Shown piece by piece: positions 1 to 38,658 of a stretch of 38,658 nt of DNA. Origin of the DNA: a virus. Location: IMG/VR virus record IMGVR_UViG_3300005076_000009. One strand, written 5' to 3'. Below the pieces are notes generated by a model that saw only the letters and a program-made list of their open reading frames with translations, was not told the origin of the DNA and did no database searches. Numbering within the stretch: position 1 is the stretch's first letter; each line of letters starts with the position of its first letter. Position numbers and translations under genes: made by a program.

Positions 1-91
1 AGCCTGAAGTCCTTTAAAGACCTGGTGAAGCACGGTGTAGAGCAGGCCAAGCCGATGCACTATGCGCAGATGCAGATTTACATGCACGCCA
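1..91. repeat. Terminal overlap, identical to 38568..38658 (circular closure / permuted assembly)
   Basis: Base-by-base comparison shows that the 91 nt at the two window ends are identical. Confidence 0.95.
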
Positions 92-600
92 TGGGGCTGG
101 AGCGTGCGCTGTACTTCGCCGTGTGCAAAGACAACGATGAGCTTTACACCGAGCGCGTGAAGCTGTCTAAGCCCTTCGCAGAGCGGCTATTCAAGCGTGC
201 CGAGTACCTCACAACGACGGATCGCATGCCAGAGCCTCTAAGCAATGATTCGACATGGTACGAGTGCAAGTTTTGCCCAGCGTCCGGCATGTGCTTTTCC
301 AACAAGCCGACGCGCCGCGTAAACTGCCGGACGTGCGCCAAGTCCACCGCTACCGCAGACGGCAAGTGGCACTGCGCAGAGTGGGATGACTTCATCCCGA
401 CGAAAGCGCAGCATGCAGGATGCGGCCACCACGTACTGCACCCTGACCTTGTGCCGCTGCCGTTCGAGCCGACCGACGACGGCAAGACCATCATTTTTAA
501 GGTAGAAGGCGGCAAGCCGATAGTGAATGGCGCGAAAGAATGCGGCGGCATGCCGTCTGCTGAGTTCTTGGCGCAGTATGGTGATGGCGTGGAGTCGTAA
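1..600 (+). CDS. Cas4-like PD-(D/E)XK exonuclease, 3' part of a gene that wraps the junction (5' part 38181..38658; joined product about 328 aa)
   Basis: Position 1 is in frame with ATG 38181 through the overlap. Motifs seen: GSMDG...LEIKT (D..ExK), QMQIY, an N-terminal Cys (GHGC) and CKFCPASGMC (CX2CX5C) as in Cas4/AddB Fe-S nucleases. There is an extra Cys-rich C-terminal region. Confidence 0.8.
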   Translation, partial: SLKSFKDLVKHGVEQAKPMHYAQMQIYMHAMGLERALYFAVCKDNDELYTERVKLSKPFAERLFKRAEYLTTTDRMPEPLSNDSTWYECKFCPASGMCFSNKPTRRVNCRTCAKSTATADGKWHCAEWDDFIPTKAQHAGCGHHVLHPDLVPLPFEPTDDGKTIIFKVEGGKPIVNGAKECGGMPSAEFLAQYGDGVES

Positions 601-602
601 TC

Positions 603-2204
603 ATGCAGCTGCGTGACTATCAACAACGAACAATCGAAATGCTGTACGACTGGTTTCGGCAGAATCAGACCGGAAACCCGTGCCTGGTGCTGCCGACCGG
701 AGCGGGTAAGTCTGTTGTTATTGCATCGCTCGTGATGGACGCCATTACAAAATGGCCTGGCACGCGTGTAGCGATGGTGACAAATGCCAAGGAGCTGATC
801 GAACAGAATGCCGCCAAGGTCAAAAGCCTATGGCCCGAAGCGCCACTTGGCATTTTCTCGGCAAGCATCGGTGAAAAGATACTGCACCGGCCAATCACTT
901 TCGCCGGTATCCAGTCGATTTACAAGCACGCCGAGCAACTGGGGCATATTGACCTGCTGCTGATTGATGAGTGCCACCTAGTCAGCCACAAGGATGAGGG
1001 ACAGTATCGGCTGTTCATTGCCGCGCTGCTGGCTATCAATCCGCGCATGCGGGTGGTTGGCCTTACCGCCACGCCGTACCGGCTTGGCCACGGCATGATC
1101 CATGAAGGCGATGACGTGCTATTCACCGCGCTGATTGAGCCAGTGACGATTGAGGAGCTTGTTTATCGCGGCTTCCTTGCCCCGCTACGCAGCAAGGTGA
1201 CAGAGGCGTCCATCGATGTATCCGGCGTGGCCAAACGCGGCGGGGAGTACGTCGCAGGCCAGCTAGAAGCCGCTGTAGACAATGAGCAGACCACGCAGGC
1301 AATCGTTGCCGAGACGCTGCGCATTGCCTCGCACTGCCGGTCGATCATCTTTTTCTGCACCGGCGTTAGCCATGCCGAGCATATGGCGCAAGAGCTACAG
1401 CGACACGGCGTCACAGCTGCATGTATCACCGGCGCAACACCCAAAGGCGACAGGGAGCGGATCATTTACAAGTTCCGAGCCGGTGAAATCCGCTGCCTGA
1501 CCAATGCAAACGTGCTGACCACTGGCTTTGACGCGCCGGACATTGACTGCGTTGTCCTGGCCCGTCCTACGCTGTCACCTGCGCTTTATGTGCAGATGGC
1601 AGGTCGTGGCATGCGGCTAAAGTCACACACCGACCACTGCCTGGTGCTGGACTTCGCCGGAGCGGTTAAGGCGCATGGCCCGATTACCGCAGTGGAGCCA
1701 CCAAGCAAGCGCGGCATCGGGCAGGCACCGACGAAAGACTGCCCGCAGTGCCAAGAGATTGTCAGCGCGAACGCCAAGCAGTGCCATGTGTGCGGCCATG
1801 AGTTCCCGCAGAAAGAGCCGGAGCAGAAGAAGCCGAAAGAGTTTAGGCTGCACAACGACGACATTATGGGGCTGGCCCCGCTTGAGCTGGCTGTGACGGA
1901 CTGGAGTTGGCGCAAGCACGTCAGCCGCGCCACTGGAAAGGAAATGCTATCCGTGACGTACTACGGCGGCATGCAGGACGCGGTGACGGAGTATCTTTGC
2001 GTAGCGCATGAAGGCTGGGCCGGTCAGCGTGCTATGAAGCTGCTGCACCAGATGGCCACTAGGTCAGGCACCGATGCAAATGCCGTAATAACCGAGCATG
2101 ATCTGCAAGAGCTATCCGGCGTGATGAACAACGGCAAGCCGCCTAGTGTCGTGACGTACAAGCGAAAAGGCAAGTTTTTCGACGTAATTGACAGGAGTTG
2201 GTGA
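603..2204 (+). CDS. Superfamily-2 DEAD/DEAH-box DNA helicase with C-terminal zinc ribbon
   Basis: Walker A LPTGAGKS, DECH box, TATP and QMAGRGMR motifs, plus CPQC..CHVC. GGAG lies 8 nt upstream of the ATG. Confidence 0.85.
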   Translation: MQLRDYQQRTIEMLYDWFRQNQTGNPCLVLPTGAGKSVVIASLVMDAITKWPGTRVAMVTNAKELIEQNAAKVKSLWPEAPLGIFSASIGEKILHRPITFAGIQSIYKHAEQLGHIDLLLIDECHLVSHKDEGQYRLFIAALLAINPRMRVVGLTATPYRLGHGMIHEGDDVLFTALIEPVTIEELVYRGFLAPLRSKVTEASIDVSGVAKRGGEYVAGQLEAAVDNEQTTQAIVAETLRIASHCRSIIFFCTGVSHAEHMAQELQRHGVTAACITGATPKGDRERIIYKFRAGEIRCLTNANVLTTGFDAPDIDCVVLARPTLSPALYVQMAGRGMRLKSHTDHCLVLDFAGAVKAHGPITAVEPPSKRGIGQAPTKDCPQCQEIVSANAKQCHVCGHEFPQKEPEQKKPKEFRLHNDDIMGLAPLELAVTDWSWRKHVSRATGKEMLSVTYYGGMQDAVTEYLCVAHEGWAGQRAMKLLHQMATRSGTDANAVITEHDLQELSGVMNNGKPPSVVTYKRKGKFFDVIDRSW

Positions 2205-2205
2205 C

Positions 2206-2403
2206 ATGAACAAGCAAGAGTGGCTAATCGAGATCGGCGCAGCGCAAAAGCGTGTGCGATACCTGGAGACCATTGCGCCGCGCTGCGAGAACTGCATTTT
2301 CTTCGATGCGCACGGCTATTGCGAAAAGTTCGAGGCAGCGCCACCGGATCATGTGCAAAAGTCAGGCTGCGATGGTTGGCAATTTGACGGCGTACCGTTT
2401 TAA
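2206..2403 (+). CDS. Small Cys-rich hypothetical protein (65 aa)
   Basis: The ATG sits 1 nt after the helicase stop, with AGGAG upstream. The protein contains CENC...C...C. Confidence 0.55.
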   Translation: MNKQEWLIEIGAAQKRVRYLETIAPRCENCIFFDAHGYCEKFEAAPPDHVQKSGCDGWQFDGVPF

Positions 2404-2408
2404 TCTAG

Positions 2409-2437
2409 TTGACAGCTTGCAATCCATGCGCGATACT
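2409..2437 (+). promoter_or_regulatory. Sigma70-type promoter TTGACA-17-GATACT
   Basis: -35 at 2409-2414 and -10 at 2432-2437 with a 17-nt spacer. It lies in the only intergenic gap before the low-GC island. Confidence 0.6.
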
Positions 2438-2469
2438 GACACCAGTACCAACGACAAGGAGTAACAACC

Positions 2470-2577
2470 ATGCACCTAATTTTCATTCTGTTGCACCTGA
2501 TTTGCTTTTTCACTCTCCTGCCCGGTCTGGTAGTGACCATTCCGTTGCATATGATCTTTTTGAAGGTGGGTGGCTGA
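2470..2577 (+). CDS. 35-aa hydrophobic peptide (MHLIFILLHLICFFTLLPGLVVTIPLHMIFLKVGG)
   Basis: AAGGAG at 2456-2461 lies 8 nt before the ATG. Its TGA ends 1 nt before the ATG of the ParB-like gene. The ORF is below the 60-aa cutoff of the ORF track. Confidence 0.5.
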   Translation: MHLIFILLHLICFFTLLPGLVVTIPLHMIFLKVGG

Positions 2578-2578
2578 G

Positions 2579-3235
2579 ATGGACATTTCTAGCATCATTC
2601 AGCAGATTAAGGACTTGCCAATTGATGAGAAAGTTGAAGCTATCAATAGCATTCGTTCTCAGCTGCATGAGATTAGCCCATTCAAAACTGAGCCAGTTGA
2701 TTTTGTGCGATGGGTGAAGTCTGACAATGTTCACCAAAATGACTACAACCCGAACAGCGTGGCCCCGCCGGAAATGGAGCTTTTGCATCACTCTATTAAG
2801 AGTGATGGCTACACCCAGCCTATCGTGACGATGCCGCACGATGAGAAGTTCGAAGTAATTGACGGCTTTCATCGTCACAGGGTTGGAAAGGAGTGCCATG
2901 ACATTCAGCAGCGCGTGCACGGATACCTTCCGCTTGTCGCTGTTTCTGCAGATCGATTTGACAAGAACGATCGCATGGCAGCAACAATTCGCCACAACAG
3001 GGCTAGGGGCAAGCACAAAGTCGAAGCAATGTCTGACATTGTGGTTGAGCTTAAACGTCGATTCTGGAGCGATGAAAAAATTGCCAAGGAGCTGGGCATG
3101 GAGCCGGACGAAGTTCTGCGCTTGCAACAGGTAACCGGCCTGGCCACGCTTTTTGCTGATCGCGAGTTTTCCGAAGCGTGGGAAGCGGAATCGTTCACGG
3201 GTGATGACGAACAGGAAATGATTGATGAAGATTAA
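2579..3235 (+). CDS. ParB/Srx N-terminal-domain protein, IbrB-like
   Basis: YNPNSV...VIDGFHRH...RHNRARGKH motifs typical of ParB-like nuclease-domain proteins. The size and the pairing with a PAPS-reductase-family gene fit the family. The track start at 2570 is a GTG; I prefer ATG 2579, which is coupled to the upstream peptide. Confidence 0.7.
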   Translation: MDISSIIQQIKDLPIDEKVEAINSIRSQLHEISPFKTEPVDFVRWVKSDNVHQNDYNPNSVAPPEMELLHHSIKSDGYTQPIVTMPHDEKFEVIDGFHRHRVGKECHDIQQRVHGYLPLVAVSADRFDKNDRMAATIRHNRARGKHKVEAMSDIVVELKRRFWSDEKIAKELGMEPDEVLRLQQVTGLATLFADREFSEAWEAESFTGDDEQEMIDED

Positions 3236-3614
3236 GCGAGTTTTTCACAGGTGGGAGAAATGCGAAGAGTACAAAACAAACATGTGGAGATCGGTTCCAA
3301 TTGAGGCGCGAGACAGATATGTCACTGCATCCAGAAACTTGATGCTTGATTGCGAAGCTTTTGAGTCGGCGATGCGGCGTGCAGTTGATGAGTGGGTATT
3401 CTCGTGCGAGGCGGCACTGACCGCATCGACCATGAATCATCAGGCATGGATTGGGCATGCAGGATGCGCAATAAACCACAATGCCCCAGAAGATTTAACA
3501 AGGCAGGCATGGCGAATGCTGACAAAAGATCAGCAAGATAGGGCAAATGCAGCAGCCGATCGCGCCATAGCATACTGGAAAGACAAGTACATGAGGATGA
3601 TGAAAGATGCCTAA
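3225..3614 (+). CDS. Hypothetical protein (129 aa) embedded between the IbrB-like and IbrA-like genes
   Basis: ATG 3225 has AGGAA 6 nt upstream. It overlaps both neighbours. I recognise no motif. Confidence 0.6.
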   Translation: MKIKRVFHRWEKCEEYKTNMWRSVPIEARDRYVTASRNLMLDCEAFESAMRRAVDEWVFSCEAALTASTMNHQAWIGHAGCAINHNAPEDLTRQAWRMLTKDQQDRANAAADRAIAYWKDKYMRMMKDA

Positions 3615-4836
3615 ACGTGGAATTGGTATTGATGTTTTTACTGCGGCAAAGCAGCGTATCGAATGGACGTTTGACAACTTTGAGCGCATCTATCTTTCAT
3701 TTAGTGCTGGGAAAGACTCTGCTGTAATGCTGCACATGGTTATGGATGAGGCTGCGCGCAGGAATAGAAAGATCGGCGTATTCTTCATTGACTGGGAGTG
3801 CCAGATCGGACTTACCATCGATTTTGCCAAAGAAATGTACGAAAAGTACGCAGAATGGATCGAGCCGTACTGGGTTGCACTTCCAATCAAAACGTGGAAC
3901 ACATGCAGCCAGTACGAGCCTGAATGGACGGCATGGGATACGACAAAGCGTGATCTGTGGGTTCGCCAGCCTGAGAAGATCAGCATTACAGACATGGACT
4001 TTTTCCCGTTTTACTATGAGGGGATGCCGTTCGAGGAGTTTGTACCAGCATTTGGAGAATGGTATGCGCAGGGCAAGTCATGTGCTTGCTTTGTCGGCAT
4101 TCGCGCGGATGAAAGCTTGAACCGTTTCCGCACGGTTGCCAGGTCAGACAAGCCGACCATTGGTGGCAGGATGTGGACAACGAATGCCGTCGCCGATGTG
4201 TGGAACATTTACCCAATCTATGACTGGAAAACCGATGACATATGGACTTACTTCGGCAAAGAGCGCAGGCCGTACAACAAGCTTTATGACCGAATGTATC
4301 AGGCCGGTATGAAAATTAGCCAGATGCGGATATGCGAGCCGTTTGGCGACGAGGCGAGGAAGGGGCTGTGGCTTTATCAGGTGGTTGATCCTGCGATGTG
4401 GGCAAAAGTTTCGCTTCGAGTTGCTGGAGCCAACACCGGAATGCAGTACTGCCAGGAAAAGGGGGCCGTACTGGGCAATCATCACATTGCACTTCCGGAA
4501 GGCCACACGTACGAAAGTTTTGCCAATCACTTGCTGAATACCATGCCGCCAAGAACCGCAGAGCATTACAAAAACAAGCTGGCCGTATATCTGAAATGGT
4601 GGTCAAAGCGCGGATACGAGGATGGAATACCTGACTTTGCCGAAGTCAGACTAGAGAGTGCAGGGAAGGTGCCAAGCTGGCGAAAAATATGCAAAACCTT
4701 CCTGCGCAATGATTACTGGTGCAAAGGCTTGGGTTTTAGCCCAACAAAGAGCAGCGCATACCAAAAGTATACGGAGCTTATGAAGAAGCGACGCGCCGAG
4801 TGGGGAATTTTTAAGCCGGAGGACGCCCAGCTATGA
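3607..4836 (+). CDS. PAPS-reductase-family PP-loop ATP pyrophosphatase, IbrA-like (409 aa)
   Basis: SFSAGKDS PP-loop near the N-terminus and a long C-terminal extension, as in IbrA/DUF3440-type proteins. Confidence 0.75.
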   Translation: MPKRGIGIDVFTAAKQRIEWTFDNFERIYLSFSAGKDSAVMLHMVMDEAARRNRKIGVFFIDWECQIGLTIDFAKEMYEKYAEWIEPYWVALPIKTWNTCSQYEPEWTAWDTTKRDLWVRQPEKISITDMDFFPFYYEGMPFEEFVPAFGEWYAQGKSCACFVGIRADESLNRFRTVARSDKPTIGGRMWTTNAVADVWNIYPIYDWKTDDIWTYFGKERRPYNKLYDRMYQAGMKISQMRICEPFGDEARKGLWLYQVVDPAMWAKVSLRVAGANTGMQYCQEKGAVLGNHHIALPEGHTYESFANHLLNTMPPRTAEHYKNKLAVYLKWWSKRGYEDGIPDFAEVRLESAGKVPSWRKICKTFLRNDYWCKGLGFSPTKSSAYQKYTELMKKRRAEWGIFKPEDAQL

Positions 4837-5141
4837 CCACCGCCGCCCGCCACAAGCAATGGCTAACAGAGCGCTTTAAGTTCGATCTGGCGGCACTTGA
4901 TGCTGCTGGTGATGTGATACGCGCCCACGAGCGCTACGCCGCTGCAAATGGCCTTTGTAGGCCGTGCTTGTGCAGCCAGTCGCATGGCCTTGAAGTGTGG
5001 GTGACTGCGCCGTACAAGGCCAGCGCTGAGAGTGTGAGAGACATAGCCGATGCGCCGGTTTATGTGTGTGAGTTTGAAGGTTTTAACATCAATGTGAGGT
5101 TCGACCCAAATGCAAGTCAAAGTCAAAAAGCTACATCCTGA
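4833..5141 (+). CDS. Hypothetical protein (102 aa)
   Basis: ATGA start/stop overlap with the upstream gene. GC content returns to the genome-typical high level here. Confidence 0.55.
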   Translation: MTTAARHKQWLTERFKFDLAALDAAGDVIRAHERYAAANGLCRPCLCSQSHGLEVWVTAPYKASAESVRDIADAPVYVCEFEGFNINVRFDPNASQSQKATS

Positions 5142-5565
5142 TGCCATCCTGCCGCAGTACGCTACCGCCGGCGCGGCGTGTTTTGATCTGCATGCGCTGA
5201 CGGTTGACGATGCGTATGCGCTTGGTGCGCATGTTACCGAATCCCGCCCCGTCGTGTGCGGCACTGGCCTTGCCTTTGAAGTACCTGAAGGCTATGCGCT
5301 GATGGTGTACAGCCGCAGCGGACACGGCTTCAGGTTTAATACCCGTCTTTGTAACGCGGTTGGAATCCTGGACAGTGACTATCGCGGGGAGCTGATGGTA
5401 AAACTTACGTGCGACAACGATGATGACGCTTATCTTTCCGTCAAGCCAGGCGACCGCATCGCCCAGGCCATGATCGTGCCCGTTCCGCGTGTTGAGCTAG
5501 TCGAGGCGGACAGCCTGGGCGAGACTGATCGCGGGGCTGGTGGCTTTGGGAGTACTGGCGCATAA
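5110..5565 (+). CDS. dut: dUTP diphosphatase
   Basis: Motifs AGAACFDL, GILDSDYRGEL and RGAGGFGSTG in a 151-aa protein. Confidence 0.93.
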   Translation: MQVKVKKLHPDAILPQYATAGAACFDLHALTVDDAYALGAHVTESRPVVCGTGLAFEVPEGYALMVYSRSGHGFRFNTRLCNAVGILDSDYRGELMVKLTCDNDDDAYLSVKPGDRIAQAMIVPVPRVELVEADSLGETDRGAGGFGSTGA

Positions 5566-5573
5566 AAACCACA

Positions 5574-5595
5574 CCCGCAGAAATGCGGGTTTTTC
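5574..5595 (+). terminator. Rho-independent terminator CCCGCA-GAAA-TGCGGG-TTTTT
   Basis: A perfect 6-bp stem with a GNRA loop and a T-run, immediately after the dut stop. Confidence 0.75.
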
Positions 5596-5608
5596 TTGCG
5601 ATGATGTG

Positions 5609-5637
5609 TTGACGGATTGCAAGCGTGGGGCTATAGT
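5609..5637 (+). promoter_or_regulatory. Sigma70-type promoter TTGACG-17-TATAGT
   Basis: -35 at 5609-5614 and -10 at 5632-5637, directly after the terminator. Confidence 0.7.
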
Positions 5638-5673
5638 ACACACATCAACAACGCAAAAACGAAGGAAAGCAAA

Positions 5674-5862
5674 ATGAACATGGCAACCATGGCCCGCGAA
5701 GAGTGCAGGGCCACAAAAGAAGAGCGCGCATTTTCTGCGTGGCGCGCCAAAGTGGAAAACCTGCTCCACCGTGAAGTGGATGAAGACGACGCGCTTGATC
5801 TGTACCTAGACGGCTGCACAGCGGAAGAAGCAGCCGAAGAAATCGGCGGCAACGCGCGGTAA
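5674..5862 (+). CDS. Hypothetical acidic protein (62 aa)
   Basis: AAGGAAAG precedes ATG 5674. The track start at 5617 lies inside the promoter. Confidence 0.55.
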   Translation: MNMATMAREECRATKEERAFSAWRAKVENLLHREVDEDDALDLYLDGCTAEEAAEEIGGNAR

Positions 5863-5904
5863 CAACAACCCCAGGCCGCCACGGCGGCCAGCAAAGGAAA
5901 AATC

Positions 5905-6249
5905 ATGGAACAAAACATCATCACCCTGGAAAACTGCACAGCCAACGCGGTATCTGCAACAGAACTGAAAGAAGCCTGCGCACCGGCAAAGCGCGGCACC
6001 ACGCTGGCCGAGCGCTGGGCGGAGTTCTGGAGCCGCCGTGCTGCCCGACTGCTGCGCCAGGATCTGGCACGCGAACGCGCCATGCTAGATAGTTTGGATG
6101 ACCGAGCACGCGATAAGAAGCACCACGCCCAGCAAACGTACAGCGTCGCACTGGTTGAGATTGACAGCTGGCGCGACCAGACAGCCGCATCGTGCAAGCT
6201 GGAGATTGCACGTATCAAAGCGAAGCTGGCATTGATGGGTGAAGAATAA
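5905..6249 (+). CDS. Hypothetical coiled-coil protein (114 aa)
   Basis: AAAGGAAA precedes the ATG. Confidence 0.55.
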   Translation: MEQNIITLENCTANAVSATELKEACAPAKRGTTLAERWAEFWSRRAARLLRQDLARERAMLDSLDDRARDKKHHAQQTYSVALVEIDSWRDQTAASCKLEIARIKAKLALMGEE

Positions 6250-6431
6250 TGAAATTCAAATCGTCACAACAGCGGCGCCATGACTACCTAGACATGATCG
6301 ACCGCCGGAGCCATTTCATGCTGCCGGAGCAGAAAGTACCTGGCGTTTCCGCCGACGTGGTGAAACGACGCAGGGAGTTGCAAGCGGCACGCGAGGAGCG
6401 CGTTCACACGCGGGAGGTGTGGGAGGAATGA
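6249..6431 (+). CDS. Hypothetical protein (60 aa)
   Basis: TAATG stop/start overlap with the upstream ORF. Confidence 0.5.
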   Translation: MKFKSSQQRRHDYLDMIDRRSHFMLPEQKVPGVSADVVKRRRELQAAREERVHTREVWEE

Positions 6432-6808
6432 GTTTGCAATGCTTGGTCAATCAGATACTTAACATGCCGGACAAGGCCGAGCCACCGCCCAAAAAGCCGA
6501 TGGCGAAAGGGTCGGCATCGGTGGCATACGCGAAAGCCATCAGATCCGGTGCGCTGACATACAGCGGTGCGTCATGTGTGCGGTGCGGAAGCTGCAAGCG
6601 GTACACAAAAAACCGCGCCTGCGTGCAGTGCGACAAGGCTGGCGGCGTGTACAAGAGCGAGTACACGCTGGCGCGTGAAAACAAGTCCAAGGCGAAAGCC
6701 AATGGCGATGCGACATATATTGGCAGGCCATGCAAAGAGTGCGGCGGCACTGAGCGTCGCACATCAACAAGCGATTGCATGGCATGTCAAAGAAAGGCGA
6801 AGAGATGA
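6428..6808 (+). CDS. Hypothetical protein with two CxxC..CxxC zinc-ribbon-like repeats
   Basis: ATGA overlap at 6428 with GGGAGG upstream. Repeats seen: CVRCGSC..CVQC and CKECGG..CMAC. Confidence 0.55.
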   Translation: MSLQCLVNQILNMPDKAEPPPKKPMAKGSASVAYAKAIRSGALTYSGASCVRCGSCKRYTKNRACVQCDKAGGVYKSEYTLARENKSKAKANGDATYIGRPCKECGGTERRTSTSDCMACQRKAKR

Positions 6809-7257
6809 AGAAGCGACACGTAGGAAATCCATTGCAAATGCTGGCCGGACAGCAGCCGCTAGGCGCATCGGCAGACGATCAAATCCTGCCATTCCTTCTG
6901 CACTTTGAAGAGGTGCGAGCCGGTTACGGTTACGGCGAGAGTATCCGCACCGTCACGATCTACCTGCACGCGATGCTGTCGTGCGTGAATAACACCGCCA
7001 CCAAGAAAAATGAAACCTTGGTTCGCTATATGGCAGAGGCTGGAAAGGCATGGATGGCGTGCGGAGAAAAGTCGGATGCGGCAGGGCTTGATGACCGCAT
7101 CGTGCTGACCGGCGACGCAATGCAGACCATCAGCCGAGCTATCCGCGTGTTCCTGATGGTAATGCCGCAGGTAAAACTGTACGTCTGGACGGGTGCCATT
7201 CTGCGCGCTGCCGAACTATGGCAACAGCGCGTTGATAGTGTGCAAAGGGCATGCTAA
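6805..7257 (+). CDS. Hypothetical protein (150 aa)
   Basis: ATGA overlap at 6805. I recognise no motif. Confidence 0.55.
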   Translation: MKKRHVGNPLQMLAGQQPLGASADDQILPFLLHFEEVRAGYGYGESIRTVTIYLHAMLSCVNNTATKKNETLVRYMAEAGKAWMACGEKSDAAGLDDRIVLTGDAMQTISRAIRVFLMVMPQVKLYVWTGAILRAAELWQQRVDSVQRAC

Positions 7258-7260
7258 AAT
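7232..7260 (+). promoter_or_regulatory. Sigma70-type promoter TTGATA-17-(TGc)TAAAAT
   Basis: -35 at 7232-7237 and an extended -10 at 7252-7260. The motif TATCAACTA follows at 7267-7275. Confidence 0.6.
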
Positions 7261-7288
7261 GCACGGTATCAACTACTGAGGCATGAGC

Positions 7289-7540
7289 ATGACTTACGAA
7301 GAACGACAAGCAAAGTGGCAGGAACTGCTGGCGCAAGTGCCGGAGCATGGGCCGTACAAGCACGCCATTGGCGATAGCCGGATCACTTATCTGGCTAACC
7401 GAATGGGCCTGAAAAACCAGACGCTGCGCAAATGGCAGTGCAACACATCGCAGGGCATCGTGCGCTATCCGCCGCCGAGCGAAGGCTTGCTAAACCTGCT
7501 GCAAGGCTTTATTGAACTATCAAGGAAGATCGGATGGTAG
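7289..7540 (+). CDS. Hypothetical protein, possible HTH (83 aa)
   Basis: GAGG lies 7 nt before ATG 7289 (alternative ATG at 7283). The ITYLANRMGLKNQTLRKW segment looks HTH-like. Confidence 0.5.
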   Translation: MTYEERQAKWQELLAQVPEHGPYKHAIGDSRITYLANRMGLKNQTLRKWQCNTSQGIVRYPPPSEGLLNLLQGFIELSRKIGW

Positions 7541-7719
7541 ACAAGATCCCGACAACCGACGCGCTACTGCTGAAACCGGCCACCCGGTTTCCAGTACCGC
7601 CGCATGACAAGCTTATTGTCAGCAACAAAGCGCTGGGCGTTTCAATCATCGGCAAGTTTCAGCAAGGGTTCCATACGCACTGGTGCGAGTTGCCTAAATA
7701 CATGAGTGAGGAAGAATGA
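7534..7719 (+). CDS. Hypothetical protein (61 aa)
   Basis: AAGGAAG precedes ATG 7534, and the ORF overlaps the upstream stop. Confidence 0.5.
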   Translation: MVDKIPTTDALLLKPATRFPVPPHDKLIVSNKALGVSIIGKFQQGFHTHWCELPKYMSEEE

Positions 7720-7844
7720 CATACCTGCAAATCGCTGGAGCAATCGTAGCCGTAATCGCAACGCTGGGCGCTATCTTTCTGGCGTATCACGAAAAAGACG
7801 GCTGGGGCTGGTTGATCTTTTTGGCAACTGTGCCATTCCTTTGA
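7716..7844 (+). CDS. Small membrane protein (42 aa)
   Basis: ATGA overlap at 7716. The product MTYLQIAGAIVAVIATLGAIFLAYHEKDGWGWLIFLATVPFL has two hydrophobic segments. The ORF is below the track cutoff. Confidence 0.45.
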   Translation: MTYLQIAGAIVAVIATLGAIFLAYHEKDGWGWLIFLATVPFL

Positions 7845-7888
7845 AAACAACGACTCGCCGCTGATCGACATTGACATTAAAAAGACTG

Positions 7889-7917
7889 TTGACAGCAAGC
7901 AAACTATCAACTAACAT
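7889..7917 (+). promoter_or_regulatory. Sigma70-type promoter TTGACA-17-TAACAT
   Basis: -35 at 7889-7894 and -10 at 7912-7917. The spacer and -10 carry the 17-bp box that is also found at 31500-31516. Confidence 0.55.
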
Positions 7918-7923
7918 TGCTTT

Positions 7924-8450
7924 AACGCTGTCGGGTAAGCCGGACTTTTACAGGCTTAGTCTGTGAGGACTCGCCTCACCGAGCTGGGTAGGGCCAGCAC
8001 CAACACAAAGCCGGATATAACGCATAGGCACGAAAGTGTGCCCGTCAACCCCGTTCCAGTAGGGTGATGCGGTTAGGCTGGAACGGCTTTGTTGACAGCT
8101 CGGAAAGACGAGCACCCACACCCAGCAGCATTGCGGGCGTCAGTCATAAGGCCGTCCGGTGGGCAGTGTTGCTGGTTGTTGGTGACGCGCAGTGGCGATG
8201 CGCAAGTGAAAAGCTAAACGCAGGGCCATGAGAAAAACCGAGGCCACACCGATTTATCGGGATCGACACCCTGCAAGCCGGCAACTGCCAGCCGGCCACC
8301 AACAACAACCAATCGCCCACCATCCACGCATTGCAGCGCGTGCGCCACAGGGCTAAGTGTGGCGAACTCCTTCCCCGTCGGCACGGGGCAAGCCTGCGAA
8401 GCCGATACGGTGCTTGCTCTTAACATCCCCGCCACGTGCGGGGATTTTTT
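7924..8450 (+). ncRNA. Candidate structured noncoding RNA (about 530 nt, family unknown)
   Basis: The region is bounded by a promoter and a strong terminator, and no SD-led ORF is present. Hairpins include 8051-8059/8078-8086 (9 bp), 8343-8349/8358-8364 (7 bp), 8373-8378/8383-8388, 8388-8393/8412-8417 and 8027-8031/8038-8042. A 10-bp long-range pairing links 8175-8184 with 8297-8306. The 5' end is estimated only. Confidence 0.45.
8425..8450 (+). terminator. Rho-independent terminator ATCCCCGC-CACGT-GCGGGGAT-TTTTT
   Basis: An 8-bp perfect stem followed by a T-run, which is T-rich only on the + strand. Confidence 0.8.
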
Positions 8451-8461
8451 AGGTGGATAAC

Positions 8462-8734
8462 ATGCAATACATACACTTCACGGCGCTGATTTTCGGTTAC
8501 GCTGCTATGGCGCTAGCCGCATATTTCTTTGTCCTGCGCTGGCCGCTTCGCTTCTTGTCGCTAGTGCTGTTTCACATGGTTGCATATGCGCGTGCTGGAT
8601 ATTGGCGCATCCTGCACACGCTACCTGCTATGGTGTGGCGTAATGATGCGCGGCACCTGCGGGAATTGGTAGAGTGCAGCACGCTCAATATGACGTGGTG
8701 CGGCACGTTCAGGTGGAAGTTTCACCGCAAATAA
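8462..8734 (+). CDS. Small membrane protein (90 aa)
   Basis: AGGTGG lies 5 nt before ATG 8462. The protein has two hydrophobic helices and a basic C-terminus. Confidence 0.55.
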   Translation: MQYIHFTALIFGYAAMALAAYFFVLRWPLRFLSLVLFHMVAYARAGYWRILHTLPAMVWRNDARHLRELVECSTLNMTWCGTFRWKFHRK

Positions 8735-8761
8735 AAGGCCGGCGATTGCCGGCTTTTTTTT
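8733..8761. terminator. Bidirectional terminator AAAAGGCCGGC-GATT-GCCGGCTTTTTTTT
   Basis: A GC stem flanked by an A-run and a T-run, located between convergent genes. Confidence 0.8.
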
Positions 8762-8951
8762 ACTCTGCTGGATCTGGTTCCTGCTTCTCGCCTTCACGCA
8801 TCGCCATAGCCACGCCGCCAGCAATGGCAGCAAGGCCAATTAACCACGGTTTAGCGCCAGGAATCGGCAGCTGCGCCGCTCCAGCCAGGATGGATGCAGC
8901 ACCCGCCCAAGTGGACGGCTCTTTTACGCGGGACTTCTTCTTACGCTTCAT
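8760..8951 (-). CDS. Small membrane protein, putative holin-type lysis protein (63 aa)
   Basis: Basic N-terminus, Gly/Ala-rich TM region and acidic C-terminus. It overlaps the end of the endolysin gene. Confidence 0.45.
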   Translation of the reverse strand: MKRKKKSRVKEPSTWAGAASILAGAAQLPIPGAKPWLIGLAAIAGGVAMAMREGEKQEPDPAE

Positions 8952-9423
8952 TCTTGGATACCTCAGCAGATGCCAAAAGCGGCAGATTGGTTGCAGGACG
9001 CGGCAAACCAGCAGGCCAGCGATAGGACGTTACGCGGCTGCGCGGGAAGGTCTTGACGTTCACTGCATCGCCTTGATTGCCGCCCAGCACTAGCAGGTTG
9101 CCAGCCTTGTCCTTACCGACGACAAAGCCAACATGACCGCCGCCGTCGCGGGCAAAGACGACGACACAGCCGACTGCTGGTGCGTCCAGCTTGACGCCCC
9201 ACTTCTCGTAAGACTTTGCAGACTCAAAGCGGGTAGAGATTACGCCGACGGTTTCAAGCATCGCTCCGACGAAAGCTGCGCACCACGGAGTTTCATCGTC
9301 CTTGATGCCGCCTCGCTTGATGGCCTTCCAGAATTGAACAATGGTGCCGTTGTGAGCGGAACCCTTAATTTCCTTCAGGCCAATATGCTTGCGGGCCTCA
9401 ATCAGCCATGCCGGTTCAGTCAT
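8941..9423 (-). CDS. Endolysin, NlpC/P60-CHAP-like peptidase (TIGR02594-type)
   Basis: PWCAAFV catalytic-Cys context and GGHVGFVVG His motif in a 160-aa protein. Confidence 0.75.
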   Translation of the reverse strand: MTEPAWLIEARKHIGLKEIKGSAHNGTIVQFWKAIKRGGIKDDETPWCAAFVGAMLETVGVISTRFESAKSYEKWGVKLDAPAVGCVVVFARDGGGHVGFVVGKDKAGNLLVLGGNQGDAVNVKTFPRSRVTSYRWPAGLPRPATNLPLLASAEVSKNEA

Positions 9424-9853
9424 TGCCTTCCAGCCTCTCTAGAATCTGTTTGTTAGTCACAGCCATGCTTTGCACCATCGATTTTAGCTCGCGGTTTTCG
9501 GCCTGCAGTGCCTCGACTTGAGCGGATAGATGCTCGACCGTGGCCTTGAGTGCGCCAAGCTGCTGGACGGCCTCATTGCGCTCGTTGCTGACGCGCTCAA
9601 TAGCGACTAGCCGCTGTTCGGCCAGTGCGGCATGCTCTTGCGCCTCTCGCTTGTAATACTCGATCAGCGCCTTGCTGTCCATGTGGTTACTCTCGACCAC
9701 CCTGTCCTGCTGCTGGTCGGTCTTTGTGCGTCGCCAAAAGTCGTAAAGCTTCATGCCGACACCGCCGAGCAAGACAAGCGTGCCGACCAAGGCTGTTTGA
9801 AGTTCGTCCTTAGTCACTGGTCGATATTCCGAAAGGTTATAATTACCCAGCAT
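9416..9853 (-). CDS. N-terminal TM + long coiled-coil protein (i-spanin-like or holin-like)
   Basis: TAATG coupling at 9853 with GGGGG upstream (alternative ATG at 9865). One TM segment (ALVGTLVLLGGVG) is followed by heptad-rich sequence. Confidence 0.5.
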   Translation of the reverse strand: MLGNYNLSEYRPVTKDELQTALVGTLVLLGGVGMKLYDFWRRTKTDQQQDRVVESNHMDSKALIEYYKREAQEHAALAEQRLVAIERVSNERNEAVQQLGALKATVEHLSAQVEALQAENRELKSMVQSMAVTNKQILERLEGND

Positions 9854-10251
9854 TATAGCCCCCATCGTTGCGGCCCGAAAGCATAGACTGCGGCGCGGTA
9901 TATCCTCGCACGCCACGGCGGGAAACCGCCTTCTATCAGCATGGCGTAGAAGAGGTCGGACACCTGCGCTTTAGTCATCCCGACACGCGGCGCGAACTGG
10001 CATAGCACGTCATGCACCAGTGACGCTTCGTAAGTCTGCGGCCTGCCGTCTGGCCTCAAAGGCCCGTCCGGCGTGCCGATCCATAGCCCGCCAAAGCACC
10101 ATGCTGGGCTGCACCCGTCCCACGCGTAGCCTGGCCCGATTGTGATAGTCCCGTCCATGATAGTCGCCCACTCGCACGAAAAAGCCACGCCCTGTAAAAG
10201 GGCATGGCTGTATGCGAATGGCGCTTCAAGTTTGTAGCGCCAATTGCTCAT
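9853..10251 (-). CDS. DUF1353-like phage protein
   Basis: The WDGCSP...ASLVHDVLC pattern resembles the DUF1353 motif DGAS.P...HD.LY. Confidence 0.5.
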   Translation of the reverse strand: MSNWRYKLEAPFAYSHALLQGVAFSCEWATIMDGTITIGPGYAWDGCSPAWCFGGLWIGTPDGPLRPDGRPQTYEASLVHDVLCQFAPRVGMTKAQVSDLFYAMLIEGGFPPWRARIYRAAVYAFGPQRWGL

Positions 10252-10254
10252 GTT

Positions 10255-10407
10255 TTATACCGGCCTGATGTATTCGCACACAGGGCAGTGCCAGACGCGC
10301 ACGCCGTGTTCGATGGTGATGATTTCCATCACCTCATCGTCAAAAGGGCAGTACTCCTCGAAAACCTTCGCGGCTTGCTGCTCTGGCTGCTGGTTGATTT
10401 CATCCAT
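10255..10407 (-). CDS. Small hypothetical protein with CP..CPVC (50 aa)
   Basis: The ATG sits 4 nt after the upstream stop. The ORF fills the gap between neighbours and is below the track cutoff. Confidence 0.4.
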   Translation of the reverse strand: MDEINQQPEQQAAKVFEEYCPFDDEVMEIITIEHGVRVWHCPVCEYIRPV

Positions 10408-10410
10408 GTT

Positions 10411-10806
10411 TTACACTCCTGCGTATTTGGCGCGGACTGCCGCCGAGTCGGTAATGTACTGCGCCTTGCGAGTCTGCCACTGTGCGCGGATAGCGGCAAT
10501 CTTTGTCGCCTCAGTAGGCCCATCGGCAAGCGTGATGGTGGCCATGCGGCGCTGAAAGCCTAGCGTGTCATCCTCATACACTAGCGCCAGCTCTGCTAGC
10601 TCTTCCGTCATCATCTCGGCAGGTGTTTTACCTGGAGCCGTTCCCGTGATGCGCCACCGCCCATCGAACACTGCCCACTCACCATCGCCAACTGTCGGCG
10701 GCTCGCTGCGAGTCCAGCCCTGAGGAGCAGGGGCGGAAGCCTCTACTTCATCAACTGCGCCGGTGAAGTACCCTTGCGCATCGATCTGGTAAATTTTGAT
10801 CTTCAT
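10411..10806 (-). CDS. Tail fibre assembly/chaperone protein
   Basis: It lies directly downstream of the fibre gene. The N-terminus MKIKIYQIDAQGYFTG and the C-terminal helical segment are typical of Tfa-like proteins. Confidence 0.55.
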   Translation of the reverse strand: MKIKIYQIDAQGYFTGAVDEVEASAPAPQGWTRSEPPTVGDGEWAVFDGRWRITGTAPGKTPAEMMTEELAELALVYEDDTLGFQRRMATITLADGPTEATKIAAIRAQWQTRKAQYITDSAAVRAKYAGV

Positions 10807-10807
10807 A

Positions 10808-12358
10808 TTATGTCGCCTTGATATATGCGTTCACGTTCACGTCAGAAACGCCGATTGCCGGTGTGGCAAACTCAATAGTCGGGTCGTAGTTGTAGCCGTC
10901 TCGGTAGATCGTGACAAAAGGCGTGGTCGTGTGAGCCACAGCCATGAAGTTATCAAGATACGCAGATGGCCCGCTGTAGAAAGACACGCCCGCACCGTTG
11001 CCAGTCGGCAAAGTGTTTGGATTTGGCATTTTCGTCATCGTGTCGCCTTTGCGCTTGTACACAGATACAAAAGGCGTTGTGCTATGCGCTAAGGCTACAA
11101 ACAATCCATCAGGACTAAAAGATATGCCAACCCCAACACCAGACGGTGAAAGTATTGGATCTTGCAGCTTTGTGAATGTGTCTCCACTTCGCTTATACGT
11201 CGAAAGGAAAGAGTCTCCGCCCAAAGCCAAAGAAAGATAATTACCATCAGGACTAAATGACAATCCAGTAACTGCGGATAACGGCAAAACAGATGGGTTG
11301 GTCAGCTTTGTAAACGTGTCACCACTGCGTTTATAAATCGTGACAAAAGGCGTGGCGTCATGACCAACTGCCAGATATGTAAAATCAGGACTAAATGCCA
11401 CTCCGTAGGCTGTCGTACCTGTCGGTAAAGTTGCTGGGTTGGTCAGCTTTGTAAACGTGTCACCGCTGCGCTTGTAAATGGTGATGAATGGCGTTGTGGA
11501 ATGGGCAACGGCAAGGTACGTGCCATCGCTGCTGAAAGCAGTCGCACGAGCCGCACCAGCTGGCAAGGTTGCTGGATCTGACAGCTTGGTAAAAGTATCA
11601 CCGCTGCGTTTATAAATAGTGACAAAAGGGCTTGTGTCATGCGCTACAGCGAGATACGTACCATCCGCGCTGAATGCCACGCCCCTGCCAGTACCAGTAG
11701 GCAGCGTCGCTGGGTCGGATAACTTGGTGAATGTTTCGCCGCTCCGTTTGTAAATGGTGATGAACGGGCTTGTGTTGTGCGCTACAGCAAGGTATGTGCC
11801 ATCAGTGCTGAAAGCAGATGACGTTGCATTGCCAGTTGGCAAAGTTGCCGGATTGGCAAGCTTGGTGTTCGGCGGCGCCGGATCGTCAAGCAATGCCGCC
11901 AGCGTCGGATATGCCGACTTCAAGTAAACGCTGGCATCCGCCGGTAAATACTCAGGCGACGGCGCGGCGCGTGCCGTCATTAGCACATCGCCAATTGCGG
12001 GGCCGGTAGAGGCCGCCCACTCTACGCCGGTTTCGTCGCTTTTTACGCGCAGTGCTTTCAGCGCATTGCCGACGATGGCCGGAAGCCCAGCCGCAGCTTG
12101 CGCGGCTGCTGCAGCGGCTTCTGCGCTGTTCTTGTAGCTTAGTGCGCTGGCAGCGCTTGCACTGGCTGCACTGGCCTGTGTGGTGGCAGTGCTGGCCGAT
12201 GTGGCAGCGCTGGTTTGCTTGCTTGTTACGTCAGCTTGCAGTGCGTTTGCGTCAGTCACGAAGCCAGGCAGCGCAGCCACGAAAGTGTCAGCAGTGGCGG
12301 CAAAGGTCGCCGGATCTTGCGTTCGCTGCGGTGCTGGCGGTAGTGGATTCATTGCCAT
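10808..12358 (-). CDS. Tail fibre / receptor-binding protein with Ala/Ser-rich N-terminus, collar-like segment and 7-blade PD40/WD40-like beta-propeller
   Basis: Seven units of about 46 aa follow the pattern P.TLPTG....AFS.DGTYLAVAH.T.PF.TIYKRSGDTFTKL. The collar-like segment reads GDVLMTARAAPSPEYLPADASVYLKSAYPTLAALL. Confidence 0.65.
   Translation of the reverse strand: MAMNPLPPAPQRTQDPATFAATADTFVAALPGFVTDANALQADVTSKQTSAATSASTATTQASAASASAASALSYKNSAEAAAAAAQAAAGLPAIVGNALKALRVKSDETGVEWAASTGPAIGDVLMTARAAPSPEYLPADASVYLKSAYPTLAALLDDPAPPNTKLANPATLPTGNATSSAFSTDGTYLAVAHNTSPFITIYKRSGETFTKLSDPATLPTGTGRGVAFSADGTYLAVAHDTSPFVTIYKRSGDTFTKLSDPATLPAGAARATAFSSDGTYLAVAHSTTPFITIYKRSGDTFTKLTNPATLPTGTTAYGVAFSPDFTYLAVGHDATPFVTIYKRSGDTFTKLTNPSVLPLSAVTGLSFSPDGNYLSLALGGDSFLSTYKRSGDTFTKLQDPILSPSGVGVGISFSPDGLFVALAHSTTPFVSVYKRKGDTMTKMPNPNTLPTGNGAGVSFYSGPSAYLDNFMAVAHTTTPFVTIYRDGYNYDPTIEFATPAIGVSDVNVNAYIKAT
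10885..11854 (-). repeat. Seven tandem repeats of about 138 bp encoding propeller blades
   Basis: The periodicity is visible at both the DNA and protein level (for example the recurring ggtcagctttgtaaacgtgtcacc). Confidence 0.7.
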
Positions 12359-13251
12359 TATGTAAGTCCCTCGATTTCGATTTTAAGCTCAGCCATCGGG
12401 TAGTTGATTGTTATGTCAAAATCCCGATAGAACCCATATATTACCGTGCTGTCAAAAACCTCAGCGCCGATAAACACGACTGGCGTTGTGCGCAATTCGG
12501 TCAGCAATCTGTGAACCTGATCTACTCGATTGCGCTCAACTGCAACAGTGAAGCTAGCACTCTTGCTAAAAGCCCTCGGCACAATGATGTAATTGCCGAA
12601 CGTATCTGTCTCTTTGCGCGAGTAGTCTTTTATGCCGACGCCTGCGCCGGATTGCGTCGTGCCGACTTCCTGCGACTGCCCGATGGCTAGCACGCCAATG
12701 GCGACATTCCCAGAAGCTTTGGATAGTGTAATTTCTATCGTCGCAAAGGCATCAGTCGGCAAAGCCGTAAATACAATGTCTTTTCGGTAGCTTATCGGCT
12801 CGAAAAAGTAATAATACCAGTCTGTAATGGCCGACGAATCAAGCAGTGAAATCGTTTGATCGTATATCACGCCCGTCGTCGGGTTGGTATATTTGATGCG
12901 AAGTGTTTCAGCATCGATATTAAGCAGCGCAATGGCATTCGCGACGTCCGCCATTGTGAGCGACACCACGATGCTGCCAGCGTTTACCGTCTGACTTCCG
13001 ACGACGTAATCAAACATTGCCCACCGATTTGTGGCGCCGACCTCAAACCAATTGACGGTATCGCTTTCTGGTGGCGTTGTAGTTGTACCCGCCACTTTGC
13101 GCTCAAAGATTTTATGCACGCCGGTTGTGCGAATAACGCGCTGGCCTACAGTGTAGGCCGTCGCGGCATTCCACACCGGCGCGTCGGCTTCTGGCACATT
13201 GCTGCTTGTCAGCTTTGCATCAGTCACCGACTGCGGCCGGATAAGTTTCAT
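12358..13251 (-). CDS. Tail tip / distal tail protein (297 aa)
   Basis: The call rests on position only: it lies between the tape measure and fibre genes, with TAATG coupling. Confidence 0.4.
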   Translation of the reverse strand: MKLIRPQSVTDAKLTSSNVPEADAPVWNAATAYTVGQRVIRTTGVHKIFERKVAGTTTTPPESDTVNWFEVGATNRWAMFDYVVGSQTVNAGSIVVSLTMADVANAIALLNIDAETLRIKYTNPTTGVIYDQTISLLDSSAITDWYYYFFEPISYRKDIVFTALPTDAFATIEITLSKASGNVAIGVLAIGQSQEVGTTQSGAGVGIKDYSRKETDTFGNYIIVPRAFSKSASFTVAVERNRVDQVHRLLTELRTTPVVFIGAEVFDSTVIYGFYRDFDITINYPMAELKIEIEGLT

Positions 13252-13257
13252 AGTGTG

Positions 13258-16200
13258 TTAGTACCCCCTTGCGTCCGGCAGGCCGTCGCCGTCCCACCGT
13301 TCCTGCAGTCGCGCAGTGCGTCGAGTAGCATCAGCGATGGCCTGCATTGCCGCTGCCATTTCTCTGCGCATCTCTGCAATATCTACCGCCATTTTATCAG
13401 ACGAATCAGCTTGTTGCGCTGTCAGTACGCGCTCGCCCGCGTGAAGCTCGGCGCGGTAGCCATCGAACGGGACTTCAGCCAATCCGTTCCGGTGGCTGCC
13501 GTTAATCTTGAGCGCTTCCGGAGAATTGGCAATCTCCGCTGCAATCTGATCAATGCTCTTGCCTGCTTTCATCTGGTCAAGATAGAAGCTCAAACCAGCT
13601 GCGTCCGGTTCGCGCCCAAGAATGGACTTGTACTTGGCACGAATCTGCGCCTCCGGCGATGCGGCAATCTCTTTGCGGATCTGGTCAAGACTGGTGCCTG
13701 CCGCGTAACGATCCGTCCAGTATTTCAGGCCTGCTGCGTCAGCTTCACGCCCCTGGATATCACGATACATCGCCTTGATGGCTTCCGATGCTTGCGTCTG
13801 CATCGGATTAGCCGCAGCAGTGAGCGCATTTTGCAAATTCTTGATCGCATCAGCGACGGAAAGCACGGCCTGCTTAGTGCCAAGTGCAGCCTCTACTGCA
13901 GATTTTTGCTCCTCAAAAATCTTGTCCAGCGCCGATAGTTGCGACGATAGCGTAACCTGCTGCTGCTCGATCTTGCTTTCAAGTCCGCCAACGTCAATGT
14001 CAAGCTGGCCGGACGTCTTGTCGATCAGCTCTTCCAGCGCAGCAATCTGCGCTTCAGCCGCCAAGTCGGCACGATCTGCCGCCTCTTCGATTGCGAGAAT
14101 CTGCTTGTCGTACGAAGCTTGCGCAGCCTCGGCCAGCTTTTCATATCGTGCGACATCCGCCTCTAGTGCAGCGTCAATGGACTCAGGAATCGCTTGGATT
14201 GCCGCAAGCTGCTGCTCTGCAACTGTTTTTTGCGCGTTTACCGAGTCCAGCTGCCCGCTGACGATCTTTTGCAGTCGCGCCATGTCATTCGTGGCGGATG
14301 CTTTCGCACGCTCTAGCGCTTGGCGCGTGCTGTAATTCCCTTCATCGATCGCGTTTACTGCATTGATTGCCGCTTTCAGCTGGTCTTTATCGTACACGCC
14401 ACCAGATGCCACGGCGTCAGCCAGCACTTTTGCGGCGCGGTCGAATGTCATCTCCGCATCGGTAGATAGACCTTCAGACAGCATGTCCACGACGGATTGA
14501 AGCTCGCTTGCACGATCTTCCATCGCTTTGACTACATCTTGCTGCGCCTTCTCTTGCACCTCTGCCGACTTCTTAGCGGCAGCAGCAGCAGCTTTCAGCG
14601 CGGATATTTGCGCGTCGTAGCCTTTTTTCGTCTCGGACGCCTGTTTGTTAAGCGATGCGATTTGCGTTTTTGCGCTAGTCGCTTGCGCTTGGGCAGCAGA
14701 CTTGATCGCGGAAATCTTGGCGCGGGCTTCGGAAATGGTGGCTGCTGCGGCTGCTTTTGCCGCTGCAATTTGCGCCTGATACCCGCTGATAATGCCCGCA
14801 GACGCCTGAGTAAGCTTGTCTTTCTCTGCATTGATTGAGTTTTGAAGGTCGCCAAGTGCAGAGTTCAGCATGTTGGCTGCTGCTGCCTTCGCTGCCTCTG
14901 CCACGGTAGCGAAAGCGCCGGACATGCCAATTAGTGCGGCGTATGTCTTGCGGCCAGACTCGGTTGTCAGATCCTGGGCCTCAACCAGTGCGCGGAACCC
15001 TTCTTTAGTCTCCGGCAGAGACAGCCCCAGCGCCGACATTTGTGCGGACAACTGTTCGGTAGCGCGTCCAGTTTTCTCTGCTTCACTATAGAAAGCGTCA
15101 TAGTACGTGCTTACGCCAGACGCCAGCGCTTCGGCACCGCCAGCAAGCTGGATCAAGCTTTCTCTCGCTTGCAGCGACAGGCCGGACAGCTGCGGCATGG
15201 CCTTGCCCAGCGTGTCGAAAGCATCGGCTACTGCCTTGATCTCTTCCAGCCGTGCCATGACTTTATCGGCAGCGCCTTCAATGGCTGGATCGAAGCCATC
15301 AAAGGCAGTTTGCAGGTCGGCGGAAAGGTTCGCGGCCTTCAGTGCCAGCACGGTGGCCGTCTTGAACTCAGACGCCATCTGGTCGGACACTTCGCCGCTG
15401 AATTTCTGGACCTGAACATTGCGCAGGATCTGGCCGTTCACTTCTAGGACGCTGCTGAAGAAGTTGCCAGCAGTGCCTTTTGGGTCGGTTTCGTAGCCGT
15501 AGGCAAAGCCGAGATTATTCAACGTGCCGCCAAACTTTTTAGCAACATCAGTCAGGCCAGTACTGAAGGTTTGCAGCGCTGCCTGAACCTGTGCGTCGGT
15601 CTGGCCTTCGGGGAACAGGCCGGCATTAGCACGGCCAATCGCGCCCTCGCCGCCGAATTTTTGACCGCCGCCGCCTTTCCATGCGCCGCCGAGTACGCCG
15701 CCAAGCACTGAACCAGCGAGGCCGCCGACAGCAGCGCCAAGCGGCCCGCCAATCAGCGCACCACCGGCAGCACCAAGGCCACCAAGAGAACTGCCGGTTT
15801 TGCCCGCTCCGATGAGATTGCCGAACAAACCACCAGCCAAGCCGTAGCCAGCCAATGCCAGGTTAGAAACGTTGCCTGCATTGGCGAAGATGCCGAACTC
15901 GCCGCCCAGCGCTCCGCCTGCCAAGCCAGCGCCGATGCTATTGCCGCCAGTGGCAGCGCCAAGCAAGCCCAGCAGGCTGCCAGCATCAGCACCGCCGCCA
16001 CTCGCCATCGCCCCGCCAGACACACCACCAAAGCCCAGCGCCCCAGTGATGCGTGCCGCCAAGCCTTTGGCTACTGCATCGTAAAGCGCATTCTTGACGC
16101 TATTGCCCAGCGACTGCGCGAAGCCTTTGATCGGGTTCGATGCATTTAGACCGGCCTTGATAGCGTCGGCAATGGTGCCTTGCACTGCACCGCCAAGCGC

Positions 16201-17928
16201 CTCGGTTGCTTTCTTGGTCTCAGCTGCGCCGGTAGCGGTGGTAAGCTGCTTGCGTGCCTCGATCTCCTTCTCAAGCTGATCGATGACGCCTTGGCGTGCT
16301 TCGCCGCCTTTTTCGAGTGCCAGTTTCTCTTCGGCCTTGGCCAGCAGATAGCGCTGGATCTCGGCCTCGGTCATGCCGTAGGTGTCGGCCTCTTCTTGCA
16401 ACTTCGCCAGCTGATCTTCGGCTGCTTTGCGGCTTTGATACGCAGCATCAACAGCAGCTTGCTGGCGCTTGGTGTCAGAGTCGGCCAACTCTTGCGCCGA
16501 TGCGGCCATGTCCTTAAACAGCTTTTCCTGCGCCTTGAATGCATCAACTTCTTTGGCCAGCGCAACAAGATTGGCTTTCTGCTTCTCGGACAGATGCTTG
16601 TAGCGCTTGTCAGTCAGATCCATGCTGACCTTTTGCGCGGTGGTCAGCTCGCCCTCGGTCAGCAGCTGCTTGCGAAGGCTGCGCTCAAGGTCGCCGTAGG
16701 CGTCGGCTGCTTGCTCAGCAATGCGCTGCGCTGCTTTCAGTGCTTTGCCGTTGTCGTCGGCACTGGCCTTGACGGCCTTCAGGCCGGTGGACAGCTTCGG
16801 CGCAGTCGTGGCCAGCTTGGCGGTCGCGGTTTCGCTGTTCGCGATGCTGGCCGTCAGCTTATCTACAGCAGCCCGCGCCGCTGCAGAATCGCGGTCGCGC
16901 TCCTCGCCAATGCGCTTGTACAGATCAAGGTCGCCTTGGGCCAGTGCAGCAGCTTGCGCGGCAAGTGCGCCAAGCGTGCGGCCTGTCTCTTTGAAAACGT
17001 AGACCGTTTCAGCTGCGACAATGCCGAGTGTCTGGAATACCTTCGTCACGGCAGGCACGATGATGCTGGTGCCGCTGGCCGTTTCGTTGGTGTCACGCAG
17101 CGCCAGGGTTACGGCGTCAATGATGCCGCGCCCAGCGTTCATGATGCCATTGAAGGTCTGGCTAACGCCGCTGGCTTTGTCGATCTCGAAAGCGGCCTGC
17201 ATCGTGCTGTTAGATAGCTGCTCGAAAGTCTCAGCGCCGGTTACGCGCAGCTGCTGGAACTCACCTTCCAGCGTCGTGGCATTGTTTGCCAGTGCGTTAA
17301 TCAGCACATCGCCCGTCAGCTTGCCGTCCTCGGCCATCTTCTTGAGTTCGCCGCGAGTGACGCCGAGTTCCTTGGCCAGCAGCTGCATATAGCGCCCGCT
17401 GGACTCGTTAACCGCGTTGAACTCTTCGCCGCCCAAGCGGCCCGTACCAAGCGCCTGCCCGAACTGCAAGATCGCAGACGCCGATTCTTCAGCAGTCGCG
17501 CCGCTGATCTTCAGCGTCTTTGCGAACAACTCAGACGCGGCCACCGCGTCTTGAGTAGTGCCGCCCATGTCACGGATGGACGGAGCCAACCGCGCCACCA
17601 TGCCGCCGAACTCGTCCATTCCAACACGCGCACGCTGCGCCGCAGCAAACACCATGTCGGTTGCTTCGGCTGCCTTCGTAATCTCACCCGTTGCCAGCCC
17701 GATTTTGCTTTGCAGCAGGCCGTAGGTGTCTGCCATCTTCACCAGCTGCGACGTTGCCGCAGCGATGCCGAGAGAGGCTAGCGCACTGCCGAAAGCCTGC
17801 GTCGCTGACGTGGCGCCGCCTGTCGCCTTTTCCGCTTTACCGCTGGCCCCAGCCAGCCGGTCTAGATCGCCAGTCGCGGTCTTTACCTGCCGACTGTCAA
17901 CCGATATTCCTAGTTGCGCAATATCCAT
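13258..17928 (-). CDS. Tape measure protein (1556 aa)
   Basis: Largest ORF, downstream of the G/GT chaperones. It has Ala/Gly-rich coiled-coil sequence and a Gly-rich hydrophobic central block. Confidence 0.9.
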   Translation of the reverse strand: MDIAQLGISVDSRQVKTATGDLDRLAGASGKAEKATGGATSATQAFGSALASLGIAAATSQLVKMADTYGLLQSKIGLATGEITKAAEATDMVFAAAQRARVGMDEFGGMVARLAPSIRDMGGTTQDAVAASELFAKTLKISGATAEESASAILQFGQALGTGRLGGEEFNAVNESSGRYMQLLAKELGVTRGELKKMAEDGKLTGDVLINALANNATTLEGEFQQLRVTGAETFEQLSNSTMQAAFEIDKASGVSQTFNGIMNAGRGIIDAVTLALRDTNETASGTSIIVPAVTKVFQTLGIVAAETVYVFKETGRTLGALAAQAAALAQGDLDLYKRIGEERDRDSAAARAAVDKLTASIANSETATAKLATTAPKLSTGLKAVKASADDNGKALKAAQRIAEQAADAYGDLERSLRKQLLTEGELTTAQKVSMDLTDKRYKHLSEKQKANLVALAKEVDAFKAQEKLFKDMAASAQELADSDTKRQQAAVDAAYQSRKAAEDQLAKLQEEADTYGMTEAEIQRYLLAKAEEKLALEKGGEARQGVIDQLEKEIEARKQLTTATGAAETKKATEALGGAVQGTIADAIKAGLNASNPIKGFAQSLGNSVKNALYDAVAKGLAARITGALGFGGVSGGAMASGGGADAGSLLGLLGAATGGNSIGAGLAGGALGGEFGIFANAGNVSNLALAGYGLAGGLFGNLIGAGKTGSSLGGLGAAGGALIGGPLGAAVGGLAGSVLGGVLGGAWKGGGGQKFGGEGAIGRANAGLFPEGQTDAQVQAALQTFSTGLTDVAKKFGGTLNNLGFAYGYETDPKGTAGNFFSSVLEVNGQILRNVQVQKFSGEVSDQMASEFKTATVLALKAANLSADLQTAFDGFDPAIEGAADKVMARLEEIKAVADAFDTLGKAMPQLSGLSLQARESLIQLAGGAEALASGVSTYYDAFYSEAEKTGRATEQLSAQMSALGLSLPETKEGFRALVEAQDLTTESGRKTYAALIGMSGAFATVAEAAKAAAANMLNSALGDLQNSINAEKDKLTQASAGIISGYQAQIAAAKAAAAATISEARAKISAIKSAAQAQATSAKTQIASLNKQASETKKGYDAQISALKAAAAAAKKSAEVQEKAQQDVVKAMEDRASELQSVVDMLSEGLSTDAEMTFDRAAKVLADAVASGGVYDKDQLKAAINAVNAIDEGNYSTRQALERAKASATNDMARLQKIVSGQLDSVNAQKTVAEQQLAAIQAIPESIDAALEADVARYEKLAEAAQASYDKQILAIEEAADRADLAAEAQIAALEELIDKTSGQLDIDVGGLESKIEQQQVTLSSQLSALDKIFEEQKSAVEAALGTKQAVLSVADAIKNLQNALTAAANPMQTQASEAIKAMYRDIQGREADAAGLKYWTDRYAAGTSLDQIRKEIAASPEAQIRAKYKSILGREPDAAGLSFYLDQMKAGKSIDQIAAEIANSPEALKINGSHRNGLAEVPFDGYRAELHAGERVLTAQQADSSDKMAVDIAEMRREMAAAMQAIADATRRTARLQERWDGDGLPDARGY

Positions 17929-17978
17929 AATTGCCCCATGTGTTACGTTATAACGTGACGTGATTTTAGCACGGGCAA

Positions 17979-18004
17979 GAAAAAAGCCCCCGAAATTGGG
18001 GGCT
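17979..18004 (-). terminator. Rho-independent terminator AGCCCCC-AATTTC-GGGGGCT-TTTTT
   Basis: A 7-bp stem followed by a T-run, overlapping the stop of the T-frame ORF. Confidence 0.7.
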
Positions 18005-18776
18005 TAGGATGACAGGTTGCGGAACATTGCCTTGATGCGCTCGGACTGGTCGTCCGCCTTCGGCGTGGCTACCGCTTCGCTAACGTATGGCTGCTGGCAG
18101 TTGCCGTCTGTCGATTTGTGATATTGGTCACAATATAGCCGACTCATCAGCGAGATAAGGCGGCAGTCATACGAGCAAAGGCGGTTTCCGGTGGCCGCGT
18201 TATAGGCGTGGATCTCCTGCCACGACAGCGGCAAAATCCCATTAACGCCAACCTCATACGCCCCGCACTCGCTCCATGCTGCTGCAAGATAATCGAAGCC
18301 CAGCAGCGGCGGCATGGTGTGCGCTGGTGCGCCATCGGGAATGATAGCGCGGCGTGGCTTCTTTATCTTGTCAATTGGCGCGGCAAGCCATGCGGAGTGC
18401 CGCGCATAAAGGCAAAGCTGCTGCTCTACTGCGGCAAAAAAAGCGACACGTCGCCAAGCGCCGCATCCACCTGCTCGCGCAGCCACGAAAATTCCGGCTC
18501 GGCCAGGTTCTCAGCAGTGGCATTGATGTTGCTGAAGCCCAGCACGGCGGACTGGATGAAAGCGTTTGCGGCGGCCTCTTTCTGCTCTGCAGTTGCACCT
18601 TCGGCGCGGATGGCTTCAACGTATGCGACGGCAGCCTTGCGATAAACCGGATTGGCGCGGCTCATCAGCTTGACGGTAGCGGTTTTCTTGCCGTCGGTCA
18701 GCGGCTCGCCGGTCACGGGATGCTTGATAACCACGTCGGCGGTTTGCTGGATGGCGAATTGTTTGATATCGATCAT
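18004..18776 (-). CDS. Tail assembly chaperone GT-type fusion made by -1 frameshift
   Basis: A -1 slip on T_TTT_TTG (18441-18435) joins ...GDVSLF to (F)AAVEQQLCLYARHSAWLAAP of ORF 18004..18486. Confidence 0.7.
18426..18776 (-). CDS. Tail assembly chaperone (G-type)
   Basis: ATG 18776 has GAGGAG 6 nt upstream (the track start at 18794 is a TTG). It lies between the tube and tape measure genes. Confidence 0.7.
   Translation of the reverse strand: MIDIKQFAIQQTADVVIKHPVTGEPLTDGKKTATVKLMSRANPVYRKAAVAYVEAIRAEGATAEQKEAAANAFIQSAVLGFSNINATAENLAEPEFSWLREQVDAALGDVSLFLPQ
18435..18441 (-). other. Programmed -1 ribosomal frameshift slippery heptamer T_TTT_TTG
   Basis: Run of 7 T (minus strand) followed by G. 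The 0 frame ends 3 codons later, and the -1 frame stays open for about 145 codons. Confidence 0.7.
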
Positions 18777-18869
18777 GTTTGACTCCTCAGTCAAAGGGTT
18801 AACAGTCAGATTGGCGTCGGCAGTGGTTGACTAGGCCACGTTCGGATGCCTCCTAGCCGCGCCAGTGCA

Positions 18870-18899
18870 ATGATATAACATAACATTGCGAGGATGCAA
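18870..18899 (-). promoter_or_regulatory. Promoter TTGCAT-18-TATCAT
   Basis: The -35 overlaps the T-run of the upstream terminator. The sequence is conserved with 24000-24028. Confidence 0.5.
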
Positions 18900-18920
18900 A
18901 AAAGCCCCCGAAGGGGCTTC
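18898..18920 (-). terminator. Rho-independent terminator AGCCCC-TTCG-GGGGCT-TTTTTT
   Basis: Perfect stem with a TTCG loop, directly after the tail tube gene. Confidence 0.75.
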
Positions 18921-18923
18921 TTA

Positions 18924-19367
18924 TTAGACGAACACCACGCCGCCGTTCTGGATGCGAAGGTCAGACGACTGCATCACGATGTTGTCGATCGTGCTGATAG
19001 TGATCGGGTCGCCCATCACCAGCGCCTGGAAGTACAGGATAGAACCGTCTTGCAGTACCACCTTGAAGCTGTACAGCGAATCAGACGCGGCAGCAGTGCG
19101 CAGCAGGTCTTGTCCAGCATCGGCAAAGTCCACTGCGAACATGATGGTAGCTGTGCCGGAGTTGTACGAGCCTTTGCGCGTCTGCACCTCGCGGGTTGCC
19201 AACGGCGAGTATTCCACGGCGTTGTAGTTGCGGCTGTAGCCGTTGCCCAGATCGGTGACTTCATCGATGACGGTGTAAGTCAGCGCGGCAAAGCCAGCTT
19301 GATCGTGGGTTGCCGGAGCGCCGGCAGAAATGGCGATGGTTGCGCCTGCGGCGGTAAAAGTTGCCAT
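18924..19367 (-). CDS. Major tail (tube) protein
   Basis: 147 aa, positioned before the G/GT chaperones and followed by a strong terminator. The N-terminus is MATFTAAGATIAIS. Confidence 0.7.
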   Translation of the reverse strand: MATFTAAGATIAISAGAPATHDQAGFAALTYTVIDEVTDLGNGYSRNYNAVEYSPLATREVQTRKGSYNSGTATIMFAVDFADAGQDLLRTAAASDSLYSFKVVLQDGSILYFQALVMGDPITISTIDNIVMQSSDLRIQNGGVVFV

Positions 19368-19373
19368 GTGTTA

Positions 19374-19772
19374 TTACCTCAGAATTGAATAAGGGATTGA
19401 TACCGGCACCTGATACCAGCTGCCGTCTTGCAAAGCAGGAGCCGCCCAGCCTTCACGCTCAAACTTGACCGCCTCGCCAGCCTCGGTAAGCGTGAGATTG
19501 CGCGGAAAAAGCGCCAGCACCGCCGCCGCATACTCTCCAGCCTTGATTGCGCCGATTCCGGCGCGGGTCATGACGTCGATCTGCACAATGCCGCGTTCAC
19601 GCGACAGCGTGGCCACACCGACCGTTTCTGTTTGTGCTGGCAGCACATTGACGCGCAGATAGTCTGCCGTCGGCTGCTGCCCAGCGATATTCGGGTAAGC
19701 TATCGGCAAAGCGCTTGGCGGCGATGCTTTCAGCCGCTTAAACACTGCCGCCTGTACTGCGTTCAGGCTCAT
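19374..19772 (-). CDS. Tail terminator-like protein
   Basis: Position and size fit, and the pattern AVFKRL...IAYPN...YLRVNVLP...G.VQIDV is typical of tail terminators. Confidence 0.55.
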   Translation of the reverse strand: MSLNAVQAAVFKRLKASPPSALPIAYPNIAGQQPTADYLRVNVLPAQTETVGVATLSRERGIVQIDVMTRAGIGAIKAGEYAAAVLALFPRNLTLTEAGEAVKFEREGWAAPALQDGSWYQVPVSIPYSILR

Positions 19773-20164
19773 TTATTCGCCTTTCTTGCTGCTGCGGCCA
19801 CTGCCGCCTGGAAGTTCTGCACCGCTACGCGCACCATGCCAGCCGGTGCTTGGCTGGAATAGCCGTACTCAAGGCGGCGTGCGTAGGGAAGGTTGTTCAC
19901 AAGGTAGTACACCGAGCCGACAGCGGCGCCAGCAGCAGCATTGGCCTTGGCCAACGTGCCAGCGCCGGACTTGTCGTCTGTATCAAGCGTGCCGGATGCT
20001 GCGCTTGCAATAGTGCCTTGCCAGTTACCACGGAAGCGGCCAGTATCAACTGGAGACGCAAGGATAATGTCGTGGTTCAGAGTGTGGCATGTCACGCGGA
20101 CGGCTTCTTCCGCGTTGAGTCCGGCCTTCTTAGCCCACTGGGCAATGTCACGGGCGAAGGTCAT
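19769..20164 (-). CDS. HK97 gp10-like tail completion protein
   Basis: SPVDTGRFRGNWQ motif, with ATGA coupling to the neighbouring gene. Confidence 0.6.
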   Translation of the reverse strand: MTFARDIAQWAKKAGLNAEEAVRVTCHTLNHDIILASPVDTGRFRGNWQGTIASAASGTLDTDDKSGAGTLAKANAAAGAAVGSVYYLVNNLPYARRLEYGYSSQAPAGMVRVAVQNFQAAVAAAARKANK

Positions 20165-20406
20165 GGAATCACCCTGATTGACACGCTACCGCGCTCAATG
20201 ACTCTAACGATCTCGCCGTCATCAATGACGAAATCGCCATTTGCGTGGCACTGGTAGCGCTCAATAAACCCATCGATACCAGCCACTGCTCTTACAATTT
20301 TCCAGTCACGCGGCACCAAGATCCCGCCAATGAAGATCAGCAACGATCTTGATTTGCATAGCGGGTCGGAATAATGCGCCTGCGTCAAAGAAATGAAATC
20401 GCTCAT
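20161..20406 (-). CDS. Hypothetical head-tail joining region protein (81 aa)
   Basis: ATGA coupling on both sides; the call rests on position only. Confidence 0.45.
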   Translation of the reverse strand: MSDFISLTQAHYSDPLCKSRSLLIFIGGILVPRDWKIVRAVAGIDGFIERYQCHANGDFVIDDGEIVRVIERGSVSIRVIP

Positions 20407-20744
20407 AGCCGCACCTGCACTTTGTACAGCACCACCGCGGGGCCAGGCTTCACGGTTTCAACGCGCACGACCTCATAGTCCGCGCCGTCAATCAGCCGCT
20501 TGGCAAGCGAAATGTCAGCGCCGCCAGCAACCAGATACAGCTTGTCACTAGCTTGAATCAGCGTGCCGTCGATTTCCTCAGCCTTGAATTGCGTCTGCAC
20601 GGCCTTGACCACAACGTCACTCGGCACTTGCACGGGGTTCCATTCATCGCCGGACGCTGTGAATGTGCGCACCGTCACGTCGCGCCCATTCTCGCGGATC
20701 AGGCGCTTGGCGTTGGCCAGTGCTTTGTTGTAGTCAATGGCCAT
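20403..20744 (-). CDS. Head closure / head-tail adaptor-like protein
   Basis: 113 aa; position and an overall beta-rich pattern support the call. Confidence 0.5.
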   Translation of the reverse strand: MAIDYNKALANAKRLIRENGRDVTVRTFTASGDEWNPVQVPSDVVVKAVQTQFKAEEIDGTLIQASDKLYLVAGGADISLAKRLIDGADYEVVRVETVKPGPAVVLYKVQVRL

Positions 20745-21178
20745 CAGGCACGCCCCACGGTGAACGACATTGCGCCGCTCGCATCGGCAAGGTAAGGCGC
20801 AATCAGCCGGTCAATCATCGGGTAGGCAGTCACACTGCCAGCGCCGGTCTGATACTCTGTTTCCAGCACGTCCACCCTTTCGCGCTTCACAGCAGGGCCG
20901 ACCGGCGCAAGCGGATCTGCGCCGCCGTCGTAGACGATTGCCAGCTGCATCTGCGCGGTCTTGATGGCGGTAGGCACGGTCGTTTCACCGTTTCGCGGGA
21001 AGTCCAGCGGCTGCGTGCTGACGGTGCGATAACCAGCCCACGACTGCACGCCTAGGTAGTCCATGGCGCGAATAAGCGCCACGGTCGCGTCGCCTTCCAG
21101 CGTCAAGCCGCGCGCGGTCGCGTAGGCGGTCAGTTCCGCCTCGCTCACATAGCTGTCAGTGCCAACGATTACCGGCAT
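20744..21178 (-). CDS. gp6-like head-tail connector protein
   Basis: The N-terminus VGTDSYVSEAELTAYATARGLTL is typical of this family. Confidence 0.55.
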   Translation of the reverse strand: MPVIVGTDSYVSEAELTAYATARGLTLEGDATVALIRAMDYLGVQSWAGYRTVSTQPLDFPRNGETTVPTAIKTAQMQLAIVYDGGADPLAPVGPAVKRERVDVLETEYQTGAGSVTAYPMIDRLIAPYLADASGAMSFTVGRA

Positions 21179-21207
21179 GATGCAATCCCTCTTTCTCGAT
21201 GCGTTAC

Positions 21208-21237
21208 ATTATAACGTATCAAGGCCGCTCCTCCCAA
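21208..21237 (-). promoter_or_regulatory. Possible promoter TTGGGA-18-TATAAT within a conserved 19-bp box
   Basis: Perfect -10 at 21208-21213 but a weak -35. Confidence 0.35.
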
Positions 21238-21785
21238 AATAGTGAATAGACGCCCGTGGCAGGGCCATTGCTGATGTTCTCAAGCTTCAGGTAGTAAGCC
21301 CCAGCAGGCAGGCCGCGCTCGTCAGAAGTCTGGCCACCGACTGTGCTTTGCTGGGCAGTCGCACCCGCCGCCACGACTCGCACCACTTCCACTACAGTTC
21401 CGCCCGTGATCGTGCCGCCGTTCGCAATGGTGGCCTGCGCTGCGTAGTAGCCACCAGGGTATTGACGCCGCGAGGCCATGCGGTTCTTGCCGATAACCGG
21501 CATTGGTGCATTAAAAGGCGTTTCCTCTGCTGCTCCAGTGATAGCAGACAGCCGAATGGCCCCAGCATCTACAGCCAGCCGCTGCGCAAACAGGATGAAG
21601 TCAACCGGACAGCTGAACTTCAACACCACGCTGTTACCGCTCGCAATGCTGAACTCGTAGAACGTGCGGAACTCGCGGCCCTCGAAGAAGCCGGTTTGCG
21701 CTGGGTCTACGCGCAGCCGACCGAATCCCTCTTCTGCGGAGGTGATAAGGTGCGGCTGCACCATGCCATTATTCGGCGCTGTCAT
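21219..21785 (-). CDS. Hypothetical structural protein (about 188 aa)
   Basis: It lies in the head module. The start is uncertain (21815, 21785 or 21764). Confidence 0.5.
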   Translation of the reverse strand: MTAPNNGMVQPHLITSAEEGFGRLRVDPAQTGFFEGREFRTFYEFSIASGNSVVLKFSCPVDFILFAQRLAVDAGAIRLSAITGAAEETPFNAPMPVIGKNRMASRRQYPGGYYAAQATIANGGTITGGTVVEVVRVVAAGATAQQSTVGGQTSDERGLPAGAYYLKLENISNGPATGVYSLFWEERP

Positions 21786-21945
21786 CGCTCGCAGCCTTGC
21801 GCGGCTTGCGCTCAAGTTTCACAGATTCTGGATGCACGTAACCATCAGGCGCGAAGATGGCGTCAATGATTTTGTAACCAGCCGCACGCAATTCCGCTTT
21901 GCGCTCTGCGGTTACTGGGTGCGGTTCGTAAATGATCTTATCCAT
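21769..21945 (-). CDS. Small hypothetical protein (58 aa)
   Basis: GGAGTGAG precedes ATG 21945, right after the major capsid gene terminator. The ORF is below the track cutoff. Confidence 0.45.
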   Translation of the reverse strand: MDKIIYEPHPVTAERKAELRAAGYKIIDAIFAPDGYVHPESVKLERKPRKAASDDSAE

Positions 21946-21955
21946 TACTCACTCC

Positions 21956-21981
21956 AAAAAAGCAGGGGCCGAAGCCCCCGC
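21956..21981 (-). terminator. Rho-independent terminator GCGGGGGC-TTCG-GCCCCTGC-TTTTTT
   Basis: An 8-bp stem (one G-U pair) with a TTCG loop, directly after the major capsid gene. Confidence 0.75.
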
Positions 21982-21988
21982 TTGCCGG

Positions 21989-22960
21989 TTAGTTTTTGGC
22001 GTTGTCGCCAATGGTGATGACGCCAGCGGTGTGCTTGATGTCGGTAGCCACCTTATCCCAGTTCGAGCCGGTTTTCAGCTCGGCATCGGTCGGGGATTTG
22101 CCGCCGTTGGTTTCGTCCCAGCTGTAACCCTTCAGTGCCAGACCGAAGGTGTAATCGACTTGCATCGTGGTTTCAATGCGGGTCTGGCCGTTCTTGGTCT
22201 CGATGTTGCTGATAACATCGGAACCGTCAAACACGGTCGCAGCGCCAGGAACCAGCGACAGCACGAAGTCTTTGTTCGGCGTTCCAGCAAGATACAGGGC
22301 CGGGGCGTCGGTAACGATAACAGCCTTGCCGAGAATATCCACGACGCGAACGTTCTGCGCCTGGAACAGCTGCGGTGTATTGGTCAGGTTCTGGCCGATC
22401 AGCTTGTGATAGGTCGCGCCGTTCATCACTTGGGCCACTAGATCGCCGGAGCGGTCGCCAAACTTCGCGTGTGCGCCGTTCATGCTGGAGTAGTTGATAC
22501 CAGCAGTAGCAGATACGTCGTTGGTTGCAGCAGCTTGGTTGCTGATGGCAGCTACCAGCGCAGCAATGGCAGTGTTAAGCTGGTCAGCCATCAGCGCCTC
22601 GGCAAAGTTGCGGGATGCAACTTCAATGCCTTCGCTGGTCGGCTTTTGCAGCCAAGTCAGCTGCGACGGCTCAAAGCGGATCGGGCCGAAACCACCGGCA
22701 ACTTTCACGCCGGAGTGCTTCAGCTGGGTCAGGTCGGTAGCCGAAGCGGAAGCCTGTGCGGCGTAGCGATCCACGCGGCGCTGTGCAGTGTGGATAGCCT
22801 GGAAGAAAGACTCTTGCAGGAAGTCGCCGGTAAAGCCGCCAGTGGTCAGGCGGATAGCGCCATTAGAAGCGCCGTTGAATTTATCCACCATTTGACCCAA
22901 GGTCTCAATGGTGGCGGGCATGATGTATTCGTTGAATACCTGCATTTGGGACAGTGCCAT
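21989..22960 (-). CDS. Major capsid protein
   Basis: 323 aa, positioned after the scaffold gene and followed by a strong terminator. Confidence 0.75.
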   Translation of the reverse strand: MALSQMQVFNEYIMPATIETLGQMVDKFNGASNGAIRLTTGGFTGDFLQESFFQAIHTAQRRVDRYAAQASASATDLTQLKHSGVKVAGGFGPIRFEPSQLTWLQKPTSEGIEVASRNFAEALMADQLNTAIAALVAAISNQAAATNDVSATAGINYSSMNGAHAKFGDRSGDLVAQVMNGATYHKLIGQNLTNTPQLFQAQNVRVVDILGKAVIVTDAPALYLAGTPNKDFVLSLVPGAATVFDGSDVISNIETKNGQTRIETTMQVDYTFGLALKGYSWDETNGGKSPTDAELKTGSNWDKVATDIKHTAGVITIGDNAKN

Positions 22961-22965
22961 TTGTA

Positions 22966-23607
22966 TTACTCCGGTAAGTTAAAACGATTTTTGATAGCGG
23001 CTGCGCGTTCTGCGCGATTGCCGCCAAAGTTGCCAACATTGGCACGACTGGAGCCACCGGAGGCACCACCACCGGACGACTGTACACCGTCTGCGAGGAA
23101 CGGGTATTGCTTTGCGAGATGCTGCTGCAACTGCTCCGCAGTTACCTCAGCACCATCGACGGTAAATTTCACGCCTTCAGGCGTATGCACGGCAAATGCC
23201 AAAGCCTCTTTTTTGGCCAGCTGTGCGCGTGCGGTGTCACGGGTCAAACCGGACGCAATCTGCATTGCCGCCTCGGACAACTCACGATCAGCAATGGATT
23301 TGCGCAGCATTTCCAGCTCGGCAGCGGTCTTGCTGCGGGTTTCTTGCTCGCGCTTGTAAAGTTCTTCGTACTTTTTCTGACCTTCAAGCTCGGCCAGCTC
23401 TTTGGCTTCCAGCGCCTTTCGCAGCTCCTCGGCTTGCTGCTTCGCGCTCTTGCGCTCGTCGCGCTCACGCTGGAGGGCGTTCTTCAGCTCGTCGGCTGGG
23501 TCGATGCCTTCTACAGCAAGGCGGAACTTGCCGTTATGCTCTTGGTAAAGCGGCTTGATGGCGTCGTCAACGCCGTCGAGAGAGTCAATCTCGAATTTGA
23601 GTGCCAT
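22966..23607 (-). CDS. Scaffolding protein
   Basis: 213 aa with highly charged coiled-coil sequence, immediately upstream of the capsid gene. Confidence 0.6.
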   Translation of the reverse strand: MALKFEIDSLDGVDDAIKPLYQEHNGKFRLAVEGIDPADELKNALQRERDERKSAKQQAEELRKALEAKELAELEGQKKYEELYKREQETRSKTAAELEMLRKSIADRELSEAAMQIASGLTRDTARAQLAKKEALAFAVHTPEGVKFTVDGAEVTAEQLQQHLAKQYPFLADGVQSSGGGASGGSSRANVGNFGGNRAERAAAIKNRFNLPE

Positions 23608-23609
23608 GG

Positions 23610-23993
23610 TTAAACCTTCCCTTCATGCAATTTCTGTTTTAGCTCATACCCCATCAGCGGCCACATCTTGCTGACGGCGTTTTGACGCGCAATCTTGCGG
23701 CCAATATCGGCGTCGAAGTTCTCCGGGCTGGCGCAGGCCGATTCGCCGGTCACGGTGAAGCCGTTACGCAGCACCAAAACGCAGAAGGTTAGCAATTTAA
23801 GTTGACTGTGATAGCCGGTAAGCTGCGTCATCAGTTCCATCGCGCCCTTCGCCCCGTCCTCCGCTGTGAAAAAATAGCAGTCGACAATGTTCGCCTCGAT
23901 GTCGGCCGGCGTGATGCGCGGAGCAGTCATGCCTTTAGATTGGATTTCATTCTCGATTTGTTGATCGCTCATCTCATTGCTCCGTTGATTCAT
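23610..23993 (-). CDS. N4 gp49 / Sf6 gp66-family phage protein
   Basis: The segment LTFCVLVLRNGFTVTGESACASPENFDADIGRKIARQNA is characteristic of the family. The start may be 23972. Confidence 0.7.
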   Translation of the reverse strand: MNQRSNEMSDQQIENEIQSKGMTAPRITPADIEANIVDCYFFTAEDGAKGAMELMTQLTGYHSQLKLLTFCVLVLRNGFTVTGESACASPENFDADIGRKIARQNAVSKMWPLMGYELKQKLHEGKV

Positions 23994-23999
23994 AGCGTT

Positions 24000-24028
24000 A
24001 TGTTATAGCATAACATTTCAGGATGCAA
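24000..24028 (-). promoter_or_regulatory. Promoter TTGCAT-17-TAACAT
   Basis: The -35 overlaps the terminator T-run. The sequence is conserved with 18870-18899. Confidence 0.5.
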
Positions 24029-24050
24029 AAAAACCGCCACAGGGGCGGTT
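24027..24050 (-). terminator. Rho-independent terminator AACCGCC-CCTGT-GGCGGTT-TTTTT
   Basis: A 7-bp stem followed by a T-run. Confidence 0.7.
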
Positions 24051-24054
24051 GGTG

Positions 24055-24243
24055 CTAGATGATTTCCTTCATTAGCTTTTCTGCTTGCCACTGATAGCCG
24101 GCCACATACAACATGCCAACAAGTAGCCAGCCAACCAGCTTAATCGGGACATGCAGCGCCAGCCGAACCAGTATTAAAAACGGGTTTGCTAGCTGCATGC
24201 CGTTCCACCTCCATTGCGTAAGCAGTTGCTTGATATTGCTCAT
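24055..24243 (-). CDS. Small membrane protein (62 aa)
   Basis: AGGTGG precedes ATG 24243, and the protein has hydrophobic helices. Confidence 0.5.
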   Translation of the reverse strand: MSNIKQLLTQWRWNGMQLANPFLILVRLALHVPIKLVGWLLVGMLYVAGYQWQAEKLMKEII

Positions 24244-24253
24244 CACACCACCT

Positions 24254-25276
24254 TCACACAAACGCCAAAGGCTCACGCGCCTTTAGCTCATCCAGTGTAT
24301 AGACTCGCCCGAAACTGTCGGAAAAGTCCTCGATCTTCAGCTTGCCAGCGCGGAACATATCAGCACGCTCAACGCCTAGCACCTCATCCTGCACCTCTCG
24401 CGGCTGCTTTGCCAGCCAGCCGCCGTACTTTGTCTGCGCAGACACAGGGCCGTCAACGATGGAGCGGGTGCGGCCTGGAATATCAAGCGCAAACTCCGGC
24501 TTGATAACCGGCACTCGCACCGAGCGGCAGCGGTAGTGACGAGGCGTCGTCGGGCCTTCGCCAATCGGGAAGATCCTGCCGTCAAGGCCAGCGCAGCCTA
24601 TGGTTGTGCGGCTGTCAAGCGTCGCCACCCACTTTTCACCGGCAAGCAGGCGGTCATTCGCGTCAATACTGCGACTCCGCGCCTCGCTAGCAATGGCCAT
24701 TGTCACGGTGCGCACTAGTGCCGCTGCCTGCTGATAGGTGCGCTTCTCGGTCATCCGCACCACCTCGCGCACGATCTGCGGCGTGGTCTTACCTTCCAGC
24801 ACCGCCGCACGGATCGCTACGCTGACGTCCTTGCGCACTGCGCTGTCAAAGGTGGCAATCATCTGGTCGATGGTCTGCGGCTCGATATTCTGGCCCGACA
24901 CCAGCTTGAAGCGGGTTTTCGTCACGATTGCCGCAGCAGTCTCAATGCTCACACCCGCCCACTGCACATTGACAGCACCGCCCATCAGCCGCTCAGTAAA
25001 ACCAGCTTCGTATGCGTACAGATCGGTCATGTCGGTGGTCAGCTGGCCGTTAATGGCGGCGGTAGCCTCGCTTATCATGGTGTTAATGTCTCGGATCACC
25101 AGCTCAGCACGGATAGCTTGGTCGGCGGTCAGCACCTCTTCTTTGATGCGCTGCTCCACCTCCTTTTTCAGCTGGATAAGAATAGGCTTGATCTTCTTGA
25201 ACTCTCCGCCGCCGAACCGCTCCAGAAAAATCTGGTGGCGGGTCAGGGCGTCGATTAAGTATGCGTTGGCGCTCAT
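24254..25276 (-). CDS. Head morphogenesis protein (Mu F / SPP1 gp7 family)
   Basis: GCAGLDGRIFPI...HYRCRS motif. ATG 25276 has GGAGAGAGAAAG upstream (the track start at 25297 is a TTG). Confidence 0.8.
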   Translation of the reverse strand: MSANAYLIDALTRHQIFLERFGGGEFKKIKPILIQLKKEVEQRIKEEVLTADQAIRAELVIRDINTMISEATAAINGQLTTDMTDLYAYEAGFTERLMGGAVNVQWAGVSIETAAAIVTKTRFKLVSGQNIEPQTIDQMIATFDSAVRKDVSVAIRAAVLEGKTTPQIVREVVRMTEKRTYQQAAALVRTVTMAIASEARSRSIDANDRLLAGEKWVATLDSRTTIGCAGLDGRIFPIGEGPTTPRHYRCRSVRVPVIKPEFALDIPGRTRSIVDGPVSAQTKYGGWLAKQPREVQDEVLGVERADMFRAGKLKIEDFSDSFGRVYTLDELKAREPLAFV

Positions 25277-25383
25277 TCTTTCTCTCTCCACGGACAACTG
25301 CCCGAATTATGCCCCACGCCGCCGCATAGATAGCACTGCCTGCCTTCGATCATGCGGCGGTAGATTGTTTTGAATGGTTCCAT
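25273..25383 (-). CDS. 36-aa CCHC zinc-knuckle peptide
   Basis: MEPFKTIYRRMIEGRQCYLCGGVGHNSGSCPWREKE contains C-X2-C-X4-H-X4-C. It has ATGA overlap with the morphogenesis gene and is below the track cutoff. Confidence 0.45.
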   Translation of the reverse strand: MEPFKTIYRRMIEGRQCYLCGGVGHNSGSCPWREKE

Positions 25384-25384
25384 G

Positions 25385-25771
25385 TCACACCCCATCAGGA
25401 CGCTGCACCAACGACTCACGCCAGTCTATGCCGGTGGTGTCGATGTTTAGTGGAGATCCGCTCCAGTTTTTTGATGTTGGAACCCATGCCAAGCCAGTAA
25501 TTATCGGCTTGCTTTCATAAAAGCAAACAAATCTACTCTCATCCATCGCCGCCCACTTGTACTCAGGCTTAATCACATCCCACGGGATGACGAGTTGGCG
25601 CGGGCGGGTGCGGTATGGAAGATCACTTAGGAGATGGCCTGAGGCTGCCTGTAACCACTCCGTCACGCCAAAAACCTCAACACCATCAACAAGCCACGCC
25701 TCCACAATCGCGCTACGCTCCTCCGGCGTCATGTCTTTGAAAGCTTTACGTTCGTGATTCGGTACGTTCAT
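25385..25771 (-). CDS. Hypothetical protein (128 aa), moron gene 3
   Basis: ATGA coupling, low GC content and no recognised motif. Confidence 0.55.
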   Translation of the reverse strand: MNVPNHERKAFKDMTPEERSAIVEAWLVDGVEVFGVTEWLQAASGHLLSDLPYRTRPRQLVIPWDVIKPEYKWAAMDESRFVCFYESKPIITGLAWVPTSKNWSGSPLNIDTTGIDWRESLVQRPDGV

Positions 25772-25968
25772 TTCTCGTCCTTTTCTTGAATTTCAACACA
25801 CCTGCCATTCTGGCAGCGGAACTCTTTTGCTGTAACCATATCCAGCACCAACTGCGAACCTGACTGCTCAAAAACAACGTAGCGCTCGCCTGGTTTGTTC
25901 TGGTGGCCCGCTGGCGCAATAATGATTGCGGCCACGGCAAGCAATGCAACAGGCGCTATTAGCTTCAC
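25768..25968 (-). CDS. Small exported protein (66 aa), moron gene 2
   Basis: GTG start with AAGGA upstream. The N-terminus MKLIAPVALLAVAAIIIAPAG is signal-peptide-like. Confidence 0.5.
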   Translation of the reverse strand: MKLIAPVALLAVAAIIIAPAGHQNKPGERYVVFEQSGSQLVLDMVTAKEFRCQNGRCVEIQEKDEK

Positions 25969-26007
25969 TTGGCTATCCTTTTGCGGCTCGTGGACACATC
26001 AAAACAG

Positions 26008-26184
26008 TCAATCATATTCGGAAGGATTTGTATCGCCACAAAATGTGCAGCAATATCCACTAATAACCGGCCATTTGCACTTCATGCATGAACGAATTTC
26101 CAAAAAAGAATACGCAATAGATGCAACAGCCTCGTCAAACTCTTTTTGACTTGTAGGAGCGGCTGGCTTTTGTTTCTTTTCCAT
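26008..26184 (-). CDS. Small Cys-rich protein (58 aa), moron gene 1
   Basis: AAGGAAAGAGG precedes ATG 26184 (the track TTG start at 26232 lies in the -10). The protein contains CMKC...CCTFC. Confidence 0.5.
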   Translation of the reverse strand: MEKKQKPAAPTSQKEFDEAVASIAYSFLEIRSCMKCKWPVISGYCCTFCGDTNPSEYD

Positions 26185-26221
26185 CCTCTTTCCTTTCACA
26201 CTTCGTTGTTGGTATGTACGT

Positions 26222-26250
26222 ATCTTAGCCAATCACGTGCAATCAGTCAA
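26222..26250 (-). promoter_or_regulatory. Sigma70-type promoter TTGACT-17-TAAGAT
   Basis: -35 at 26245-26250 and -10 at 26222-26227, directly after the portal gene terminator. Confidence 0.6.
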
Positions 26251-26261
26251 CACCAACATGC

Positions 26262-26284
26262 AAAAAAAGCCGGATCACTCCGGC
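26262..26284 (-). terminator. Rho-independent terminator GCCGGA-GTGA-TCCGGC-TTTTTTT
   Basis: A perfect 6-bp stem and a 7-T run, after the portal stop. Confidence 0.75.
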
Positions 26285-26291
26285 CTGTTGC

Positions 26292-27695
26292 TTAAATGCC
26301 CTGAATCTCCACCTCGCCATCAATCTCCGCATCAGTCCGGTCGGACGACACCCAGCCAGCCTTGCGCAGGCGGTCGCGCACATCGCTTTGCGCAATGTCG
26401 CCACGATCTGCCAGCTGGATGAAGGCCATCACATCCTGGGCGGTCATGGTCTCGGGGAAGAACTCGCGGTTCAGACTGAAGTTTACCGCAGTCGGATCTG
26501 CGCCCATGAACGCCGCCATCCATTCCAACGCGGCCTCCATGCCGTCACTGGCATTGCCCACCAGCGTTTCCAGGGCGGACGCATCACCAGCCGCGCGGAT
26601 GCGGGCAGCCTCTGCCGTCTCGGTGCCGCCTTTAGCGCTGATAAGCTTCGCGCCGATTGCCAGCATGTCTGCTAGCTTGTCCTGCATCGCTTCGCGCAGC
26701 GGCCCGTTGGCGGTCGCCTGTAGCAGGGTAGCGCTGCCATTTGTGCCTAGGAAATGCCCAGCACGGCTGCCAAGGTTGACGCCGGATGGGTTGGCCTGTG
26801 CGAATTGCTCCGCGCTCATGTCAGACGTGATGAAAAGCGACGGCTGCCCAGCGATGAAAAGCGACTCTTCGTAATCGGCCGAGTTCCGGTAGTGCGCCAG
26901 GTTCACGGCGGCAATGTCAGCCAGCAGCGGGCCTTGCCAGCCGTAGCTGTTGGAGTTCGCCCCCATCCAGCTGAACGGAATCTCACTCATGCGCTGGCCA
27001 TTAGCGATAGGCTCCATGCGCTCAATCAGCACGCCCTCGTCGTCGTACAGCTCTTGCACGTACAGGCCATCCTCTAGCCGCAGCACGCGGTAGCGGTTGC
27101 GAAGCGTGGTGGTAAAAATGTCCTGCGGGATCTCTTCGGCTTCTTTCATCACGACAAGCGTCAGGATGGTAAGGCCGTTGCGCACCTCAGCGCGAAAGTT
27201 GATAACCGACTCGATCGGGTAGACCGTCATCCGCGCACGCAGTCCTTGGCGTTGTACATCCTCGGCAGACAGGCCAAGCGGCACGGACGGGTAATCCACC
27301 ATCAGGCCCACATTACCGGCAATCATCAGCTCTGACACGATGCGCTTGCCGACCTGCTCCAGCGATGCGCCAGCGCCGTCCGCATTCTCCAGCGCATACT
27401 CCAGCGCGGCGGGTAGGTCAGCTTCAGGAGGCTTGCGGAACACCGCGCCAACTAGGCCGTCAAGCGTGCGGCCCGTGACGTTCAGATAGCTGGCCCGCTT
27501 CAGGTAGTTTTCTTGGTAGTAGTCCAGCGCAGCCTGTCGGCGCGGGTTGCCGACTTCGATATCGGAAGGGTTCGGAAACGGCAAATAGCGAATGCTCGCC
27601 TGCTTCACATCCCACTCACCGCCCGCAGCGTCGCGGACGGTCTTGGCCTTGTCTACAGCGGTCGCATAGCCCGCTGCGGGTGTAGTAACTGGCAT
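26292..27695 (-). CDS. Portal protein
   Basis: 467 aa, with TAATG coupling to TerL. Confidence 0.8.
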   Translation of the reverse strand: MPVTTPAAGYATAVDKAKTVRDAAGGEWDVKQASIRYLPFPNPSDIEVGNPRRQAALDYYQENYLKRASYLNVTGRTLDGLVGAVFRKPPEADLPAALEYALENADGAGASLEQVGKRIVSELMIAGNVGLMVDYPSVPLGLSAEDVQRQGLRARMTVYPIESVINFRAEVRNGLTILTLVVMKEAEEIPQDIFTTTLRNRYRVLRLEDGLYVQELYDDEGVLIERMEPIANGQRMSEIPFSWMGANSNSYGWQGPLLADIAAVNLAHYRNSADYEESLFIAGQPSLFITSDMSAEQFAQANPSGVNLGSRAGHFLGTNGSATLLQATANGPLREAMQDKLADMLAIGAKLISAKGGTETAEAARIRAAGDASALETLVGNASDGMEAALEWMAAFMGADPTAVNFSLNREFFPETMTAQDVMAFIQLADRGDIAQSDVRDRLRKAGWVSSDRTDAEIDGEVEIQGI

Positions 27696-29023
27696 TAGCG
27701 CCCCCACATTTTGATTGGTGCCGAGATAACCGGCGAATTAATGGGCCATTCTACATCAACACAATAGCCGATTGCCGTTGTGATGTGCTGGTACTGGTTC
27801 GTTTGATCTTCTTGAAACGTGCTGCCTTCTTGCAGCTGCACGGTTGACAAGCCTTTGTCGCACCACTTGGCGGTGTGCGGATTGACAAACAATGACACTA
27901 CGCCATCAACCGTCTTGATCTTGGCACGGACGGCGTTCTGACGGTCTTTGATGGATGGCGCTGACTTCTTCACCTTGCGCTCAAACTTCCAGCCATGCTG
28001 CCGCAACACGTCCTCAATATCGGTATAGTCAGACGCGTGGCCGTGCTTTTCTCCAGCACGCCCCGCTGGGTCGCCATAGATTGCAACCGTCTTGTTCTGG
28101 TGGTTTTTGAACTTCTCCACAAACTCAAGCGCAGACTGTTTTGATACCGCGCTAATCAGCACGATTTCATCCATGATGAACAGGCTATTGCCGCGCATCA
28201 CGCCGATGGCTGATGACAGCGGAGTAAAGTTCTGGTCATGCATCCACAGCAGTTTTTCATGCGGCTGGATAGTCTCGCTGGTGTGGTTTGCCGTGCTGTA
28301 GTCGCCATAAATCCGGCCTGTTGCCGTCTCAAAGCTGGCGCGGAACTCCTGGTTGAACTGCTGCTCACTCATCACACGCTTGGCTGCGGCGATGACGTCG
28401 GGCGGCAGGATCTCCTCAGACTTCCAGTGATACACAGCCCACTCAGGATCGCCTGACGTCTGCGCGTACTGGCACAGGTCGTAATAATGGTTCAGGCCAT
28501 CAGGAACGCCGGTTAGCCAGCACCACGCACGGTAATCTGGTCGTGTTGGGTTAACGGTATTGAGCGCGGGGAAGATGTTAGCTTCCCACGCTTCTGGCTT
28601 GATATCGGCAATCTCATCAATTCCGCCACCAGTCCATGGGATACCCTCAAAGCGCTCAGGCTTATCAAGGCCAATCAGATGAATCTCACTGCCGTTCGGC
28701 ATGTAGATTTTCAGGTCTGACTCGCTTGGCCGCTTGTCGTGCGTGCTGGCAAAAGTCAGCAGCTTCATGTCGTCCCAAAAAATTTTCTTCACCTGCGAAT
28801 AGGTCGGCGCAGCGGCAAAGTAAAGTTCATTGGGATGCAGCATGGCCTGCTTGGCCAAATGACGCTTGAAGCGCTCAGTCTTACCGGATCGACGGCCAGC
28901 AGGGACAAGCTTAAACCGCTTAACCTCATCCCGCAGCCTGACCTGCTCAGGGATGTCTTTAAGCGGATACCAGCGCGCATATTCCCGCCGCATCTGCGGC
29001 GTCATGTTTGCAGTGTCAATCAT
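27695..29023 (-). CDS. terL: Terminase large subunit
   Basis: PAGRRSGKT Walker A and GGIDEIAD Walker B motifs, with a C-terminal nuclease-like half. Confidence 0.9.
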   Translation of the reverse strand: MIDTANMTPQMRREYARWYPLKDIPEQVRLRDEVKRFKLVPAGRRSGKTERFKRHLAKQAMLHPNELYFAAAPTYSQVKKIFWDDMKLLTFASTHDKRPSESDLKIYMPNGSEIHLIGLDKPERFEGIPWTGGGIDEIADIKPEAWEANIFPALNTVNPTRPDYRAWCWLTGVPDGLNHYYDLCQYAQTSGDPEWAVYHWKSEEILPPDVIAAAKRVMSEQQFNQEFRASFETATGRIYGDYSTANHTSETIQPHEKLLWMHDQNFTPLSSAIGVMRGNSLFIMDEIVLISAVSKQSALEFVEKFKNHQNKTVAIYGDPAGRAGEKHGHASDYTDIEDVLRQHGWKFERKVKKSAPSIKDRQNAVRAKIKTVDGVVSLFVNPHTAKWCDKGLSTVQLQEGSTFQEDQTNQYQHITTAIGYCVDVEWPINSPVISAPIKMWGR

Positions 29024-29481
29024 CCTGGTAGCTTCTTGGCCAGCTCTGCCATTGATGTTGCAACGTCAATGGTGCCGCTGTTCTCCACCTCGCGCTTATC
29101 GCGCCACAGATCGGGACGGCGGTTTTTGAGCCAGAAGATCATGGACGTTGGATCTGGCGGGTAGTGCTCGACATACGGCACTTCCAGCGGCACGCCTTCG
29201 TGATTGAAAATCTTCACCGCCTCATGGCTGTAACCGGTAGCCCGATGATACAAAGCAGACGCCACATTGGCGTCCGCAAGCATCTTTCCTCTTTTAAGGG
29301 ACTCAAAAAAGAGAGGTTCGGCAAGCTTCCAATTGTTAATTGTTTGCTCGGTCACGCCAAAAAAGTCTGCAAGGTCTTTGTCAGTCGCACCAAGCTTGCA
29401 AAGCTTTTCCACCTGTTCCACGTACTCAGGCTTGAAGGCGGTAGGCCGTCCTGTGACGGCCTTGGTTTTTTTGGTAGTCAT
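29020..29481 (-). CDS. terS: Terminase small subunit
   Basis: N-terminal HTH (GRPTAFKPEYVEQVEKLCKLGATDKDLADFFGVTEQTINNW), with ATGA coupling to terL. Confidence 0.8.
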   Translation of the reverse strand: MTTKKTKAVTGRPTAFKPEYVEQVEKLCKLGATDKDLADFFGVTEQTINNWKLAEPLFFESLKRGKMLADANVASALYHRATGYSHEAVKIFNHEGVPLEVPYVEHYPPDPTSMIFWLKNRRPDLWRDKREVENSGTIDVATSMAELAKKLPG

Positions 29482-29485
29482 ACCA

Positions 29486-29614
29486 CTATTTTACGCCCCC
29501 CCGCAGCAAACCGAAAGCAACAATTGCAGCGCCTACGCCCATTGTGAAAGGGTGGTCAATCTGCACGCCGGTGAAGAGGAAAAGCGCCCCGATGGCGGTT
29601 ACTGTCCATTTCAT
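29486..29614 (-). CDS. Small membrane protein (42 aa)
   Basis: ATGA coupling at 29614 and two hydrophobic segments. Confidence 0.4.
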   Translation of the reverse strand: MKWTVTAIGALFLFTGVQIDHPFTMGVGAAIVAFGLLRGGVK

Positions 29615-29793
29615 AGAAAGCCTTTTTGCGAGTTGTAACCTTCCATCCACCATTCGTACATAAGGCTGCCAGGATGGTGTGGGCATGCCGTAGGCCATCG
29701 TCCAGATTTCCACGCGTGCAAACCGGCAGCAAAAGCTTGCTGCTTAAGCTGTTCGTCAGTCTTTGGTGTTGCAATGCTTGCGGTTAATTTCAT
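29611..29793 (-). CDS. Hypothetical protein (60 aa)
   Basis: ATGA coupling on both sides. Confidence 0.5.
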   Translation of the reverse strand: MKLTASIATPKTDEQLKQQAFAAGLHAWKSGRWPTACPHHPGSLMYEWWMEGYNSQKGFL

Positions 29794-30095
29794 GGCTTAG
29801 GCTCCGGTGGTAGTGGCATCCAGTGCGTGGGTTGATCATCAAATTCTGGATATCCATGCCATGCCGACCATCCAGATACAATTTCACGCCAGTAACAAAC
29901 ACATGGCTCTTCTCCGTTACTCCAACCGCAAAGTACGGGACGACCATCCCTCGGCGCCGTCTCAATCGGCAGCCATTGGGCTTGCTGGGCGGCTTGCCAT
30001 GCTTGCCAACCAACACGCCACTCCGCAACCGACATGGGGACGCCAGTGAAGGTACTATCCCACCAAGCCTCAAACGCTTCTCGTTGCTTGTCCAT
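29790..30095 (-). CDS. DUF551-like phage protein
   Basis: WLPIETAPRDGRPVL...HWMPLP pattern, with GGAGTGAG before ATG 30095. Confidence 0.5.
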   Translation of the reverse strand: MDKQREAFEAWWDSTFTGVPMSVAEWRVGWQAWQAAQQAQWLPIETAPRDGRPVLCGWSNGEEPCVCYWREIVSGWSAWHGYPEFDDQPTHWMPLPPEPKP

Positions 30096-30106
30096 CACTC
30101 ACTCCA

Positions 30107-30283
30107 TCAAAACGGAAACTCACACTCACCCACCAGCGCGGCGGCTTTCACCGCCTTTTCATACGCCGATGGACGCTTATACCCTGTCTGCACGATTTTG
30201 CAGCCTGCCGGTGGATTTACCTTGCTGTCGACATAGCGTACTGTCTCGCCGCTGTCGATGTCGATGATGGCGTATGGTTTCAT
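30107..30283 (-). CDS. Hypothetical protein (58 aa)
   Basis: ATGA coupling at 30283. The ORF is below the track cutoff. Confidence 0.4.
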   Translation of the reverse strand: MKPYAIIDIDSGETVRYVDSKVNPPAGCKIVQTGYKRPSAYEKAVKAAALVGECEFPF

Positions 30284-30465
30284 TGCGATACCTTCTTTAA
30301 GTGCATCTTTAGCGACTCCGGAAAATTAGGCCAGCTGTAGCTGTAGCCGTGCATTGCCGCGAATTTTTTTACTTCTCTTTCTTGAGCGCAACGCTGTTGG
30401 AAATCGAAGCATGCGCATTTGCCATCGCTACGCTTGCATGATGGGTAGCTATTGCAGGTGGCCAT
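30280..30465 (-). CDS. Cys-rich hypothetical protein (61 aa)
   Basis: AAGGAGG upstream and TGATG coupling. Confidence 0.5.
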   Translation of the reverse strand: MATCNSYPSCKRSDGKCACFDFQQRCAQEREVKKFAAMHGYSYSWPNFPESLKMHLKKVSQ

Positions 30466-30653
30466 CACGCACCTCCTTTCTGCTCGGATTCGCTCAGTTG
30501 TTCGGTGGTGTCGAACAACTCGTGGCGAAGGTTGAACTCCACATCGTACGGTGTCTCGCGGCAGTGCGGGCAGACCGGAAGCTTATCGCTAGACCATGCG
30601 ACGGACTGGTATGCGTATTCGGCAAACGTGCGGTCGGTAACAAGGCAGCGCAT
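30465..30653 (-). CDS. Hypothetical protein (62 aa)
   Basis: TGATG coupling; the protein contains a CPHC motif. Confidence 0.5.
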   Translation of the reverse strand: MRCLVTDRTFAEYAYQSVAWSSDKLPVCPHCRETPYDVEFNLRHELFDTTEQLSESEQKGGA

Positions 30654-31462
30654 CACTCACCGCCTTTCTGCGCGGCGATCATGTCGTCTATGCATGCGTT
30701 GTAACCATCAGCAAATTCTTGCGTTGCGTTTTTGTAAGACATTCTGCTCGGCACGGCCACGGCTGGCTGGTTGATTTGCTCCCATTGCAGCCTGCCCTTG
30801 GACAGCTTTTCTGCCTGCTCGTTTATTATGGCACGCGCTTGGCTTGCAGTTGCGGCGTAGCGATCTGCAATAGCGTAAATGTCGATGCGCTTGATATGGT
30901 ATGCAAGCTTGAAGGCATCATTCACTGTTACTGCCGACTTGGCAGGCAGTACGTTGCATTGCTCAACTGCAGCGGCTCGCAATTCAAGCAATGCCTCCAT
31001 CAGCACATCCCGCGCCGCCGGCACAGCCTGCGTGGATGCAAGGCAGTTGGCGCACATGGCATCACTGGTGAAGCTATCGCCACATGCGCATCGCGGCTCG
31101 GCCTGCTGCGCCTGCTTTGCCTTTAAGTCAGCCTCTAGCCACCTTTGCTCTTGCGCCGTCAGCTCTCCAAGCGGCTCGGGGAAATGCTGGCGAAGAAACG
31201 CATCCAAGCCCTCGAAAGCCTCGCAAGTGGTCACTGCCAAATCACCGCCGCCAACATCGTGAACATGACCATCACGAATTACTTGACGCGCCATCTCCAA
31301 AAGTTGCCCCCACGGCTGCTGCGCCTGCTGGAAAGATTCACAATCGCACGCGCCAAGCCATTCTCCGGTCGGGCTGTGAACATCGCCAGTACCGTCGCAA
31401 TATTGACAACGATGCTGCGCCTGCTCGGCTGCCTGCAACGCAATATGGTCTAAGTTTTTCAT
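30653..31462 (-). CDS. Hypothetical Cys-rich protein (269 aa)
   Basis: AGGGA lies 8 nt before ATG 31462. The upstream track starts lie inside the promoter. Confidence 0.6.
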   Translation of the reverse strand: MKNLDHIALQAAEQAQHRCQYCDGTGDVHSPTGEWLGACDCESFQQAQQPWGQLLEMARQVIRDGHVHDVGGGDLAVTTCEAFEGLDAFLRQHFPEPLGELTAQEQRWLEADLKAKQAQQAEPRCACGDSFTSDAMCANCLASTQAVPAARDVLMEALLELRAAAVEQCNVLPAKSAVTVNDAFKLAYHIKRIDIYAIADRYAATASQARAIINEQAEKLSKGRLQWEQINQPAVAVPSRMSYKNATQEFADGYNACIDDMIAAQKGGE

Positions 31463-31491
31463 TACACTATCCCTGGTTAACTTACACATCA

Positions 31492-31520
31492 ATCATACTG
31501 CAAACTATCAACTAACGCAA
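31492..31520 (-). promoter_or_regulatory. Sigma70-type promoter TTGCGT-17-TATGAT
   Basis: -35 at 31515-31520 and -10 at 31492-31497. The spacer carries the 17-bp box shared with 7899-7915. Confidence 0.6.
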
Positions 31521-31522
31521 GT

Positions 31523-31551
31523 AAAGAAAAGCCGCCACCAAAGGCGACGGC
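31523..31551 (-). terminator. Rho-independent terminator GCCGTCGCC-TTT-GGTGGCGGC-TTTTCTTT
   Basis: A 9-bp stem (two G-U pairs) followed by a T-rich tail. Confidence 0.6.
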
Positions 31552-31559
31552 CTGACTGT

Positions 31560-31829
31560 CTACCGTGCGCTACACTCCGCCAGCAGCGCCGCATAGCTGA
31601 TCGCATCCTCTGCACTGTCCTGGTGGTGCCTGTCGGTCTGAAACAGCCGAACCTGCTTCAGCACGAGCATAAACTCCCAGCCCTCGCGCTCGGTTAAGTC
31701 ACGGCCCGTGATGGCGTTAAACGCCGCCACCGTCTTTGCCATGCTGCGTTCGCCGGTTGGTTTGTCGTATTGCTTGCCGCGTTCTTCCAGCAGTTCTGCG
31801 GCGCGGTTTAGGAGTTGGGGGGCGGTCAT
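31560..31829 (-). CDS. Conserved phage protein, DUF6378-like (89 aa)
   Basis: The pattern ERGKQYD...FNAITGRDLTEREGWEFMLVLKQVR resembles this family. The match is from memory only. Confidence 0.4.
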   Translation of the reverse strand: MTAPQLLNRAAELLEERGKQYDKPTGERSMAKTVAAFNAITGRDLTEREGWEFMLVLKQVRLFQTDRHHQDSAEDAISYAALLAECSAR

Positions 31830-32077
31830 TGCGTTTCCTTTCTATTCCTGATTGCTTCTGCAGCTCGTCTTCCGTAGATTTTTACGCCAGTTGGAATGTG
31901 AGTATCACATACTGTTGATTCAGCGATTTTAGCGCACGCCTCCCGCTCACGCTCGGCTACGAGGTTGGCGAAGCGTTGCAGGCAAGCAATTTCATGATCT
32001 AGTAAATGGCTGAGAGGGCCAAGCATGGCAAACATGCCAGCCTCTTTAGCCAACTGCATAATCTCTTGCTCTGTCAT
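31826..32077 (-). CDS. Hypothetical protein (83 aa)
   Basis: AAGGAG upstream. Confidence 0.55.
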   Translation of the reverse strand: MTEQEIMQLAKEAGMFAMLGPLSHLLDHEIACLQRFANLVAEREREACAKIAESTVCDTHIPTGVKIYGRRAAEAIRNRKETQ

Positions 32078-32078
32078 C

Positions 32079-32525
32079 TCAATCTCCTTTCACGGCGGCG
32101 ATGGCCGCGCGGGCACTCCCAATTGCCACGGCAACATCACTGCCACGCCTTGCGCTGTCATGAAGGTCAATGATTGCCTCCAACGCCGCCAGCAGCTGGT
32201 CGCGCTGGGCCGTGACGTCGGAAAGATCATCTCGCAGCTTCATGTTATTGCTTGTCAGACGTCCAGCGATGCCTGCAAAAAGCTGCGTGCTGTTGGGTGG
32301 GTTTTCAAGCTGCTCCGTGCTAATTCCAGCACAAGCATTGACCGCTGCCACGATGCGGCGGGCGTTGGCCCTTTGTTCTTCACCCATAGGGTTTCTGTAG
32401 TGGATATTCATCCCGCAGATTTCTCCAATACTTGAATCAATGCGGGCTTGCGTTGTGATTATCAACTCATGGAAACCTCTATCTTGCTCGATTGCAATCC
32501 ACGGCTCTTTAGTATGTTCAGTCAT
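32079..32525 (-). CDS. Hypothetical protein, Ea22-like flavour (148 aa)
   Basis: The ANARRIVAAVNACAG segment is typical of many early phage proteins. GGAGAAG precedes ATG 32525. Confidence 0.5.
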   Translation of the reverse strand: MTEHTKEPWIAIEQDRGFHELIITTQARIDSSIGEICGMNIHYRNPMGEEQRANARRIVAAVNACAGISTEQLENPPNSTQLFAGIAGRLTSNNMKLRDDLSDVTAQRDQLLAALEAIIDLHDSARRGSDVAVAIGSARAAIAAVKGD

Positions 32526-32527
32526 CT

Positions 32528-32698
32528 TCACTTCTCCAGTTCAGCCAGCAGGGCGTCGGCGAGTTTAACGGCATCCTCTGCGTAGTCACTAAGCCCCATG
32601 CCGATGCCAACACCGCTGGCCAACATTCCCTGCAGCGCCATTGCTGCAATCTGCTCGCGCTTGGTCAGTACGTTGCTGCTAGTCTCTTTATTTTCCAT
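32528..32698 (-). CDS. Hypothetical protein (56 aa)
   Basis: GGAGGAGAAG precedes ATG 32698. Confidence 0.45.
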   Translation of the reverse strand: MENKETSSNVLTKREQIAAMALQGMLASGVGIGMGLSDYAEDAVKLADALLAELEK

Positions 32699-32700
32699 CT

Positions 32701-32859
32701 TCACTTCTCCTCCAAAATATCCATACACCTGTTGAAATCCTCCGGCCCCAGCATTTCCAGCAGCTGGGCCTTGTCGATACCTGCCAGCATCTGCACCAGA
32801 TAGTCACGCTGATGCACGGCTTTCTTGAGTGCCAGCAGGGCCTGTTCCAGTTCGCTCAT
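32701..32859 (-). CDS. Hypothetical protein (52 aa)
   Basis: ATGA coupling at 32859. Confidence 0.45.
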   Translation of the reverse strand: MSELEQALLALKKAVHQRDYLVQMLAGIDKAQLLEMLGPEDFNRCMDILEEK

Positions 32860-33419
32860 GATCGCGCCTCGCCGTGGCGTAGCCATTGGAAATAATGCTC
32901 CGCGCCATCGTACTCAGTGCCATGCGGGTAAGTTACGCTGCATCCACTTTGGCTGCTAGTAATGCGCACCGCGTTTTCGTTGTTTTCTGTTACGGTGCAA
33001 TTCTCGTACTGCATGAAACTTGCTGTGCTGGCGCAGGTGCGCACCACCACATCCCCCACCTGCCAGTTAGCTGGGTCGGTCATGTCGATAACGTCGGGCG
33101 CGGGCTGCGTGTTTTCGTTGGAGTTCTTAGGCGGCTGGACATTTTCCCATCTGTTAAACATTGCGATTCGTTCCGGCGTCCAGTATTGACTGTCCTGTGG
33201 AGCAAACAAGCTGTTGCTTGGCACCGGCAATTCCAACTCCTGCACTCCCTCCAGCATCTTGCGCTCCATCGTCAGCAGTGCGTCTAGGTGATTCTCCAGC
33301 GCCATAATCATCGGCACATGGCATCCTTCGCCAGCATGGCGGGCAATTTGCGATACGGTTCGCGCAATGGCGCGGTTAAGTGCTTTCATTTGCAACTCCT
33401 CGCTGTTGATGAAGTGCAT
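32856..33419 (-). CDS. Hypothetical protein (187 aa; alternative start 33389)
   Basis: TAATG coupling to rusA. The alternative ATG at 33389 has GAGGAG upstream. Confidence 0.55.
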   Translation of the reverse strand: MHFINSEELQMKALNRAIARTVSQIARHAGEGCHVPMIMALENHLDALLTMERKMLEGVQELELPVPSNSLFAPQDSQYWTPERIAMFNRWENVQPPKNSNENTQPAPDVIDMTDPANWQVGDVVVRTCASTASFMQYENCTVTENNENAVRITSSQSGCSVTYPHGTEYDGAEHYFQWLRHGEARS

Positions 33420-33826
33420 TATCTACCATAAGTTGACGGCTTGCAAGCACTATCTGCATGCCGATGAACCGATATGCTCAAGCCGCCACACTCTAGAGGC
33501 TCGCCGTAATCCAGCCGGATAGATCGAACCTGCTTGTCGTTTTCGTAGGCGACACCCTGTAGCGCATCAAGCGCCACCTTCAAGCAGTTATCCAGGTCGA
33601 TCACCGTCTTGGATGCTTCGCCCTTCTTTGTCATCTTCGGATGAAGCACGACGACTAGCGCCACTGTTTCCGCCGTCGGGATGACGCCGTGTGCTAGTGC
33701 TGTTTTTTTGACGTGCGCCTTGTACGCCGTTGCGTCAGCCGATGGCACGGCGCGGCCACGGAATAGCCGCCAGTACCGATTCGCCGATGGTGGGTAGTCC
33801 AGGTTTAGCTTTGAGATCATTTCCAT
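33419..33826 (-). CDS. rusA: RusA-family Holliday junction resolvase
   Basis: YPPSANRYW...DLDNCLKVALDALQGVAYENDKQV motifs, with GAGG 6 nt before ATG 33826. The track extension to 33997 merely translates the iterons. Confidence 0.8.
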   Translation of the reverse strand: MEMISKLNLDYPPSANRYWRLFRGRAVPSADATAYKAHVKKTALAHGVIPTAETVALVVVLHPKMTKKGEASKTVIDLDNCLKVALDALQGVAYENDKQVRSIRLDYGEPLECGGLSISVHRHADSACKPSTYGR

Positions 33827-33856
33827 TTTCTGCCTCATGAAGTTTTGGTTGGGTGC

Positions 33857-34205
33857 TGTGACAAACTTTTCCGCATGAGTTGTGACAACGTGACAACCCA
33901 GTCTAAAGACTGGGGTTTTGTCACACTTTGTCACAAGCTCATTTTTTGCCCCCTTTTGTGACAAAAATGACAAATGATTTTTGTCACAGCTTGTCACAAA
34001 TTGTCATAAACCCAATGAAATCAATGGTTTACGACGCTTTCTGATTTTTGTCACAGCTTGTCACAGCTTGTCACATTGTGACAAAACCGTTTTGTCACAA
34101 GCCCATTTTTGCCTGTGGATAAGTCTGTGGATAACCCTGTGGATAACTCTTTTGTCATACTTGTGACAAGTTGTGACAAAGTGTGACAAAACCGTTTTTG
34201 TCACA
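33857..34205. repeat. Iteron array (palindromic TTGTSACAA units), putative origin of replication
   Basis: By my count there are 16 perfect TGTCACA/TGTGACA heptamers. Triplets with 10-bp phasing start at 33982, 34049 and 34162. Two palindromes of 23-24 bp (TGTGACAAAACCGTTTTGTCACA) lie at 34077-34099 and 34182-34205. Confidence 0.75.
34114..34146. promoter_or_regulatory. Three tandem perfect DnaA boxes (TGTGGATAA = complement of TTATCCACA)
   Basis: Boxes at 34114-34122, 34126-34134 and 34138-34146, spaced 12 bp apart. Confidence 0.8.
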
Positions 34206-34226
34206 TATCGTCATAATGTATATTGA

Positions 34227-36239
34227 TTAATTTTTAAGCAGGCCGAGTGCTGTGGCCATGCTTTCATCGATCACCACATAGCCGCCCATTTGCTCGCCAA
34301 TTAGGCCCGATTGCATCAGTTCTTTCTTGGCCCTGGACAGTTCCTTCCGGCGGCTTGCATCGCTTGGGAAGTCGCTTTTCGCGAACCACCCTTGCCAGTC
34401 TCCAGCCGATAGGAACGGTGCGCCTTTGAGGAAATCGCAGCACGATTCAAGCCACGCATCCTCAAACATCCTGCGATATTTGGCGACGGTCTTGCTCTCA
34501 TTTGCGCGGCTGTGAACGGCGCTTTCTTCTTCATCGCACTTTACCGCGACGGCGGAAGTTACCTGTTCGCCGTCCTCATCGATCCAGTCAAGTTCTACGG
34601 TTTTCAGCTGCATGAACATAGGCTCTACCAGTTCCGCGTCCTTGCTCTTGCGCTGCACCAGCTCCAGCGGCATGCCCTTTTCTTTCGCCGGTATCACGCT
34701 GAACTCAATCTCCAGTGCGCCGCGCCATGCAGACGAGCCACGCGCCCGATGCTGGGCATCATCGCTGACGCCGGTGTGATGCACCAGCAGCACGGAGCAA
34801 GCAAACTCGCGCATGAGTGCGCCGCAAGCGTCAAGCATCGTCTTGGCGTCCTGTGCGCTGTTCTCATCGCCATTCAGAAAGCGGTGTAGGGTATCGACAA
34901 CGATAATTGACGGGCGGCGCGGCAGTGCCAGAATGGCTTCGCGTGCCACCCTGAAACCCTCCGGCGTGTTGAGATCGACACCGGCCTTGGATAGCCACAT
35001 ATCCAGCTTTCCGGCGTCGTTCTGTTTCTTCCATGCGGCGATGCGCGAGCGCAGACCTTGATGGCCTTCACCGGCGAGATACACGACAGCGCCAGGCGTC
35101 ACGCGCCAGCCGTGCCAGTCTGTTTTGCCAGCTGCAAGGTGCAAGCACATATCCAGCACGACAAACGTCTTGCCGCCACCAGACGGGCCGTGGACCATAA
35201 TCAGCGCCTCGCGTTGCAAATGGCGCTTAATCAGCCACGACACCGGCGCGTGCGCGGCGCAGAAGTCATCAGCGGGGATCAGCCAGTCATCCGCGCCGGT
35301 ATCGCACGGCGGATTGATAAGCGCCATCAGGTCGCCGCCGGATTGCCGGAAGTCGTTAGCATCCATGCCAACGATCGGCGGCATGACGACACGCGCCCCG
35401 ATCGCCTCTGCGGCTTTCTGCGCCTCGCGCTGTCCGGTGCCGCTTTCGTCGTTGTCGGCAATGATAATGATCTGCGCCGCCAAGCCGAAACGCTCGCGTA
35501 TGGCGCGAGACACGGCAAGCAAGTTGCCTGCGCTGAAAGATGCGAAGCACGGCTGGCCGGTCTCCTCTGCCACCGTTTTGGCGGTGGCCACGCCCTCGGC
35601 AATGTAGATTTGCGCGGCGTTCTTTGCAGATCCGGCCAGCCACATGGCGCCGCCTGCCTTGCTGCCTGGGATGAAGAACTTGGAGCCATCTCCGCCGATG
35701 AGTTGCGCCCCGACCATCTCGCCCTCAGCGTCGTACATCGGGATGATGAGCCGACCATCGCCAGCCACGCGCATGCCGTCCGCAGAAATGGCCTTCTTCA
35801 TCAGATAAGGATGGGCCTCGCTTGCCGGTGCGGCTGCTTGCCACATTTCCTCGGCGGTATCTGCTGCCGTCTGGCGCTTTTCGGCTAGCTCTCGGTCGCG
35901 TACCGCCTTTGCCTCTGCCATGCGGCGCTGGTGCTCCATTTGCTCACCAATGCTCAACTCGCGGCCAATGTCAGCCCGCCAGTTGTGCTCAATGCCGGAG
36001 CGCCAGCAGCCAAAGCGGCCTGCAGGGACTTCGCCGTCAAAGCACACGTACCAGCCTGAGTCATCCTTGCGCTTGCCGTTGGTGCTGAAGCGGTGCAGCT
36101 TGCCGTCCATGATGATGCTTTCCGGCGCATCAATGCCAGCCGATGCAATGGCGTCCATGAATTGCAGCTCCGGCGCTTGCAATACCGGCTTGCTCGGCGG
36201 CGTGAACTCGCCTCCAAATAGATAAACAACGTTAGCCAT
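34227..36239 (-). CDS. Primase/helicase (N-terminal primase region + Toprim + RepA/DnaB-like P-loop ATPase)
   Basis: Toprim motifs IAEGVATA and IIIADNDESG, Walker A HGPSGGGKT and Walker B IIVVDT in a 670-aa protein. Confidence 0.8.
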   Translation of the reverse strand: MANVVYLFGGEFTPPSKPVLQAPELQFMDAIASAGIDAPESIIMDGKLHRFSTNGKRKDDSGWYVCFDGEVPAGRFGCWRSGIEHNWRADIGRELSIGEQMEHQRRMAEAKAVRDRELAEKRQTAADTAEEMWQAAAPASEAHPYLMKKAISADGMRVAGDGRLIIPMYDAEGEMVGAQLIGGDGSKFFIPGSKAGGAMWLAGSAKNAAQIYIAEGVATAKTVAEETGQPCFASFSAGNLLAVSRAIRERFGLAAQIIIIADNDESGTGQREAQKAAEAIGARVVMPPIVGMDANDFRQSGGDLMALINPPCDTGADDWLIPADDFCAAHAPVSWLIKRHLQREALIMVHGPSGGGKTFVVLDMCLHLAAGKTDWHGWRVTPGAVVYLAGEGHQGLRSRIAAWKKQNDAGKLDMWLSKAGVDLNTPEGFRVAREAILALPRRPSIIVVDTLHRFLNGDENSAQDAKTMLDACGALMREFACSVLLVHHTGVSDDAQHRARGSSAWRGALEIEFSVIPAKEKGMPLELVQRKSKDAELVEPMFMQLKTVELDWIDEDGEQVTSAVAVKCDEEESAVHSRANESKTVAKYRRMFEDAWLESCCDFLKGAPFLSAGDWQGWFAKSDFPSDASRRKELSRAKKELMQSGLIGEQMGGYVVIDESMATALGLLKN

Positions 36240-36402
36240 TTAGATGCTCCCAAATTTTCACAACCAGGTCATAACGCGGCGAATGCGTGCCGTTGATAAT
36301 GTTGCGAATGGTGTTGACGTGTACGCCTACGGCGTCGGCTACTTCCTGCGGCTTGCGCAGCTCCAGCAACTCACGCAGCTTATCCAGATCAATGATTGTC
36401 AT
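36232..36402 (-). CDS. Cro/XRE-like HTH regulator (56 aa)
   Basis: AGGAG lies 8 nt before ATG 36402. The HTH segment is QEVADAVGVHVNTIRNIING. It overlaps the primase start by 8 nt and is below the track cutoff. Confidence 0.6.
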   Translation of the reverse strand: MTIIDLDKLRELLELRKPQEVADAVGVHVNTIRNIINGTHSPRYDLVVKIWEHLNG

Positions 36403-36441
36403 GCTTGTTGCTCCTGTCGGTAATCAATGGCTGCATTTTTT

Positions 36442-36474
36442 CACAAAAAACTGTTGCACGCCACAAAAAACTGT
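36442..36474. promoter_or_regulatory. Two direct 13-bp repeats CACAAAAAACTGT (candidate operators)
   Basis: Copies at 36442-36454 and 36462-36474, 20 bp apart, overlapping the rightward promoter. The second runs into TGTGACAA. Confidence 0.5.
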
Positions 36475-36482
36475 GACAATAT
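36454..36482 (+). promoter_or_regulatory. Rightward early promoter TTGCAC-17-(TGa)CAATAT
   Basis: -35 at 36454-36459 and an extended -10 at 36474-36482. Confidence 0.45.
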
Positions 36483-36535
36483 GAACGCACTAACCGACCG
36501 GATGGGCCGATAGGTTAGAACGATAGGAGCCAAAT

Positions 36536-37210
36536 ATGGCTATCAATTTGAAGCGTACAGGCGGCATTTCTGCTGCTGGTGTGAAGCTGCTTGTCTACGG
36601 CAACGCAGGCGTCGGCAAGACATCTCTAATGGCGACTTTGCCGGATGCGGTGATTCTCTCTGCTGAGGGTGGCCTGCTGTCCATTCAGGGCGCAGACATG
36701 CCTTTCATTGAGATCAATAGCATGGACACGCTGAAAGAGGCGTACCAGTGGCTAGCCAACTCTCAAGAGGCGGCGCAGTTCAAGTCGGTAGGCTTGGACA
36801 GCATCAGCGAGATTGCCGAGGTCGTGCTGAACCACGAGAAGAAGCTGACCAAAGATCCACGCCAAGCCTACGGCGCGATGCAGGAGCAGATGACGGACAT
36901 TATCCGCGCATTCCGCGACTTGCCTGGCCGTCACGTCTACTTTACCGCCAAGTGCGAGAAGGCAACTGACGAGCAGGGCCGCATGCTTTACGCGCCGTCC
37001 ATGCCTGGCAACAAGACGGGCCAGCAGCTGCCGTACTTCTTCGACGAAGTGCTGGCCCTGCGTGCTGAGCGTGACGCCGAAGGTAACGTACAGCGTGCAT
37101 TGATGACGCAGACCGACGGCCTCTGGCAAGCGAAAGACCGTAGCGGCAAGCTGCAAATGTGGGAGCCGGCAGACCTTGGCGCCATCATCCAAAAGATCGG
37201 CGGTGTGTGA
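36536..37210 (+). CDS. Sak4-like RecA-fold ATPase (AAA_24-type recombination protein)
   Basis: Walker A YGNAGVGKTS in a 224-aa protein, with AGGAG upstream. It sits in synteny with DUF669 and exonuclease genes. Confidence 0.7.
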   Translation: MAINLKRTGGISAAGVKLLVYGNAGVGKTSLMATLPDAVILSAEGGLLSIQGADMPFIEINSMDTLKEAYQWLANSQEAAQFKSVGLDSISEIAEVVLNHEKKLTKDPRQAYGAMQEQMTDIIRAFRDLPGRHVYFTAKCEKATDEQGRMLYAPSMPGNKTGQQLPYFFDEVLALRAERDAEGNVQRALMTQTDGLWQAKDRSGKLQMWEPADLGAIIQKIGGV

Positions 37211-37593
37211 TGGATGCCAGACTGTACGAGCAGTGGCTTGCCGCCAAGCAGGCGGAGGCTGATGCGGTTGCCGAGCGCCGCCGAGTGGAAGATGTGCTGA
37301 TTGAAAGCATGCGCATCAATACCAATACCGAAGGAACCGCCACGGCGGACGTTGACGGCTACAAGGTCAAAGTAACCGGCAGACTCAATCGAAAGATTGA
37401 TGCCGACAAGCTGCAAGAGCTAGCCGCAGAGTGCGGGCTGGACAGCAGCACGGTTTCCGCGCTATTCCGCTGGAAACCTGAATTGAACCTGTCGGCATGG
37501 AAGAATGCCGACGATGCAGTAAAGCAGGCATTTGCACCGGCCATCACGACGACACCTGGCCGTCCCTCTTTTTCTATCGAACGTAAGGAGTAA
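37210..37593 (+). CDS. Hypothetical protein (127 aa)
   Basis: TGATG coupling at 37210. Confidence 0.55.
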   Translation: MDARLYEQWLAAKQAEADAVAERRRVEDVLIESMRINTNTEGTATADVDGYKVKVTGRLNRKIDADKLQELAAECGLDSSTVSALFRWKPELNLSAWKNADDAVKQAFAPAITTTPGRPSFSIERKE

Positions 37594-37598
37594 TACAC

Positions 37599-38129
37599 AT
37601 GGCTTTTCTGGGCGAAACCTTCGACGTAAACACTCTGCCGCAATCCGAAATGGGCAACTTCGACCCGCTGCCAGCGGGTGAGTACGGCTTTACCATCAAG
37701 TCGGCGGAAGTGAAAGACACCAAAGACGGCACCGGCAAGTACATCAACTGCCAGCTGTCCATCACTGGCCCGACGCACGCAGGCCGCGTTGTGTTTGCCA
37801 AGTTCAACATCCGCAACAAATCGGCGCAAGCGGAAAGCATCGGGCGTCAGCAGCTTGGCGATATGATGCGCGCCATCGGATTGGCTGCCATGCAGGACAC
37901 TGACCAGCTTATCGGCGGCGTCGGTATCGTCAAGCTGGCCGTGCGTAATGATCCTACCTACGGTGCGCAAAACGACTGCAAAGCGTTCAAGTCCGCAGGC
38001 GCTGCGCCCGCCATGATGCAGCAGGCACCGCAGCAGCCGAGCGGCGGCAATTCGTTCTGGAATAGCGGCGCGGCCCAGCAGCAGCCGCAAGCACAGCCGC
38101 AAGCAAACCCAGCTGGCCGCCCGTGGTAA
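37599..38129 (+). CDS. DUF669-type ssDNA-binding protein
   Basis: The N-terminal OB-like region FDPLPAGEYGFTIKSAEVKDTKDGTGKY and a Q/P-rich tail support the call. AAGGAG lies upstream. Confidence 0.6.
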   Translation: MAFLGETFDVNTLPQSEMGNFDPLPAGEYGFTIKSAEVKDTKDGTGKYINCQLSITGPTHAGRVVFAKFNIRNKSAQAESIGRQQLGDMMRAIGLAAMQDTDQLIGGVGIVKLAVRNDPTYGAQNDCKAFKSAGAAPAMMQQAPQQPSGGNSFWNSGAAQQQPQAQPQANPAGRPW

Positions 38130-38151
38130 TCAACTGACAATGCAAGAAAGG

Positions 38152-38176
38152 ATGGCCGCCGCGTGCGGCCATTTTC
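38152..38176 (+). terminator. Hairpin ATGGCCGC-CGCGT-GCGGCCAT-TTTC (weak terminator/attenuator)
   Basis: An 8-bp perfect stem but a short T-run, 5 nt before the exonuclease ATG. Confidence 0.45.
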
Positions 38177-38180
38177 AACC

Positions 38181-38658
38181 ATGCAGATACCTGAACCGAT
38201 GAATAGCACGGTCAATGCCGTGTACGAAGCCATTGAGCAGCGCACCGACCAGTCGCCGCGCTCGCACTTGGGCGCAAGCCAGATTGGCCACGGCTGTGAC
38301 CGCTTCCTGTGGCTGTCTTTCCGCTGGGCGGTGCGTGAGAAATTCAGTGGCCGCATGCTGCGCCTGTTCCGCCGTGGGCAGGAGGAGGAGCAATATGTGG
38401 TGGCGGATCTTCGCGCCGCAGGCATGGACGTGGTAGAGATTGATCCCGAAACTGGCCGCCAGTTCAATTTTGGCTCAGGCCATTTCGGCGGATCGATGGA
38501 CGGCATCATCAATTCCGGCGTGCCGGAGTCGCCAAAGACGCCGCACGTGCTGGAGATCAAGACACACAGCCTGAAGTCCTTTAAAGACCTGGTGAAGCAC
38601 GGTGTAGAGCAGGCCAAGCCGATGCACTATGCGCAGATGCAGATTTACATGCACGCCA
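38181..38658 (+). CDS. Cas4-like PD-(D/E)XK exonuclease, 5' part (continues at 1..600)
   Basis: ATG 38181 opens a frame that runs to the window end and is in frame with 1..600. No clear SD is present. Confidence 0.75.
   Translation, partial: MQIPEPMNSTVNAVYEAIEQRTDQSPRSHLGASQIGHGCDRFLWLSFRWAVREKFSGRMLRLFRRGQEEEQYVVADLRAAGMDVVEIDPETGRQFNFGSGHFGGSMDGIINSGVPESPKTPHVLEIKTHSLKSFKDLVKHGVEQAKPMHYAQMQIYMHA
38568..38658. repeat. Terminal overlap, identical to 1..91
   Basis: Exact 91-nt identity with the window start. Confidence 0.95.

Follow-up and report, generated by a model that had tools for sequence, protein, structure and literature searches.

Between positions 2409 and 4836, the window (the whole 38,658-nucleotide stretch of DNA analyzed here, from a phage with a circular genome of 38,567 bp) carries a cassette in which an IbrB/IbrA-like gene pair is accompanied by a third gene, and we concluded from gene linkage and gene fusions that the 129-aa product of this gene, p129, is a true third subunit, carried almost exclusively by phages and obligately linked to the pair. 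Whereas the IbrB/IbrA pair was already known, p129 as a third subunit is new. We tentatively propose, with somewhat less than even confidence, that the cassette is an accessory set of early genes acquired by the phage, specifying a three-subunit, ATP-dependent complex of the IbrB/IbrA type that would covalently modify phage DNA against defense.

Organization of the cassette

The gene order in the window is IbrB-p129-IbrA, and all three genes are co-oriented on the plus strand in a coupled block at 2579-4836 (Table 1). The ParB-like gene starts with the ATG at 2579 (an alternative GTG is found at 2570) and overlaps the 129-aa ORF by 11 nt, which in turn overlaps the 409-aa ORF by 8 nt; SFSAGKDS forms residues 31 to 38 of the 409-aa protein, and an ATGA overlap at 4833 joins the 409-aa and 102-aa ORFs. 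On re-checking, the coordinates, overlaps, SFSAGKDS motif, and TTGACA-17-GATACT match given in a preliminary description of this DNA were all exact, as were its hand counts of G+C (25/60, 25/60, and 41/60).

Table 1. Features of the cassette and its immediate flanks
Feature	Coordinates	Strand	Remarks
Sigma-70-like promoter match, TTGACA-N17-GATACT	2409..2437	+	Putative; 10/12 consensus positions; in 66-nt gap after 65-aa ORF
35-aa hydrophobic ORF, MHLIFILLHLICFFTLLPGLVVTIPLHMIFLKVGG	2470..2577	+	AAGGAG Shine-Dalgarno at 2456-2461; no family match
IbrB-like, 218 aa	2579..3235	+	Probable ParB/Srx-type N-terminal domain, then HTH-like segment; PHROG 2159
p129, 129 aa, third subunit	3225..3614	+	All-helical (predicted); family without annotation
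IbrA-like, 409 aa	3607..4836	+	PP-loop PAPS-reductase-family domain and C-terminal DUF3440
102-aa ORF	4833..5141	+	ATGA translational coupling to IbrA; no family match
First terminator-like hairpin 3' of cassette	5573..5590	+	7-pair stem, then T run; after dUTPase

A small ORF lies on either side of the block. The upstream 35-aa ORF, whose ATG is separated from its Shine-Dalgarno sequence by 8 nt, has a G+C content of 0.64 at third codon positions (GC3) in frame versus 0.25 at codon position 2, and probably encodes a genuine small membrane protein of the source phage, outside the conserved module. A search of 29 related loci for a comparable ORF 5' of the ParB-like gene found none, which rules out a leader peptide as a conserved component and speaks against the earlier view that this peptide belongs to the cassette. 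The downstream 102-aa ORF is ruled out as a module component as well, because no homologue was found in 62 module loci or in 35 relatives that share the replication backbone of the source phage.

The G+C content of the cassette is 49.5%, compared with 56.1% for the window, and the sliding profile was not flat: the GC minimum for stretches of 2.4 kb lies at the cassette, and only 0.28% of equal-sized segments were as low. The dip is moderate (about 6.5 points). An amino acid effect was ruled out as its whole explanation, since GC3 is lower too, at 0.52 to 0.58 in the three module genes versus 0.69 in the helicase gene and 0.75 in the Cas4-like exonuclease gene. The earlier picture of a low-GC island with a break at its borders thus stands with respect to the lower G+C content of the cassette but has to be softened with respect to the size of the dip and to the right border, which is gradual (GC3 of 0.54 in the 102-aa ORF and 0.58 in the dUTPase gene). 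Over 38 loci, the GC content of the module follows that of its flanks (r = 0.93), and the lag is found mainly in higher-GC phages.

The cassette had also been taken to be self-promoted. By itself, the TTGACA-17-GATACT match is no more than chance would provide, promoter-like sites of such a score numbering 6 in 9 kb versus 5.8 +/- 2.4 expected from shuffles; it is plausible because it is placed in the operon's only 66-nt intergenic gap. No terminator was found between the upstream helicase operon and the cassette, and the first terminator-like hairpin downstream probably marks the end of the transcription unit. With a consensus match at chance frequency and no terminator separating the cassette from the helicase operon, the claim of self-promotion was not sustained.

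p129 is linked to IbrB and IbrA and occurs in fusions

No family model for p129 was found in Pfam, PHROG, NCBIfam, or PADLOC, and a sequence search of the PDB also gave nothing meaningful; in the records of the isolated phages compared below, the protein is annotated as "hypothetical" or, wrongly, as ParB. With the window protein as the seed, we propose a p129 family of helical proteins of about 105 to 200 aa that carry the pattern W-x2-S-x-E ... N-x3-W-x-G-x-A (conserved core W57, S60, E62, N71, W75, G77, and A79) and adjoin IbrB and IbrA. The homologues number 192, and the clusters at 50% identity number 751. Nearly all of its members lie on contigs from phages or metagenomes. Among 185,579 species genomes scanned, one gave a match, on a 6-kb MAG contig, and a host prophage origin was rejected.

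Wherever the contig is long enough, p129 adjoins IbrB and IbrA, as it does in 62 loci found via p129. Among the 80 best IbrA loci, 57 have p129 as a neighbor. Furthermore, p129 occurs as a fusion to IbrB (loci L176, L178, and L182-L184), to a GNAT-like protein (P0241, E = 2e-33), and to the C-terminal part of DUF3440 (P0334, E = 3e-12). The 129-aa ORF had been guessed to be an additional component, and the adjacency in 62 and 57 loci together with the three kinds of fusion makes this firmer than was then supposed.

AlphaFold2 predicts an all-helical p129 (pLDDT, 95.9), and Foldseek searches with the model gave a best E value of 1.3 in the PDB, whereas the viral structure library BFVD yielded nothing beyond a member of the family itself. 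Because p129 has no recognizable fold relative, we read its role entirely from linkage and fusions. Other identities were considered and rejected: a comparison of profiles did not support a diverged piece of IbrA (probability, 0.3%), and for a metal-binding or active-site protein we make no claim of a metal site, given that His72, His78, and Cys81 are kept in the close subfamily and replaced in diverged or fused forms. The two small ORFs 5' of IbrA in Chlorobiaceae phage CV-1-33, which were candidate homologues, are unrelated to p129.

IbrA has an intact PP-loop and no invariant cysteine

The IbrA-like protein matches both Pfam PAPS_reduct (PF01507; E = 7.7e-19, 68.8 bits versus a gathering score of 22.5) and DUF3440 (PF11922; E = 4.8e-36, 124.6 bits versus 25), as well as PHROG 2302 (E = 5e-90) and the PHROG 424 type, which combines a PAPS domain with a methyltransferase (E = 8.9e-17). 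Escherichia phage PhiR5_2 has an annotated IbrA that is 49.1% identical to it over 97% of the length (E = 2e-120) and an annotated IbrB that shares 51% identity with the IbrB-like protein (E = 1e-72). This identity of about 50% to an annotated pair, together with the two domain scores, bears out the original assignment of the genes as an IbrB/IbrA-like pair, although the Pfam ParB_N score of the IbrB-like protein, in contrast to the two IbrA scores, fell slightly below its cut-off (25.4 versus 26.3 bits).

PAPS/APS reductases (CysH) are defined by a conserved C-terminal catalytic cysteine of the ECGLH type, and in alignments the true PAPS reductases carry a degenerate SFG form of the PP-loop. 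The PP-loop of IbrA is intact, with S33, G35, K36, D37, and S38 invariant in 12 of 12 diverse IbrA proteins, and about 45 residues are invariant across phages of very different hosts. There is no invariant cysteine among the 12 proteins; at the position of Cys243 in the window protein, others carry Ala or Asp. Sulfur chemistry of the PAPS-reductase or DndC type is unlikely because the family lacks an invariant cysteine. Identity with CysH was rejected on scores below the NCBIfam equivalog cut-offs (49.6 bits versus 154 for NF002537 and 47.8 versus 254.2 for TIGR02057) and on the missing catalytic cysteine.

The AlphaFold2 model of IbrA (overall pLDDT, 69.9) is good for the N-terminal domain only, and its DUF3440 half is of low confidence. 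The modeled N-terminal domain matches the folds of CysH, FAD synthase, and CysD and also those of LarE and NcsA; because the model is good only in this part, the fold search yielded PAPS-reductase-family matches only. DNA binding by IbrA stays putative because of the low confidence of the DUF3440 half.

The IbrB-like protein matches PHROG 2159 (E = 1.3e-70) and contains the motifs NDYNPN, DGFHR, and TIRHNRARGxH and an HTH-like segment (IAKELGMEPDEVLRLQQVTGL); DGFHR and TIRHNRARG are invariant. Its domain also matches ParB domains that occur in phages as fusions with DNA methyltransferases (phrog_498, E = 6.6e-9). A ParABS-type partition ParB is disfavored, since the partition model TIGR00180 scores 26.5 bits, far below its cut-off of 58.45, and family scans found no ParA among the neighboring genes examined.

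The module occupies a variable slot in a replication/recombination operon

Of 50,697 phage records, 224 gave IbrA-like matches, as did, at E < 1e-10, >7,800 metagenome proteins, and IbrA/IbrB-type pairs are present in phages from many phyla. An IbrB-like partner is paired with IbrA in 78 of the 80 best IbrA loci from IMG/VR, 22 of which hold a two-gene pair without p129. All 18 type-B loci have an ectoine-synthase cupin fused to IbrB (PF06339, E = 1.3e-32), and 22 of 148 loci carry a GNAT-like gene, the assignment of which is weak (Pfam E = 9e-5, under the cut-off). The phages that host the module span 36 to 62% GC, and cellular genomes are almost without it.

In the window, the neighbors of the module encode Sak4, SSB, a Cas4-like exonuclease, an SF2 helicase, and dUTPase, and a helicase gene abuts the module in Amjad_SA and in Clostridium and Lactobacillus phages. 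No transporter or precursor-pathway genes linked to the module were found in the loci examined. All 35 relatives with the Sak4-SSB-Cas4exo-helicase backbone lack the module within 7 kb, in support of the earlier proposal of an insertion in a replication/recombination operon, and from these comparisons we concluded that it is accessory and occupies a variable slot of an otherwise conserved operon. Megablast of 12 kb against the 50,697 phage records found no near-identical phage. Elsewhere in the window, an iteron-like TTGTCACA repeat cluster is located at 33912-34193.

Comparison with known systems

Escherichia coli IbrA/IbrB and the K-12 paralogues YbdN/YbdM have the domains assigned here (PAPS_reduct plus DUF3440 and a probable ParB/Srx domain plus HTH), and the canonical IbrA and IbrB genes are likewise adjacent and translationally coupled. 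However, the canonical pair consists of two genes in the order IbrA-IbrB and has no p129, whereas the order here is IbrB-p129-IbrA. Three-gene sets that lack annotation as such are carried by the isolated Pseudomonas phage Amjad_SA, Microcystis phage Mwe-JY13, Mycobacterium phage Gaia/Nebkiss (gp103-107), and Pseudoalteromonas phage XCL1123. The closest is that of Amjad_SA (79% identity for IbrA, 70% for IbrB, and 57% for p129), and those of Gaia and XCL1123 have a different architecture (B), made up of IbrA, an ectoine-synthase cupin::IbrB fusion, p129, and a small stand-alone copy of the DUF3440 C terminus. We found no paper defining the biochemistry of IbrA/IbrB in the literature searched.

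In the Dnd (DNA phosphorothioation), Ssp, and type 4 BREX systems (DndB/DndC, SspD, and BrxP), too, a PP-loop enzyme of the PAPS-reductase family that acts on DNA has a partner from the ParB superfamily (PMC10853773). An analogy with these enzymes, drawn in the preliminary description, holds at the level of the fold and goes no further, since the scores are far below the cut-offs and no cysteine is invariant. The similarity of the window IbrA to DndC (E = 3.6e-7) and BrxP (E = 1.6e-6) is weak and local, the DndC model TIGR03183 scores an order of magnitude below its cut-off (27.7 versus 290.4 bits), and the PADLOC models of DndC, BrxP, and SspD give short local matches only. Moreover, the IbrA family is without the conserved Fe-S or persulfide cysteines of these systems, and none of their partners (DndA/D/E, SspA/B/C, and the BREX core) is among the neighbors, which are the helicase, exonuclease, dUTPase, and unknowns. 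Whereas Dnd, Ssp, and BREX sit in host defense islands, the cassette sits in a phage accessory slot.

A working analogy for an IbrB that assists IbrA is provided by the ParB-like NTPase DpdB, which assists the DNA-modifying enzyme DpdA in 7-deazaguanine insertion (PMC12839542), although DpdA is a tRNA-guanine-transglycosylase homologue and not a PP-loop enzyme, and no DpdA was found among the genes examined here. In Vibrio crassostreae phages, a horizontally exchanged PAPS-domain::Dam fusion resists Dnd (bioRxiv 10.1101/2021.05.05.442762); unlike the window module, it has its PAPS domain on a methyltransferase and lacks DUF3440, a ParB partner, and p129.

A possible function in DNA modification

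DNA modification or anti-restriction is the function that is best supported, and we infer it as a plausible one. IbrB would bind nucleotide and DNA and position the complex, and IbrA would use ATP to adenylylate a target group (nucleobase carbonyl or phosphate), which a nucleophile could then displace. Adenylylation followed by nucleophilic replacement is the chemistry of the ATP-using PP-loop enzymes TilS, QueC, and CysD, and reductase or sulfurtransferase chemistry is disfavored for IbrA because no cysteine is conserved. p129 would link IbrB to IbrA as a domain for recognizing the substrate or a partner, and in other phages the GNAT-like protein or the IbrB-fused ectoine-synthase-type cupin would elaborate the product. 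As a result, phage DNA (or, less probably, another nucleic acid) would be covalently modified early in infection and escape restriction or other defense, for which the PAPS-domain::Dam fusion of the Vibrio phages offers a precedent. The helicase, exonuclease, Sak4, SSB, and dUTPase context and the match to methyltransferase-linked ParB domains of phrog_498 speak for DNA as the target; against it, PP-loop enzymes act more often on tRNA or small molecules, and the adjacency to replication genes may merely reflect the usual place of early accessory genes in phages.

In its boldest form, which we regard as doubtful, the proposal is that IbrB-p129-IbrA, widespread and nearly confined to phages, installs an undescribed covalent DNA modification by adenylylation, for example, with the carbonyl of a purine or pyrimidine activated in the manner of TilS and then attacked by an amine donor, with tailoring by a GNAT-like acyltransferase or ectoine-synthase-type cyclase in some lineages and with p129 as a new fold that recognizes the target base or the donor.

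Alternative explanations

The substrate might instead be a small molecule, such that a free nucleotide, cofactor, or immune signal is adenylylated or degraded to disarm defense or to make a modified precursor. This would fit the closest structural relatives of the modeled IbrA N-terminal domain (PAPS/APS reductase, CysD, FMN adenylyltransferase, and LarE), the fact that ectoine synthases and GNAT proteins are typically small-molecule enzymes, the dUTPase gene in the same operon, and the existence of NTPases and phosphotransferases among ParB/Srx proteins (PMC10853773, PMC12839542). We nevertheless think it unlikely in view of the HTH-like segment of IbrB, which recalls DNA-bound ParB proteins, of the lack of linked transporter or precursor-pathway genes, and of a linkage to helicase and exonuclease genes rather than to metabolic ones.

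Regulation is the role suggested by history: IbrA/IbrB of the E. coli IbrAB island and prophages belong to the SEED subsystem "co-activators of prophage gene expression," Sandt et al. reportedly found in 2002 that IbrAB activates the expression of prophage eib genes, and to our knowledge this activation is the sole genetic phenotype of IbrAB. By this account, a ParB/KorB-like IbrB together with IbrA and p129 would co-activate the transcription of phage or host genes or relieve their silencing, in keeping with the HTH-like segment that follows the ParB domain, with the family name in databases, and with the listing of YbdM as a predicted transcription factor, the YbdN/YbdM operon being repressed by the LysR-type regulator YbdO (PMC9068703). 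However, it leaves unexplained the intact PP-loop and invariant residues of IbrA across distant phages, the invariant enzyme-like DGxHR and RHNRARG motifs of IbrB, and the fact that cupin and GNAT-like enzymes have been recruited, and eib activation could itself be an indirect outcome of an enzymatic change in DNA, so we regard regulation as distinctly unlikely.

Modification of host or phage tRNA by an IbrA resembling TilS, TtcA, or NcsA, for anticodon nuclease evasion or translation retuning, is very unlikely. Many ATP-using PP-loop enzymes modify tRNA, and NcsA is among the fold matches of the IbrA model, but family scans of the three proteins found no RNA-binding domain, the partner is of the ParB/HTH type amid DNA-metabolism genes, and conservation in the IbrA family does not extend to the sulfur-relay cysteines and Fe-S ligands that tRNA thiolases typically have. 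Least credible of all is a replication or partition accessory in which IbrB is a ParB-like clamp for segregation, origin handling, or packaging and IbrA an auxiliary ATPase, because, in spite of the location inside a replication/recombination operon and the iteron-like repeats, the TIGR00180 score is low, no neighboring ParA was found, the 35 relatives show the module to be dispensable for the backbone, and its near-absence from cellular genomes suggests that prophage or plasmid-prophage carriage of this variant is rare.

Implications

Returning to the three-subunit DNA-modifying complex that we favor, p129 offers an experimental handle, either as part of a three-protein complex or in the natural IbrB::p129 fusion, and the ectoine-synthase cupin and GNAT-like protein offer hints to the chemistry. 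Cultured phages with the module exist (Amjad_SA, Gaia, XCL1123, and Mwe-JY13). If a novel DNA modification is indeed made, the 20-year-old "co-activator" phenotype of IbrAB would be an indirect effect, and a new DNA modification or anti-defense system of this kind would represent a new class of counter-defense and possibly a new tool enzyme. Should it prove otherwise, the misleading "PAPS reductase" and "partition protein" annotations would still be corrected.

Identity of the paired proteins

In database comparisons the PP-loop protein exceeded the cut-offs of PAPS_reduct (E = 7.7e-19) and DUF3440 (E = 4.8e-36) and matched PHROG 2302 (E = 5e-90); along its full length it was 49% identical to an annotated IbrA, that of Escherichia phage PhiR5_2. 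Its ParB-like neighbor matched PHROG 2159 (E = 1.3e-70) and was 51% identical to the annotated IbrB of the same phage (E = 1e-72), and when 11 diverse IbrB proteins were aligned, the motifs NDYNPN, DGxHR and TIRHNRARGxH were invariant and a helix-turn-helix (HTH)-like segment followed them. The preliminary description of an IbrB/IbrA-like pair was thus upheld by the Pfam and PHROG matches and the PhiR5_2 identities; the PAPS_reduct and DUF3440 domains that it named scored above cut-off, and its ParB domain narrowly missed (ParB_N, 25.4 bits against 26.3). On the family scores, the PhiR5_2 identities and the invariant IbrB motifs, membership of the IbrA/IbrB family is well supported. The pair belongs to a known, widely annotated family; IbrA-like matches occurred in 224 phage records. 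YbdN/YbdM, a functionally uncharacterized pair with similar annotation, is encoded by E. coli K-12 (PMC9068703). We found no IbrA/IbrB biochemistry in the searchable literature.

A third protein linked to IbrA and IbrB

The product of the 129-aa ORF between the two genes (p129) represents a family with no match in Pfam, PHROG, NCBIfam or PADLOC, even when 37 members were scanned singly, and no sequence relative of p129 was found in the PDB. The p129 model was all-helical (pLDDT 95.9) and had no PDB fold match (best E = 1.3); its sole match in the viral structure library BFVD was a member of the p129 family. The family is large and is found almost exclusively on phage and metagenome contigs: a word-indexed search returned 192 homologues, 751 clusters at 50% identity were present among 1.84 billion representatives, and 185,579 species-representative genomes gave 1 match only, on a 6-kb MAG contig.

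In the loci found via p129 (58 from IMG/VR and 4 from isolated phages), p129 directly adjoined IbrB- and IbrA-like genes wherever the contig extended. The reverse search, from IbrA, covered the 80 best IMG/VR loci: p129 lay beside IbrA in 57, and 22 others had two-gene IbrA-IbrB sets, as in canonical E. coli. Single ORFs joining IbrB to a C-terminal p129 domain (L176, 1478-3049; L178; L182; L183, 2829-3986; L184) had an IbrB half made up of the ParB domain and the HTH-like segment. The homologue P0241 was fused to a GNAT-like protein (E = 2e-33 to a stand-alone GNAT-like gene), and in P0334 the fusion partner was the C-terminal portion of DUF3440 (E = 3e-12, with a weak Pfam match to DUF3440). 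These three independent kinds of fusion tie p129 physically to the IbrA/IbrB system and, with the linkage seen from both search directions, bear out the earlier suggestion that the 129-aa ORF is an additional component.

Conservation across the whole p129 family fell mainly on Trp, Ala and Gly, with Ser60, Glu62 and Asn71 conserved as well. The close subfamily also kept His and Cys residues, but diverged forms had lost them, which speaks against a metal enzyme; we take p129 to be a domain for recognition or bridging. Members of one subgroup of 174 to 190 aa (P0297, P0371, P0315, P0384, P0374 and P0291) carried a basic, Ser/Arg-rich C-terminal tail of 50 to 60 residues with a recurrent R-(D/N)-T-(R/G)-R-S motif and a ...PWLF terminus.

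Cassette layout and genome context

All of the elements listed in the preliminary description (ORFs, overlaps, SFSAGKDS, ATGA and TTGACA-N17-GATACT) were found where it had placed them, and its three hand G+C counts proved exact on recount.

Features of the window in and around the cassette
Feature	Coordinates	Strand	Remark
Terminal direct repeat	1-91 and 38568-38658		identical, 91 nt
Cas4-like exonuclease ORF	ATG 38181, stop 600	+	328 aa; spans circular junction
65-aa ORF	2206-2403		Cys-rich (CENC...C...C); between helicase and cassette
Promoter-like TTGACA-N17-GATACT	2409-2437		
35-aa ORF	2470-2577	+	AAGGAG Shine-Dalgarno 8 nt upstream
ParB-like (IbrB-like) gene	ATG 2579 to 3235	+	
129-aa ORF (p129)	3225-3614	+	11-nt overlap with ParB-like gene
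409-aa ORF (IbrA-like)	3607-4836	+	8-nt overlap with 129-aa ORF; SFSAGKDS
ATGA overlap	4833		end of 409-aa ORF
First downstream terminator-like site	5573-5590		3' of dUTPase
138-nt tandem units	10905-11817		5-6 diverged copies, inside ORF 10808-12358 (- strand, 516 aa)
TTGTCACA/TGTGACAA repeats	33912-34193		dense, direct and inverted; between RusA-like and primase genes; 23-nt arms, complementarity up to 100%

The cassette had also been called self-promoted. The promoter-like site is present, but such matches were at chance frequency (6 in 9 kb, where shuffled sequence predicts 5.8 +/- 2.4), and no terminator-like site was found ahead of it; the sole point in its favor is its position in the operon's single 66-nt gap. 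With a chance-level match, no terminator upstream and the first one lying beyond the dUTPase gene, self-promotion is unproven and the cassette is likely to be transcribed by read-through out of the helicase operon. The proposed leader peptide did not hold up as a module component: the 35-aa ORF had no counterpart in 29 related loci. A downstream 102-aa ORF likewise lacked counterparts in all 62 module loci and all 35 backbone relatives, and we therefore place both ORFs outside the module. The 65-aa ORF matched PHROG 23504 (function unknown; E = 2.8e-8) and did not lie beside the module in other loci.

The terminal overlap indicates that the assembly is circular and that the genome measures 38,567 bp. 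Early genes lie on the + strand (Sak4, SSB, Cas4-like exonuclease, SF2 helicase, cassette and dUTPase), and structural and lysis genes, a RusA-like resolvase and primase lie on the - strand. The repeat cluster beside the primase gene probably serves as an origin of replication or an array of operators, and a ParB-type protein could also bind there. The 138-nt tandem units, which coincide with the window's second low-GC spot (0.44-0.47), probably encode a repeated domain in a tail fiber or decoration protein.

The compositional break reported earlier is real: G+C was 49.5% in the cassette against 56.1% in the window, making it the lowest-GC 2.4-kb stretch (0.28% of same-size windows were equally low), and GC3 was 0.52-0.58 against 0.69 in the helicase and 0.75 in the exonuclease. 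A Sak4-SSB-Cas4exo-helicase backbone was common to 35 IMG/VR relatives (helicase identity 25-70%; 28 at 52-70%), none of which had the module within 7 kb; one relative, L039, carried a differently arranged module (type B, below) on the opposite flank of the exonuclease. The region 3' of the helicase was variable in these phages. The GC and GC3 dip, the absence from relatives and this variable region sustain the earlier view of an inserted accessory cassette. Across 38 module loci, module GC followed flank GC (r = 0.93), lying more than 3 points below the flanks in 10 and more than 3 points above in none, and the window was at the extreme of this trend. This extreme position and the lower GC3 fit a module that entered a variable slot fairly recently.

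In other loci, too, an SF2 helicase (ResIII + Helicase_C) often adjoined the module (L001, L067, L068, L004, L024, L037-L039 and L042), with overlapping stop and start codons in some, and location in a replication module alone might account for this adjacency.

Chemistry of IbrA

IbrA was rejected as CysH, DndC, SspD or BrxP, scoring far below cut-off against their models. We compared 12 IbrA proteins, taken from phages that infect Proteobacteria, Actinobacteria, Firmicutes, Cyanobacteria and Chlorobi: the PP-loop (S-x-G-K-D-S) and ~45 further positions were invariant, and no cysteine was. PAPS reductases require a catalytic C-terminal cysteine and DndC requires cysteine ligands, so both chemistries fit poorly and we ruled against them. 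In the alignment, the PP-loop was degenerate in true PAPS reductases, and IbrA retained an ATP-type loop. The AlphaFold2 model of IbrA was reliable in its N-terminal domain only, the fold matches of which were CysH, FAD synthase, CysD, LarE and NcsA. We infer that the IbrA reaction would be adenylyl transfer with cleavage between the alpha and beta phosphates of ATP.

Architectures and companion enzymes

Modules were arranged as IbrB-p129-IbrA (type A; the window, Pseudomonas phage Amjad_SA and Microcystis phage Mwe-JY13), as p129-IbrA-IbrB (type C; many IMG/VR loci) or as IbrA, cupin::IbrB, p129 and a small ORF (type B; Mycobacterium phage Gaia gp103-107, Pseudoalteromonas phage XCL1123 and 16 IMG/VR loci; these include L002 [Gaia], L003, L036-L050, L059 and L060). 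The small stand-alone ORF of type B was homologous to IbrA residues ~320-400, and an ectoine-synthase-type cupin (PF06339, E = 1.3e-32) formed the IbrB N terminus in 18 of 18 type-B loci. In 22 of 148 loci, a GNAT-like gene (a weak assignment) separated p129 from IbrA or lay close by. Recruitment of cupin and GNAT-like enzymes argues for a catalytic pathway over a purely regulatory one.

At L027:6362-6757, the GNAT-like gene between p129 and IbrA encoded 131 aa and had a weak Pfam match. One viral contig (L145:1137-5203) carried an IbrA-IbrB pair followed directly by an IbrB-p129-IbrA set; two-gene and three-gene sets can thus coexist, and the variants may be non-redundant. In Amjad_SA, a second ParB-related gene (L001:3113-4003, 296 aa; ParB HTH domain PF17762, E = 6.7e-9) lay immediately upstream of IbrB-p129-IbrA.

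A possible role in nucleic acid modification

As the reading with the best support, we tentatively propose, at somewhat less than even confidence, that an IbrB/IbrA/p129 complex modifies nucleic acid covalently, most probably DNA, and thereby aids escape from host defence. IbrB would bind nucleotide and DNA, IbrA would adenylylate the target group, and p129 would bridge the two or recognize the substrate. The module's composition and linkage, the fusions, the conserved motifs and the accessory status are observed; its substrate and purpose are inferred. DNA is suggested by the ParB domain and HTH-like segment of IbrB, by the adjoining helicase, exonuclease and recombination genes and by the resemblance of IbrB to the ParB domains that occur in fusion with DNA methyltransferases of phages (phrog_498). 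The analogies of IbrB/IbrA with DndB/DndC (PMC10853773) and DpdB/DpdA (PMC12839542), and a phage PAPS-domain protein that counters Dnd (bioRxiv 10.1101/2021.05.05.442762), point the same way. Alternatively, the module may have a regulatory role, may be a nucleotide or small-molecule enzyme, may modify tRNA or may serve partition or replication.

The IbrA/IbrB pair was already known. Our searches turned up no account of the three-subunit variant with p129, of the p129 fusions or of the cupin and GNAT companions, and GenBank labels p129 "hypothetical" or, wrongly, ParB. The three-subunit variant is not in itself strange; it opens a long-standing puzzle to direct tests in cultured phages.

What the first reader, a model, noticed from the sequence alone, without database searches (positions are those of the whole stretch)
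7889..8450. About 530-nt promoter-to-terminator unit without a credible ORF: candidate large structured phage ncRNA
Seen in the sequence:
- A TTGACA-17-TAACAT promoter lies at 7889-7917.
- A strong + strand terminator (8-bp GC stem plus T-run) lies at 8425-8450.
- About 600 bp between 7845 and 8461 have no ORF with a ribosome-binding site. The only + frame is a 54-codon ORF at 8067..8231 with rare codons and no spacing to any SD. The only listed ORF is an antisense 73-aa one.
- The region is dense in GC-rich stems: 8051-8059/8078-8086 (9 bp), 8343-8349/8358-8364 (7 bp), 8373-8378/8383-8388, 8388-8393/8412-8417, and 8027-8031/8038-8042 closing a 6-nt GAAAGU loop.
- CA-rich tracts at 7999-8007 and 8297-8306 can pair with the GU-rich tract at 8166-8184, including 10 bp between 8175-8184 and 8297-8306.

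Inference: in a phage packed this tightly with overlapping genes, a noncoding block of this size with its own promoter and terminator is most simply a functional RNA. I cannot assign it to any known family. No tRNA cloverleaf, hammerhead core or tandem repeat was seen.
Basis: partly seen in the sequence, partly recalled or inferred. Interest (0 to 1): 0.75.

Follow-up and report, generated by a model that had tools for sequence, protein, structure and literature searches.

The report
tRNA-shaped phage RNA with leader hairpin
The gene-free block is a real noncoding RNA locus whose core folds like a tRNA but is invisible to tRNA finders, and it belongs to a widespread, unannotated family present in phage P1, Shiga-toxin phages and about one in six complete E. 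coli genomes.

Summary
The promoter (7889-7917), the terminator (8425-8450), the lack of a credible ORF and every listed stem are in the sequence.

This is a functional structured RNA locus, but it is modular rather than one large orphan RNA, and it does contain a cloverleaf.

- **T-module (8178-8303).** A tRNA-shaped RNA with a 7-bp acceptor-like stem, a D-like hairpin, a T-like hairpin and a variable "anticodon" domain. The two hairpin loops pair with each other by Watson-Crick pairing.
  - On 60 homologues, 98.8% of pair cells are paired, 16 of 22 pairs show compensatory changes, and no shuffle of 500 reaches this.
  - Minimal members are 78-nt perfect cloverleaves.
- **Hairpin M (8093-8115).** UGACA-[stem]-GAAAGA-[stem]-AC. 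It recurs in viral contigs and in genomes of many phyla, with a freely covarying stem.
- **Stalk H1.** A 20-bp helix that competes with the acceptor stem for the same strand.

Rfam 15, ARAGORN and the database annotations seen do not recognise any of these. The function was not tested. My best guess is an early-expressed stable tRNA mimic matured by tRNA-processing enzymes. The main rival is a put-like antitermination element acting in cis.

The parts
7889..7917 (+). Sigma-70-type promoter, TTGACA-17 nt-TAACAT. Predicted start near 7924.
   Evidence: Consensus scan, 10 of 12 positions. Relatives L001, L003 and L072 have TTGACG-17-TATAGT directly upstream of their T-modules. No transcript data.
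7985..8012 (+). M-like variant hairpin (CUGG-GUAGGG-CCAG) followed by a CA-rich tract (CACCAACACAAAGCCG).
   Evidence: Read from the sequence. The equivalent hairpin CUGG-GGAAGGG-CCAG plus CA tract in L026 sits at the M position in alignment A3.
8004..8087 (+). 5' domain. A closing helix 8004-8012/8079-8087 encloses the hairpins 8027-8042 and 8051-8086.
   Evidence: Complementarity read from the sequence. Both hairpins appear in the minimum-free-energy fold. Not tested for covariation.
8093..8115 (+). Motif M: UGACA, stem G8098-G8102/C8109-C8113, loop GAAAGA (8103-8108), then AC.
   Evidence: Single exact match in the window; 0.08 matches expected by chance even at 2 mismatches. The same 23-mer occurs in 24 viral contigs and in cultured phages. 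With the 4 inner stem pairs left free, 107 of 122 viral hits are fully complementary, with at least 22 different stems.
8114..8183 (+). H1 stalk. 8114-8133 pairs with 8164-8183 (20 bp, 2 C-U mismatches), with an apical loop at 8134-8163. Its 3' strand overlaps the 5' strand of the acceptor-like stem.
   Evidence: Helix search starting at M's 'AC'. Equivalent helices of 13 or more pairs (up to 23), each with at most one mismatch, start at the same position in 27 other entries and have unrelated sequences.
8178..8303 (+). T-module, a tRNA-shaped RNA.
- Acceptor-like stem: 8178-8184/8297-8303
- Linker: AC
- H2: stem 8187-8191/8199-8203, loop GUGGCGA
- Variable domain: 8204-8276
- H3: stem 8277-8282/8291-8296, loop AACUGCCA
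- Loop-loop pairing: U8193-G8197 with U8286-A8290
   Evidence: Covariance model R1 gives 51.2 bits, E about 6e-12, + strand only. Covariation on 60 homologues. RNAfold gives the cloverleaf. 77 of 78 homologues with a recognisable H3 have at least 6 of 7 acceptor pairs, with 33 distinct acceptor sequences.
8304..8424 (+). 3' domain: a C/A-rich trailer, then hairpins 8343-8364, 8373-8388 and 8388-8417.
   Evidence: Stems verified in the sequence. Hairpin 8343-8364 is conserved after the class-2 T-modules of L003 and L001, with compensatory changes (CGCCACA/UGUGGCG versus CGCUCA/UGAGCG). A G-poor trailer is typical of the family.
8425..8450 (+). Intrinsic terminator: 8-bp stem, 6 of the pairs G-C, then UUUUUU.
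   Evidence: Terminator scan. Family units in L001, L003, L005, phiPLPE and mEp460 also end at intrinsic terminators.
8462..8734 (+). Context, not part of the RNA. A 90-aa predicted membrane protein gene with an AGGTGG ribosome-binding site directly after the terminator, followed by a bidirectional terminator at 8733-8758.
   Evidence: ORF list and scan. A 73%-identical homologue follows the RNA unit in L001. The gene is absent after the units of L003 and L005, where convergent genes follow instead.

Best explanation
Window 7889-8450 is a noncoding transcription unit read by the host sigma-70 RNA polymerase. It encodes a modular phage RNA.

**Shown**
- The core, 8178-8303, is a tRNA-shaped RNA (the "T-module"). 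A 7-bp acceptor-like stem closes a cloverleaf. The D-like hairpin H2 and the T-like hairpin H3 form the elbow through a 5-bp Watson-Crick loop-loop pairing instead of the canonical GG/T-psi-C contacts. The anticodon arm is replaced by a 73-nt branched domain.
- Upstream lies the conserved hairpin M, and directly abutting it a 20-bp stalk, H1. The 3' strand of H1 is the same GU-rich strand that forms the acceptor stem. H1 and the acceptor stem are therefore mutually exclusive.

**Inferred mechanism**
1. The unit is transcribed early.
2. H1 forms first during transcription and holds the acceptor strand.
3. Cleavage of the long duplex, of the kind RNase III makes, or simple refolding frees that strand to pair with the downstream CA tract.
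4. The resulting tRNA-like fold is trimmed by tRNA-maturation enzymes (RNase P at the 5' end, exonucleases at the 3' end) into a stable RNA of about 126 nt.
5. The tRNA-like scaffold protects and presents the variable domain, and the RNA acts in trans as a tRNA mimic or scaffolded small RNA. Its target is unknown.

M is a separate, portable leader element. It probably loads or positions a conserved host factor on the nascent RNA. Its partner is unknown.
For: **Structure**
- On 60 T-modules, 98.8% of pair cells are paired against 86.6% in shuffles. 16 of 22 pairs have changes on both sides, in 129 cells, and 0 of 500 shuffles reach this. Sliding the 3' partners drops pairing to 27-48%.
- The acceptor stem varies in 6 of its 7 pairs, with 33 distinct sequences including GGAGAGG/CCUCUCC and GAGCCGG/CCGGCUC.
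- The loop-loop pairing switches between GCUGA/UCAGC, ACUGA/UCAGU and, in the window, UGGCG/UGCCA.
- Minimal members of 78-79 nt fold into clean cloverleaves.

**tRNA link**
- T-modules sit in tRNA clusters or directly after tRNAs in the P1 ban operon, P1-like plasmids, Klebsiella phage Magnus and phiEt88.
- In L005, canonical D and T arms occupy the H2 and H3 positions; L072 has a canonical T arm and ARAGORN calls a tRNA-like gene there.
- U is preferred at position -1, and the 3' trailer is G-poor and ACC-like.

**Stand-alone RNA rather than a leader**
- The units in L003 and L005 end at a terminator followed by convergent genes.
- In L001, L003 and L072 a strong promoter sits just upstream of the acceptor stem.

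**H1**
- Helices of 13 to 23 pairs with at most one mismatch start at M's 'AC' in 27 other entries.

**Noncoding**
- No Pfam or PHROG match. The model hits the + strand only.
Against: - No transcript, processing or binding data exist for any member. Every step after "it folds like this" is inference.
- A CCA end is not conserved, and the elbow is non-canonical. RNase P and other enzymes that recognise the tRNA elbow may therefore not accept it.
- In lambdoid prophages (mEp460, an E. coli O157 prophage, E. coli 21AR0133) the element lies in the long leader of the early-left operon, upstream of an intrinsic terminator. That position fits a role in cis.
- Only 5 of 77 T-modules have M within 330 nt. 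The M/H1 maturation step therefore cannot be general.
- The homologue set was collected with exact H2 patterns and filtered on acceptor pairing. H2 conservation is by construction, and related sequences inflate the counts.
Confidence: 0.45

Rival explanations
1. A processive antitermination or anti-Rho RNA acting in cis, in the manner of HK022 put or the lambda and rRNA-operon nut sites. M, alone or with the T-module, would fold on the nascent transcript, stay bound to RNA polymerase or Nus factors, and carry the polymerase through downstream terminators and long untranslated stretches.
For: - In lambdoid prophages without an annotated N gene, the element lies in the 0.8-1 kb leader between the CI-like repressor's terminator and promoter region and the first early-left gene, where nutL or putL would be. 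An intrinsic terminator follows directly.
- In many phages M is followed within about 10 nt by a strong terminator and then genes.
- In L002, one copy lies just after a promoter and another after the first gene.
- M is nearly invariant across bacterial phyla. That fits a universal partner such as RNA polymerase or the Nus factors.
- M often precedes untranslated RNAs such as tRNAs, which would need protection from Rho.
Against: - HK022 and HK639, the known put phages, have no M, and the sequences are unrelated.
- In this window only a 90-aa gene and a bidirectional terminator lie downstream. Termination-resistant polymerase would run antisense into the late genes.
- The units in L003 and L005 have no downstream gene at all.
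- T-modules also occur downstream of a Q-like antiterminator gene (phiEt88) and inside tRNA clusters of virulent phages.
- A 7-bp acceptor-type closing stem has no obvious role in antitermination.
Confidence: 0.25
2. A local attenuator for the downstream 90-aa membrane protein gene. Alternative pairing of the GU strand with the upstream CA tract (H1) or the downstream CA tract (acceptor stem) would set how much transcription passes the terminator at 8425-8450.
For: - The two helices are mutually exclusive, and both are conserved and covary.
- The terminator is followed immediately by a good ribosome-binding site and the gene.
- The same RNA-then-gene order occurs in L001.
Against: - The terminator hairpin shares no strand with the switching helices.
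- The same modules occur with unrelated downstream genes, with tRNAs, or with nothing downstream.
- 72 of 77 T-modules have no M within 330 nt upstream, so most probably lack this M-anchored competing helix.
Confidence: 0.1
3. A counter-defence decoy. The tRNA-shaped RNA, the M hairpin, or both would mimic a host RNA and soak up a host tRNA-directed nuclease, transferase or sensor during early infection.
For: - The RNA is tRNA-shaped but has a non-decoding anticodon domain.
- It lies in early operons or behind strong sigma-70 promoters.
- It is co-located with phage tRNA genes. That phage tRNAs often serve to replace tRNAs cleaved by host defences is general knowledge, not tested here.
- The family moves between unrelated phages like an accessory cargo element.
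Against: - No defence or anti-defence gene is consistently nearby.
- The acceptor stem and the anticodon domain, the usual targets of tRNA-directed toxins, are the most variable parts.
Confidence: 0.12
4. The block is a decayed protein gene, or it encodes small proteins, and the apparent structure is incidental.
For: Short ORFs exist on both strands. Database records annotate small ORFs over homologous regions: plp and upl in P1, gp202-205 in Magnus, gp36 and gp37 in mEp460.
Against: - No Pfam or PHROG match.
- Homologues differ by indels of arbitrary length and by paired compensatory changes, not by third-codon-position changes.
- The annotated ORFs are not conserved between carriers, and several lie on the opposite strand from the structure-bearing strand.
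Confidence: 0.02

Closest known systems
Transfer RNA (Rfam RF00005)
   Same: - Cloverleaf with a 7-bp closing acceptor stem.
- A short (2-3 nt) linker before the D-like arm.
- A 5-bp T-like stem that abuts the 3' acceptor strand directly.
- An elbow made by contact between the D and T loops.
- Minimal members are 78 nt.
- Often co-transcribed with tRNAs.
   Different: - No conserved GG in the D loop and no UUCRA in the T loop. The elbow is a 5-bp Watson-Crick loop-loop helix instead.
- The anticodon arm is variable and can expand greatly (about 15-165 nt between the D-like and T-like arms).
- No conserved CCA.
- Not detected by ARAGORN or by the Rfam tRNA model.
Phage T4 stable RNAs, species 1 and 2 (rnaC, rnaD)
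   Same: Phage-encoded RNAs annotated as small and stable, lying in the tRNA gene cluster. rnaC has a tRNA-type T arm. That their function is still unknown is my recollection, not something checked here.
   Different: No sequence or covariance-model similarity: model R1 finds nothing in the T4 region. No loop-loop Watson-Crick elbow is evident.
HK022/HK639 put antiterminator RNAs, and lambda nut boxB
   Same: - Position in the early-left leader of lambdoid prophages, upstream of terminators.
- M is a 5-bp hairpin with a purine-rich G-A loop, which resembles boxB.
- No dedicated protein gene is seen nearby, as for put.
   Different: - No sequence similarity, and M is absent from HK022 and HK639.
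- put is a two-stem V-shaped RNA of about 70 nt (PMC9378689).
- The present modules also occur where antitermination makes no sense.
P1 c4 and P4 CI immunity RNAs
   Same: - Small phage RNAs cut out of a leader transcript. I recall that RNase P does this because they mimic an acceptor stem; this was not checked here.
- The P4 CI RNA has complementary sequences both upstream and downstream on the same transcript, like the CA1-GU-CA2 arrangement here.
   Different: - No match to the Rfam C4 model, and no M in P4.
- Here the complementary tracts form the RNA's own closing stem rather than target sites.
- P1 carries T-modules in its ban operon, which in my recollection is a different locus from c4.
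Bacterial Y RNAs (YrlA), which have a tRNA-like domain
   Same: A noncoding RNA with a tRNA-mimicking domain. Also found in phages according to the literature as I recall it.
   Different: - In YrlA the RNA ends form the Ro-binding stem, and the acceptor-like stem is closed by a loop.
- No Ro60/Rsr gene in the window.
- No Rfam hit.

Membership tests
T-module (tRNA-shaped phage RNA family, defined here) | A 7-bp closing (acceptor-like) helix whose 3' strand directly follows H3. | tested here: met
   8178-8184 pairs with 8297-8303 and is extendable to 10 bp. The helix covaries across the family.
T-module (tRNA-shaped phage RNA family, defined here) | H2 and H3 hairpins whose loops are complementary to each other. 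| tested here: met
   H2 is GCGCA-GUGGCGA-UGCGC and H3 is GCCGGC-AACUGCCA-GCCGGC. UGGCG pairs with UGCCA. This is the class-2 variant, shared with L001, L003, L026 and L072.
T-module (tRNA-shaped phage RNA family, defined here) | Significant score against the family covariance model. | tested here: met
   51.2 bits, E about 6e-12, + strand only. Caveat: the window copy is 1 of the 60 sequences used to build the model.
M hairpin motif (defined here) | UGACA, then a 5-bp stem, a GAAAGA loop, the other stem strand, then AC. | tested here: met
   Exact match at 8093-8115. The family's stem covaries.
tRNA | Cloverleaf with a 7-bp acceptor stem. | tested here: met
   RNAfold on the window copy and on minimal members.
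tRNA | Conserved D-loop GG and T-loop UUCRA, and recognition by tRNA models. | tested here: not met
   ARAGORN finds 0 genes in the window. There is no Rfam tRNA hit even at E<=10. The loops are GUGGCGA and AACUGCCA.
tRNA | A 7-nt anticodon loop on a 5-bp stem. | tested here: not met
   The window has a 73-nt branched domain instead.
tRNA | Aminoacylation and CCA addition. | not testable with these tools
   CCA is not encoded in the window (CACCAAC-AACA). The family's trailer is only loosely ACC-like.
Known large or ornate RNAs and any other Rfam 15 family (GOLLD, ROOL, HEARO, OLE, raiA, C4, Y RNA, tmRNA and others) | Match to the family's covariance model. | tested here: not met
   No hit at the gathering score in the whole window. 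Only two chance-level hits at E<=10 in 7700-8600. None at the copies in phiPLPE and phiEt88.
HK022-type put antiterminator RNA | Sequence or structure similarity to putL or putR. | tested here: not met
   M is absent from HK022 and HK639 at up to 3 mismatches. The annotated putL-like RNA of HK639 is unrelated.
HK022-type put antiterminator RNA | Acts in cis on RNA polymerase to suppress termination. | not testable with these tools
   The only evidence is positional: the early-left leader in three lambdoid prophages.
T4 species 1 and 2 RNAs | Homology to rnaC or rnaD. | tested here: not met
   Model R1 finds nothing in the T4 tRNA/rnaC/rnaD region.

The most novel reading that the evidence does not exclude
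The window carries two RNA elements that have not been described before.

1. A widespread class of phage RNAs that keep the tRNA L-shape but rebuild the elbow with a Watson-Crick loop-loop helix, and use the anticodon position as a cargo slot. It is present in P1, Stx phages, Ackermannviridae and about 17% of complete E. coli genomes.
2. A 23-nt leader hairpin (UGACA-stem-GAAAGA-stem-AC) conserved from Proteobacteria to Clostridia, Bacteroidales and Spirochaetes. It would mark nascent phage RNAs for a universal host machine: RNA polymerase or Nus factors (a protein-free antitermination system much broader than put), or an RNA-processing enzyme.
Probability: 0.4. Interest if true: 0.85.

Novelty: new variant of a known kind. 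Interest (0 to 1): 0.75.

Why it matters
**Distribution.** T-module matches occur in 127 cultured-phage records, 288 plasmid records that are mostly P1-like, and 938 of 5,426 complete E. coli genomes. In every row I inspected, the region is either unannotated or covered by doubtful small ORFs.

**If it is a stable tRNA mimic.** It would be a new way to build the tRNA shape, and a natural tRNA scaffold for cargo RNA. It would also give a testable handle on why phages carry tRNA-like stable RNAs at all, a question that, as I recall, dates back to the T4 species 1 and 2 RNAs.

**If M, the T-module or both act on RNA polymerase.** RNA-only antitermination, so far known only from HK022-type put, would turn out to be common and to cross phylum boundaries.

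**Testability.** Both readings can be tested directly in P1 and in E. coli prophages.

**Annotation.** Several annotated small ORFs in model phages are probably wrong, and tRNA finders miss this whole class.

Tried and rejected
**RNA family searches**
- Rfam at the gathering score and at relaxed thresholds on the window and on two cultured-phage copies: nothing.
- ARAGORN: no tRNA or tmRNA, including permuted tmRNA.
- Model R1 against T4 rnaC/rnaD: no homology.

**Sequence similarity searches**
- blastn of the whole block against cultured phages: no match at E<=1e-5.
- At E<=10 with a sub-region, only the M motif matched.
- One E. coli search used wrong coordinates and was wasted.

**Known phage RNA systems**
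- HK022 put: M is absent, and a shared 'CCTGACAGC' is coincidental.
- HK639 putL-like and M3-like RNAs: unrelated.
- P4 CI RNA: no M.
- Prophage Pas sRNAs: these lie in a different locus, the Q-lysis region.

**A partner protein**
- All-against-all comparison of ORFs within 4 kb of M in 41 loci: no shared family beyond close relatives.
- Downstream genes are heterogeneous.
- Ro60/Rsr partner for a Y RNA: none in the window.

**Alternative readings of M**
- M as a sigma-70 promoter, since its TGACA resembles a -35 box. Rejected because tRNAs start 1-10 nt after M and clear promoters lie upstream of it.
- M as part of a hammerhead, an HDV-like ribozyme, a K-turn or C/D box, a CsrA site, or a mimic of 16S helix 35 or the RNase P P4 helix. 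I considered these from memory. Core residues do not fit, or the resemblance is too short to mean anything. None was pursued.

**Literature**
- Searches for the motif sequences and for relevant keywords: no paper describes these elements.
- One possibly relevant 2026 preprint could not be read.

**Coding potential**
- No family match for any ORF in the block.
Full report
**1. The observation.**

The window is a phage-like genome of 38.7 kb and about 56% G+C. Replication and early genes run on the + strand up to 8734: a Cas4-type exonuclease, a helicase, a ParB-like protein, a PAPS-reductase-like protein and a dUTPase. Lysis, tail and head genes converge on the - strand from 8760.

- The promoter TTGACA-17-TAACAT is at 7889-7917, and the terminator at 8425-8445 is followed by a T run.
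- There is no + strand ORF longer than 55 aa. An antisense 73-aa ORF is present.
- All the listed stems are complementary, including the 10-bp pairing 8175-8184/8297-8306.
- The predicted fold of 7924-8450 is more stable than all 100 shuffles (z = -4.15), although the minus strand also gives -3.36.
- None of the short ORFs matches Pfam or PHROGs.
- No Rfam 15 family matches, at the gathering score or at E<=10. ARAGORN finds no tRNA or tmRNA.

**2. Finding relatives.**

blastn of the block against 50,697 phage records found nothing. The 90-aa protein encoded just downstream led to a viral contig, L001. There its 73%-identical homologue is preceded by about 900 nt of noncoding DNA that shares short, sharply bounded islands with the window.

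Two of these islands were used as exact search words.
- GACAGCTCGGAAAGACGAGCACC (window 8094-8116) occurs in 24 viral contigs. It also occurs in unannotated intergenic DNA of cultured phages: Iodobacter phage phiPLPE, Erwinia phage phiEt88 and many Vibrio phages.
- GGTGACGCGCAGTGGCGATG occurs in 4 contigs.

Reading these loci side by side showed a recurrent architecture. I call its parts M, H1 and the T-module.

**3. The T-module (window 8178-8303).**

The layout is as follows.
- Seven bases, GUUGGUG (8178-8184), pair with CACCAAC (8297-8303).
- Two bases after the 5' strand comes hairpin H2 (stem 8187-8191/8199-8203, loop GUGGCGA).
- Directly before the 3' strand comes hairpin H3 (stem 8277-8282/8291-8296, loop AACUGCCA).
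- Between them is a 73-nt branched domain.
- The H2 and H3 loops are complementary: UGGCG 8193-8197 pairs with UGCCA 8286-8290.

This is the connectivity of a tRNA: an acceptor stem, a short linker, a D arm, an anticodon arm, and a T arm that abuts the acceptor 3' strand. The difference is that the elbow is made by a Watson-Crick loop-loop helix.

There are two co-varying classes.
- Class 1: H2 loop GGCUGA with H3 loop AGAUCAGCA, pairing GCUGA/UCAGC. In phiPLPE the pairing is ACUGA/UCAGU.
- Class 2, which includes the window: GUGGCGA with AACUGCCA.

Among 133 distinct H2 instances:
- 78 had a recognisable H3 hairpin;
- 77 of those 78 had at least 6 of 7 acceptor pairs;
- there were 33 different acceptor sequences, as unlike each other as UGUGGUG/CACCACA, GGAGAGG/CCUCUCC, GCAGAUG/CAUCUGC and GAGCCGG/CCGGCUC.

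Module length runs from 78 to about 230 nt. The 78-79-nt members fold by RNAfold alone into textbook cloverleaves, and the window copy gives the same fold with an expanded middle domain.

On a 60-sequence alignment (A2), the 22 pairs of the four helices behave as follows:
- 98.8% of cells are paired, against 86.6% in shuffles;
- 16 pairs have changes on both sides, in 129 cells;
- 0 of 500 shuffles reach any of the five measures;
- sliding the 3' partners by 1-3 columns drops pairing to 27-48%;
- the acceptor helix has compensatory changes in 6 of 7 pairs, the loop-loop helix in 3 of 5, and H3 in 4 of 5.

Three caveats apply. H2 was fixed by the search word. Members were filtered on acceptor pairing, although 77 of 78 passed. 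Many sequences are related.

A covariance model built from A2 finds exactly one copy in the window, at 8174-8308 on the + strand, with 51.2 bits.

**4. Motif M (8093-8115) and stalk H1 (8114-8183).**

M reads UGACA, a 5-bp stem, the loop GAAAGA, the other stem strand, then AC.

A scan of one genome per species with a slightly degenerate M word gave 56 loci. They come from Proteobacteria, Clostridia, Bacteroidales, Spirochaetes, Acidobacteria and others. Most are intergenic, in the same orientation as the downstream gene, and preceded by YUGR. One hit is a CRISPR spacer.

I then left the four inner stem pairs free (TGACAG-N4-GAAAGA-N4-CAC). In 107 of 122 hits all four free pairs were complementary, where roughly 2% would be expected by chance, and at least 22 different stems were used. 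M is therefore a hairpin with an invariant loop and flanks and a freely covarying stem.

What follows M varies:
- a tRNA starting 1-10 nt later (6 cases);
- an intrinsic terminator about 10 nt later;
- a ribosome-binding site and gene 15-40 nt later;
- a long helix, H1, that starts at M's own 'AC', with 13-23 pairs and at most one mismatch, in 27 entries besides the window.

In the window, H1 pairs 8114-8133 with 8164-8183. It has 20 positions with two C-U mismatches. Its 3' strand overlaps the acceptor 5' strand, so H1 and the acceptor stem cannot coexist.

In each lineage examined, the GU strand matches both CA tracts, and all three change together (window, L026, phiEt88, L007). Only 5 of 77 T-modules have M within 330 nt. 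M/H1 and the T-module are therefore separable modules.

The window also has an M-like variant hairpin with its own CA tract at 7985-8012. It resembles the hairpin that occupies the M position in L026. A 3' hairpin at 8343-8364 recurs with compensatory changes after the class-2 modules of L003 and L001.

**5. Where the family lives.**

The class-1 T-module of phiEt88 matches:
- 127 cultured-phage records, including Klebsiella, Escherichia (with Stx2 phages and mEp460), Salmonella, Aeromonas and Hafnia phages;
- 938 of 5,426 complete E. coli genomes.

The mEp460 copy matches 288 plasmids, mostly non-mobilizable records of about 90-100 kb; the one I inspected carries the IncY replicon of the P1 family. 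In every row I inspected, the region is unannotated or overlapped by small hypothetical ORFs.

The contexts are these.
- **Phage P1.** Two copies, of 58.9 and 29.4 bits, lie on the + strand of the C1-controlled ban operon between trnT and tciA. They overlap the predicted antisense ORFs plp and upl.
- **A P1-like plasmid.** An array reads tRNA-Asn, tRNA-Thr, then several H1-plus-T units and variants (two score with the model), then a terminator.
- **Klebsiella phage Magnus** (Ackermannviridae). The module lies upstream of tRNA-Met and tRNA-Arg, among 30-45-aa "genes".
- **phiEt88.** It lies downstream of a Q-like gene and a terminator, directly before a tRNA.
- **mEp460, an O157:H7 prophage and E. 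coli 21AR0133.** It lies in the 0.8-1 kb noncoding leader between the CI-like repressor gene and the first early-left gene, and is followed by an intrinsic terminator.
- **L003 and L005**, close relatives of the window. The RNA unit ends at a terminator and convergent genes follow, so it is not merely a leader.
- **L001, L003 and L072.** A TTGACG-17-TATAGT promoter sits just upstream of the acceptor strand.
- **L005.** The H2 and H3 positions carry canonical D and T arms; L072 has a canonical T arm in the H3 position. This ties the family to tRNA ancestry.

**6. What it most likely is and does.**

Shown: this is a strand-specific, noncoding, modular RNA locus whose core is a tRNA-shaped RNA with strong covariation support.

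Inferred:
- It is expressed early by the host polymerase.
- The long H1 duplex, when present, sequesters the acceptor strand until it is cleaved or refolded. Duplexes of about 20 bp or more are the kind RNase III cuts.
- The cloverleaf is then trimmed by tRNA-maturation enzymes into a stable RNA that acts in trans, with the variable domain as the specific part. Supporting hints are the preference for U at -1 and the G-poor, ACC-like trailer, and the co-location with tRNAs.

I give this about 0.45.

The main rival, at about 0.25, is a put- or nut-like processive antitermination or anti-Rho element acting in cis.
- For it: the early-left-leader position in N-less lambdoid prophages, the frequent M-then-terminator-then-genes layout, and M's near invariance across phyla.
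- Against it: M is absent from the known put phages; units exist with nothing downstream; and in this window a termination-resistant polymerase would run antisense into the late genes.

Three lesser rivals remain: a local attenuator for the 90-aa gene, a counter-defence decoy, and coding sequence.

**7. Comparison with known things, and novelty.**

The element works like, and probably descends from, tRNA. It fails the tRNA membership tests on loop signatures, on the anticodon loop and on model recognition.

The nearest functional analogues are the T4 species 1 and 2 stable RNAs, which show no homology, and the RNase-P-processed P1 c4 and P4 CI RNAs, which show no model match. By position it resembles put or nut, without any sequence or structural similarity.

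I found no paper or database entry describing either the T-module or M. The literature tool covers only open-access text, so prior description cannot be excluded.

I classify it as a new variant of a known kind: a tRNA-like phage RNA. It comes with an accompanying leader motif, M, whose kind is not yet known.

Noticed in passing
L082 (Faecousia sp. MAG, JAXECZ010000100.1), around 6660-6720: A CRISPR array (repeat ATTTCAATCCACGCTCCCCGTGGGGGGAGCGAC) carries a spacer, TGGCAGCCCGGAAAGACGGGCACCTGTAGTAGC, that contains the M hairpin. The host therefore targets this conserved phage motif.
   Followed up: partly
L330 (phage P1, NC_005856), record positions 69472-70041: The predicted genes plp and upl lie antisense to two T-modules that score well against the model, in the ban operon. 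They are probably annotation artefacts over an RNA array. The same applies to the tiny ORFs gp202-205 of Klebsiella phage Magnus (L327) and gp36/gp37 of mEp460 (L325).
   Followed up: partly
L027 (phage HK022), 33579-33695, + strand: A weak T-module-like hit (17.8 bits) in the nin region, with an H2-like hairpin GCGAA-GGACGGA-UUCGC. It may be a divergent family member or chance.
   Followed up: no
L010, 3884-3986; L005 and L072, downstream of M: tRNA-like genes with canonical tRNA arms but large inserts in the anticodon region. The L010 copy has a 48-nt insert, scores 36 bits against Rfam tRNA, and sits on top of an extended stem. ARAGORN finds none in L005, misses the insert-bearing L010 copy, and calls the L072 one 'tRNA-???'. 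They look like intermediates between true tRNAs and T-modules.
   Followed up: partly
L067 (Morganella), L083 (Serratia) and L088 position 3800; mEp460 (L325) about 2910-2935: Tandem or variant M-like hairpins with related loops (GGAAAGAC, GGGAAGAC, GGAAGAGAC), sometimes three in a row. M may belong to a broader hairpin family that acts in arrays.
   Followed up: no
window 8462-8734 and 8733-8758: A conserved 90-aa predicted membrane protein with no family match begins directly after the RNA's terminator. It is followed by a bidirectional terminator that separates the + strand early genes from the - strand late genes.
   Followed up: partly
window 2570-4836: Adjacent genes for a ParB-like nuclease-domain protein and a PAPS-reductase/DUF3440 protein. 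Together they look like a DNA-modification module rather than partition or sulfur metabolism.
   Followed up: no
window 6419-6808: A 129-aa protein with two Cys-rich repeats (CxxC...CxxC) that matches only PHROGs of unknown function. Its ORF overlaps the start of the next ORF (6775-7257). It could be a zinc-finger regulator of the kind that controls late transcription.
   Followed up: no
L330 (phage P1), record positions 68791-68892: The P1 record annotates a 'dicF-like region' in the same ban-operon leader, upstream of the tRNAs and T-modules. This leader therefore carries several RNA elements in series.
   Followed up: no
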